Assembly (NCBI GenBank): GCA_951406725.2
Contig: OX597821.1
Location: forward strand, 41,230,001-41,294,000
DNA length: 64,000 bases
Reading direction: 5' to 3'
DNA from: Octopus vulgaris
Lineage: Eukaryota
Below are positions 1 to 64,000 of this stretch, piece by piece (within the stretch, counting starts at the first letter, position 1; every line of letters starts with the position of its first letter). The position numbers and the translations under genes were made by a program. The notes below the pieces were generated by a model that had not been told where the DNA came from, ran no database searches, and saw nothing but the letters and a program-made list of their open reading frames with translations.

Positions 1-126
1 CGTTTCCTGCCTGCTGTCTTAAAATTTTTGAGTCGCAGTCATTCATCAGGTGGTTTCAAAATTTTTCTTGGCGAGTTTTAAACAATGAACTATTTAAAGA
101 CAGCAGGCAGGAAACGATCGTAGTGG
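1..126. ncRNA. Type I hammerhead ribozyme motif (minus strand, cut by the window edge) plus an inverted copy of its 3' half on the plus strand
   Basis: Minus strand reads aaaccac-CTGATGA(49-43)-imperfect helix II-GAAACG(6-1). Bases 1-20 are the exact reverse complement of 97-116. That plus-strand copy continues GAAA-CGATCG-TA-gtgg, giving palindromic helix III ACGATCGT, a GUA site, and gtgg complementary to ccac. Confidence 0.6.
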
Positions 127-394
127 ATATTAATTATATTTTTTAATAATTGTTACATATTTAAATAATATAAATTAATCATATGTATTGGCTTAAGTCT
201 TTCATTGTTTGATTTGCCTAATAGTGGTTTTGTCTCTAATTTAATATAATATAATATTTTACTATAAAATTAGATTCAATCCTAAATCTGATTTTTCCCT
301 GTAAGTTTGGATTTATTCCCTAATATTTATTATATAATAGAAATATTAAAATTACTAAGTCTCTCTAAAAGAGAACAACGGCAGCGTTCTCGGA

Positions 395-628
395 AAATAA
401 TAGTTATCGCCATACTAATATGGCATTCTTATAAAAATAAGAATAAAGCTGTCCGCTTATTAGCTCCATGAGGCCATCGCCTTAAGTTAGCTATTTGATA
501 CACAAACTGTATCCATATAACCTTCGAACAAGCTAACTTAAGGCAATGGCCTCATGGAGCTAATAAGCGGACAGCTTTATTCTTATTTTTATAAGAATGC
601 CATATTAGTATGGCGATAACTATTATTT
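395..628. repeat. Fold-back inverted repeat, about 98-bp arms, 38-bp spacer
   Basis: 395-492 is the reverse complement of 531-628 with one mismatch seen; it ends in a (TA)n tract. Confidence 0.95.
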
Positions 629-1212
629 ATTATATATATATATATATATATATTTATATGTATAAAAGGAAAAGTCTCAATTTTTGGCTGCTATTTCTAA
701 AAAGCTCGATGTGTGGTAAAGTAAATTATTTTACTTTACCCTATTTTTATAAATTAATATTTCAAATACACCGTAAATGGTCTTTTTACATACCGAACAC
801 TGCTCGGTCGAATTGATTAATAATTAATTAATTCTACCCTTTTTTATTGACTATATATATATGTATGTATGTCTGTATGTATGTATGTATGTATGTATGT
901 ATGTATGTATAATTTAAAATACACATTAAGTACAGGATATCACCAACGAATGAAAAATACGTAAACATGCAGAGATAAGTACAGGACAAAATACCAAAGG
1001 AAATCTAACTCCTTCTCAGTTGTCGACTGTTTATTACTTATCTGTTTCGAGCTTTCAACAACAAGACAGGAAATTTCCATAAAACAGCAGCATCCAGAAA
1101 TTTTTAAAAGGTAAAATTTATAGTGAGGTTGGGCTTCAAACGAACAAACGACACCAGAGTGGATGTACAGAGTAAACGATCAACGAAGACAGACACAAAG
1201 GGCCGTTAGGCC

Positions 1213-1350
1213 AAGACGAATTGTAATGGGTAACACCTGGGAGAAACTCTGAAAGGATTTAGAATAAATAGAAAACTATTATTTTTCTCTTCTATTTATT
1301 CTATATCCTTTCAAAATTTATCCCAGGCGTTACCCATTAAAATTCGTCTT
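1213..1350. repeat. Imperfect fold-back inverted repeat
   Basis: aagacgaattgtaatgggtaacacctggga...gaataaatagaa pairs with ttctatttattc...tcccaggcgttacccattaaaattcgtctt. Confidence 0.85.
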
Positions 1351-1369
1351 TGTCTTCTATATATAATGG

Positions 1370-3800
1370 ATGGTGCACCCCTCAAATTGGGATTAGTTCA
1401 GATCATTGAAGCAAACCATGTTTATGTAGTTATGTGTGAAATGTTAGAAGCTGGGAGGGGAGGATTTCAACAGGTAACATAAGACCGTATTATTTTTCCA
1501 CCCGTAGTCAATATGGCTTTCAAGAAATGACAAAACTGTGAATGTAGATATTATAACTTCCCTTGATGAAATAGCAATGACGTTTTAAGATTATTGATGG
1601 TGGACCCCTTTTTGAACATGACCCTAGAAATCAAGAAACTTCTTTCAATAATTTGAACATATTACGTGTCTTAACATATGACTTACGCATATTTTATTTC
1701 AATGGAGAGACTGGATGGCAACGAAGACTGACGTTTAATCATGAGTTAATTGATAACATCAGGTGCAATAATATTCCTATATTTCAACATGAAATTGAGT
1801 TGCCGAAAAAACATTAAAAGAAAATATAACGCTCTTGTGTACAGCGGAAAATTATTTTAACACTCCATTACCGACTTCCATTTTTAATTTGAGCGAATCA
1901 GTTGGATTATCTGAAATATTAACAAGGGGATCTCAAAATTGAAAAATATCAAAGATTTACCAAAGATTTCCATTGCCAGTGATGCAGAAACTCTTGTAAG
2001 ACTTAAAGAATTTTAATTTCTTTTTTTTTTTTTGCGATTAATATTTTAAGGATCCCCAAGGAATCTAAGAGAACGATACCATGATCTGAGAGTTATGGTG
2101 GGAATACTTGGAAAGCCAGATTTGTTTGTCACTTTTTGACATACAGATTTTGCCGAGATGAATGAGATGAAATTAGAGTTAATCTCATTCCAAGACAATT
2201 CCCTTCAGACAGATCTAACCTTTCAGGCACTGCGGTAACTGTATTTAAAATAAAATTCCAAGAATTATTAAACGATATCCAGTGTAATAGTATTTGTGGA
2301 GAAATGTTAAGGCATACTGCTATTCTCTCTAATTCCTGAAACGAGGATTACCTCATGTTTATATTCTGGTCATCTTAAACGAAGGAGATAAATTTAATGA
2401 GCTCGACAAAATAGTTGAAGCAGTATGAGGAGAAATACCCGATCCATTGAGTACATTGACACGTCACGAAAGCATTAAGAAATGCATGATTCACACTTCC
2501 TGCGGTTACCTAAATCTTAATACAACACGCATAATAAATGTAATGAACGTTTCTCTAATACATTCAAGTGACATACTCAAGTAAATATTGACAGATATTC
2601 ACTGTACAGAAAACGACTAAATATCACCGTAAACTGATAATAATACATTGGACGCCTGATACAGTCCTATGTTAAACGTTCGTATCCATACAGAAGTATT
2701 ACTATTTTCTGCAGTGAAACCAATCAAATACCTGCTTAAAGAAATACATGAGGGCCACGAGTGTGTAAATATTGAAAGTGATGAAATTACAAACGATTCT
2801 AATTGTTCACAATGGAATCTCGCTATCCTTATACATCAAGTTACATTAGACCTTCTGAAGGAATTTGGCGACTCTCAGGAAAATTACACAGATTGTAATT
2901 TGGAAAGAGAACTGTGTGTGTAATTCACTAAAGGAAATTAAAGACAAGTATGAGATTCCGCTAATTAAAAATGTACACGCCTAACAGAATTGTTTCACAT
3001 GAATCAACATGATATGCGGGAAATAGGTATACCCTGTTCTACCATTTTGCATTATGATGTTTTCAAAAAAGCTATACTTTAGAAAATAAAAATTCGCTCT
3101 CCACTAAAACTACTCCAAGAATATATACACAATCAGTCCTAAAGAATCTGAATGCTTCCCTCTAAGAATGTCATTGGTGAATGTGGAAGGAGCAACGGGA
3201 TTCGAGCATCTGCGTTATCTGCACAACTTTAAACTGCCGCAGGTCTAAAAAAAAGCCACGGGACAATGAAATTTGATAAGCCGTGGTGATGTATGCGCTT
3301 AATGTATGGTCGAAACTTTCTCAAACGGAATTCATTCTCAAATACGACATTTAATTATCTTGACATGCTCTACAAATATTCCACACGACTCAATGCAACT
3401 TTGTCAGTAGCTTGAAGAAATGAATAGCCAACCATTAAATACCACATCAACATAGAATGATACTCTTCAGTAAAATCATTTGACTACATTATTTGGAAAT
3501 TGTAATAAATAAATGCTTGAAAGACATTAAGATATTCTATGAATTCTTAGTACAAAATATTTCGTATTGAGATTGCCTAACCTTGGAATTGTCTTCGATG
3601 ATTTCTCTCTGCAATGAGAATTGTCCGAAGCAGATGAGATTGGACTGTCAGGATTTTGGATTTTATATTGATTTGTACTTGAGTGTTGTTCTTGCGGTCA
3701 ACAATGACATGGCTGGTCATAGATAATGCTTCATTGATGGACCAGGAGGATGTTCCAAGACGTCTTTGTACAATACTGTAATTGGCAACTTGTGGCACTT
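1370..3800 (+). mobile_element. Decayed Helitron RepHel (HUH Rep domain to start of Pif1-like helicase)
   Basis: Colinear motifs with stops and frameshifts: GSPRNLRERYHD...GKPDLFVTF (2050-2136), FLKRGLPHVYIL (about 2334-2370), MIHTSCG, YSLYRKR, VKPIKYLLKEIHEGH (ORF 2669), ECFPLRMSLVNVEGATGFEHLR, and Walker A FIDGPGGCSKTSLYNT (about 3729-3780). Confidence 0.9.
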
Positions 3801-3994
3801 ATATTCTCTCATTTGAAACAGGCAGACATGAATTTACACACACTCACACTGACACAAAATACATAAATAGATAGTTAAGTGATAAATAGAGGGATAGTTA
3901 AACAACTATATATATATATAGAGAGAGAGGGGAAGAAAGTTGAAATGTTCAAAAAAGTGATCAAAAAACTAAAAACAAGTCATTGATATTTCTG

Positions 3995-4068
3995 ATACTT
4001 CATTACATACGTTTCAATATTCAATAATCAATCAAATTGATTACAGCTCATTTCATCAGATCGAATAT
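3995..4068 (-). ncRNA. Degenerate type I hammerhead motif
   Basis: CTGATGA (4059-4053), helix II aat/att plus taatcaa/ttgatta, then GAAA-CG-TA (ACGT palindrome, GUA site). Helix I is poor. Confidence 0.4.
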
Positions 4069-5009
4069 ATCGAAATATAAAAAAAAAAAAAACCATTGTA
4101 ATATCCTCCTTATAGAAAGCAAAATAATCATGCATCAACGGAAAACAAAAAATAACATAGGCAATAGATAACAGATCAAATCAATCACAACAAAGTTTGG
4201 AATAGGCAGTGCCGTGTCAAAACAACACATAAAAACAAATGACATAAAACAGACAATAAAGAATTGAGCTACTTACCAATTGTAGACATCGATTAAAGCG
4301 GTTATTTTGTTACAATTTTACGCAGAGTTGATATCTATCTTTTTTCACCAACTATAGATTAAGTGTATGTTCTTATAGGTGTTCTATCTACCTATATTTT
4401 ATATTCACAAATACTTATGAGCTTCCAATATTTAATTTGGTGTATGGCTTTGTTGTGCTGTCTATATATTCCTTGTGCAATATTTAGCATTTCAGTTACG
4501 CCTACTAACCAAATTGACCGCGGTATCGTCAAATATTCCTTCCTATCTATTTATCATCTTTATTTCTTTTATAATTTTAACATTTACTTTATGTGACAGT
4601 AGAATTTGTTGTCTTGGTTGTGTATTACATCCTTTATCTATTTTAAGCTCATGTTTTAGAAAATGTCTTCATGATTTTTAAATATTTTGAAATATTTTTA
4701 GAATTAACCTTCATTTTACATTTAATTTTAATTTTGATTTTTATTGTATCTCTTGAAATGTATTGTATTCTGATTATAGTCACAGCTTTATATCTCATTT
4801 TGTCATTTGTTTTCTATTTTCCTTTACATTGGAATGTGTACTAATCACCATGTATTGATTTTTATCATTTACAATATTGAGATCATCATTTTTTAATATG
4901 ATTTTCATTATATGTTATTGTGTGTGTGTAATTATTGAACAATGAGAGTGAGTGCTCAACACCGCATTAGTGGATAAAGATTCTTTATTTGTATATTTAG
5001 GCTACCATT

Positions 5010-5164
5010 GGTTTCATGTAAAGGAAACCCTCAAAAAACAACAAGCCTATCACATGAGATATCGGTGTTAGTCTGTTAGTTTGTTTTAATTCAAAATGGA
5101 GACGAACGCCGATGTTCCGTTTGATAGGCTTGATAAGTTTTGAGGGCTTCCTTTGCATGAAACT
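5010..5164. repeat. About 150-bp imperfect hairpin
   Basis: Paired segments: gtttcatgtaaaggaaaccctcaaaa/ttttgagggcttcctttgcatgaaac, caagcctatca/tgataggcttg, atatcggtgtt/aacgccgatgt. Confidence 0.85.
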
Positions 5165-5726
5165 AATCTATCACTTCTTACATATCCATACATATGACAA
5201 AAAGTACATTCATACTTTTGATTCAAACTTGTTCTCCAAAGCCGTTTATATTCCAGGAAACAAAAAAAAAGTTACTATCCCCAGGTATAAGAATTATATT
5301 AATATAATCACGCCATTATGTCCGTGAATTTAATTTAATTGAAAAGTGACTTTTTTCAAAATCGTTGGAAGAAAATGGTCATTAAGAACTATATGTGAAA
5401 TTTATGATTTTCTGCTTTCATTCTAAATACGTTGCTTCTAACGATTATTTTAGCTGATCTTGTATATACATGCAAGTTTGTTCCACTTCGATTTACTGCA
5501 ATGTTATAACGGTCTGAAGTTTAACAACTGGTTATTAATTGAGTTTTTAATGACCATCAATTCTCTCTCTCTTTCTCCCCCTCTCTCTTTCTCCCCCCCT
5601 CTCTCTCTCCTCTCTCTGTATGTGTGTGTGCGTTTGTAACTCTATATTTGAAAATATAAATATAAATTGCTTTTCTGATAACTTTTTTATTTTAATAATT
5701 AGATATTTATAAGTTATTATGTGTAA

Positions 5727-5769
<43 letters not shown>

Positions 5770-5773
5770 ATTA

Positions 5774-5895
5774 TGAAAGATTATGTTTCGAATCTGAACC
5801 AGGGTGAGAGCACCCCTACAGATTTAGATTTACTCCTCTTGTATGCGTGTATTTTGTAAGGGAAACGTAATAATTGGAGTAGAAAAAGATCAATG

Positions 5896-5898
<3 letters not shown>
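5774..5898. repeat. Near-identical local copy of about 7762-7887, embedded between (TA)n tracts
   Basis: tgaaagattatgtttc...gatcaatgtcata occurs at both sites with one substitution seen. Confidence 0.9.
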
Positions 5899-5959
<61 letters not shown>

Positions 5960-5961
<2 letters not shown>

Positions 5962-6390
5962 CGGGAAGCTTTATGAAAATAAACAAAAGACGAAGGCAGG
6001 TGGAATACAAACAAACAATTGTATTAGTATGGCGCTCAGGAATATAAATAAAACAAGTCTTTTACATTTCGAGCCTACGCTCTTCAACAGAAGATACACA
6101 GAAAAGAGACACGGAGAGAAACAAGGAGAGAAAAAAAATGCGTGCAGAGGCTAGCGAATCAACATGGCGATCTGATTTGCCTGTATGCATATATATATAT
6201 ATAATTCTACATAGATTTTCTCTCGGTTTTTTTCTTTCTCACTCCATTTTTTTCCTCACAGTCCTTTCTATCGAAGAGCATAGGCTCGAAACATCAAAGA
6301 CGATTCCATCCTTCCCGAGCATTAAACTAATACATCTGCTTGTTGCTCCCTCACCTATCTTTTTCTTTTATTTTCTGTAAATTTGAACTA
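5960..6390. mobile_element. Two inverted copies of a (TA)n-associated short element family carrying a hammerhead-like core
   Basis: Minus copy: CTGTTGA(6090-6084)-agagcgtaggctc-GAAA-tg-TA-aaagac. Plus copy: CTATCGA(6268-6274)-agagcataggctc-GAAA-ca-TC-aaagac. Both share the ctaataca flank and a caccT run downstream of the core. Confidence 0.7.
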
Positions 6391-7261
6391 CATACATACA
6401 TATGCGTGTGTGTGTGTGTGTTTTGTGTGTGTGTGTGTGTGTGTGTGTGAATGTCTGTGAGTAAGTAAAGAAAATGGTGAGCATGATATGAAAGGCGCAA
6501 TGAGTTGGAGTGAAAGGTTAAGGAAGAAAAAAGTGAAAGAAACAAAAAAAAGAGTGGAAGAAGGGCGTTAAATCACAAAGACTGAAAAAAAATAGAATAA
6601 AAATAAAATGAAGGCTATAAAATAGAAAAAAAAAGAAAAAATTGAGAGATCGAGAAACAAGAAAAAAAGAAAAGAAAGCAGTAGAGGCAAGAAAACTAAA
6701 AGAGAGAGAACGTTGAAAGAGAGAATAAGAAGGTAGCAATGGCGAACGTTCTTTAGGGAGTTACAATGTTTTGTATTATAAAAATTGGTGACAAGTCTGC
6801 TGATTCTACTGATATTTGTAGGGTGTTTACAGTCTCACAAGGAGTGAGACTAAAATCACTTCATCTAACACACTGCCCTATTACCTCAGCTTCGTCTTTG
6901 TCTTCCCAACTTACTGTGTACATCTACCATATCAACGCCTGCAGCGTACGGTTATTTCAATCAAATCAGCTTGTCATTTGCCATAATTTAGTGTAATAAT
7001 ATCGCTTATCAAATCCATCTCCTTTGTTGCGGCACCAAAGACAACAACCAATACAAAATAATACGAATATACAACAACAGTAACATATATTTACATACAC
7101 ACGCACACACACACAAACACACAACATACACATACACACACACAAACACACAACATACACATACACACACACAAACACACAACATACACATACACACAAA
7201 TACACACACATACACACACAGAGTAGTCAAAATTACAGGAAATATAAAACATTTCTACTAC

Positions 7262-7465
7262 TCTTTACTCTTTACTTGTTTCAGTCATTTGACTGCGGCC
7301 ATGCTGGAGCACCGCTTTTAGTCGAGCAAATCGACGCCAGGACTTATTCTTTGTAAGCTTAGTACTTATTTTATCGGTCTCTTTTGCCGAACCGCTAAGT
7401 TACGGGAACGCAAACACACCAACATCGGCTGGGGGGACAAACACAGACACACAAACATACACACA

Positions 7466-7470
<5 letters not shown>
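7262..7470 (-). mobile_element. Octopus-type CORE SINE, 3' half
   Basis: cttttacttgtttcagtcatttgactgcggccatgctggagcaccg tail shared with copies at 8995, 33387, 57178 and 58545. Confidence 0.85.
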
Positions 7471-7504
<34 letters not shown>

Positions 7505-7509
<5 letters not shown>

Positions 7510-8300
7510 GTGACACTCCAACATAAAGTTGGCCATGTATAAAACGTGGTTCTGAAAAACATGTAATAATTGAAGAAGGAGGTTTGAAAGATTCAGTTTC
7601 AGTGTGAACGAGGGTAGAAAAATAATTATATCATATAGAAGAATAGTTTTGTGGAATGTAGGGAACTGTGTGTTGACACGGAAAAGGCCACATGTTTTTT
7701 AGAATACCCATTTGTCATGGTTTCTTTTGGCATTTGAATTGGCTGTATGGACAAGGAGAACTGAAAGATTATGTTTCCAATCTGAACCAGGGTGAGAGCA
7801 CCCCTACAGATTTAGATTTACTCCTCTTGTATGCGTGTATTTTGTAAGGGAAACGTAATAATTGGAGTAGAAAAAGATCAATGTCATAGACATTAAGTTA
7901 TTGAAGTATTCATGTTAAATTAAGGGTGAATATTTCTTTATAAACAATGTTTTTTGTTTAATTTCGGGGTGCATAAACAAAAAGATTTGATTTTGATGCT
8001 CCTATATAAAGTTGGCCATATGAAAAACATGGTTCTTCAAGTTGCCATCCAGCAACTTTTAGTGTTTGGCCCTGAGTCTTATAAATGTCCATGGCAAAAG
8101 AAAGTGGGATAGGAAACTGTAACAGCTTAAATTGGAATGGGACATTAGATGGTATAACTGGTGTGCGAGGAATGAAGACGGTCTCACCTTGAGAATATTT
8201 GCCTCAGTGCAGTTCCTCATAAGACTGTGCACAATTATTGCTGTACCATTGGCATAATTTTTGTTGAGATAAATTAGGCAACAGCATAGTAGCTTCCCGT
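7505..8300 (-). mobile_element. Two tandem Helitron helicase C-terminal fragments
   Basis: 8300-7935 reads GETVFIPRTPVIPSNVPFQFKLLQFPIPLSFAMDIYKTQGQTLKVAG...EPCFSYGQLYIGASK...TKNIVYKEIF. A second, more diverged copy ends in EPRFIHGQLYVGVSRV (7553-7506). Confidence 0.85.
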
Positions 8301-8464
8301 GAACCAGATACTTTCATTTTGCCGGAGAAAGAAAGAGACAGAATTTCGATTTCATATCTACAGAAAATGCATAATAGCTTCCCCTGGATCCTTTACTTTC
8401 ATTTTGCTGGACAAACAAACAAGCAGACAGAATTTCTCTTTTACACACACATGTATATATATAT

Positions 8465-8625
8465 AGGGGAGAATTTGCAAAAACAAAACAAAAGATGAAG
8501 AGGCAACAAACAGATGTATTAGTTTAACGCTCGGGATGTGAAAAAGTCTTTAGCGTTTCGAGCACAAAGAGAGAAAATAAAGAATGTGTAGTGGCTAGCG
8601 ATCTATCATGGCGAATTCCGGACAG
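8465..8625 (-). mobile_element. Internally deleted copy of the (TA)n-associated hammerhead-like family
   Basis: aaacagatgtattagtttaacgctcggga...gtctttagcgtttcgagc, flanked by TA runs. Confidence 0.6.
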
Positions 8626-8779
8626 ATATATATATATATAAAGTTTCTAGTTCGAATCACACGTGTCTCGAGATGTGCCGAAGATTTCTATTTTGGATAT
8701 ATTTGGGGTACTTAGGTATGCTCAGGACTTAGTGCTTGTTTTTTCCATGGGTATGAGTAAGTATTTCATATATGTCTTA

Positions 8780-8850
8780 CGTATTTATCGCTGAAGAGGG
8801 GAAAATTCTTCTGAATTAACCCCGAAATTGGGACCAATACGGTAATAACG
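8780..8850 (+). ncRNA. Type I hammerhead ribozyme, apparently intact
   Basis: CUGAAGA 8791-8797. Helix II GGGG/CCCC plus AAUUC/GAAUU. GAAA 8824-8827. Helix III AUUG/CAAU with GGAC loop. AUA site 8837-8839. Helix I uuaucg/cgguaa, extended by cgu/acg. Confidence 0.8.
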
Positions 8851-8994
8851 AATTTTTTAGAAATTTCTATCGGCTTGTTTCGAGACGCATAAATTATAAT
8901 GGTTATTGACAATTTTGTCTTTTTTCGGCATATTTGGCATTAGAATTTTTCTTTTGCCCTTATTTTATAAGTTTTATATATATATATATATATT

Positions 8995-9382
8995 CTTTTA
9001 TTATTTTACTTGTCTCAGTCATTTGACTGTGGCCATGCTGGAGCACCGCCTTGAAGAATTTTAGTTGATCAAACCCTGGACTAATTTTTAAAGCCTAGTT
9101 CTTATTCTCTCGGTCAGTTTTGCAAAACAACTGGTTATGGGGACGTAAACACACCAATAACGGTTGTCAAGTGGGGATGAGGGGACAAATAGAGACATAC
9201 ATAGATATACATGTATACATATGACAGGCTTCCTTCAGTTTCCATCAACCAAATCCACTCACAAGGCTTTGGTCGGCCTGAGGCTTTAGTAGATGGCGCA
9301 TGCTCAAGGTGCCACGTTGTGGGACTGAACCGGAAACCATGTGGTTGGGAAGCAAGCTTCTTACCACACAGCCACGCCTATG
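8995..9382 (-). mobile_element. CORE-type tRNA-derived SINE, near full length
   Basis: tRNA-like head (gtggctgtgtggtaag...ggttcagtccc), CORE-like gcaccttgagca segment, and the shared family tail. Confidence 0.85.
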
Positions 9383-9768
9383 CCTAATATGTGTGTGCGT
9401 GTGCACGTACTCAGATACATACATACGCACATACGTGTGTGTATGTGTGTGTGTGTGTACGTGTGTTGACAATAAATGAGATTCACTCTCATACAGGCGA
9501 TTGCAGTAATTTTCAATATTCTGGAGAAATATGTCCGACCACGAGAAAGTATGATGTTACTCAGAAATAGGTGAGGGTTGATGACAGAAAGAGTATCCGG
9601 CCGTAGAAAATCATCCCCCATAAAATCCGTCCGTCCTATGCAAGCATGTAATAGAGAGCGTTAAAACAATGACAGTGATATCGACGATGACGATGACGCC
9701 AACAACACGACAAACAATGATGATGATGAAAATATTTTCCTCTCTACCACTCCTCAAATTCTCATATA

Positions 9769-9998
9769 TATTTCTTTATTGGCCACAAGGGGCTAAACAT
9801 AGAGGGGACAAACAAGGACAGACAAACGAATTAAGTCGATTAGATCGACCCCAGTGCGAAACTGGTACTTTATTTATCGACCCCGAAAGGATGAAAGGCA
9901 AAGTCGACCTCGGCGGAATTTGAACTCAGAACGTAGCGGCAGACGAGATACGGCTACGATTTTGCCCGGCGTGCTAACGTTTCTGCCAGCTCCCCGCC
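9769..9998 (-). mobile_element. Deu/Nin-domain-type SINE with a 33-bp target-site duplication
   Basis: gcctttcatcctttcggggtcgataaa domain. Flanks 9732-9764 and 10001-10033 are direct repeats with one mismatch. Confidence 0.85.
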
Positions 9999-10650
9999 TT
10001 ATATTTTCCTCTCTACCACTCCTCACATTCTCAGCACTCTTATAGCTATTACAACTGTACCTTTATACATAGTTGCCAGTTTATTATGACACTATCAGCT
10101 GCAGGTCTCTCTAACACTGAATCATAGTTATAAACATCACAAAAGTACACACATTATTACTAATTACTTTAACACTGTTTTATTGTTTTACTGCACAAAT
10201 GATATGTTAACAATTATTTCAGCATAATATTTTGTCATGTCCGATTTCATTTACACAAATCATACAATTCTCAGCAACTGTAAGAAAAAGCTTTTGCTGT
10301 CGAGTTAATTTCGATTTATCTTTTGTGGCAAGCAGAGGTACATAATACCCAGACCCATCCTAATTATTTTAATATGAAGAATGGACAGTAAAATTATAAT
10401 AATAATAATGAACACGATGGCAGCATTTCTAAAACTCTGTCAGCAGTGCTTACAGCAAGGGAAATTTTTGCGTTTTTGTTGAATTTTTACTGTTACCGTC
10501 CAATAAGCATCTTATTAATCTGGTTTAAATGAATCTGTTCACTACAGGCGCAATGGTTGCTCCGGTATCATAGTCTAGTCAAATGTAGGTTCAGTAGAGA
10601 CGGGGAAAATTGAGTAAGCAAAGTTGTTGTCCTTTTATAAAGGTTTTTCA

Positions 10651-11262
10651 AGGCGGTGAACTCGCAGAATCGCTAGCACGTCGGGCGAAATGCGTAGCCG
10701 TTACGTTCTGAGTTCAAATACCGCCGAGGTCGACTTTGCCTTTCATCCTTTCGGGGTCGATTAAATAAGTACCAGTTACGCACTGGAGTCGATATAATCG
10801 ACTTAATCCGTTTGTCTGTCCTTGTTTGTCCTCTATGTGTTTAGCCCCTTGTGGGTAGTAAAGAAATAGGTATTTCGTCTGTCTTTACGTCCTGAGTTCA
10901 AATTCCGCCGAGGTCGACTTTGCCTTTCATCCTTTCGAGCTCGATTAAATAAGTACCAGTTACGCACTGGGGTCGATGTAATCGACTTAATACCTATGTC
11001 TGTCCTTGTTTGTTCTCTCTGTGTTTAGCCCCTTGTGGGTAGTAAATCCTTAGCACGCCGGGCGAAATGCGTGGCGGTATTTCGTCTGCTGTTACGTTCT
11101 GAGTTCAAATTCCTCCGATGTCGACTTTGCTTTTTATACTTTCGGGGTCGATTAAATAAGTACCAGTTATGCACTGGGGTCGATATAATTGACTTAATCT
11201 GTTTGTCTGTCCTTGTTTGTCCTCTCTGTGTTTAGCCCCTTGTGGGTAGTAAAGAAATAGGT
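10651..11262 (+). mobile_element. Tandem trimer of the Deu/Nin-type SINE
   Basis: Three successive ctgagttcaaa...gtcgactttgc...agccccttgtgggtagtaaa units. Confidence 0.9.
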
Positions 11263-11515
11263 ATCATATTCTAGTCAATGCACGTTATATCTACTTTGTT
11301 ATCTGATCTATTCATAAATAACGAAATGTAGGTTCAGTAGATACGGGGAAAATTGAGTTAGCAAAATTGTTGTCCTTCTTCTATAAAGGTTTTCTTTTTT
11401 GCTCTCTTGTTGTACCCTTAGAACAGCTATTACCTTTCACATAACCAATTTTATAACTGCACTTTCGGCCAGCATAAAAGGTCTCTCACAATTTTCTCTA
11501 CCTTTTCATCATAGT

Positions 11516-11701
11516 TGCAGGGGTGGCTGTGTGATAAGAAGTTTGCTTTCCATACACTTGGATCCTGTTTCAATCCCATTGCGTGGCACCTTGGGTAAAT
11601 GTCTTCTATTATAGCCTCGGGTTGACCAAATCCTTGTGAGTGGATTTGGTAGGCGGAAACTGAAAGAAGCCCGTCGTGCGTGTGTGTGTGAGAGAGAGAG
11701 A

Positions 11702-11752
<51 letters not shown>

Positions 11753-11968
11753 TGTGTCTTTGTGACTATATTCTTCTCCCACCACTGCTTGACAACCAGT
11801 GTTAGTGTGTTTACATCCCCGTAACTTAGCAGTTCGGCCAGAAAGTCTGACAGAATAAGTACCAGATTTGAAAAAAATAAATACTGGAGCCAATTCATTC
11901 GACTAAAAGTCTTGAAGGCGGTGCCACAACATGGCCACAGTCTAATGACTGAACAAATAAAAGATGAG
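11516..11968 (+). mobile_element. CORE-type SINE with internal (GA)n
   Basis: ggtggctgtgtgataag head, gtggcaccttgggtaaatgtcttc core, catggccacagtctaatgactgaa tail. Confidence 0.85.
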
Positions 11969-12354
11969 AAAGACACAAAATCTCTACTAATTCTACAAAT
12001 TGTTAGAATTACCATTAAAGTTTGTTTTTTTCTCACACATTACTCATCCATTTTCATGTAAATATCTTTCCCTTCCCTCAAAAATATCTTTGCAAAATTC
12101 CTGCAATCATCTCCCTATCTTCCTTCAGATAATGATAAATACCTCTGATAAATTTCTCATATAAGTTCATCTATATACATATGTAGGAATATCGAAAGTC
12201 AAGCCTGTCTCCGTGAGTAAAAGACAATAAAATTAAAAGGTTCTTCTAGTTCTGTCTCATCAATGACTCCCTTGTGTTAGAAAAAAGAGATGTGCAGGTT
12301 ATGGTTACTGATTTTAACATTGACGGCCTCAGCAACACAGGCCACCAAGGAATA

Positions 12355-12397
<43 letters not shown>

Positions 12398-12761
12398 CGA
12401 CGACGACGATGACTATGACGACGACGACGATGACGACGACGATGATGATGATGATGATGATTGGCAAGAACTAGTAAAGTAGTTTGAAATATAGTTTTAA
12501 TCTTGTCCTGGAGATTGTTTTGAGTTAAAACTTCTGTTGGTAGTCATGGTTTAGCGAGAGTGCGAGTTACTCAAATATCTTGAATATGAGAGAATTCTGA
12601 GAAGAATCGAAATGGCAGTAAAATTCTTAAGGTTTTAACTTGAATCAATTTTTATTACAATACTTGTCTAGATACGCAGGAATATTGGGAAAGTCCCAAA
12701 CACCAACTTATTGTCGGGAAACTGAAATCGAAATCAATGTGCTCAGATATGAAAATAACTA

Positions 12762-13473
12762 CGAAGGGAAGACAAAAAATATCCGTGCTTTCGCTATAAC
12801 ATATCTTTGTTATTTACACACTGCCTCCCGCACATGCGTACTTATAGTTTGCATTATTGTGGTCACGTGATCGAAGTTTGGGCCTGATCGTGCCATTTTC
12901 CCTTCTTACTTTAAAGTGTAAGCATGGCCTCTCCACTAGCAAGGTGCACGTAAGAAGAACAAAGAGCAGTGATCCGATTTCTCTGGAAATGGGATGAACA
13001 ATCAGCAGTGCAAAATACAGCGCTTTACTGACCAACAAACTGAAGCCAGCAATTCGCACCAAACGCCGAAGCTTATTGTCGAAAAAATTCTATTGTTGCA
13101 TGACAATGCACACCCACATACGGCCGCCCAGACCGTTGAAACCATTAAACAACTGGGTTTTGGGGTGCTGGAACACCCTGCCTACAGCCCAGATCTTGCC
13201 ACTTCTGACTATCATAACTTTGGACCAATCAAAGATGGTTTACGAGGTCATCGATTTTCTACAGGTTACGATGTGAGGGAAGCGGTGCATAAATGGTTGT
13301 ACGACCAACTGAAAACCTTCTCCTTGGAGGAAATACACATGCTTGTGGACCGCCAGACCAAGTGGATCGAAATGGAAGGAGACTATATAGAAAAATTACG
13401 TACTTGTTTATCCCCTGCTCTTGTGTAAATACATTGAAAAACAAGAGGGCCTATTATTTTTGACTCTCCCTCG
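12762..13473 (+). mobile_element. Internally deleted mariner (D,D34D) transposon
   Basis: ORF 12994-13428 has LLHDNAHPH...HPAYSPDLATSDY with 34 residues between the two Ds. Imperfect TIRs cgaagggaagacaaaaaata / tatttttgactctccctcg, with TA on both sides. Confidence 0.92.
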
Positions 13474-16400
13474 TATAAGCAACAAATTAGATTCTTTCAA
13501 GGATTGATGACAGCAGCAAATGACTAACCATTCAGATCTCTGGTAGAAACATTAAGAATTTGGTTTTATCAGTTGCTAATGGACCAGTGACATAGCACCA
13601 GCAGATGTTCAACTCATTAAAATCTTAATTACTGTAAACATTTTTGGATAAACAACATACGGAAATGTCATTCACAAATTTGTCTTTAGAGCTTTTTCTT
13701 TGATAGACCATGACCTGTATATGGATGGTTTGTCTGGTATCTAGCCAGTAGTCGTGGCACAGCTAAATTGAAATGGCTACAGAAACTTACGCCGCTCATC
13801 TTCAGCTGCAGAATTTGATGACCACTACAACCCACTATCAGTGCTGATACACCCATCTCTCACGAGCACACAGTTCGAAGTTTCACTGACAGTTGTTTGT
13901 GCATGCTCTACATCTGTCCTCAGTATATAAGATACACAAGAAAATCAGATGGATAATTTGAAATCATTGAAAAGGTGGGATGAAAATTGGTCTAAATAAT
14001 TTCAGTATCAGCTAAACAAGCAATGAAAATATCAACAAGGACTAAGGAACTATCTATTTAAAAAATACTTCAATGTATTTGGAATCGCACAATATAGTAA
14101 TGTGATAACATTTACAATAAACAAATGCATAAAAGATTGAATTTAAATAAGAAAACACGAAAAATGAATAATTTGTAACAGAATCTAAAGGACACAATCA
14201 ATAAACAAAGAAAAGATTATATATATTTCTTCACTTGTAAAATGAATAGATTTCGGAATTGTACTTGTTTGGGCAAATGACTTGAATGAATAGCTTGATT
14301 GTTTCAAGCAATTAAACTGAAGTTTCGTCTATTGTATCTTATGAAGTTAACCTTGTAAGCTAATGAAACAGTTATCAACTATAGGTAGTTGTACTATCTA
14401 CAACCACGAACCATTAGGCTTTGTCTAGCCAGGGCTAGCTGGGGTTAAAGTAACCTCTTATTATAAAACCAACAAGAAAATCTTTATGTGATCACTTGGC
14501 CTGCGACAAATAACTGTCAAATCTCCTTCAAGTCGCACTCTACAATCTTAAAAAATAACCTGTTGGATACAGCTACACTAGATTTGCTATGTGTGAATAA
14601 GAGAACAGAATGGTCACAGATGGAATGTCTTTTTTTCATAAATCTGCTTCATCAAAACTGACTCGAACTTAAATAACAAAAAGAACGGCTGTTCATATAT
14701 GCCATTTGTCTTTAGCGGAGACAAAACATTGACTAGTTACAAGATACAAGCTGTCAGAATGTCACCCACATCTGGAATTTCTGGGAAAATATACTTAGTT
14801 AAATGCGAAATTCAATTCCCAAAATGTTTTAAACTGTCTACAATGCAGAGCTATTTCGAATTCTAATTAATCTTGATTAAAAATTATCTGAAAGACAATC
14901 ACTCACCTCAATTATTCTCAACTATGTATGTGTTTCAACTCAAGTACTGAAACTTATCAGTAGCGTTGGGTAGAGTTACAGGGCTGGTTGACATAGATGC
15001 AAAATTCTAAGGGTCCAAAAATTTGGACAGTGAGAAATGAAGTAATATTAACAAATAAAAGAAATAGTATCTATGCATACACACACACACACACACACAA
15101 TACTTGCCTTGCCTCAAGCACTGAGACCTCTCACTGTGTTACAGAATCTCTGTCTGGTCTTTTCTTTATACACCATAACAATAAATAGAGTTAATATAAC
15201 GTGTTACATAACAACTTCATGTAGAGGCTGTTAATTGTATCTCTCTAGCAAAAGAATTTATTATCAAATATATGAAATTAAAAATACGTTAGAATTTGTA
15301 TGAAACACTCAAGACATATTAACTATTTCTGATCCAAAATTTAAATTAATTTTTCATTAGACTTCCTTCTTTCACGTCTAAGAGGCTCAAAATTATGAGT
15401 CTATATTAAAATGAAATACTTGTAAGATAGGTAGTTTGATATTTTAGATTAATAAAGCAAGCTATATTAGTTTCAAATATAATGTACACAAAATTTATGA
15501 CTGATTTATTAATGTCTTTCAATAATTGTTGCGGTTCCATCAACATATTACATTCTCCAACCTATCATAACAGAGTCTTCACTTAATATACTCCAAGATA
15601 TTGCAAAACTTTTGAAGTTACCCAGCCTGAGTAATGTATTCAAATACCCGAAAAATAATGGGTTTATTTTAAGTTGCTTTTTCAAGAATCAATCAAATCA
15701 GTTCCAAATCTTGGGCACAGATTAAACTATTATTTGAGGTTTCTCTTTGGTGCAGTCTTTTTGTCCTTGATTTCGAACATTATTATTCATTTCCATTTAA
15801 ATGTAGTGATTTTGGTGGTTGTATGATAATGGTTATAGAATATTAAGTAGAAGAATACAGAATACAGAATATAGAATATTAAGTAGAAGTCCATGAATCT
15901 AAACAGACAAAGTCATTGTATTCCTACTCTAAGAAAATTCACATTAACTCAGCATATTTCTGTGTTTTTCGCTGAAAATAGGTGCCACTCCTACTTCACA
16001 ATTCAATGGTTAGCATCAGAACCCCGTTGTTCTAGCAATTCCTTTGTTAATAATTATTTCTCCTATAATCAAAGAACTTCACATTTTTAGGAAAGGATAA
16101 ATGGATGTTGTGGCATGTAGTCTTTACCAATCAAATTCCATTTATACTTCAATGGAAGCTTTGATGTAAAGAATAAAAATAAAACAATTACACCAATTAA
16201 GTTGATGTACAACCTGTAGCTGATTACGCCCAAAGTAGAACGAGCTGACATTCGTTTATTTGCCTAAATACTATTTACTCTTTTTGTTTCTATTTCTTAT
16301 TTTTATGTATATATTTATTTTTGTTTATTCTATCACAGATTAAAACGAATACAAAATATAAAATCTAAAATTAGAGCAATCAGGTATTAAAGAGTCAAGA

Positions 16401-16999
16401 TGTAAGGCTCCATGATTTAAAATGCTTAAAAACCTAAAATTATAAATCGAAAAAAAGGAACAAAAACATCTATCAAAAAATTAAAAAAAAGGCTCTTTTC
16501 ACATAATTCACTCACAAAAATTATTATTGTTGTATCTTGTGATATCTATTCAATAATCAATAGTAAGTTATTGTTAGGAAGAAAGTCTAGACAATGTTCA
16601 GTTTGCAAGTGTGTTGTTTATCTACTTCACTTGTTTCTCAAGCTGAAGGAGATCATTTGCAACCTCAAGTGGATCGTTTGCAATAGCTTTCACGTAAATA
16701 AAAGCCTATTACATGACTAAAGTATTTCCACAAATAAATGAACTTCAGGACGCAACTATTTTAACATGAATTTCCTGCTTTCCTGATAAGGAAAATGGGA
16801 AGATTAAAGTAAAATACCTAATAACTTTAGCATTAATTGGCTCTCTTGTCTGAAACTTTAAGCCTGGTTCTCTAAAACTAGCAGAGCTGTTAGAATGGTA
16901 TTTTCTTTCCAGTTGTCTGTGCTTTGAGTTCAAATTCTGCCACAACTGACTTTGCCTTCCATTCTTTGATCTTGGTAAATAAAATACCAGTCAATTACT

Positions 17000-17242
17000 G
17001 TGAAGTATATTTGCCACTTAAGTGTGGCTAACCCTTAAGGATCGATGGTACTGTAGCTTATAGCCCCAGGAAGACATCTCCTCCAGCTGGCTATTGACAC
17101 ACTATCTGTGCCCTGTAAGTACTTGCAAAGGGAAGTCATCGTTCCCAATAGCCAGCTGGAGGAGATGTCTTCCTGGGACTACACGCTACAGTAGCATCGA
17201 CCCTTAAGGGTTAGCCATACTTAGGTGGCAAATATACTTCAC
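17000..17242. repeat. Fold-back element, 97-bp arms, 49-bp spacer
   Basis: 17000-17096 versus 17146-17242, about 7 mismatches. The insert is flanked by the direct repeat cagtcaatta(c/t)tg (16988 and 17276). Confidence 0.95.
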
Positions 17243-17289
17243 GAAGTCGTGCAGCTACTGTTTATAATTCGGTCACAGTCAATTATTGG

Positions 17290-17870
17290 TTTCGAATTTT
17301 CACTGGAGGCCGGAAATTTTGGGGAAGTGGTAAGTCACTTACACTGACCCCAGTACACAACTGATACTTATTCTAGCGATCCCAAAAGGATGAAAGGCAA
17401 TGTCAACCTAGGTGGCATTTGAACTCAGAACGTAAAGATGGGACATATTGCAGCTAAACATTTGCCCTGGCAAGCTAATGATTCGTTCAGTTTACTGTCT
17501 TGTAGAGTCAGTGAAATATTGGTGCTAATTCTTATTTTGAAGGCAGTGACCTATCAGAATTGTGAAGATGCTGGCCAAGATGCTTAGCAGCATTTCATCC
17601 GTCTTTATGTCCTACATTCAGATTCTATTGAGATCAACATTGCCTTTCATCCTTTCGGGGTAGATAAATGAAGTACCAGTTACGCACTGGTGTCGATGTA
17701 ATCGACTCAATCCGTTTGTCTGTCCTCGTTTGTCCTCTCTGTGTTTAGCCCCTTGTGGGTAATAAAGAAATAGGCTGTTAAAATAAATACCAGTTGATTA
17801 CTGGGGGTCAATGTGAGTTACTCCTTCCTCCAAAATTGCTGGCCTTGTGCCTATAATACAAAGAACTTCA
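17290..17870. mobile_element. Divergently oriented Deu/Nin-type SINE copies
   Basis: Minus copy about 17290-17500 (aggatgaaaggcaa...tgaactcagaacg) and plus copy about 17540-17870. Confidence 0.75.
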
Positions 17871-19331
17871 TCTTCTCTTTCTCTCTCTCTCTCTCTTTCT
17901 CCTCTCGCTCTCAGAATTGCCAATGGCTGACAGCGAGGTATCTTGTGAAGAGTAACCAAATGAAGGTGATGGGTGAATACTTTTTTATTCTCCACTAATC
18001 TTTAAATATGGTCACCAACGAAATGAAAGGTAAATTTTGTTGAATATGGCAAAATTTGAATTCAGATTACAGAGAACTTGAATTAAAATATCATTCTAAC
18101 GATTCTGCTAATTTTAGAGAACCAAGCATCAAGTTTCAGACAAGAGAGGCAATTAATGTTAAATCTAGAATTATAAATTGATTGAAGAAAAATCAATTGA
18201 ATACAAAAAAGGCAAATCCCTTTTCACATAATTCACAAACCAAAATTATTGTTGTTATACCTGCTGATATATATTCAATAATCAATAAAAATTGATTCTA
18301 CTAAATAACGCTGAAGAAAATTCCATGACAATCACGGTGTCCTTGTCAAGGAAGTCACTAGGAGACATTTATCAATGTGAGGGTGCCTTTTTCTTTTGTT
18401 ATGAAACAAAATTATGGGATGCATCCCATAATTCATTAAGTTGTAGAAGAATTCTCGAAGACTTCATTATTTTGCAGTGTATCTGATTTGGGGCACAAAT
18501 CAGATTGGTGGTATGTATCCCATTCTATCAGTACTACAACCATTGTTTTTAAAGGGCTGCTGATGCCAAAAACGGTAGAGGGGTGTTCAAATTTGTGGTG
18601 ATGGTGCTGATGATGATGATTGCAGAGGTGATAGCGTTTATGGTGGATGATGTTAGTGATGGTTGTGTGGTTTTGTTGTTGGTGTTACTAGTGGTTGTGG
18701 AGATAGAGGTGGTGGTGGTGGTGGTGGTGGTGGTGGTGGTGGTGGTAGTGGTGGTGGTGGTGGTGGTGGTGGTGGTGGTGGGTGTGTCTGGAGAACGAAC
18801 TGGCTCCAAAATTTAATCATTTCATCTTGCAGCCCAAATATGCAAGGTTATAGCCTTTACAATACATTGGATATTTCGATTTTCTTTTATCATCATCATC
18901 ATCATCTTTATTTATTGGTCTGAAAGCTTTATTCATGTCATTTACAAACCATATAAAACTGAGATTTAGCAACTGGGATCACAGTTGGATGGGATTACTG
19001 TAAAAAATAATATTTATCAGCAGACATATTAATTAATACATAAATACTATCAGAAAAGTTTTATTTGATTAATTAATTCGTAATTATTTAGGAGTCATAG
19101 GTTTTATGTCCTTCGATATTTCTGCCAATAAACTTTGGAAGTTTTCTTGTGTAAATCAGCTAAACAATCCTAAAGAAACACTAATTTTAGTCGACCTTTG
19201 AATGTTCTTTTAAAATGACTTGTGTTTCCAGTAATTTATCATCCAACTTTATAACTGATTTCGACAGAAGTATTCTTACTATGGGAACATATAAAAGAAT
19301 GACATTTTCCTGCTATATTATTAACTCTTAA

Positions 19332-19545
19332 AGGCGGTGAGCTGGCAGAAACGGTAGCATGCTGGGCGAAATACTTAGCGGTATTTTGCCTGTCTTTACG
19401 TTCTGAGTTCAAATTCCACCGAGGTTGACTTTGCCTTTCAACCTTTCGGGGTTGATAAATTAAGTACCAATTGTGTACTGGGGTCGATCTAATCGACTGG
19501 CCCCCTCCCCCAAAATTTCGAGCCTTGTGCCTAGAGTAGAAAATA
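19332..19545 (+). mobile_element. Deu/Nin-type SINE
   Basis: ggcggtgagctggcagaa head, gttcaaattcc B-box, ctttcggggttgataaattaagtacc domain. Confidence 0.85.
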
Positions 19546-19916
19546 ATATTATTGACGTTTAGGTTGGGTCAGCACCAATTAAGTTCAAAGAGTTGCCATA
19601 ACTTTCCACTCAAAGAAAATGAAAGACTACTATGATACGTTGTTTTCTAATTTGGACAGGAATTTCCTGAGAGTGAGTTAATTGATTAAATTAACCTTGG
19701 TATTTGACTGATACTTTATTTCATCAACCCCAAATGACATAAGGTAAAGTTGGCCTTGGCAAGAGTATTTCCACATTTTAAAACAAAATCTGCATTATTT
19801 GTGATCTCATTTTTCCCCTTCTTCAAAGAAGCCACCAGAAAATGACAACGATGTTTTGAGGGGAGGGGCTTGTATAATTATACCTATCAAGTTTTAATAG
19901 TGAAATGGTTTTATAA

Positions 19917-20305
19917 GGCTGCGAGCTGGCAGAATTGTTAGCACGCCGGGCGAAATATGTAGCCATATTTCGTCTGCCGTTACGTTCTGAGTTCAAATTC
20001 CGCCGAGGTCGACTTTGCCTTTCATCCTTTCGGGGTCGATAAATTAAGTACCAGTTACGCACTGGTGTCGATATAATCGACTTAATCCGTTTGTCTGTCC
20101 TTGTTTGTCCTCTCTGTGTTTAGCCCCTTGTGGGTAGTAAAGAAATAGGTATTTTGTCTGTCTTTACGTTCTGAGTTCAAATTCCGCGAAGATCGACTTC
20201 GCCTTTCATCCTTTCGGGGTTGATAAATTAAGTACCAGTTGCATACTGGGTTCAATCTAATCGACTGGCTCCCTCCCCAAAAATTTCGAGCCTTGTACCT
20301 AGAGA
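19917..20305 (+). mobile_element. Deu/Nin-type SINE dimer
   Basis: Two units joined at aagaaataggtattttgtctg. Confidence 0.88.
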
Positions 20306-20479
20306 AGGAAAAAAAGCAAAAAAGGAAAGAAAAAATATTGAAAGGGTTTTGTAAATCGTTTCTAAAAGACAGCCAAACATTTATGAGAATCAGAATTCAC
20401 ACGTTTTTATATATCCCAAAATGCAAAGAGAGTAGATCAGTGAGTTTTTGCTGCTATTGGTGACCAAAAACTATTGGTG

Positions 20480-20810
20480 ACCCTTAACAAAAGATAGATT
20501 ATACAAAGCATCTGTAAGAAATGTGATTTTATATAGTAAATTGAATGTAGAAGATCTTTAAAGATTGGAGATGACAGCAAAATGCATCAGGTATGTTTTG
20601 CTGAAAATGTGATATTGCGTTTCATGAAAGTAAAGTATAAATTAGTTTAGAAAGCTAAGGAATCATTAAAAGGATGAATTATCGTTTCTAAGTGAGATGA
20701 CTCGGCTTATATAGAGATGTGATGTGAATGCATGCAGAGGGCTGGTGAAACAACAGGTCCCGTATGCCGTTGATAAAGCACATCTAATGTAGAGAAAGAC
20801 TTAAGAAGAT
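20480..20810 (+). mobile_element. Possible decayed RTE-like LINE RT C-terminal fragment
   Basis: Weak remnants of LYG/E..KMLR, WFG and RG.P...V..DL motifs across frames. Confidence 0.3.
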
Positions 20811-21543
20811 GCCCATGAAATGAAGTTTGGAGTTAGATCGTAGAAACCGAGTTATCGCAAATCTAATACCGAAAGATGAAAATGAGTGGTGACATTCGAT
20901 ACAACAGAGGAAGGGGACAAGGAGAAGGAGGGAGGAAGTGGAGGATGTCATTGATGTTGATCCCTGTCGTAGAAGGTATGCTGTTAATGGAGCAGAAAGT
21001 AGAAAGCAGAAATATAGAAAAATAGTAAAAAAATAAAATAAAAAAAGAACGCAAAGCTAACAACATAATTGAAGACTAAAAAAAAAAAACTCTATGAAAC
21101 GTTGATTCAGCCGCATGGAAATGTGAAAAGACATATTTTGTTTGCAATGACACTAAATGATTTATTGAGTTTCAAAACAGAGAAGTAAAGAAAACAAATA
21201 ACGCTTAGAAAAAAAAAAAAAAATGAAGTATATAAAATAAAATTATAAAACATATGAAGAATCTGTGATTTGAAGCTGATAGGTTATTCTGACTGCGAAG
21301 TTGATCTGAAGTGTCTGAACTGAGAGGAAGAATGATCTGAGGTAATGAAAAATAAATTGCTCAATGACAGCATGCGAAAGCTGGAAGTTTAAGGGCCACG
21401 ACTTAGGTAAGGAGAGGGCTGTCAAAGGAATGTGATTTAGTATGAATGTGTAGTAATTCAACGACAACCAAATACTTCAAATATTTCTCATAATTAAAAG
21501 AAAAAAAAAAGCATTGCTTAGATGAATATAAATAATATAGCAA

Positions 21544-21593
<50 letters not shown>

Positions 21594-21674
21594 CTTTATT
21601 TACGTTTGTGTGTATATATATGAACGTTTATATATGTGTGTGTGTGTATGTGTGTATGTATGTGTGTGTATGTA

Positions 21675-21799
<125 letters not shown>

Positions 21800-22532
21800 T
21801 TAACAAGAATTTTGTTAACTTTCTGCTACCTAAGGTTTCATGCTGACAGCAATCACCACTTTTTCAACGATAGTTGAAATTATAAATGAAATGACATTCC
21901 ATTAAAGTTGAATACATACGCACACATACACACACACACACAACATACCATCTTTCTATGTTTTTGTTGGCTTTACACAAAGGATCTATAAAAATCAGGA
22001 TCAGCAAATTTTTCTCTCCAAACTTCCATTTTCTTAACTTTCTTTCTCTATAACCTCTTCCATTATCCCCCTCCCCGTTCTACTTGCATACACACACACA
22101 AACACATTTTTATATGAAGCCCCTTTTATGTCACACACAACAAATATTATATGTATGCAGTACGCCACCACATGCGCATATACTCACCCCGCAGAGTGTC
22201 TCTTGCAGCGTAATGCAACACGTACATACAACGAAGGAGAACACACTGAAGCAAACATTTTATATTATACATACAAAAGCATATATCCACAAACCCCCAT
22301 CATACTCGTCCAGTTATACTCACCGACACTCAAGCATCGTTGCCATACACACACATACACTCAGATACACACATACAGACATATATACATGTATGTCTGT
22401 GTGTATGTGTGCGCGTGTGTGTATGTATGTACGTGCGTATGTATGTATGTATGTATGTATGTATATGCATATGTATGTATGAATGGACAAACGAAAGCAA
22501 GTTTCACTCAACGCATTTGGTAGGAGCTACAT

Positions 22533-22648
<116 letters not shown>

Positions 22649-22649
22649 G

Positions 22650-23130
22650 AATGAGAGAGCAGTTCATACCATCAAAGTGACACTGGGGTAAAATATACGA
22701 AGCCCAGTATACCCATCATGACTACCCGTCTGATAAGGGTACACCAGGCACATGCATCACAACCATATGTGCGCGACATGGTGATCTCATATCAAGATAA
22801 ACAGCACATGACCTTGCAGGTGGGGCCCAGTTAGAATTTTCTTCAGGCTGAGTAGCCCATCCCGCTCAAAAGGTCCCTGAATAAGGGTTGTTTAAGGATG
22901 TTGAAAGAACCACCCATGTTTCCAGAGGTGAATTATTCAAACCCCAAAGAATCCCTCTCAACACATGGCTATGATGCTCCCCCACTACTTCTGCTCGTGA
23001 TCAGAGATGCACATATCGTCAGCCACTAAGGGACATGCTCAACTGGTTAAGGTCAAACAACTGAGAAGCAAATCTGTGGTATTGAGCAGAATATTTGCTG
23101 TAGCCCATCTTTTATACCAAGACAAAACAA

Positions 23131-23132
<2 letters not shown>
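22650..23132 (-). mobile_element. (AAT)n-embedded element of about 550 bp, 5'-truncated copy
   Basis: Reverse complement of the units at 39545-41691, flanked on both sides by long (ATT)n. Confidence 0.9.
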
Positions 23133-23178
<46 letters not shown>

Positions 23179-23183
23179 CATTA

Positions 23184-23635
23184 TTATTTAAGTTGCAGAC
23201 AGGGGAGGCAACTCACTCCGTGTCCCAAATCTGTTATAAAACTAGATTTGCGGGGAATGGCTGTGGACATTTTTGGGATCTTTTGCTTGATTTTCTGATA
23301 GTAGTGTTCCCACATTCCTAAGCTTGCGGCCAATATCTGCACTGGATATCTTGTCCAGGCTTGACTTTGGATCATGACAGTAGGGTGAAGAGAGTCGGGG
23401 AGGATCTGTGCAAGCCTTGTTTGAGTCAAAGTTTTAGGTTGTACAATCGCCAGCAAGACGGCTATGTGATGGGCGGTTGCGTAGGAGAGTGTTGCGGCGA
23501 GCATGGAAGCTGCAGAGCAAACCATGGTGAAGACAATTGCTGGTGCAATAACCCCACGCATGTGCATTGCTGGTATTTTGTACAGGTGATTGTTATAGAA
23601 GGACTTCCTTGGTCACAAGTGGACAGCCATCATGC
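23184..23635 (-). mobile_element. Possible Gypsy integrase C-terminal remnant
   Basis: GC-richer, coding-like stretch with weak similarity to the post-integrase AxxLPxL...VxIQ...W pattern; no catalytic motif seen. Confidence 0.25.
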
Positions 23636-23959
23636 ATAAATACATACATATGTGTGTGTGAATGTATGTGTGTGTGTATGTATGTATGTATGTATGTATG
23701 TATGTATGTATAACTATAAGAAAAAAGGGATTAAAAAATTCAGGCAGATATCAATAAAGCAGTTAGTTTTAAATTAATTTGGTTAACTATATCCAACAAT
23801 CAGACATCAATAAATGCAAGTAGAATACACACCCAAGGTAATTCCTTACGTATGACAAGTAGATGTACATGTCGTTTAGAAGAATTTCGATGAACTCAGA
23901 GTATCAGACGACAAAATTACACATAGACAAAATCACATCTTTAATTGTAGAGTTCACGT

Positions 23960-24062
23960 TACAAAACCAACAATTGTTTCTATGGTATTACTGTATTTAG
24001 ATTTGGAAAGTAGCATTGAAATTGATATTTCCGAAAGTACATGTTACCACATCAGTTTCAAT
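23960..24062 (-). ncRNA. Degenerate hammerhead motif
   Basis: CTGATG(T) 24055-24049, ggta/tacc helix II, GAAA-CAATTG-TT (ACAATTGT palindrome as at 42176). A9 is altered. Confidence 0.35.
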
Positions 24063-24689
24063 GCGACCTCAAATTTGTTCAATTCAAACTGAACTAAGGA
24101 AATATTTTCAGTACACGGACATATACAAAAAGAATGCTAAGAAGAAATATAATCCAGAAAAACCTATTTTTGCATTCAACTCTTGGTGACGTCAGCAGAT
24201 AACGACAGAATAAAAAATAAACATAAGAAGTCTACGTTACGACAATTAGAAACATAAAAATTTACGTTACAATTAAATATAGTAAACTTTTTTCAGAAGA
24301 ATCATGGCTAATATATAACATATGAAAAGCAATTATAATTAATAATTGAAATATTTTAATGCCCTCCGAAATCTGTGGCAACATTTCATTGTAAAATTCC
24401 CATTAAATTTAATAAAATTTATTTAGAAGTAACTATATAATACTTTTCTTCCAAGCAAAGATCACATCTAGAATCACTAATATTGTACGATGGTACTTAA
24501 CAAAGTAACAGACCACTTTAAATCATACTTAATGTTCTTATCTTTTAAATCCCAAATGCATTTACTAAGATTAGCAGAATTACCTTTTCTTCTATACTTA
24601 AATGAATAGGAATAATTATGAAATCTAGATTTTCAAATTGTAGCATATGAACCTATGTAATAATACTTACGTATATGTGTGTGTGTATA

Positions 24690-25035
24690 GTATGCACAGT
24701 TTGTGATAGACCATACTTTTCTTTTGCTGGGCACAAATCTCATTTCTGGACCATGGAAAACGAACTTCCACCAACTACTCTACCTATATATCTGTGCACA
24801 CCTTTCGATGCCCTGTATGCCATAAGGTCTGCAAATCTAACGTAGGCCTCAAAAGGTATTTTAAGATCCACTAAGATCAGAATTTAACTGCAGCTCTTGG
24901 CGGTTCAAATCGGATATGCAATCTATGTGGGCGTCTTTTCAAAACTGCCTGGTTTAAAAAGCCACACCAGACGCCATGATGTATCTATGGTGTAGGTACA
25001 AAGGTGGTCAAACTCTGCATAAGGAGTAGACAACC

Positions 25036-25040
<5 letters not shown>
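24690..25040 (+). mobile_element. RTE-like LINE 3' end with three C2H2 zinc fingers
   Basis: CTVCDRPYFSFAGHKSH, CPVCHKVCKSNVGLKRYFKIH and CNLCGRLFK..GLKSHTRRH, followed by a short 3' UTR and an (AT)n tail. Confidence 0.7.
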
Positions 25041-25084
<44 letters not shown>

Positions 25085-25329
25085 GTATATATGGAGAAAA
25101 CAGAGAAATATAAGCATGTACAGAGATAGAAACAAACAGAAACAGTGTACACGAATGTGTATGCATAATATTGTATTCATACACAACACTGCTTAGCGCT
25201 CCCACCCCGAAATTTAATTACGATGAGCTGTCGTATGTGGTAGTGGTTTGTCTATATATGTTTCCATATAAACACTCACACACACAAGTATATATATAAA
25301 AGTTTATTGCAGGTATAACCATATGCAAA

Positions 25330-25480
25330 GAATATGTATTTTTTCTGATGAAAAACCAGTATCCGAAACGTCAAGGCATTTTCCTTTCCTTTTAAACATT
25401 AAACTAATACATTTGTTTAAAAAAAACCTCTTTCTTGTTTGTCTTTTATTTTATGTGATTTGCTTTCATGTGTCTATATA
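25330..25480 (+). mobile_element. Copy of the (TA)n-associated family with a canonical hammerhead core
   Basis: tttt-CTGATGA(25345-51)...GAAA-CG-TC(25365-72)-aagg, followed by the family flank taaactaatacattt. Helix II is decayed. Confidence 0.5.
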
Positions 25481-25966
25481 ACGTGTGTGCTTGTGTGTGT
25501 GTGTCTGTGTGTGTGTCTGTGTGTGTATGTATGTGTGTATGTGTGTGCGTTTGTGTGTATATGCGCGCGCGTTGTTTGTGAGTGTGTGTGTCTCAGGAAA
25601 AAAATTATATTTGCATCAGGTACTTTTTAACTAATAATCAGAAGTTTTGTGTTTGCATTTTACCATTTATACCTTGGTCTCACCTGGTAACACACATTTC
25701 AAATTCGTCCTTTGTCACGTTTTACTCGCAGGTAGAATTTCTTTTCCGTTTTCCAAGAAACTAGCACACATACGCAAGAACTTCTTCACATACTTTTAAA
25801 AATCTCATTATTCAGATCTCATTTTTTTCTTCATGCGTGTCGTTTTGCATATTAGGATGTCAAACTAATGATGTAGCAGCTACATCTAATGCCAAACATT
25901 CTGTCCCCTTTTGCATACAATATCTGTGTCATATATTTTGTTTATCTCTCACCGGTGTACTGTTTA

Positions 25967-26047
<81 letters not shown>

Positions 26048-26333
26048 TGTGAGATTGGAGAGATATATTATCCGGGTGGATATCATGGTGGCTCTCAATT
26101 ATGTACCAGGTTACGGCTAGCCACATCGATTAGTATTTAACATTTATGACTACAATTAGTTGTCAATCACGCTGTAAATTCTTTCGGTGGGTAAATCCGT
26201 GTTCGTTTCTCAGAATGGTAATAAAATCTGGAGTGTATATTAGCAATAATTATAACAATAGAGAATATGGAGAGTTGTTCAATGTTGAGGATGAACAAGT
26301 CTTCATATTCTATATCGTTATAATTATTGCTTA

Positions 26334-26379
<46 letters not shown>

Positions 26380-26574
26380 TATGTGTGTGTGTGCGTGTGT
26401 GTACGTAGATATATATATACACGCACGCACATGTCCATGCACAAAGACACACACACACATATATACATATACTTCATATATGTATTCGGTTTGCACGATT
26501 CTTGATGTGAATTCGTGTATTGAAATGAATCTTGTGTAATGGGATGGCCACTGCACCAATAATGATAATAATAA

Positions 26575-27075
26575 TCCTTTCGACTATGGGCACAAGGCCT
26601 AAAATTTGAGGGGTGGGTGCTAATCGATTACATCGACCGTAGTGCTCAACTGGTACTTATTTCATCGACCCCGAGAGGATGAAAGGCAAATTTGACCTCG
26701 GCAGAATTTGAACTCAGAGCGTAAATACGGACACAATGCCATTAAGCATATTGCTAACGGTTCTGCCAGCTCGAATATGAAAAAATAATAATAACAATAG
26801 AGAAGTGTTACTGAACCAGTGCATGTGTTCTTATTATAGGCATAATGGCCTTCCCAAGACAAAAGATATAAACACACATTTTTTTAACATTTATCTTTTA
26901 CTTGCTGCAAGCATCAGTGTGCAGCCATTCTGGGGCACTGCTTTGAAGAATGAACCAACCCGGGTATTTAATATTATTTATTTTTCTTAAGCCTGTTAGT
27001 CTTTTTTGCCGAACCGCTAAGTTATGGGGATGTAAACACACCAACACCAGTTGTCAAGTGGCAGTGACAACAAAA
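26575..27075 (-). mobile_element. Deu/Nin-type SINE (26575-26775) and CORE-type SINE fragment (about 26895-27075)
   Basis: aggatgaaaggcaaatttgacctcggcagaatttgaactcag, and gccgaaccgctaagttatggggatgtaaacacacc. Confidence 0.75.
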
Positions 27076-27264
27076 CAATGCAGACACTAACACACACAAA
27101 TACACACACACACATTCACACTCATACGTACATACAAACACACACACTCACACACACACACACACATGAACATAAACACGCATGCATGCATACATGCACA
27201 CACGCACACAAACGCACGCACACACATACACACACACATACACACACACACTCACACACACACT

Positions 27265-27296
<32 letters not shown>

Positions 27297-27599
27297 TATA
27301 CACGCTCGCCATTCTTGCTGACGTCAGCTTCTCAGACACCAAGATGACACTAGCTTCCTATTCAGCCACGCAGTCCAAGAAATTCTTTCTAGTGCGTCAA
27401 GTGTTGCTGAAATGCCGATCTCTCATCTGACCATCATGTGACCCATCTTGACCAACAGCACTCCATTTTCCAGTAGCCACATTGAATTTCTTGTGTATCT
27501 CCATTCAGTAATCTAGGCTTGAACGAGCCAGGTTTCTGTTAGAAACCTGCAGATCTTTAAGTCACATGGAACCAAATCAAGCTCTTTTTAAATTATAAC

Positions 27600-28107
27600 A
27601 ATACGTGTGTATTTTGTGTGTGTGTGTGTGTATATATATATGCATACATATATATATGTATATACACACACGTATATATATGTGTGGGGGGATGTATATA
27701 TTTACATATTTGCATATATACATATGTATGTGGGAGCATTTATATATATTCATATATAGATACACATACATACACACATACATACATACATAAATACATA
27801 CACACAGACATACATACACACATACATACACATACATAAATACATACACACATACACACATACATACATACATACATAAATACATACACACATATATACA
27901 TACATACATACATATATACATACATACACACACACATACATACACACATATATACACACACACATACATACATAAATACATACACACATACATATATACA
28001 AACAGATGTATCTAATACCTCCATCTCCTCTTAGTTACAAAAAATGATGTAGTATTTTAAAATATTCTTTAGAATTTCTCTAATATATTCTAAGCCTTAA
28101 AAGATAA

Positions 28108-28195
<88 letters not shown>

Positions 28196-28200
28196 CTCTC
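27600..28200. repeat. Compound (TA)/(CATA)/(CT)/(CA) microsatellite field
   Basis: Read directly from the sequence. Confidence 0.95.
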
Positions 28201-28422
28201 TTCCTCCCTTTCCCTCTCAGTAAGTTTACATTAATGACGATATAGCTGCAGAGAGAAGAAATGCCTCGTGCTCCATTTCTCAGATCGAAGCAGACTGCTA
28301 CCAGCCTATTACTGCCTTCGGCAATAAGGTACACAGCAAAGAATGATATGGATTTGCAAATTCAGAAGGAAATTACTCTAAGCAAATTATTATCATTATC
28401 ATTATTGTTATTATCGTTGTCG

Positions 28423-28453
<31 letters not shown>

Positions 28454-28849
28454 TGTTATTATTATTCTCATCATCTGTATCATTGTGTATTGCTAAAACC
28501 ATGAGAGTCTTCTCCTAATTTCTTGAAATTATATCGTTTTTAATATTATTTTTGAAGCAGTATTTTCTGCTTTCTGCCAAATCCTGTTTAGGAAACATGA
28601 CCAACCATTTCTATGGAAATCCAGCCATTTTCTTTTCCTTCATATGCTCAAACTCACCATTCTAAGCTCTGACGAATCCACCAGCCTGCCATAATTGCTA
28701 TTCCCTTCTGCCACAAGACTGGGAGAACATTTATATGTATGAAAGAAAAACAGCCAAACAAACAAACCTATGTGTCCACAATAACAATCTGTCTTTCATG
28801 TCTCTTGTGAACATCCTTAGAAAGCATTAAGAAGAAAGCAAGCCGATAT

Positions 28850-28882
<33 letters not shown>

Positions 28883-28894
28883 CTTTATGTAAAA

Positions 28895-29386
28895 AAATCA
28901 ACCTTTGAACATGAGGTCTCATAGAGGCAAAGTGGCAAAGTACTTTCCGAATGTTGGGCCTGACACAAGGCTAAGTGACTGAGTTCCTTTCAAGTGTTGG
29001 GTCACACGGAGGCAAGGTGGCTGAGTTCTTTTCGAGCGTTGGGCCTCATGGAGGCAAAGTGGCCAAACTCCTTTCGATTGTTGGGCCACATCGAGGTAAT
29101 GACCAAGACCTTTGGCATTATGTCGTGCTTGAGAAGAAGACCATCAAGCCGAGCAAAATTGTTGTTGTGGCAGATACCAGTGCCACGAAAATGGCACCCG
29201 TGCTGGTAGCACGTCAAAGCACCCATTACACTCTTAGAGTGGTTGGCATTAGAAAGGGCATCCGGCCATAGAAAACCATGCCAAATCAGACTGGATTCTG
29301 GCACAGACTTCCAGCATGCCAGCCCAGTCAAACCATCCAATCCATGCCAGCATGGACAACAGACGTTAGATAATGATGATGATGAT
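28895..29386 (+). mobile_element. Meta-domain-like SINE/retroposon with internal repeats of about 42 bp and a (GAT)n tail
   Basis: Repeated ggaggcaa(a/g)gtggc...gttgggcc units; gagtggttggcattagaaagggcatccggccatagaaa; ccatgccagcatgga...gacgtta-(gat)n. Confidence 0.75.
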
Positions 29387-29546
29387 ATGTATACACATGC
29401 TCACACACATACACACACACACACGCACGCACGCACACACACACACACACACACACACAAGAGGTTTCTTACAGTTTCCATCTACCAAAGCCACCTACTT
29501 CGTGGAAAGGTTGTGAATGAAAGTATCTTGATTGAACCATCATCCG

Positions 29547-30370
29547 CTAAATCTTAAGAAAGTTTTGTAGATGTTTATTGTCCCACATATCATGATCGTT
29601 CGTAGCGTATGAATTAAGGATTCGTATTCTCTCCCCCAAGAACCCAAGTTCAGCCAAACTTTGCTCCAGACAGGTTGGTATGTGTCCTGTTGCTCCAATA
29701 ATAATAATGATAGGTGTGAAACTGAAAGTGCATCTTGGATACCGGATTTGCAGATTCCTTATCAATAGTTCGTAGATGTCTTCTTTCTCTGGTATTTTTC
29801 TAATCACATACATGTCTAAAATGCAGCTGATTTCCACAATAGAACCTATCTTTTCTTTGTGGTTGCACACAACGATATTTGTGGATTTTTTAATCTTGAA
29901 GTTCCACCAATAATCAATATGGTCAACGTCGTTTGTAACTATTCTCTTTTTTGTTCCAGACCGTTCTGGCCACCGTGTCATACCTCATGGGAAGATCATA
30001 TCTGTAAAACATTCTCTCAAAAGTTGGCAATAATATGGCTGACGTCTTCGGTCTTGTTCATGCAAAGCCTACATTTGTTGTTTGTCAACGTTTTCTACCT
30101 TTCATGTTAAAATACCTTTTGTGGTCTACATTTTCTACCTTTTATGTTCTGGGTATTTGGTGAGGTCACTTGTTCTTGGATTGCATGGATGTTGCTTTCA
30201 AAGTGTGGTATGTCATCAACTTGTTGATTCTCTATGCCAAGCTTTTGACTGAATCACTCTTGTCTATGGCTTGTGGTTCACGTGCCAAGTACCCGTGCAC
30301 TATGTTCTCATTGAACTGGTTCGATTTACTTCTGTTGATCTGAATAGATTTTATCAATGCTCCTTGTATC
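29547..30370 (-). mobile_element. R4/Dong-like non-LTR retrotransposon C-terminal fragment (CCHC and restriction-like endonuclease)
   Basis: HGYLAR, AIQEQV, NKCRLCMNKTEDVSHII, YWWNF, IVEISC...EKEDIYELL...PIIIIIGATGHIP. Confidence 0.8.
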
Positions 30371-30372
30371 TC

Positions 30373-30636
30373 TATGTATGTCTGCATGTATATCTGTATG
30401 TATGTATGTATGTATGTATGTATGTATGTATGTATGTATGTATGTATGTATGTATGTATGCATGCATGCATGCATGTATGTATGTATGTATGTATGTATG
30501 TATGTATGTATGTATGTATGCATGTCTGTATGTATGTATGTATGCATGCATGCATGTATGTATGTATGTATGTATGTACGTACGTATGTATGTATGTATG
30601 TATGTATGTATGTATGTATGTATGTATGTGTGCATG
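30373..30636. repeat. (TATG)n microsatellite
   Basis: Read directly from the sequence. Confidence 0.97.
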
Positions 30637-31979
30637 TACGAATTCTAGTCCTTTGTTTACGACTGATTCCATTAAATTATCAGCTTCGGGTGAACCCATG
30701 AACCCATTGTTGTGCTAATCACTCCACCTTGAAATAAGAACAGTATTTGTCAGATAACTTGAGTAAACAGAGTAATTTATTCACCCAAAATAATATTTCT
30801 CCTGGATATGCTAAGCCGATATTATAATTTTATCATTTGACAAGGTAAGATGCTTTGAGATAGCAGTGATTCCTAATAGATATGCCCAAAGGAAATCTTA
30901 TGAATGAACATAATAATAGTTTGGTTAAAGAAACCATACATAGGTAGTAATGAAGAAAGTGTGTAAAGAAGAGACTCCAAAGAAAAAATCATTCCTACAT
31001 TGATAAATATAAGCTTTGTTTTAGCAACCATCACAAATGTGGATGCAATTTATCTTTCTGTTAATACAGAATACACACACATACACACACACATATTTTA
31101 TGTACATTCACACTAACATAAAAGTGTATACACTTTCAAATATGTCCAGAAGCGTATACACTTGCACACACATACACAAAAGTGCATTGAAGTTGGAGGA
31201 AGCGGATTCAATATGGATTAAATGAAAATCAGATAAAAATTGAGCAAGTATGATGGAGGATAAATATTAGACACACCTCCATATTTAGAATAATTTCATA
31301 GTTGCTGCAAGATAAAATATGAACAGCAGCCATCTATAATTACGAAGACTTTCCTTCAAATTATCCAAAGTTGTGTGTTGCTTTTGTATTAGTGTTTATT
31401 TAGAAAGTGAAAGACCGTTAATCAATGTTTTTAGATAAAGATTATTAATTAATGTCTGGGATGAATTCACAGAGTTTTTATGAGGAAGTCAACTCTATAA
31501 TTCCATGGTTTTATGGCCCTTAAAGCATTTCATACTATATTACTTGGGAATGATTTTAGTGGTAGACAAATAACCAGGTAAATGTTGTTCTACTTGGCTT
31601 CATGGGGTTAGAGTTTGAGTTCATGAATCCAAGTTCCATAGTCCAAGACATGTTAATGAGAGTTTGAGTTATATATTAACAAAGTTTGGGTTTATGAACC
31701 TGAGCTCCATTTTAATCACAGCAAATGCAGAAACTGACAAAAATATCTTTGAAAATGAGTGATAATAAGGAACACCAAACAAACATTTAGTCTTTGCAAT
31801 AGAACCATGTAAATTTGGTGTATATAAAAATTCTATCTCTATTACATTATTAATGTAAAAGCCAACACCATAAACAGTTACCAAGGGTGGGGAGAGGCCA
31901 GAGCAATGTGGTCAGGCAGGAGTTTTATGTAAATCTCCAATGAGTTCAGGTGACTTGTCAATATCTCTCATATATATTT

Positions 31980-32690
31980 ATTTCTTTATTGTCCCCAGGG
32001 GACAAACCTGGACAGACAGAGGGGACAAACAAGGACAGACAAAGGGATTAAGTTGATTACGTCAACCTCAGTGCATAACTGGTACTTATTTAATCGACCC
32101 CAAAAGGATGAAAGCCATGCTCAAATGGTGCTTTTTATGTGCCACCAGCACGGGAGCCAGTCCAGCGGCACTGGCATCACCTATGCTTGCATGGTGCCTT
32201 TTACATGCAACCTGCAAGGGTGCCAGTCGAGCAATACTGGCATCGACCATGACAGCAATTTTACTTGACTCAATCGGTCTTCTCAAGCACAGTACATTGC
32301 CAGACGATTGAAGGGAACTCTTAAATGGGCCGGTTATGCAACACTGGCATAGGCCATAGCTACAATCTCAGCTGGCCAGGTCTTCTCAAGCACAGCATAT
32401 CTGCAAAGGTCTCAGCCATCTTGACTAGAATATCAATCTGCTGGAAGTTATCCAGAGACATGCAACAGAAAAGGGTATTAAGATTTCTTATTCCCGTTAA
32501 GGCGGCGAATAGATGGCCGAATCGTTAGCACGCCGAGTAAAATGCTTAGCGATATTTCGTCCGTCTTTACGTTCTGACATCAAATTCCACCGAGGTCTAC
32601 TTTGCCTTTCAATGTTTCGTGGTCGATATTAAATATTGGGCTGACGTGATCGATAACAACCGTCTCCTCTAAATTTATGGCCTTGTGCTC
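31980..32690. mobile_element. Cluster of SINE fragments (Deu/Nin-type and Meta-type)
   Basis: ggggacaaacaaggacagac...aggatgaaag (minus), ggtgctttttatgtgccacc (minus), ggcggcgaat...gttagcacgccg (plus). Confidence 0.7.
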
Positions 32691-33159
32691 AAATACTCTC
32701 TGTTGGTCATTTACCATTTCTTGAACCTATTGATTCTCTGAGCATCAACACAAAATTTGGTTGTCTTGAAGCCCACAAGATTATCTGTTATCTTTCCAAC
32801 AACTTTGGTCACTTTTTAAAATTCAATACCTTTACCCTTGATAGACAAACTTACAACATCAAAAGACAGTGCAGCACCCATGGCTCTCAGGAATATCTTT
32901 TTTTCCATTCTCAGACTTATAGCATAAACAACCTGTATCCACTGCTAACCGTCAGCACACTCTCCCCACAAGAAATTCCATACTTTCTGAAATTCACCAA
33001 CACTATTCCTAATCTACCCGCCCACCCGTTCCACCCTTTCCTTTTTAATGTTCACTTTTTTCTTTATTTCTCTTTTTTATTTCGTTTGTTTGTTTTATTT
33101 TGTGAACTGTGCATGCACTTCTAGTTGCCATTACTAACTTTTGCTATTTGACTTACACT

Positions 33160-33318
33160 CAAGGAGTGGTTGGTGTTAGGAAGGGCATCCAGCTGTAGAA
33201 ACTCTGCCAGATCAGACTGGAGCCTGGTGCAGCCTCCTGGCTTCCCAGACCCCAGTCGAACCGTCCAACCCATGCTAGCATGGAAAACGGACGTTAAACG
33301 ATGATGATGATGATGATG
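33160..33318 (+). mobile_element. Meta-domain-like SINE 3' part
   Basis: ggagtggttggtgttaggaagggcatccagctgtagaaa...catgctagcatggaaaacggacgttaaac(gat)n. Confidence 0.85.
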
Positions 33319-33386
33319 TTTGCCTTCATTCTCCTCTCTTAACCTTTTCTGGCAAACTGTAATGTATTTGAGCACAGTATACAATT

Positions 33387-33770
33387 CTCTTTTACTCTTT
33401 TACTTGTTTCAGTCACTTCACTGTGGCCATTCTGGAGCACTGCCTTTAGTCAAGCAAATCGATCCCAGGACTTATTCTTTGTAAGCCTAGTACTTATTCT
33501 ATTGGTCACTTTTGCTGAACTGCTAAGTCGTCAAGTGATGTCGGAGGGGGGGGACAAACACAGACGCACAAACATACACACACACATATATATATATACA
33601 CATATATACAACAGGCTTCTTTCAGTTTCCGTCTAGCAAATCCACTCACAAGGCTTTGGTTGGCTTTGAGGCTATAGTAGAACACACTTGCCCAAGGTGC
33701 CATGCAGTGGGACTGAACCTGGAACCCTGTGGCTCGTAAGCAAGCTACTTATCACTCAGCCACTTCCTAC
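33387..33770 (-). mobile_element. CORE-type SINE, full length
   Basis: Family tail, cacttgcccaaggtgcc core and tRNA-like head. Confidence 0.88.
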
Positions 33771-34024
33771 GCTTATCGTGAATATTAAGACAGTAAAGCC
33801 AACAGAATTACTAGCATGGTGTGAAAAATGGTTAGCACCATCATTTCATCAGCATCATTTCCTCCATCTGGGTTCAGATGTCATTGTGCTTGATTTTCAC
33901 TTCCATCTTTTTGGGGATCAAAAAATTAAGTTCCAGTTGAGGGCTTTGGTTGATGAAGCCAACTGATCCCCTATCCAAAAGTTTCAAGCCTTGCACCCAT
34001 AGTAGACAGGATTATTAATATTGC

Positions 34025-34075
<51 letters not shown>

Positions 34076-34144
34076 CATTATTATTATTATTATTACTATT
34101 ATTATTATTATTATTATTATCATTATTATTATTATTACTATTAA

Positions 34145-34182
<38 letters not shown>

Positions 34183-34299
34183 TGAGAGCTCTTTCTTCAG
34201 AGGCAACATACCAAATTAAATTGATTCCAGTGGTTAATGGTTCTTACTTCGTTAACCACACTGTTCAGAACTAACTCTGATCAGTATTGAATTCAAAAC

Positions 34300-34900
34300 T
34301 GTGATGTTACAAACTCCTGTGATAATAGGAGTTTTCTACGTGTCATATGATTGCCACAGTCATAAGGAATTGCTCTCAACTGGAAGAGTGAGAGGATTGT
34401 GTTATGTCAACATCTTTAATTGTTAGTAATGTTATTACCTTGTCTGAATCCTATTACAGAATGTTTACAAGTTTCTTAATAGAAATTTTATAGTCTCGCC
34501 TTGAGGTATTTAGACACTGATTAAATGTGCCTTGTGAATGCAAGATGACTGTCAGATTTGTGCTAAGAGAAGTAACATACATGAGAGCGTTGATATAGCA
34601 TGAACGAAATTAATGAGATATTTAATGAAACATTGGAATTTTTGCGGTAGGAAACAGGAAGATCTCTTTTTTGACATGCAGCTATTAAGGAAGAAGCCAA
34701 TCTATGCAATTAAGTTTCTGTATTTAAACAGAGTATTCATACAAAGATGGTTAAGACTTAGTTTGATCGACGTTGTTGTCAATGAATAGTGGAACAGGTT
34801 TTGCTTTAACATAAATGGCAATTGGTGTGATGTTGGGTAGCACTGGGGTTTTCTCTTCAGGACATTTTCTCAAAATTACTGGAGACAGGCAGAAATACAG
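34300..34900 (-). mobile_element. Decayed Gypsy/Ty3 RT N-terminal fragment
   Basis: PIAIYVKAKPVPLFIDNNVD, (W)ASSLIAACQK and NTILSLFQLRAIPY resemble KxRxVP, WASPxVxV and NTHxGLFQYxRLPFG. Confidence 0.5.
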
Positions 34901-35048
34901 TGTATTACAAATGAGATTTAAACTTTTCATCATCATATTTCTGAGGATATATATTGCTTTTGTAGTAGAATTAATTTTGAAAATCAAGAATTGGTGAGTA
35001 TTTTGTAAAATAATTAATGTTATCAATATAAAACAGCGGTTTGAAATA

Positions 35049-35420
35049 TAAAAATAATAATGAAATTATTGTATACAGTGCTCAGGTGCACCACAACTTG
35101 TCAAAAGTGCGTATAAAGTATATGCAGTAATGTACAAATGTCTGGAAAGTGAACAGTGTATGAGTCAGATACATGCTTGTGTGAGTATGGAGGGGAGAAA
35201 ATCAGGTGTAGTGTTGGTGAATCTCAGGAAGCATGGAAGTTTTGAAGCATGCAGTGCTCCGACAACTAACAACTGATGCCGGCAGTCTGTTCCATGCTTC
35301 AGTAACTCTTAGCGGGAAAAAATGTTTCCGAAAGTCATGGGAGCTGTGCTGTTTTCTGACTTTGTAAACATGTCCACAGGTGTTAGACAGACGGAGTTTA
35401 AAAAGGTACTCAGAGTTATA
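35049..35420 (-). mobile_element. CR1-clade LINE 3' end
   Basis: SNTCGHVYKVRKQHSSHDFRKHFFPLRVTEAWNRLPASVVS matches the CR1 ORF2 C-terminus; a 3' UTR follows. Confidence 0.85.
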
Positions 35421-35774
35421 ATTTGTTAAACAAGAAATAAAATTCTACTGGACAGATTTATTTTCGATATCAACATTTTAAAAATGATTAGTTTTGTATC
35501 ATGGAACTAGATGTTGTCTTGGGTGGACTAGTATCATAGAACAAAAAATACTCACTGGTGGACTGGTATCAAAAGGCTTATAATCAATTCTGTTCCTGGG
35601 GATTCAAAGGCATGAACTATTTATTGATCAGTTATTGATCCATTATTGAATAAATCAAAGATTTAAAATGTGGTAAGGATTAAGCTTGATGAAGTCAGTT
35701 GCTATATTTTGGTTGGAGAGCAAGCTCCTTAAACTTATAGTCATACCTGCACTATTTATCTATGTATATATATA

Positions 35775-35935
35775 TGGTGCAAAATTGAACAAAAATCAAA
35801 GAGACAGGTGAGTGAACAACAAATAAAGGTGTATGAGTTTGATGCTCAGGAAAAGTGGAAGATTCTTTGCTGGTTTGATCCTACACTCTTCTACAGAAAG
35901 GAATGAGGAGAGAAAACAGATGGAGAGTAAAATTG
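35775..35935 (-). mobile_element. Copy of the (TA)n-associated hammerhead-like family
   Basis: gacaggtgag...aacaacaa...gtatgagtttgatgctcagg...cctacactcttctacagaaagg. Confidence 0.6.
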
Positions 35936-37011
35936 TGTGTGTGTGTGTGTGTGTGTCTCCTTGTCTTGACATCACATGATGATTGTATAGGAACATCACC
36001 ATTGCACAAGCAGAGACATTCATTTCCAATCTTCTCTGAAAACATAAGCAGCCATAAGGAAATATTACTTTGCCCAGAAACAGGTGAAGGTCGGTGACAG
36101 GAAGGGCACCTGGCCACAGAAAATCTGCCTCAAATAAACTCTGCACATAACCCTTGCATGCATGGAAAAGCAGATGTTAAGACAAAGATGAAGACGATGA
36201 TTATGATGACGATGACAACAAAGACGACGACGACAATGATGATGATGATGATGATGATTTGAAAGAGGGAAAATTCTACAGTGTCTTATTGCATGGATCA
36301 ATCAGTCAGTAATTATGTTTATGCTAATGGAGATGCCAAGCTTTGTTTTTATTAACAATCATATCAACTAATGATATAGTGTGTGTACATTTTTAATTTC
36401 TAAATGAAGTAAACAAAATTAAACTAAACAATCAATATAAATATTCTATTTAACGTTGAAACTAATCAAAATGTTTCTTAAATTAAGAGTTGAGCTGTAA
36501 TTCTCTGCTCTGAAAGCCAGACACTTCAATTTTAAAACTAATGATAAAATATAACATTTGATAACGATGTGATATGATTAATTGTTTTCTTAATTAATGA
36601 AATAATATAACTAATGATCTGAAAATATAAATTATAATTAATATTCTCATTTAATCTGTAAATGATTGTTGGGGGACAATAGTTGAAATGCCGACAAATA
36701 ACATTGAATATTTGGAAATACTCTAAAAAGCTCAAGTAAGGCCCCAGATAAGAGCTATTACCACAGCTAGGAAAGTACTGCTACTATGCACATAGCTCCC
36801 ATTTAAAAAGGGGCCACTTGACTAATTGGTATACAATTGATTACAGACATGCTCCGATCATTTGTCCACGGGGATGCTGTCCCCTTCCTCTATTTTTTGT
36901 TACTGCTATTTCAATGAGAATACATACATACATGCATACATACATACATACATACATACATACATACATACATACATACATACATACATACATACATACA
37001 TACATACATAC

Positions 37012-37525
37012 ATTATGGCTGCCCCCTCGTTATCGAGTATGGCCATTGCAAGAAGCTTAACTGTTACTGGTGCTGTGATCGAATGTGACTTTTTAGCCCA
37101 GCTAAAGATCTACAATGTCTTATACAAAATTGGCAACTACAATCTTTACTGGTAATAGCCGGTTGTAGTTGTAACTGCACTTCATGTACCTTTGCAAGTC
37201 GTTTAAGTCCTCCTGCCGAATTACATTCTCTTCCACATGCCCAACAGATATGATTAGTATAGTGTGTAACACCACCACCAGTGGCCAGGTTGTCACTCGT
37301 CTGTCTTGTTTTATGACTACGAAGATGACTCATACATACATACATACATACATACATACACACCACACACACATACACAAAGACATATGTACATGCATAT
37401 ATACATACATACATGTAACACTGGATTCTGCGTTAGAAGTTAGACTCTTCCCTTCTTCAATGTGTTGTCTTTGCCAACCTTTTGTACTTATGATTCTCTT
37501 ATGCACACCTGTACTTGTTCTCTTG
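37012..37525 (-). mobile_element. RTE-like LINE 3' end with C2H2 fingers, split by (CATA)n
   Basis: HLRSH...CWACGRECNSAGGLKRLAKVH...CQFCIRHCRSLAGLKSHIRSQH, then 3' UTR and an (ATGT)n tail. Confidence 0.75.
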
Positions 37526-38449
37526 GCTTCTACTATTTTATTCAACTATTTAAACAAATTATTCACTCAGGTATATTCCACTTAAAATAGTGGAGTTAAT
37601 TCAAATTGACTGAATGTACTTGTAAAACTGAAATAGCAGAGTGCTTATATCATCGGCCAACCAGCTCAACAGTATAGTGCTCAAATCCCTTGCCAAATAC
37701 CATATAATGTAGGAGAACAATAACTTTAGCTTTGTATTACCTCAGCTTAGCAAGCTTTAAAGAATATTTCAATCCCTCTGACACTTCAGAAAACCCTTCT
37801 GAGTTTAAAAGGTATTTTTTATATTTTTATATTTTCACTTCACCTACCCAACCGAAAGAAGTTTGGCTTTTTGCCTAGTCAAACACAATCAATATTATAA
37901 TAGGAACTTCATCATTCTATCTCCTGTTTCCGACTTTCATTAATTTCGTAGATCTAGTCTATTCAAGTACAATCTAATTTCCTTTTGCCTAGATATCATC
38001 AAACAGGCTGTGTTGCTAAATTCTTTTATTTCTTTTTGTTCATAGCGTTTACTGAGAGCTCTCTCTTCCACTTCACGTATTTTCCCTGCGATCATATTGC
38101 TACAAAGAATACAGCCAATAGTTAGTTTGTTGTTGTTTTTTTTTTTTTTGCTAAATGGCTTTGTACTAAAATGTGAGCTTGATTAATATGTATGTATATA
38201 ACAGCGACTAGTATGGAAGGCTATACGGTACAATATGGACAGTTTAGCAATAGCTAGAATTCCATTGCTAACAGATATATATGTACTTAAGCACTTAAAT
38301 ATCCATTCAGTGTTTTCTTCCTTTCCTTCTGGTGCTTTTTGGTGAAAGTACGAAGAAACCTTTCGAAAAATCAAGATGAAAGTCAAACATAAGAAATAAG
38401 AAAAAAGAAAATATGGTCGAACGTAAACAATTACTGTATCTAAACAATA

Positions 38450-39170
<721 letters not shown>

Positions 39171-39544
39171 AAATGCAAGCCATAGAAAGAGAGAGAGAGA
39201 ATTTTCATTGATTCATTTGTTCTTTTTACTTCCTTTTCTCTAAGCTGTCATGGGTCAGGCAAATATATATTTGAAGCAGTATTCTGTGGGATGCATGGTT
39301 TTGACCCCCAGACTGGGCAGAGCATTGTGTTCTTCAGCAAAACATGTTGCTCCATGATCCTTTTCAACATGTGACATATGGCACACTCGTGCACCTATAC
39401 AGGCAGTGACAATTTGATCAAAAGCATGAGCTTATGTACAACAACAGCATTTGACCATTTCAAACAAAAGAGGCAAGACATTGCTGGACTCTAAACTATC
39501 ATTTAACAACAAGACAGTCCAAAATAATAATAATAATAATAATA

Positions 39545-40009
39545 ATTTGCTTGTCAGTTGTTTGACCTTCACCAGTTGAGCATGTCCCTTAGTGGCTGAC
39601 GATATGTGCATCTCTGATCATGAGCAGAAGTAGTGGGGGAGCATCATAGCCATGTGTTGAGAGGGATTCTTTGGGGTTTGAATAATTCACCTCTGGAAAC
39701 ATGGGTGTTTTGTTCAACATCCTTAAACAACCCTTATTCAGGGACCTTTTGAGCAGGATGGGTTACTTGACCTGAAGAAAATTCTAAGTGGGCCCCACCT
39801 GCAAGGTCATGTGCTGTTTATCTTGACATTAGATCACCATGTCGCACACATATGGTTGTGATGCATGTGCCTGGTGTACCCTTATCAGACAGGTAGTCAT
39901 GATGGGTATACTGGGCTTCATAAATTTTAACCCCAGTGTCACTTTAATGGCATGCACTGCTCTCTCACTCAATAATAATAATAATAATAACAATAACAAT
40001 AATAATAAC

Positions 40010-40041
<32 letters not shown>

Positions 40042-40562
40042 GCTTCTGATCTTAACTGATTGGAAGTGTTATCATGTACATTGTTTTGTCTTGGTATAAA
40101 AGATGGGCTACAGCAAATATTCTGCTCAATACCACAGATTTGCTTGTCAGCTGTTTGACCTTAACCAGTTGAGCATGTCCCTTAGTGGCTGACGATATGT
40201 GCATCTCTGATCATGAGCAGAAGTAGTGGGGGAGCATCATAGCCATGTGTTGAGAAGGATTCTTTGGGGTTTGAATAATTCACCTCTGGAAACATGGGTG
40301 TTTCGTTCAACATCCTTAAACAAGCCTTATTCAGGGACCTTTTGAGCGGGATGGGTTACTCGATCTGAAGAAAATTCTAACTGGGCTCCACCTGCAAGGT
40401 CATGTGCTGTTTATCTTGATATGAGATCACCATGTCGTGCACATATGGTTGTGATGCATGTGCCTGGTGTACCCTTATCAGACGGGTAGTCATGATGGGT
40501 ATACTGGGCTTCGTATATTTTACCCCAGTGTCACTTCGATGGCATGCTCTGCTCGCTCACTC

Positions 40563-40593
<31 letters not shown>

Positions 40594-41074
40594 CCAGAAA
40601 TGGAGATTTGAAGCTGGAAACATGTGGTACAATCACCGAGTTGAAAGAATACAGGAGTCAGAAAAATGTAAGATTTTGTGGGACTTTCCTGTTCAAATGG
40701 ACAAATAGACCAGATATTACAATCATGGATTAAAAAGTTGCTTACTGATCCATCATTCCCATTTCGTTCTAGGATCGTAAACAAAGAGGAAGAAAGATAA
40801 AAAAAATATAATCCCTGAAAATTTGAAATAGGAAGAATTTGGAGAATGCGAACAGTAAAGGTCGTGTTTATAATAATTGGTGCATTGAGAACAGTAATCC
40901 AAGAATGCCAGGTAGAGCTCCTGCAGAAAGTTTGTCATTTGGGGACTGTAAGGATTATCAGAAGGGTTCTAAGCACTTGAAAGACTGCTGAAAAGTAACC
41001 CACTACTCACATAAATCCTGAGCCAAACCAAAATAATAATGATGATGATGATGATGACGATGATGATGATGATG

Positions 41075-41137
<63 letters not shown>

Positions 41138-41691
41138 GCCCTGATGCAGTACCAGGCGGTGGCTCTCATGGCTTCTGATCTTAACTGATTGGAAGTGTTA
41201 TCATGTACATTGTTTTGTCTTGGTATAAAAGATGGGCTACAGCAAATATTCTGCTCAATACCACAGATTTGCTTCTCAGTTGTTTGACCTTAACCAGTTG
41301 AGCATGTCCCTTAGTGGCTGACGATATGTGCATCTCTGATCACGAGCAGAAGTAGTGGGGGAGCATCATAGCCATGTGTTGAGAGGGATTCTTTGGGGTT
41401 TGAATGGTTCACTTCTGGAAACATGGGTGGTTCTTTCAACATCCTTAAACAACCCTTATTCAGGGACCGTTTGAGCAGGATGGGCTACTCAACCTGAAGA
41501 AAATTCTAACTGGGCCCCACCTGCAAGGTCATGTGCTGTTTATCTTGATAAGAGATCACCATGGCGCGCACATATGGTTGTGATGCATGTGCCTGGTGTA
41601 CCTTTATCAGACGGGTAGTCATGATGGGTATATTGGGCTTCATATATTTTACCCCAGTGTCACTTTGATGGCATGAACTGCTCTCTCACTC
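39545..41691 (+). mobile_element. Head-to-tail array of three (AAT)n-embedded elements (39545-39970, 40041-40562, 41137-41691)
   Basis: Highly similar units with variable 5' truncation, the same 3' end (ctcactc-(aat)n), and (AAT)n between units. Confidence 0.92.
40592..41032 (+). mobile_element. R4/Dong-like restriction-like endonuclease 3' fragment
   Basis: KILWDFPVQMDK, RPDITIMD, KEEE, FEIGRIWRMRTVKVVFIIIGAL, LLQKVCHLGTVRIIRRVL; bounded by (AAT)n. Confidence 0.85.
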
Positions 41692-41701
41692 AATAATAAT
41701 A

Positions 41702-41745
<44 letters not shown>

Positions 41746-41749
41746 AATA

Positions 41750-41799
<50 letters not shown>

Positions 41800-42035
41800 C
41801 CAAGAAAGTTAGAGGTTGTGAATCCAACCAACTAAGGGATAATATCTATCCAATATACTGCTCGTAGAATACCCAATTATTAATACACAAGCAATTTTTA
41901 TTTATGTAAAGCATAATATGTTATATATGTGTGTATATTGTTATAATGGTTTTTTAAAAAAATAAATAAATAGACATAATATAATGTTTAAAAGTTGATG
42001 AATACCACCTTTTGATCCCCTCCATTTTCTTATTG

Positions 42036-42101
<66 letters not shown>

Positions 42102-42161
42102 TTAAACACATACATATACATATAAGAAATGAAAGACGGAAGATGGAATATACGAAAACTC

Positions 42162-42278
42162 ATTATCAATCATGACAATTGTTTCGATACATCTAGCATC
42201 GATCCGTCATGCATGAAACACTTAACAACTGGTTCAGGGGCATCCAGTGGTGCAGATGTATCTCATCAGGTGATAAAT
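42162..42278 (-). ncRNA. Type I hammerhead motif with an extended helix II
   Basis: CTGATGA 42269-42263. Perfect 9-bp helix II GATACATCT/AGATGTATC around an insert of about 60 nt. GAAA 42185-42182. Helix III palindrome ACAATTGT. GUC site 42176-42174. Helix I atca/tgat with a C.A mismatch at the first pair. Confidence 0.7.
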
Positions 42279-42414
42279 AAATACAACTAATTAAAATAAC
42301 AGTTCCACAATGTAACTTCTGGTATTCTAGAAAGAAAAGCAGTCAGACGGAGGAAACATCTTCATTTATATAGAAGATCAAAAATAAAATCACAGATGGA
42401 GAAAAAAATGTATT

Positions 42415-42922
42415 CAGGGTGTCCCAAAATTATATTATTTATCACATTAAATATGTGTTAAAAGTGTATAAATTTTAAATTTTCTTTATAATTTTATAAT
42501 TTGTATAATTTTTTTATAATCTTATTTTCATTCCTGTTGGATGTAGAGAACCTCAACTCTGGCCTCCATATTCTCTGCATCTGACCTGCCACTGGATATC
42601 TTTGCATAAGGTTTTATGAAAGCAAAGGTTCATCACAAAAAGATCAAATGTTTAGCTGAACTTAAAGAATGCATTCAGTTAGCAGTGCTGAAGATAATTC
42701 CTGAAATGGTTTGAATTGTGTTTCATAATGCAAAGAATAGATTTAACATTTGCAGGGTTACGGACAGAGCAGAGGTTGGAAATTTCTAATAAAGTTTTAG
42801 TGTAAGATTTATAAATCTATTTGTTTTGGTATCATAATTAAGTGATAAACATAAAATTCTGTTAGTTTCTTTTAAATTTCCCCAATTTCATTAAAATAGA
42901 CAGTTAATTCAGGGACACCCTG
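42415..42922 (+). mobile_element. Deleted Tc1/mariner-superfamily transposon
   Basis: TIRs cagggtgtccc / gggacaccctg followed by TA; remnant WPPYS..DL..LDIF..GFMKAKVH...LAELKECI. Confidence 0.75.
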
Positions 42923-43039
42923 TACCTATACACATACATACATACATACATACATATATAGATAGATAGATACACACACACACAGATACATACACACAGA
43001 CACACCCATACACACACAGACATGCACACAGACACACAC

Positions 43040-43290
43040 ACATCATCATCATCATTTAGCGTCCGCTTTCCATGCTAGCATGGGTTGGACGGTTCAACTG
43101 GCGTCTTGGAAGCCAGAAGGCTGCACCAGGCCCAGTCTGATCTGGCAGTGTTTCTACAGCTGGATGCCCTTCCTAACGCCAACCACTCGGTGAGTGTAGT
43201 GGGTGTTTTTTACGTGCTACTAGCACAGGTGCCAGACGAGGCTGGCAAACGGCCACGGTCGGATGGGGCTTTTTACGTGCCACCGACACA
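43040..43290 (-). mobile_element. Meta-domain-like SINE
   Basis: (cat)n tail, tttccatgctagcatggg, ctacagctggatgcccttcctaacgccaaccactc. Confidence 0.85.
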
Positions 43291-43634
43291 CACACATATA
43301 TATATTCAAAAAAAGAAAAAGAATGTCTTCATTGCAGTCATTTTTTTTCTTTTTTCAAGTATACCTAACTGTATCAAGGATCTCACGCATTTTCCAATAT
43401 ATATATATATACATACAAACATATACATATATAGAAACATATATATGCTTGTATGCATACATATGTATGTATGTATGTCTATGCGTTGACTTGGCTGTAA
43501 TCCAAAGGCAGGTAAAAGGGAGAGAAAAGGTATGTATCTACACACACACATGCACACACAGATATATATATATATATATGTGTATATGTGTATATGTGTG
43601 TATTAACATATATATATGTATGTATGTATGTATG

Positions 43635-43721
<87 letters not shown>

Positions 43722-43920
43722 TTTATTCAGTGAGAGAGAGAGATGTATGTGAACGTGCATATAATTATGTCTGTGATGGTGTAACAATAGCTGTGTAGTT
43801 TATTTTTCAAGTCCATCCAGCATTTATAGGTTGTTGATTTCCATTCCTGATTGTATACATCTGTTAGAAGTTGACTACATTATTCACATTCTTTTGTTGG
43901 TATTGTCACTCAAGAGAAAA

Positions 43921-43963
43921 TACTAACAATAACAATAACAACAACAATAACAATAACAACAAC

Positions 43964-44006
<43 letters not shown>

Positions 44007-44020
44007 GTAATAATAATAAC

Positions 44021-44065
<45 letters not shown>

Positions 44066-44066
44066 G

Positions 44067-44133
<67 letters not shown>

Positions 44134-44140
44134 TAATAAT
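43921..44140. repeat. (AAT/AAC/GAT)n microsatellite
   Basis: Read directly from the sequence. Confidence 0.95.
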
Positions 44141-44441
44141 GTTGTTGTTGTTGAGAAAAAGCCGGAAGAACGTCTAAGGTGGCCAAAACAAAATATATTA
44201 TCTTTGCTCTTCTGGGACAACTGGCTGTTTGCCTAATGTCACAGTTGCCATAAATAACAATGCATTCACTCAGACACACAGACACACACAGATACACAGA
44301 CACACCCATACACACACACACATGCATACACATACATATATATGTACATATATATATATATATATGTATATATATAGATAGATACACACACACATGCAGA
44401 CACCTTTTTGCTTCCTCTCTTTTTCCACTTTCTTTTTGCAA

Positions 44442-44499
<58 letters not shown>

Positions 44500-44516
44500 C
44501 TAGATAGATAGACATA

Positions 44517-44553
<37 letters not shown>

Positions 44554-44767
44554 TAATCACATACATAACTTGAATATCTTTTTACATGTTCAGAGAAGGA
44601 GAGTGTAGTAGTTTTACATTTTGTGCGTAGTTCTTCTTCAGAACCAGGAAAAACGGCAGAGTCCAAGATGAATGAGGAACAATATCACCAAAAATCAAGT
44701 GTGGTTACATTCTTACACACACACACACACCCACACACACGCACACACACACACACACACACACACG

Positions 44768-44809
<42 letters not shown>

Positions 44810-45039
44810 TACTCACACACCTACACGTATTAGCACAAGTATGGCTTTGTGGTAAAAAGTTTACTTTGCTTGTTACTGGCTCTAGGTTCAGTTCCACTAC
44901 ACAGCATTTTGGCCAATAAGTTTTTTTGTTATAGCCCCAAGTCTATCGGAGCTTTCTCTGTGGACTTAATAGAGGGAAATTTAAAGAAGCCCATTGTATG
45001 TGTGTTTGTGTGTGTACGTGCCCATGTGTGTTGCGTATT

Positions 45040-45521
45040 CAGCCCACTTATGTATACTGTTCCTTCTTGTGACACAAACTCTACTTGTGAAGACCTGTTG
45101 AGGCAAGTGAAAATCAAATCAAAATTGAAATCGAAATCTTTCAACATCAATGGAAATTGTAGCTGAGATACCAGTGCCGGTAAGAGAACCGTCCGAATGT
45201 GGCCATTGCCAGCACCGCACCGACTGCCAGTGGCACGTAAAAAGCACCATCCGATTGTGGCCGTTGCCAGCCTCGTCTGGCCCCCATGCCGGTGGCACGT
45301 AAAAAGCATCATCCGATCATGGCCGTTTGCCAGCCTCATCTGGCACCTGTGCAGGTGGCACATAAAAAGCACCCACTACATTCTCGGAGTGGTTGGCGTT
45401 AGGAAGAGCATCCAGCTGTAGAAACACTGCCAGATCAGACTGGGCCTGGCGCAGCCACCTGGCTTCCCAGACCCCAGTTGAACCGTCCAATCCATGCTAG
45501 CATGGAAAACAGACGTTAAAC

Positions 45522-45560
<39 letters not shown>
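45040..45560 (+). mobile_element. Meta-domain-like SINE with three internal repeats of about 60 bp
   Basis: Repeated gtggcac(g/a)taaaaagca units, Meta-like core and (GAT)n tail. Confidence 0.85.
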
Positions 45561-45565
<5 letters not shown>

Positions 45566-46306
45566 CTTTCTCTTTATTTATTGATCTACGAGGGTGATGT
45601 TTTCATGTCCCCTATCAATAGATCATTCCTTTGTGTTGTACTTTCATAAATGTGTGGAATAAGATATCTTGTCCTGAAAGAACAAGAGGAGTGGGAAAGC
45701 AAGAGGAGTGGGAGAGCAAGAGAGAGGGAGAGCAAGAGAGGGAGGGTCAGTGCTCAAGAATAAGTACAAAAACAGTTGCAAGAATGGATCTGTATAATTC
45801 ACAGTTCTACTACAGTCCAGGTCTTGTAAGAGTGGTTTGACAAAATCTTTCCAGACAGAAACACATCAGACGGCTTGTACTTCCTTGCTTGTCAGATTTG
45901 ACCTTCCGCCTAATTAAACACCCCTACCAGATCCTTAGGTGGCTTTAATATTCATTAAATTTTCGTTTTGTTGCAAGCCCTTTTTTAATGCTTCTCACTA
46001 ATCTCAGAAATCCTGGGAAACGTTATGAGAGTAGCTGCTGCTGCCTTCTTCTGACTTAGCTATTCAATATAAAAGCCGGAACCTTCTGCTATGAAATCTG
46101 TCCTGCTATAGACAATCATAATTTGAGTAATAGACAGGACATATTCCACTCTGCCTCTCTTGTTGGTCAGTCCATTTCTACAGACCAATCCATTCTGGTG
46201 ACAATGACAACAAAGAAAGATAAAATTCAAAGACTGACAAAGCAAACAAAACATGTCTAAAATTCATGCAACAATTACTGTTCAGCATTAAGGTATTAAA
46301 GTTGAG

Positions 46307-46540
46307 GGCAGCGAGCTGGCAGAAACGTTAGCACGCCAGGTGAAATGCTTAGTAGTATTTCGTCTGCCGCCACATTCTGAGTTCAAATTCCGCCAAGGTC
46401 AACTTTGCCTTTCATCCTTTCGGGGTCGATTAAATAAGTACCAGTTACGCACTGGGGTTGATATAATCGACTTAATCCATTTGTCTGTCCTTGTTTGTTC
46501 CTTCTATGTTTAGCCCCTTGTGGGTAGTAAAGAAATAGGT
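46307..46540 (+). mobile_element. Deu/Nin-type SINE with a 16-bp TSD
   Basis: aggtattaaagttgag at 46291-46306 and 46537-46552. Confidence 0.9.
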
Positions 46541-48617
46541 ATTAAAGTTGAGTATGTCGTCTGGTGAGATTGCTGGTTGTATGTATATGTTTATTTTGCT
46601 AATAGAGTCCATGTTGCTGGTTTTTGTCTTGAACGCATGAACTTATGCAGCGTTTCAGTGTCATTTGTAGTATCTGTGTACTAAATACAGACTTTTATGT
46701 GCTTTGTCTTGTCCTGCTTTGTCAGAGTATAATTGGAGTTTGAAGTATCCATGGGAGAATTCGAGCATTGCTTTCCCTATTATTGTCATGCGAATGCTGT
46801 CATGATGACATCTTGTTTTCAGGTCCATAAACGCAGTTTTAGGCAATTAGTATTATATTGCTGTATGTTTAGATTTTTGTGCTTTTTATTTTTTACAGGA
46901 TGTAAATTGGTTATTTCATTGCTGTTTATTAAGCATGTCAAGCACTGGAATTCTTGAAAGCTTGTTATATTATTCTCAATAATGACCATATTAATGTTGA
47001 GTTTACATGTTTCTTTTTCTTACAGCATTAAATCTTACACAGAAGAACCATGAAGAAAGTAACATGCAGAATAAAGAAAGGCAGTGAGTAATTAAATATT
47101 TTTAGTGCTGAACCATGAACCTATAAAACTGCTTCAACTCCTCTCCAGTTTCTTGAATTATCTTAGCCAAATAGGATTACCCACAGGCCTTCTCTTCAAT
47201 TCAATAACAAACAATAAAAAAGTTCTCTGGCTTACTGTTACTACAAATTGGTAAAATTGGTTCTTAATGACCAACGCCAAGCAACATTGAAATTCTTTAG
47301 TACTTAGGATCGGTCACAGAGGGGAAACAAAAATGCTACAAGAGGCTTCATTTAAAAACATTCAGTTCTACAGAGTTGAAGAAAACTTCCAATTAGAAAA
47401 GTTCATGAACCTGGTTTGATTGTTAGCTAGAAATATTTCCTTTCCTCTATATTACAAATACCTTTGGGCTAAAGTTAAGTATTATAATTCTCTATTTCTT
47501 TTCTGCTAAAAGTCAGGATTTTGGTTTCTGTAAGAAACAATATCAATTGATAGATAAACCATTCTTCTCCTACAAGATAAGCCGCTAATGCAAATCAGAT
47601 TTATAACTATATCATCGTAACAACATTACTTTAAATGGAATTATATTTAACATTAATATTAATCAGCAAATATAGGCACTAACTATGATATACACGGTCT
47701 CAAAAAGAAAGAATTATTCTTTAATGATCGACTGTGATCATTAAAGAATAGTTATTTGATTTTTGTTTTGGTTTTGTAAAGATGTTTAGAAATATCTCCA
47801 CAAAGAATACCATTCTTATTGGCAATTTTAACATTATAATTGACAAGAAAGCTAACTTCTAAATCAGTGATATTTGACTTTTTATTAATTTTATTTCTAT
47901 TTTTAAGATGACTCTCTAATTGGCTTACTTTGGTGATAACATCAAAAATAATTTTTGGTGCATAGATTCCCTTTCATAATTTAAGTACTGGGAGTGAATC
48001 AGATAATTCCAGTAGCTTGCTCTGACAACCTAGTGAAATGCCACTGACATCAGTTTAGTACAACAAACAATAATAACAAACACACTTTATATGAAAATAT
48101 TAAAACCTGAAAACTATATTTTCATCTCGTGAACATCTCAACAGCTGAAGGCTAAGCTTTACAGATCATTCAGCAAATAAAAATGCAGAAGTCATGATTT
48201 TAAATGACTACAGAGTGCATGCGTGTGTGTATGTGTGTGTGTGTGTGTGTGTAAGAGAATGAGGAGAAAGGGGAATAAATCTAAATATAGACACAGAGAC
48301 CAAGTATGCAGCAACAACAACAACAACATATTTTGATTCAGAGATAAACAACAATAAACTAAAACACTGTTTGACTGATAAACAGATGAGCAAATGCAGA
48401 ATGTAAACAGTTTGTCAGCATCATCATCATCATCATCATCAGCTGTAGCAACATCATCATCATCATCATCATAATGAGCAGTAGCAGCAGCAGTGACAGA
48501 AAAGTGTAAAAATATTGCAAAAATAATTCTATCCAGAAACATATCAAAGCAATTATAATGACGAAAAAATATATTAAGAAGACAGATAATTAAAAATAAG
48601 ATTAATTAAAAATCAGC

Positions 48618-48846
48618 TGAAGAAAATCTATTAAATATTGTTGCCTTTTTTTAAATGGAATAGAGAAACACATTTTGTGGGAAGAACCTAAAACGAGCAG
48701 AGAAAAGAGAATTATGGAATGGAACAGGGATTGAAGAAAATCTATTAAATATTGTTGCCTTTTTTAAGTGGAATAGAGAAACACATTTTGTGGGAAGAAC
48801 CTAAAACGAGCAGAGAAAAGAGAATTATGGAACGGAACAGGGATTG
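48618..48846. repeat. Tandem duplication, 114-bp period
   Basis: tgaagaaaatctattaaatattgttgcc...ggaacagggattg occurs twice. Confidence 0.95.
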
Positions 48847-49659
48847 TTGAAATTGCCAAACCTTGGGAAAAATAAGAGGAGATTCTGTTTTATGTTTTTA
48901 ATGAGAAAGGAAAGAAACGCCCTTTGCAGGGCCATCGAAACTAGGGGTAGGAAGCTGGGAGGGAAAGGTGGAGTCAAGAACCTGGCAGAAATGCTTGTAA
49001 CAGAAAGGACTCTGTTAAAAGTGTCAGATGGTGTTAAACTGGAAGATGGATGAAGTCCACCACACATGTTGGCTGTGGTGAGATTTGAACTCAGAATGCA
49101 AAGTGCTGGAACAAATACCACAAGGCATCCAATCCAACATTTCTGAAATTCTAGTCATCCACCACCTTGGAGTGTTACGTTTTTTATCAGCCCTGAAAGG
49201 ATGAATGACAATGTTAGCCCCAGCAGGATTTGAACTCAGAGCATCAGGTATCAGAACTATTACAAGCAGGATTGACATGGTGGTAGGAATTATATGTGCT
49301 ATGGTTTTACTTGCACTTGATCTTTTCTTCTTGTCATGATTAACATGGGTCATCCATGTTGTGAGTCTGGTTGTCATAGTGTGATTAGAGACGACATGTG
49401 GCTGACTCAGTATTCTGCAATTACAGCCAAAAACCAAAGAAGTTCTACAAAATCGAATCACATTATGACTTGATGCTGATTGATTGCTTAATAGACCAAT
49501 CACATGGAATTTACTGTGGCTTGCTCATAATATCTGCCTGTCTACCTGTCAGTTTGGGTTCAAATCCCCTCTACAGAACAACTTCGAAGTGTTATTCAGT
49601 TTCATGTTTTAACAACTCTGCTAGTCTGCTGTTGCATCAGTACATCTGAAAAATATTTT

Positions 49660-50010
49660 TTTTCTTCTCTAGGCACAAGGCCCGAAATTTTGGTGGAGTG
49701 GGGGCCAGTCAGTTAGATCGACCCCAGTACACAACCCAAAAGGATGAAAAGCAAAGTTGACCTTGGTGGAATTTGAACTCAGAACGTAAAGACAGACAAA
49801 ATACCTATTTCTTTACTACCCACAAGGTGCTAAACACAAAGAGGACAAACAAGGACAGACAAACGGATTAAGTCGATTATATTGGCCCCAGTGCGTAACT
49901 GGTACTTATTTAATTGACCCCAAAAGGATGAAAGGCAAAGTCGACCTCAGCGGAATTTGAACTCAGAACGTAAAGACAGACAAAATACTGCTAAGCATTT
50001 CGCTTGGCAC
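49660..50010 (-). mobile_element. Deu/Nin-type SINE dimer
   Basis: Two aggatgaaa..caaagt..acct...gaactcagaacgtaaagacag units joined at atacctatttcttt. Confidence 0.85.
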
Positions 50011-50363
50011 ATCTGCAAAATATTGCAGCGAATATGATTCAATGAAATCATACCAGCAATTGCTCTCTGCTGCAGGTTAAGGCCTTTCCTTATTTCTCCA
50101 TATTGTTTGACCTTCAGCACCAAATCTCTGATTTTGTCAAATCTTTTCATTTCATACTCTTACCTTGTCTGTTGTCATCTGTTTATTTTCCTAACACTCA
50201 AATCCACACACTACTCGTCACATGTCTTCTCAATGTCTCTATCCCAAATCCATTTCAATAATCCTACCAGCTTAGCACATCGTTTGCTTTTGTCTGTTTT
50301 GCACATCCATTTCATTGTCTTACAGTCTTTTGTTTTATCTTCATAACTGAACCAATAAAAGAG

Positions 50364-50935
50364 TGGTGGCACGTAGCTTAGTGGTTAGGGTGTCAGCACC
50401 ATGATCGTAAGATTGTGGTTTCGATTCCTGGACCAGGCGACACATTGTGTTCTTGAGCAAAACATTTCATTTCATGTTGCTCCAGTCCACTCTACTGGCA
50501 AAAATGAGTAACGCTGTGATGGACTGGCGTCCCATCCTGCTGGGGAACACATACGCCATAGAACCCAGGAAACCGGGCCCATGAGCCTGGCTAGGCTTTA
50601 AAAGGGTGCATTTATTTTTAGAGGCACATGGGCTAGTGATTAGAGCAGCGGACTCACGGTCGAGGGATCACAGGTTCAAATCTCAGACCGGATGATGTGC
50701 ATGTTTATGAGCGAAACACCTAAGCTCCACATGGCTCTGGCAGAAGGTAATGGCGAAACTTCTGCTGACTCTTTTGCCACAACTTTCTCTCACTCTTTCC
50801 TCCTGCCTCTTACAGCTCACCTGCGATGGACCGGCATCCCGTCCAGGTGGGGAACCTATACGCCAAGAAACCGGGAAACTGGCCCTTCTGAACCAGGCAT
50901 GGCTCGAGAAGGAACAAACAAAACCAACAACAAAA
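50364..50935 (+). mobile_element. Two adjacent tRNA-derived SINEs with V-domain-like cores
   Basis: A/B-box heads (tagcttagtggttag...gtttcgattcc; gctagtgattagagc...ggttcaaatctc) and ctg(c/t)gatggac.ggc.tccc.tcc segments. Confidence 0.75.
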
Positions 50936-51757
50936 GAGCTTCCACATAATTACTTGAATTGCTAACAATAGCAGGTGAAACCCCTTCAAATCACACCCTA
51001 TCATCTTGAAAATATAAAGGCTGTAACGGATCCTATGCTTTTGGGTCATAATCCCAATCAGTCCAGCAAGCCTATAACTTTTAGGCCTAATCAGTTAGAG
51101 TTAATCTTCAACAACAACAACACGCTAACAATGGACGACTAGAAACCAGCCTAAGATTCTTTTGTCAAAGATCAAAAAGCTGTAAGTTAAGTTATAGCTT
51201 CACCGATGTGTTATTCTCAATGGACAGGAGCATTTTAATCAGGAGGGTTGAAAAGCTGTCCACATAAAAACACCTAGAAAGGGAAACAAGCATGTTATTC
51301 AAAAAACTTGTAAAACACATCAATACCCATAAAAATTGAAGGCCATGGAAAATTGGTTAATTTATTTTTGTCCAAAAGCATTGTTCCATGCTTCCACTGC
51401 ACTGTGGAGTGCAGTTTTATGCATTTTAGCAGCTTCATGTGATGTTTTGTATTAGTTTTGAATTTTCTTTGTACATTTAAAGTACAAAATACGCGTGCAG
51501 TACCTAATTGTAGTATTTTATCAATGTTGTGTGTATGTGTGTCTGTTGTGTTCATGTCTGAGTATATTTCGATGTGTTTTGGGATTTTTGTCTTCATGGA
51601 ACCAATTATTAAAGGGGATTATTTCTCTTTTCAATCACAGCATTTTGTGCTACATCTCTCTCTCGTTCTCTCTCTCTCTCTGGATTTTTATGTTTATATT
51701 TCTCCATCTTTTTTTCATTCTTTCTTTCAGCAACAGCAACAGCTGCAGCTGTAGTGA

Positions 51758-52090
51758 AGGCACAATGGCCCAATGGTTAGGGCAGCAGACTCGCAGTCGG
51801 AGGATCACGGTTTCGATTCCCAGACCGGGCATTGTGTGTGTTTATTGAGCGAAACCACCTAAAGCTCCACGAGGCTCCAGCAGGGGGTGGTTGCGACCCC
51901 TGTTGTACTCTTTTGCTCCAACTTTCTCTCACTCTTTCTTCCTGTTTCTTGTCCCTGACTTCCTATGCAACGCTGAGCCTGGATGCGCATTCATCCATCT
52001 GTCGATGCTCTCGGTGTCGGGAGTTGACCTGCTTTCTCTTCTGTGGGTCTTACAAATAGCAAAGGACCATGTTTCAGACTTCTCTCACTC
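51758..52090 (+). mobile_element. tRNA-derived SINE related to the 50620 copy
   Basis: ggcacaatggcccaatggttagggcagcagactcgc...gtttcgattcccagacc...gagcgaaaccacctaaagctccac...caactttctctcactcttt. Confidence 0.75.
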
Positions 52091-52923
52091 TGGGACGAAG
52101 ACCACTTCGCTCAACAGCAACAGCTGCAGCAGTAAGTAACAGCAGTGAGAAGCCACATCCCTCTACCACCATTGCAGAAAAAACAAAAGCAGGTTCTACT
52201 TGAAGAATGCTCCAAAATTTACCTGGTAACTATTCAGAACTTGTACAAGTCAATTCGTTGCTGTGATTGTCACCAAAGGTGAACAAACTTCATACTGAAT
52301 ATTAAAATTTCCCTTTAACAATCGGGTGGAAACACCCAGATCTTTGTAGGAATTTGTAGTTGTATTTGTAGGAATATTGTAGTTGATTTCAGGGTTAACA
52401 ACCAGCATAGATTGACTGAGAGTGCAAAGATGGTTAAGGCATGATTGTGGAGTTAAAATGTTCATTTTGAACTAAGTGTATTGAGGGTCACCCTCATTGT
52501 GTGGTCACTGTCAGCTAACATTCTCTACATAGCTATTGGTTGACCAATATCTCATGCCAGATGGAAATTGGAAGCCCACCATGTGTGTGTGTGTGTGCAC
52601 GACTGAATGTGTATTATCTTGCCTTGACATCAGTACATTGAATGCTCACAATGTCTCACTGAAAAGATGTCTCTTGTTTGCAGTCTTCCACAAAAAACAT
52701 GTGTATACTGATTGAAAACAAATCTTTGCTGGTCTTAGGGACAGTGAGAGTATCATTTGTTTGCAGTAATCTGTCTGGATGATTTGTTGTTTAATATCTA
52801 ACTTGGAAACAAATGATTGTTGGTGACAGTAGAGGCATCTGACCAGAGAAAATTTTTGTCATGACAAAATCTTTGCTGATTCATGCAAATGCATGGAGAA
52901 GCAGACTCTCAAACAATGATATA

Positions 52924-53352
52924 CAGGGTGCAGTGAATAAACTGTCATCTAAATTATGCAAAAATGAAAATAACACTGACATCTCATTTTAAAAGATATA
53001 TTTACCAAAATTGCATAAAAAATCTTGTAATACTAAAGAGTAAATTTATTCAATAAAATCGCCATTGGCTTCAACCACAGCCTCCAGACAACTTTGGAAT
53101 CTTCTGCAGTTCAGTGTTACAAGAAGTTTTGTTGGTCTCTCGCTCAACTGCACCTCACACATAATAATCAAGGTGGTTGCAGTCTGGGGAGTTTGGTGGC
53201 CAGATATTAAGGGTGATGTGGTTGCAGAAATTGTCCGACAGCCATGACTGGGTTCTCCTGCTTGTGTGGCATGGTGAAGAGCCCTGTTGCCAGACATAGG
53301 GTCTTCCAACAGACGGCCTCTTGACCCAGGGCAGCACTACCTCTTCTAGAAT
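52924..53352 (-). mobile_element. maT/DD37D-type Tc1-mariner transposase 3' fragment
   Basis: VLPWV...YVWQQ(G)SSPCHTS...WPPNSPDCNHLDYYV has 37-residue spacing, followed by EAVVEANGDFIE; terminus TA-cagggtg. Confidence 0.85.
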
Positions 53353-53366
53353 GATATATATATATA

Positions 53367-53553
53367 GTGAGAGTTCATGAAAAAAACAAAAGTCGAAGAC
53401 AGGTAGTGTACAAAACAAACAGATGTATTAGTATAATGCTCAGGAAAGTCTTTTACGTTTCGAGCCTACGCTCTTCTACAGAAAGGGCCACAGTAAAAAA
53501 CAAGGAGAGAAAAAATGTGTGTAGTGGCTACCAATCTATCATGGTGACTCATG

Positions 53554-53555
<2 letters not shown>
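53367..53555 (-). mobile_element. Copy of the (TA)n-associated family with the best-preserved variant hammerhead
   Basis: cttt-CTGTAGA(53481-75)-a-gagc gtag gctc-GAAA(53461-58)-CG-TA-aaag; (TA)n on both sides. Confidence 0.7.
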
Positions 53556-53624
<69 letters not shown>

Positions 53625-53625
<1 letters not shown>

Positions 53626-53925
53626 CTGTTCCAGTTGATCCAATCAATGGAACAGCCTGCTCATGAAGTTACAGTGCAAGTGGCTAAGTGCTTCACAAAC
53701 ATGTGTACACTTACTGTAGTTCTTAGGGAAAGTCAGCAAAACACAGGATGTGACAAGGCTGGCTCTTTTGAATTACAGGTACAGCTCACTTTTGCCAGCT
53801 GAGTGGACTGGAGCAATGTGAAATCAAGTGTCTTGCTCAAGGACACAATGTGCTATCATGCATCAAACTCATGGCCTTATGACCACAAGCCAAATGCCCT
53901 GACCACTAAACCATGCGCTTTCACA
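53625..53925 (-). mobile_element. tRNA-derived SINE with a CORE-like segment (different tail family)
   Basis: Minus strand gcgcatggtttagtggtcagggc head and tgtgtccttgagcaagacactt...gctccagtccactcagctggcaaaa. Confidence 0.75.
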
Positions 53926-54009
53926 TACACACACACACATACACACAAACTTATACACATATTTCTGCATCTTCTGTATTTAAACTCTCTTGTGGCCAAC
54001 AAGAAAAAA

Positions 54010-54055
<46 letters not shown>

Positions 54056-54741
54056 GGAATAAAAGTGATTTATTACATTAGCATATATTTGCAGGAGAAT
54101 GGTATAATTAAATGAATTAATTAAATAACTGGTACTTATTTTATTAACCCCAGCGGGATTTGATTTCACAATGTAAATAAACATCAATTACCACAAGACA
54201 TTAAGTTCGGCACTCTACCATTCTGGCCACTTGGAAATAATATTGATGATTATAATGACTAATTATCTGAAGAACCCCACCCCTTCACACACACACACAC
54301 ACACACACACAACTATTTACATTTACTGAAAATTTGTTGAAATTAAATAAACCAATCATGAAAGAAGAAAGAAGAAAGAACTGTAGAATTTATTCTGAAA
54401 TATATTCAATATTTTTCTTGTTTATTTCAATTGTTCCAGATTTTGCTCTCTTGTCTTCTTTATTTTTTAAAAATTTCTTTTGTTTTTCAGATAATTCCAT
54501 GTAAAAGTGTAATTTTATTTCCAAAATTAAATGCTAAATACATTGAGATTTTTAGATGTAATTAAATTCAATATTTTATTAATCAATTTTTTACTTAATG
54601 TAGTTAACTGAGAACAACTGCTTTAAGCTACATTTCTTCGGGGTGTTATTACTTGTTAAGTCATCTGTTGCTTTTTTTGTAAATGTTCAAAAGAACACAC
54701 ATACATGCACATAAAAGTTAATATGCATATTGAAGACTGAG

Positions 54742-54772
<31 letters not shown>

Positions 54773-55865
54773 CTACCAAAACATGTTATAGCAATTCTTT
54801 ATATCCATAACAAGTTCCCACATCTCTATTCAATATCTCCTAAAAACTGTTATATCTTCTTTGCCCACATCAGACTACTACATTCCTTCTCTGTCTAACC
54901 TTATTCAACTTCTAAATTTCCCTTTTTAATATCCAAATCAAATTTTTCTTTCATCAAATTAATTCACCATATTTTCTCTCAATTCACTCACATCTATCTG
55001 CTATACAGAAGCTCCTTATGTCTACTTATATCCCAGTATTTAACCTCCCTCCCAAATAACACCGCCCACTGTCAAATGCAGTGTTATAATTAATAATTAG
55101 GGCATGTTTTAAGGACAAGAACATTGTAATTTACTGCTCCAACTCATGTTGTAATTAATTGCTCTGCTCATATGATTATATATTGCAATAATTAATTATT
55201 CTATCAACTCATTAATCAATGTTTTAACCAAATATTCTAAAAGCAATAACAGTAGGATAATTAATTAACGAAGGGAGCATTTTTGGAATCTCCATAAAGC
55301 TCATCCAATCTCAGTGATAATTGATCCTAATAGTGCATGGAATTAAATCTCGTATATTATTATAATCTATCCTTTGAAGTTAGAATAAAGAAGTGACTCA
55401 TTAGATTTAATGGCATCGGCAGAAATCAGGAAAAGAAAAGAAAACAACTTTTAATCTATGATTAAGTTGCTTAAATTATCTCCGTTGTGCCTCAGTTTTT
55501 TATTGTGTTGCAGTTTGAGATCAAATATGCATCAGGGATGGACCCTTGGTACCTGGTGTGTTTCATTGCATCCAGAGAAACTTCCACCTTCAGATTTTGG
55601 TGAGAACTAGGGGATGGTATGGGTGATGGTGTCCTGGAGAACACTCAACGTATCGAGGAGAATGTGTGAAAGAGCATTTTGGTATAGACTGAGATTATGA
55701 TTCATATTCAGAAATCTTTTGTTTTACTTGTTCCTGGGGAAACATTGTTTGAAATAATCTTTTCATTCATGGAAGTAACGTCAGCCATACTTTGCCCCAA
55801 TTCATGATGAATGATGAAACATTCTTACATTTATTTAGTGTGCACAGATCTGGAAGTATCATCAA

Positions 55866-55920
<55 letters not shown>

Positions 55921-56539
55921 GTTGTCATTTAACGTCTGTTTTCCATGCTGGGCATGGGTTGGATGGTTTGACAGGAGCTGGCAAACCAGGGGGCTACATT
56001 AGTATCCAATTATCCGGGCATAGTTTCTTCTGGCTTAATGCCCTTCCTAATACCATAGGACTCTACTGCCTTCTTTGACAATAAAGAGGCAGTTAGTATT
56101 TTTTGTGACAAGTGACTTTGCCACAACAAGATAAACAGGGCAATATTAAAATGGTCAACAGCAGTCATTTTCTTCTATGGTCTTATCAAATTCTTCAACC
56201 ACCACAAGAAGCAAAAGCTTAGTTTTACCCTTGGAGAAATTTTTGACAAGTTGAATGAATGCTGAGAATAACACACTTTATTGTAGGCAGACAAAAGAAA
56301 AAATATTACTTTTCTTTTGCTTGCCTCCAATAAGGTGTTTTATTCTCGGAGATTTTAAGGTAGTAAAAAAGACTTTAGCATCTATTTCTTACAGTGTGTG
56401 GTGAGGCATAATGCTGACCCCTTGTTATAATTATGTATATAATTATAAAATATCATATATATATCGTGTTGGGGGTCATCTTTACTTTGTTATCTCCCCT
56501 ACTTCTTCGCTCTCTTGTGTGAGCCTTCTGTCTGAAGTC

Positions 56540-56844
<305 letters not shown>

Positions 56845-57177
56845 GTATGTATGTGTGTATGTAGGTATGTATGCATGCATGCATATATATGAGTTTGTAT
56901 TTCCCTTCATCTTTACATGAGTTTAGTGATTGTAAAAGCAATGGCCTCACTGTTAATGCAGACCATGCCATTTGTTTCTAGTCCCCCACGGAACCATGTC
57001 AAGACTATTTATTTTTCGATAGACTGGAAGAATATTACTTCAAATGAAAATAGATGAGGATTGCCATCAGGATTACCATTTGGCTGTGGAAAGTTACACC
57101 CTCATACTTTTGTTTGATCCATGCCAGAAAAATACATGTTAAATACATGGAAAATACATGTTAAATTCACCTTGGTA

Positions 57178-57389
57178 ACTCTTTTACTCTTTTACTTGTT
57201 TCAGTCATTTGACTGTGGCCAAGCTGGAGCACCGCCTTTAGTCGAGCAAATCGACCCCATGACTTATTCTTTGTAAGCCTAGTACTTATTCTATCGGTGT
57301 CTTTTGCCGAACCGCTAAGTTATGGGGGGACATAAACACACCACCATCAGTTGTCAAGCGATGTTGGGGGGACAGACAAAAACACATAA

Positions 57390-57439
<50 letters not shown>

Positions 57440-57603
57440 GACGGGCTTCTTTCTGTTTCCATTTACCAAATCCACTCACAAGGCTTTGGTCAGCTCGAGG
57501 CTATAGTAGAAGACACTTGCCCAAGGTGCTACGCAGTAGGAATGAAACCGAAACCATGTGGTTGGTAAGCAAGCTACTAACCACACAGCTACTCATGCGC
57601 CTA
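57178..57603 (-). mobile_element. CORE-type SINE, full length with internal (TA)n
   Basis: Family tail, core and tRNA-like head. Confidence 0.9.
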
Positions 57604-58544
57604 TAGATGGAAAATAGATGTTAATTTCAAACACATGTTTATATTCCTTTACATGCATATATATGAAGGAATCTCCTGCTGAAGACGACATATGACTTGT
57701 TCAATTTTTGCTGAACGATCTGCACAAATGATTTGTTTATAGTGATCAAATGTTTGTGTGATGTTACCTGTACAGGTGCGTAATGTACCACACATCACAT
57801 CTCAAAGTAATTGCAGAGCAGCGAAAAATGAAGCGTCTTGTTCAAGAACACAAGGCACTACCTGTTCCAGGAATTGAACTATGAACTATGACTGTGAGCA
57901 CAGCACCTAACCACTAGGCTGTGTGTGTATGTGTGTGTGTGTTTGTGCATGTGTGCTAACAAACACAGACTCAATCACACACACATAATCTGTAAGAAGT
58001 GAGGGTTTTACCTCACTGAGGGACCCCCGCCTCAGAAGGAAACAAAACTTAATATAAAACCCTTCTTGTATTTCTAACAAGACTTAGTCTTTGTTTACTT
58101 TATAAAAGAGTATTTTGATTCTTCTCTGTTATCAGTATAATATTTCTACTTTCTTCCAAATATTATTAAGGATTCCTTTATTTTCCCACAAGAGAAAGAC
58201 AAATATACATTTTAATTCCTCAGAGAATTGGATGTTTATGAACGTGTGATTATATCATCTTTGGGGAACTGAAATGCGCTTTCTCTTCTTGCAAATATAG
58301 AAATGAAGAAATTCTTATTAATATAATCTTGAAAAGACAAGGAACATTGGACCAGTGGAAGGGACAAATAAAGTACTCTCCACAAAATATAAGAAGTTAG
58401 GGTTTGGGTAAAATGTAAACGAAAATTATATAAGGCTTCTTTCCCTGGAAAATGTTCCTCAATGAGTTAGAATTCACAAATTTCCTAAAGATTAATTAAA
58501 GCTATACAGAAACGGAGCTGGACACCTGTTCAATAACGAATAAT

Positions 58545-58772
58545 TCTTTTACTTTTATTCTTTAACTTGTTTCAGTCATTTGACTGCGGCCATGTTAGAG
58601 CACCGCCATTAGTCGAGCAAATCGACCCCAGGACTTATTCTTTGTAAGCTTAGTACTTATTCTATCGGACCCTTTTGCCAAACTGCTAGGTTACGGGGAT
58701 GTAAACACACCAGCATCAGTTATCAAGCGATGTTGGGGGGGAGGGGACAAAGACAGACTCTTAAAAATATAC

Positions 58773-58823
<51 letters not shown>

Positions 58824-58965
58824 TACGATGGGATTTTTTCAGTTTCCGTCTACCAATTCCACTCACAAGCCTTTGGTCAGCCCGAGGCTATAGTAGAAGA
58901 CACTTGCCCAAGGTGCCATGCAGTGGGACTGAACCCAGAACCATGTGATTTGTAAGCAAGCTACT
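58545..58965 (-). mobile_element. CORE-type SINE
   Basis: Same tail, core and head segments as the 57178 copy. Confidence 0.9.
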
Positions 58966-59338
58966 TTATTTCATTACACTGACTCCAGTAAACATTCTAT
59001 CAAGTTTGACAGTGTGTACAGTGTATTTGTTGTTTGGCCCAAAGTTAATCCTAATCCAACAGACTTAGGATTAAGGACATTTTACCTTTGACAATCTTGT
59101 CCTTTTTTCTCATCAGGCATGGTTTATTCTTTTTATAAGATAGATGGGTTGGTTTTAGAGAAATTGCACTTGTTTCTTGACCAATTTCAGGTTTTGGTAA
59201 CATGCACAATAAACACAAAGGGGTTACAACTGACAGAAGTAAAACTGGAAGAATGCAAGTCTTTAATGGTCAACGAGTGATTGTGTGTGCAGATTTGTAC
59301 CCCAGGAGGACAGGATTTATGAAAATTTTAAATATCTA

Positions 59339-59735
59339 GGCACAGGCATGACTGTGTGACCAGAAGATTGCTTTCCAACAACATGGTCCTATGTTCAGTT
59401 CCACTACATGGTACTTTGGACAAGTATCTTCTACTATAGCCTCAGGCCAAGCAAAGCCTTATCAGTGTATTTGGTAAGTGGAAACTGAAAGAAGCCCATC
59501 ATATGTGTGCGTGGGGGGTGTTTTCCCCCCAACCACTTAACAACCGTTGCTGGAGTGTTTTGTGTTTAAGTCCCTGTAACTTAGCAATTTGACCAAAGAG
59601 ACCAATAGAATAAGTACCAGGTTTGAAATTAAGTAAAGGGATCCAATAATTTGACTAAAATTCTTCAAGGCGTTGCACCAGCATGGCTACAGTCTAATGA
59701 CTGAAACAAGTAAAAGAATAAAAAAAATAAAAGAA
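59339..59735 (+). mobile_element. CORE-type SINE, inverted relative to the 58545 copy
   Basis: ggcacaggcatgactgtgtg head and catggctacagtctaatgactgaaacaagtaaaag tail. Confidence 0.85.
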
Positions 59736-60650
59736 TCTAATCCTGGTTTGAAATATGAAGAAATGCTTATCCGCCTTGTAATAGCTGTGAAGGATCACAT
59801 GAAGTTAAATGCATCATTTTCACAATAAACATATGGTCGTTAATCCGCTAATATTTAATTATAAGTTATGAAAATATGTAAACTTCTACATTTTCTAGTT
59901 GGTCAAACTTTAAGTAGAACCATTCATCTAATTCTTGTTTCCCTTTGTCTTTAACAGCAATCAAGTATTCTGAAGTAATTAACTGTTTTATGAAAAAGAA
60001 CACGAAATTAAGAGAAACATCTTTAGAAATACACAAAAATTTAAATCTAAATTCTCGTCAAAAAAAAAAAGGGAAAAAATACTAATTTAATTAGGCACTT
60101 CATAGTTAAAAAGACTTCAAATATAAAATTTATTTTTCTGTGACATTTTTAATTCATGACAATAAAAAAAAACAATATTTTTTTTAAAGAAAAGGAAAAA
60201 CTAAAGAATTTAAGGAATAATGCAATGGTTGTATGAGTGAGAGGATTTGTTCAAACATCAGTTTAATGTTGACTGATTTATAAACTAGAAAGCAAACTTT
60301 TTCTCTGATCCATTGAAACATGTCAGATTTATTTTAATACGGGTCGAGAATTCGTTGGAACTAAGATAAATCCTGTTTTTCTCTCTAAGTTCCAAAGCTT
60401 GATTATTTTTAACGTTCAGTTTCTAATAGCAGCTAAAAGTTGTATTTTTAGATTAGATTTAGTTTTTACTTGAAAATTCAGTGAAATAAATTCTAGGAAA
60501 GTATTTTATTTAAAGAAAGAATTTAATCTAACCTTTGGTGAAGTAAATATATATCTAGCAACGAGATTTTGGTCATATAAATAAATGCATGCACACACAC
60601 ATGCTTTAATACATATGTATGTATATTCTTATATCTATCTGTCTGTCTGA

Positions 60651-60761
<111 letters not shown>

Positions 60762-60804
60762 ATTATAAATATATTATATTTATTATATTATAATATATAT
60801 ATAT

Positions 60805-60850
<46 letters not shown>

Positions 60851-60954
60851 TATATATATATATTATATTATATTTTGTGAAATTTGATTTAGTATTTCTA
60901 AATTTAATTTTTCTCTGTAAGTAAGGAATAATATTCCCTCAAATAATAATAATA

Positions 60955-60989
<35 letters not shown>

Positions 60990-61001
60990 GAGAGAGAGAG
61001 T

Positions 61002-61566
61002 AGTGGTGCAACAAGGCACCAATATTTACTGGAAATAGCAGTCAATACATTTATGATGCTACATTAATGCTTCACTGCCTATATACTGGCAAAGATGTGA
61101 GGGTGCAACAAACATGAAAAATTTTGTCTTACACCTAGAAAGAACATTAGATAAATGGATAACCTAGAATCAGATAATCCAGTACCTAGGTTTCGAACTC
61201 TTCAAATATGTATGTCAACGTAAAATTAATTAGTCTTCATCAGCTGGATTTACCTGGACAATATTTCAAATGTTGCTACATCAATGCCAGTATACTCACC
61301 TGAATGCTTAGCTGCTAACAGACCGAGAACAGTGAAAAAGTTTTCAATGAAAATTAAAATATTGCAATACAAATGTATTACTTTCCAGTAAAATAAAGCA
61401 CCGAAAAGGTAGAAGTATAAATATAGAAAAGTGGTACAACAAGGCACCAATATTTACTGGAAATAGCAGTCAATACATTTATGATGCTACAGTAAAGCTT
61501 CACTGTGTATATACTGGCAAAGATGTGTGAGTGCAACAGACATGAAAAATTTTGTCTTACCTCTAG
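61002..61566 (-). mobile_element. Hammerhead-containing element with 137-bp direct repeats at a 428-bp period (retrozyme or Penelope pLTR-like)
   Basis: 61002-61138 closely matches 61430-61566; a hammerhead motif lies between them. Confidence 0.7.
61170..61257 (-). ncRNA. Type I hammerhead ribozyme
   Basis: Helix I aatccag/ctggatt (7 bp, extendable). CTGATGA 61243-61237. Helix II gact/agtt with an A.C closing pair. GAAA 61194-61191. Helix III palindrome ACCTAGGT. GUA site 61185-61183. Confidence 0.78.
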
Positions 61567-61812
61567 GTGCTGGTGCCACAGGAAAGGCTCCCATGCCAAT
61601 GCTACATTGCAACATCGATGCCAGTGGCACATAAAAAGCATCCAGCACACTCTGTAAAGTAGTTGGCATTAGAAAGGGCATCCAACCATAGGAACCATGC
61701 CACAACAGGCAATTGGTGTCTGGATAGCTCCGTGCTAGTCAGTTCCATGTCAAACCATCCAACTCATGCCAGCATGGAAACCAGACGTTAAATGATGATG
61801 ATCATGATGATG
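61567..61812 (+). mobile_element. Meta-domain-like SINE
   Basis: gttggcattagaaagggcatcc...catgccagcatggaaaccagacgttaaa(tga)n. Confidence 0.8.
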
Positions 61813-61827
61813 ATATATATTATATAT

Positions 61828-61916
61828 ATAGGGGAATTTGTTTGGGGGTTTGCAAATGCACCTGAATTTAGTACAAATTCAGGTGCATTTTTAAACCCTT
61901 AAACAAATTCTCCTAT
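61828..61916. repeat. Hairpin with 42-bp arms and a 5-nt loop
   Basis: 61828-61869 versus 61875-61916, 5 mismatches. Confidence 0.9.
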
Positions 61917-62311
61917 ATTTTTTCCTGCATGGGAATACATCTCTTCTTTCTATATTATGCATATATATATATATATATATATATAGCTGTGTTTGAAAAG
62001 GTTAAACGAAAGCACTCACACATTAGAAAAAAAACTTCTTCCCCAAAAGGTTAGTAAGATCCTTAAAATAAATTTCATAACATTTCCTTTTTCGATGTAA
62101 TTTTTTTAAAAAGTCACCTGTACACTTCAAAAGCTGTATTAAGTAATTCTCATAGACTTTCAAATATATAAGTATATATATATATATATGTATGTATGTG
62201 TGTGTGTGTGTTAGTTAATATATATATATATATATACGAGACATGTACACACATATATATATATATAGAACAAACTTACTTAGAAATGGATACATGCGTT
62301 CTGTCGTGTAA

Positions 62312-62547
62312 TAACAAATTAATAAATAAAACATATGCATATATACATACATATATGTGCATATATACATGCATATATACATACGTATATGTCCAGTTCC
62401 TTGGTTTTGTGTTTATGCTTTCGTTTCTCATTGTGTTCGACGTTTTTTTGGTGTCCTGTACCCATATATGCATATATATATATACATGTAGATGTAGGTA
62501 CATACATATATGTATGTATATATGCATATGTTTTATTTATTAATTTG

Positions 62548-62550
<3 letters not shown>
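62312..62550. repeat. Perfect 47-bp inverted repeat with a 145-bp spacer
   Basis: taacaaattaataaataaaacatatgcatatatacatacatatatgt at 62312-62358 and its reverse complement at 62504-62550. Confidence 0.9.
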
Positions 62551-62582
<32 letters not shown>

Positions 62583-62584
<2 letters not shown>

Positions 62585-63010
62585 CATCGTTTAATATCTG
62601 CTTTCCATACTGGCATGGGTTGAATGGTTTGACTGAGGTCTGGCAACCAGGCTCCAATCTGATGTGGCAGAGTTTCTACAGCTGGATGCCCTTCCTAATG
62701 CCAACCACTCCGAGATTGTAGTGGGTGCTTTTTACATGCCACCAGTATGGGAGTCAGTCAGGCAGCACTGCCACCAATAGCTAGAATGGTGCTGTTTACA
62801 TACCACTAGCACAAGTGTCAGTCAGGCGGTACTGGCATCAACCATATGTACAGAAAACAAAAAACAAAGACAGGTGAGGTAACAACAGGCAGGTGTATTA
62901 GTTTGACACTTGGTAAAAGTAGAAAAGTCTTTGACATTTTGAGAATACTCTTTGATGGAAAGGGATTAGAGGCAAAAATGGAAAGAGAAAAAATATGCAT
63001 TGGGATTGAT
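62583..63010 (-). mobile_element. Meta-like SINE (62583-62845) followed by a decayed copy of the (TA)n-associated family (62846-63010)
   Basis: ctacagctggatgcccttcctaatgccaaccactc, and aagacaggtgagg...gtgtattagtttgac...gtctttgacattttgag. Confidence 0.7.
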
Positions 63011-63149
63011 CTATATATATATATATTTGTGTGTATTTGTCTATGTGAATATATATGTGTGTATGGTTGTATGATGACTCATGAAAATCATGGCAAAATA
63101 GTCATTTTTTTCTATGCTGACACAGTTCAGTTGGCCATGGAGGAATAAA

Positions 63150-64000
63150 TCACTCTTTACTTGTCCCATTCATGAGTCATGCTGGTTATAAGTTTCAACA
63201 TCTTGATGTCTGACCTTTCCACCTCTTTTTGTAAGTTGGCCAGTCTTCTTTTCAAGTACCAACCATTGGTTTTGGCTACACGATATTGAGTCCCTAGTTA
63301 TTCCCTTCGCACTTTAATTACATTTCCACCAGATATCTGATGTTCAAAACATTTTCAGATGTTTCCCATTTTCTTAAACATTTTTTTTTTTCAGTTGGAT
63401 AAGGAGTTTTTTCCTTTTAATCTTTCTTCCTCAGTTGAATGAAAATTTTTCTTTTGTTTTACATAATAATTAATCAAGATAATTATTCATAATTTTAAAA
63501 GTCTCTTCTGCTGAGTTCTTTAGAAGTGGTGCTGCTAAATTTGGATGGACTCCTTTTCAAGAAAATTATTTTGGTAACAGCTAAAATGCATTGAGCTTCA
63601 AATATTTCCAAAACTCTAACTTTATTAGCATTCTTGATGATTTTTTCTCCCAATGCTCTTACAGCTTCTTCCTTGAGCTATTTATGCCATTAGAATGTCT
63701 GTTATCTTTATAATCTTGTCCAATTAGAAGGTTTCTGAAACTAAACTTGTAATTATAGAGCTCCTACAATCTCTTAATGAACCTTTTCATAAAGAATGTT
63801 CTATTGTTTCCTTGAAGAGTTGCAGCTATCAATTTTTACACCTCTATCAACATTTTGGGGGGAAAACTTAGTCTTGTTAGGCATGCAGTTCAGTTTCTAA
63901 TAAAAATGCTTCACTTGTCTTACATTTTTGTATCTGTTATTTCCACTCAAGATCAGAATCCTGGAAAGGTCTTGATGTCTGTTGGATTGATTTATTCCTA
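63150..64000 (-). mobile_element. Probable decayed R4/Dong-like RT fragment
   Basis: Remnants such as KW.T.L...IKVRR and GI..DSIS across frameshifts; coding-like composition. Confidence 0.4.

What the first reader, a model, noticed from the sequence alone, without database searches (positions are those of the whole stretch)
61002..61566. Hammerhead inside a 1.3-mer tandem repeat with a 428-bp unit, as expected from a circular template
Seen: 137-bp direct repeats 428 bp apart enclose a minus-strand hammerhead with a 7-bp helix I, ACCUAGGU palindromic helix III and GUA site. Established: retrozymes and Penelope pLTRs appear as partial tandem repeats, and palindromic helix III supports dimeric cleavage. 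Inference: this is an integrated copy of a circular RNA of about 428 nt, reverse-transcribed more than once around.
Basis: partly seen in the sequence, partly recalled or inferred. Interest (0 to 1): 0.85.

Follow-up and report, generated by a model that had tools for sequence, protein, structure and literature searches.

The report
Aged Penelope-type hammerhead retrozyme copy
This is one old copy of a multicopy, protein-less jumping repeat that carries a predicted self-cutting RNA motif, a known kind of animal genome parasite; it was likely pasted in by a Penelope-type enzyme from a fixed start point, and whether the RNA template was a circle is untested.

Summary
Observation confirmed: two 137-nt repeats 428 nt apart (127/137 identical) enclose one minus-strand type I hammerhead. 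The element is a multicopy family: 1,480 contigs of one DNA run lie on the unit, and it is in four DNA and three RNA-labelled runs. Its ends are not randomly permuted. Copies share one 3' end cluster (61416-61432, equal to 61002 here) joined to (TA)n, with inverted 5' pieces and no target duplication: the Penelope-like (PLE) insertion pattern. No RT/GIY-YIG ORF is linked. A sister variant in one RNA-labelled run keeps a 7-bp helix I by a compensatory change and a different palindromic helix III, which supports a selected, dimer-type ribozyme. This copy is old (about 4% decay), has one ribozyme, and cannot release a monomer alone. Best reading: a non-autonomous PLE derivative (non-LTR retrozyme) inserted by target-primed RT from a fixed internal site. 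A circle and an uncut tandem transcript both give this product; I could not separate them. New lead: the start site lies in a predicted unpaired linker holding the unit's only TA-like stretch, a possible primer-annealing site. The scan has found this class many times on other DNA of this genome. New member of a known kind.

The parts
61002..61429 (-). One full 428-nt unit, read 61429 to 61002; non-coding, 33% G+C, strongly self-paired
   Evidence: circular fold -105.2 kcal/mol, z -4.7 (0 of 60 shuffles as low); no long ORF in six frames
61430..61567 (-). 5'-truncated partial copy in front of the full unit (pseudo-LTR)
61002..61138 (-). 3' part of the full unit, the second repeat; ends at the family's shared 3' end
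   Evidence: loose ends at 61416, 61430, 61432; 61430 minus 428 = 61002
61176..61250 (-). Type I hammerhead: helix I 61250-61244 with 61182-61176, core 61243-61237, extra A at 61236, G10.1-C11.1 at 61235/61195, long helix II, palindromic helix III 61191-61184, predicted cut 61183/61182
61382..61463 (-). Predicted three-way junction across the unit boundary: 11-bp helix (61463-61453 with 61392-61382), two small hairpins, 20-nt unpaired linker that holds the shared 3' end
   Evidence: 9 central pairs at probability 0.79-0.99; an 11-bp perfect inverted repeat arose in 37 of 1000 shuffles
61416..61425 (-). The unit's only TA-like 10-mer (9 of 10 letters), just past the 3' end of insertions; possible primer-annealing site or relic of an old target
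   Evidence: such a 10-mer anywhere in 315 of 3000 shuffles, within the last 20 bases in 5 of 3000
60642..61001 (.). Microsatellite flank at the 3' end: (TA)n, (ATT)n, (GA)n
61568..61814 (.). Part of an unrelated, very abundant SINE-like repeat abutting the 5' end; not part of the element
   Evidence: 6 other places in the window; depth far above the element's from 61624 on

Best explanation
This is an aged copy of a multicopy, non-coding repeat with one predicted hammerhead per 428-nt unit, likely a non-autonomous Penelope-like element (non-LTR retrozyme) written into a (TA)n tract by a borrowed Penelope-type reverse transcriptase that likely started at a fixed internal site. Steps: (1) Shown: a family of related units exists, joined head to tail in many copies. 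(2) Inferred: a structured RNA longer than one unit, or a one-unit circle, is bound by a PLE RT/GIY-YIG protein made elsewhere. (3) Inferred from shared ends: the enzyme nicks (TA)n and primes at one site, about 180 nt downstream of the ribozyme cut site. (4) Shown by the layout: copying crossed the cut site and the unit boundary and stopped 137-138 nt into a second round, or was trimmed there later. (5) Not decided: circle (about 0.5) or uncut tandem transcript (about 0.5). (6) Inferred: the ribozyme works as a dimer in multi-unit transcripts; this copy, with one ribozyme, would not release a monomer.
For: Multicopy: 1,480 contigs laid on one unit in DNA run X3, lowest bin depth 6,788 against about 50 for single contigs (summed depth is no copy number, order of a hundred or more); 20 of 24 listed runs hold part of it, under six organism labels. 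Fixed 3' end: 3 of the 6 loose-end rows shown for X3 lie at 61416, 61430, 61432 (41, 26, 14 contigs), two with (TA)n-like letters; RNA-labelled runs X15, X16 show ends at 61431-61432, and one X19 contig stops fitting at 61430. Inverted pieces: 3 opposite-strand joints among 15 shown, 1. No target duplication (longest shared word 4 nt). Partial tandem, inversion, microsatellite bias are PLE marks (PMC8557442). The PLE enzyme of PMC11167929 starts internally 111-118 nt into an ORF that begins at the hammerhead, and cuts AT-rich DNA. Hammerhead has the PLE marks of PMC4209133: extra base after A9, G10.1-C11.1, palindromic helix III. Sister variant with compensatory helix I pair and a 6-nt palindrome. 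Both repeats share 5 non-majority letters.
Against: No autonomous partner was found or could be searched for (empty), so the PLE link rests on insertion pattern only. Only 24 of 328 loose-end rows and 15 of 47 joints were shown. Two other X3 rows (behind 61463, 14 contigs; behind 61475, 27 contigs) mark further breaks in likeness, read here as sister subfamilies. The 5' end abuts a partial SINE, so the 1.3-unit length may not be original. The active fold is predicted to be a minor state (helix I probability 0.07 in the circle, 0.34 in the 1.3-mer). Most X3 depth differs from the window at two helix I places (61180, 61247) and I could not see whether 61180 is compensated. 8 of 9 Xenopus retrozyme dimers did not cleave in vitro (bioRxiv 2026.07.22.740005). 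The private changes are uneven: 8 in the left repeat, 1-2 in the right.
Confidence: 0.78

Rival explanations
1. One reading: integrated copy of a self-cleaved, ligated 428-nt circular RNA, copied more than once around. Compatible with the best explanation if the start site is fixed.
For: More than one unit; shared letters in both repeats; unit folds strongly as a closed circle; mussel 350-390 nt repeats give abundant circles (PMC7229834 section 14); the model is proposed for PLEs in PMC4209133.
Against: The linear unit folds as well (z -5.4). Ends are not randomly permuted. Uneven private changes (8 against 1-2; two-sided binomial about 0.04-0.07, computed by hand) fit two already different units slightly better than one circle. 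No RNA-seq reads ended at the cut site for the anole PLE (PMC11167929).
Confidence: 0.4
2. Template was an uncut linear transcript of a tandem or partial-tandem donor copy; the ribozyme played no part in this insertion.
For: Unprocessed RNA was the dominant template in vitro and ribozyme mutants inserted normally (PMC11167929). RNA-labelled contigs read across the cut site (records 1-3, 8, 16, 17). Helix I is mostly sequestered in predicted folds.
Against: Read-through of the cut site is also expected from a ligated circle or from DNA in the run. A compensated helix I and kept palindrome in a sister variant suggest that cleavage is selected.
Confidence: 0.38
3. The stretch is the 3' remnant or an internal-deletion product of one autonomous PLE (pLTR-deleted body-pLTR), not a self-standing short family.
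For: Layout equals a PLE with its ORF removed; depth peaks at 61244-61288 and 61424-61468 show segments shared with more sequences than the rest.
Against: The whole unit is covered at similar floor depth; another copy aligns without gaps over 432 nt (X1 record 1); many contigs bridge the unit boundary; no shown loose end leads into one common coding-like sequence; no Pfam hit in the 3 frames tested over the element.
Confidence: 0.1
4. LTR-type miniature element (TRIM) with 137-nt terminal repeats, or a local tandem duplication of a single monomer.
For: Repeat-middle-repeat layout; 7.3% divergence could date either event.
Against: No target duplication; no TG...CA ends; contigs run on through the 61567/61140 boundary; the unit boundary is present in many other copies; the 3' end matches the family's shared end.
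Confidence: 0.07

Closest known systems
Metazoan non-LTR retrozymes (Cervera and de la Pena 2020, PMC7229834; passages and sections 14, 17 read)
   Same: Type I hammerhead in a short, low-G+C, non-coding, self-paired repeat; 150-450 bp monomers; present in a mollusc (mussel, 350-390 bp).
   Different: Only 1.3 units and one ribozyme here; long helix II; circles and cleavage shown there, untested here; octopus is not mentioned in that paper.
Retrozymes as non-autonomous PLE sequences (Li, Clavereau, Pollet, bioRxiv 10.64898/2026.07.22.740005; parts 1-3 of 5 read, supplements closed)
   Same: Same proposed origin from pLTRs and mobilisation by PLE enzymes; many copies are monomers.
   Different: Their 'active' class needs two units with complete hammerheads, which this copy lacks; their link is by sequence homology in Xenopus, mine by insertion pattern only.
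pLTR hammerheads of endonuclease-positive PLEs (PMC4209133, parts 1-2 of 4 read; PMC8557442, passages)
   Same: Extra base after A9, G10.1-C11.1, palindromic helix III, long helix II with a bulge, partial tandem, inverted 5' piece, microsatellite target.
   Different: No RT/GIY-YIG ORF; 7-bp helix I is longer than the 4-5 bp of minimal PLE hammerheads; a 30-40 bp tail could not be resolved.
Poseidon PAc of the green anole (PMC11167929, parts 1-2 of 4 read)
   Same: Fixed internal RT start downstream of the hammerhead, in a structured region; AT-rich target.
   Different: PAc starts at a site not homologous to the cut DNA and at two sites; here one end cluster sits beside a TA-like stretch that could pair with the target.

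Membership tests
Non-LTR retrozyme | Type I hammerhead with full core | tested here: met
Non-LTR retrozyme | Short (150-450 bp), low-G+C, multicopy unit joined head to tail | tested here: met
   428 nt, 33% G+C; contigs bridge the unit boundary
Non-LTR retrozyme | No protein-coding ORF | tested here: met
   six-frame translation; no Pfam hit in 3 frames over the element
Non-LTR retrozyme (active copy, Li et al. criterion) | Two consecutive units with complete hammerheads | tested here: not met
   One hammerhead in this copy; no listed contig is long enough to show two for the family. This copy is a monomer in that scheme.
Non-LTR retrozyme | Self-cleavage as monomer or dimer | not testable with these tools
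   Dimer duplex of helix III -11.4 kcal/mol against +2.0 for the monomer hairpin is a prediction only
Non-LTR retrozyme | Accumulates as circular RNA | tested here: inconclusive
   75, 99 and 35 contigs in three RNA-labelled runs; kind is a guess and contigs show no end, strand or circle
Autonomous Penelope-like element | RT plus GIY-YIG ORF | tested here: not met
   flanks are a microsatellite and a SINE-like repeat
PLE-mobilised element | Fixed 3' end, partial tandem forming a pLTR | tested here: met
   loose ends. Scatter of 5' ends not counted.
PLE-mobilised element | Microsatellite target, inverted 5' pieces, no clear target duplication | tested here: met
PLE-mobilised element | Optional tail (two RT start sites) | tested here: inconclusive
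   Ends at 61416 and 61430 may be one site, because 61416-61425 resembles the (TA)n flank
PLE-mobilised element | Sequence homology to the pLTR of an autonomous PLE of the same genome | not testable with these tools
   No genome held; no locus in collection scans
LTR retrozyme / TRIM | Type III hammerhead in each LTR, 4-5 bp target duplication, TG...CA ends | tested here: not met
   Type I, outside the repeats; no duplication; PBS and PPT not tested

The most novel reading that the evidence does not exclude
The RNA is a circle that presents its own priming site: a three-way junction holds an unpaired linker whose TA-like stretch pairs with the nicked (TA)n strand, like the alignment region of telomerase RNA, which fixes both the target and the start of rolling reverse transcription by a Penelope-type enzyme. 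This would explain (TA)n targeting by RNA-DNA pairing as well as by the endonuclease, and differs from the non-homologous start reported for the anole element.
Probability: 0.2. Interest if true: 0.62.

Novelty: new member of a known kind. Interest (0 to 1): 0.3.

Why it matters
Mostly ordinary: hammerhead-bearing short repeats moved by Penelope-like elements are described, and this scan has noted many such families in this genome, several younger and easier to test. This copy adds two things. Its family shows from run data a fixed 3' end on (TA)n, so the test 'are ends circularly permuted' cannot decide for or against a circle. And it offers a concrete, testable priming site. How PLE enzymes choose their internal start and their microsatellite target is open (PMC8557442 discussion; PMC11167929). 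I found no paper on octopus hammerheads or on pairing-primed starts in endonuclease-positive PLEs; the library lacks most subscription journals, and unread supplements of PMC4209133 and PMC7229834 may list cephalopod motifs.

Tried and rejected
Whole-genome search: none held. Pattern scans of metagenome, viral and prokaryote collections: 0 matches in 4 scans. No listed holder is on record as RNA; RNA-labelled rows hold small shares. 'Two start sites 14 nt apart': withdrawn, may be an alignment effect (notes 1, 2). 'Family majority has a 2-bp helix I like D. virilis Penelope, with an intron ending at the core': withdrawn, since 61180 and 61247 are read from contig sets of threefold different depth and are unphased (note 4); no splice-like joint among 15 of 47 shown. 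Splice-site-like words near 61560, 61300, 61256 and 61135 are seen in the sequence only. Drop in RNA-run depth left of 61184-61199: in X15 explained by a sister variant with a loose end; in X16 and X19 not interpretable. Copies ending at the cut site: not among the 6 X3 rows shown, 304 rows unseen. Unit as an old dimer of 214-nt halves: one 18-nt match, 17 of 1000 shuffles as good, not convincing. Likeness to the second hammerhead element: none (170 of 500 shuffles as good). Local 111-nt fold is not unusual (z -0.16). Strong folding is not unique: 3 of 29 control tiles reached z -4 or lower, two being long inverted repeats. The O. vulgaris repeat paper names no hammerhead and its one supplement holds none of three motifs. 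Earlier findings by sequence and nearby: none.

Full report
Observation. 61002-61138 and 61430-61566 match at 127 of 137 letters with spacing 428. The minus strand carries a type I hammerhead from 61250 to 61176 with a 7-bp helix I, CUGAUGA and GAA cores, the self-complementary helix III word ACCUAGGU, and a GUA site cutting at 61183/61182. The descriptor hit 1 of 40 shuffled windows at this helix I length. Rfam gives nothing at gathering score and Hammerhead_HH9 at E = 0.0026 in a local search. There is one hammerhead only, and it lies outside the repeats. The unit has no long ORF and the three frames scanned over it have no Pfam hit. The window is AT-rich, microsatellite-rich animal DNA. That it is an octopus rests on my recall of its SINEs and on unchecked earlier notes; I did not test it.

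A family, not a local duplication. 20 of 24 listed runs hold part of the stretch, under six organism labels. All four DNA runs laid cover the whole element. On one unit (61139-61567), 1,480 contigs of run X3 were laid, with lowest bin depth 6,788 against about 50 for single contigs. Summed depth is no copy number, but it points to a hundred or more related copies. One contig in X1 aligns without gaps over 432 nt with 72 differences, so another copy has the same unit length. Several contigs bridge the unit boundary at 61429/61430 (X1 records 1, 6, 7; X2 15, 16; X9 31, 32; X3 28, 30, X15 7, X16 11), so head-to-tail joining is a family trait.

The ends. Of the 6 loose-end rows shown for X3 (24 of 328 rows shown in all), three lie at 61416, 61430 and 61432, with 41, 26 and 14 contigs; the first two continue into (TA)n-like letters. 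The window's copy ends at 61002, which is 61430 minus 428, against a (GA)n/(ATT)n/(TA)n tract. On the ribozyme strand this is the 3' end, about 180 nt past the cut site. So the 3' end is shared, not randomly permuted. I first read 61416 and 61430 as two start sites, then withdrew it: 61416-61425 is itself TA-like, so a flank of (TA)n can align on to 61416. Three of 15 joints shown change strand, as inverted 5' pieces would. No target duplication is seen. Partial tandem, inverted 5' piece and microsatellite bias are the PLE marks listed in PMC8557442 (passages). A purified PLE protein cuts AT-rich DNA and starts reverse transcription inside its RNA, 111-118 nt into an ORF that begins at the hammerhead (PMC11167929, parts 1-2). 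The 5' end abuts part of an abundant SINE-like repeat, so the length of 1.3 units may have been trimmed.

Age and lineage. The repeats differ by 7.3% (JC 0.077, 0.038 per copy). With the calibration in PMC13282606 (JC 0.09 for 25 My; passage) that is roughly 10 My, if the species guess holds. At five places both repeats share a letter that most X3 depth lacks (61472, 61482, 61485, 61490, 61524), so both came from one template lineage. Private changes are uneven, 8 in the left repeat and 1-2 in the right; this is borderline and unexplained. Four letters in the outer part of helix II (61209, 61212, 61225, 61228) differ from 88-99% of X3 depth; by eye the common letters pair and three of this copy's do not, so this ribozyme has decayed.

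The ribozyme in the family. It has the marks given for PLE hammerheads in PMC4209133 (parts 1-2): an extra base after A9, G10.1-C11.1, a long helix II with a bulge and a palindromic helix III. In RNA-labelled run X15, two contigs of summed depth about 199 of about 320 leave the window at 61189. Read by eye, their loose letters give a helix III palindrome two bases shorter (ACCGGU), a GUC site, and a changed letter at 61179 that pairs with the changed letter at 61247. Depth without that change at 61247 is only 45, so the deeper contig carries both: a compensatory pair in a 7-bp helix I. That is one variant in one run, but a kept palindrome with different letters fits selection for dimeric cleavage (dimer duplex -11.4 against +2.0 kcal/mol for the monomer hairpin). 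Against: 72% of X3 depth differs at 61180 and I could not see a compensating change; the active fold costs about 5 kcal/mol in the unit; 8 of 9 Xenopus dimers did not cleave (bioRxiv 2026.07.22.740005, parts 1-3). Three RNA-labelled runs of two studies hold 75, 99 and 35 contigs; the RNA label is a guess and contigs show no end, strand or circle.

Structure at the start site. The unit folds far better than its shuffles (z -4.7 circular, -5.4 linear, -3.1 for the other strand); 3 of 29 control tiles did as well. An 11-bp helix pairs 61463-61453 with 61392-61382 across the unit boundary and closes a three-way junction. The shared 3' end lies in its 20-nt unpaired linker, next to the unit's only TA-like 10-mer (5 of 3000 shuffles have one in the last 20 bases; I chose the place after seeing it). 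Both helix arms fall in depth peaks. A nicked (TA)n strand could pair there and prime. The stretch could equally be a relic of an old target. The domain needs RNA that runs through the boundary, which a circle and a tandem transcript both supply.

Mechanism. Most likely (0.78) a non-autonomous PLE derivative, copied by a borrowed PLE enzyme by target-primed reverse transcription from a fixed internal site. Copying crossed the cut site, so the template was not a cleaved linear monomer, which would give only about 180 nt from this start (inference). It was a ligated circle or an uncut multimer. Circles are shown for mussel repeats of 350-390 bp (PMC7229834, sections 14 and 17); uncut RNA was the dominant template for the anole enzyme. 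I rate them about equal. The partner enzyme is not identified.

Comparison and novelty. It works like a non-LTR retrozyme and bears PLE insertion marks. It is not an autonomous PLE (no ORF), not an 'active' retrozyme copy by the two-ribozyme criterion, and not an LTR retrozyme. Earlier notes of this scan describe many such families of other unit lengths in the same genome (unchecked AI notes), and none for this sequence. Verdict: new member of a known kind, aged copy, interest 0.3.

Noticed in passing
window 8641-8975, + strand; hammerhead 8785-8847: A second, unrelated type I hammerhead (6-bp helix I, CUGAAGA core, non-minimal helix III, AUA site) in a 335-nt stretch with (TA)n on both sides; fold z -5.9; no likeness to the 61 kb element; no Rfam match. 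Likely a truncated copy of another PLE-type family.
   Followed up: partly
window 395-628 and 17000-17242: Two long hairpin stretches (arms 89% and 85% alike), the first beside (TA)n; may be inverted PLE-type insertions; no complete hammerhead core found in them.
   Followed up: partly
window 61008-61134 against 61436-61562: Uneven private changes between the two repeats, 8 against 1-2; unexplained.
   Followed up: partly
window 61053-61070, 61270-61287, 61481-61498: An 18-nt word recurs at about half-unit spacing (16 of 18 alike; 17 of 1000 shuffles as good); could be a protein-binding motif or chance.
   Followed up: partly
window 61560-61580: The 5' end joins a partial SINE-like repeat through a short shared word (compare loose-end consensus before 61624, agreement 0.5); microhomology joining or a later deletion.
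   Followed up: no
window 61560, 61300, 61256, 61135 (minus strand): Splice-donor-like and acceptor-like words around the hammerhead; PLEs can carry introns here (PMC4209133), but no spliced joint was among those shown.
   Followed up: partly
window 12973-13428 (+), 29547-29984 (-), 37064-37432 (-): Transposon remnants: DDE transposase-like frame (DDE_3, E 0.00035, below cut-off), a frame that by recall resembles the C-terminus of an R4/Dong-type non-LTR element (no Pfam hit), and a C2H2 zinc-finger-like end.
   Followed up: partly
run X19, window place 61244: One deep contig (534 of 672 depth) changes the first helix I base next to the core; its partner is not covered.
   Followed up: no
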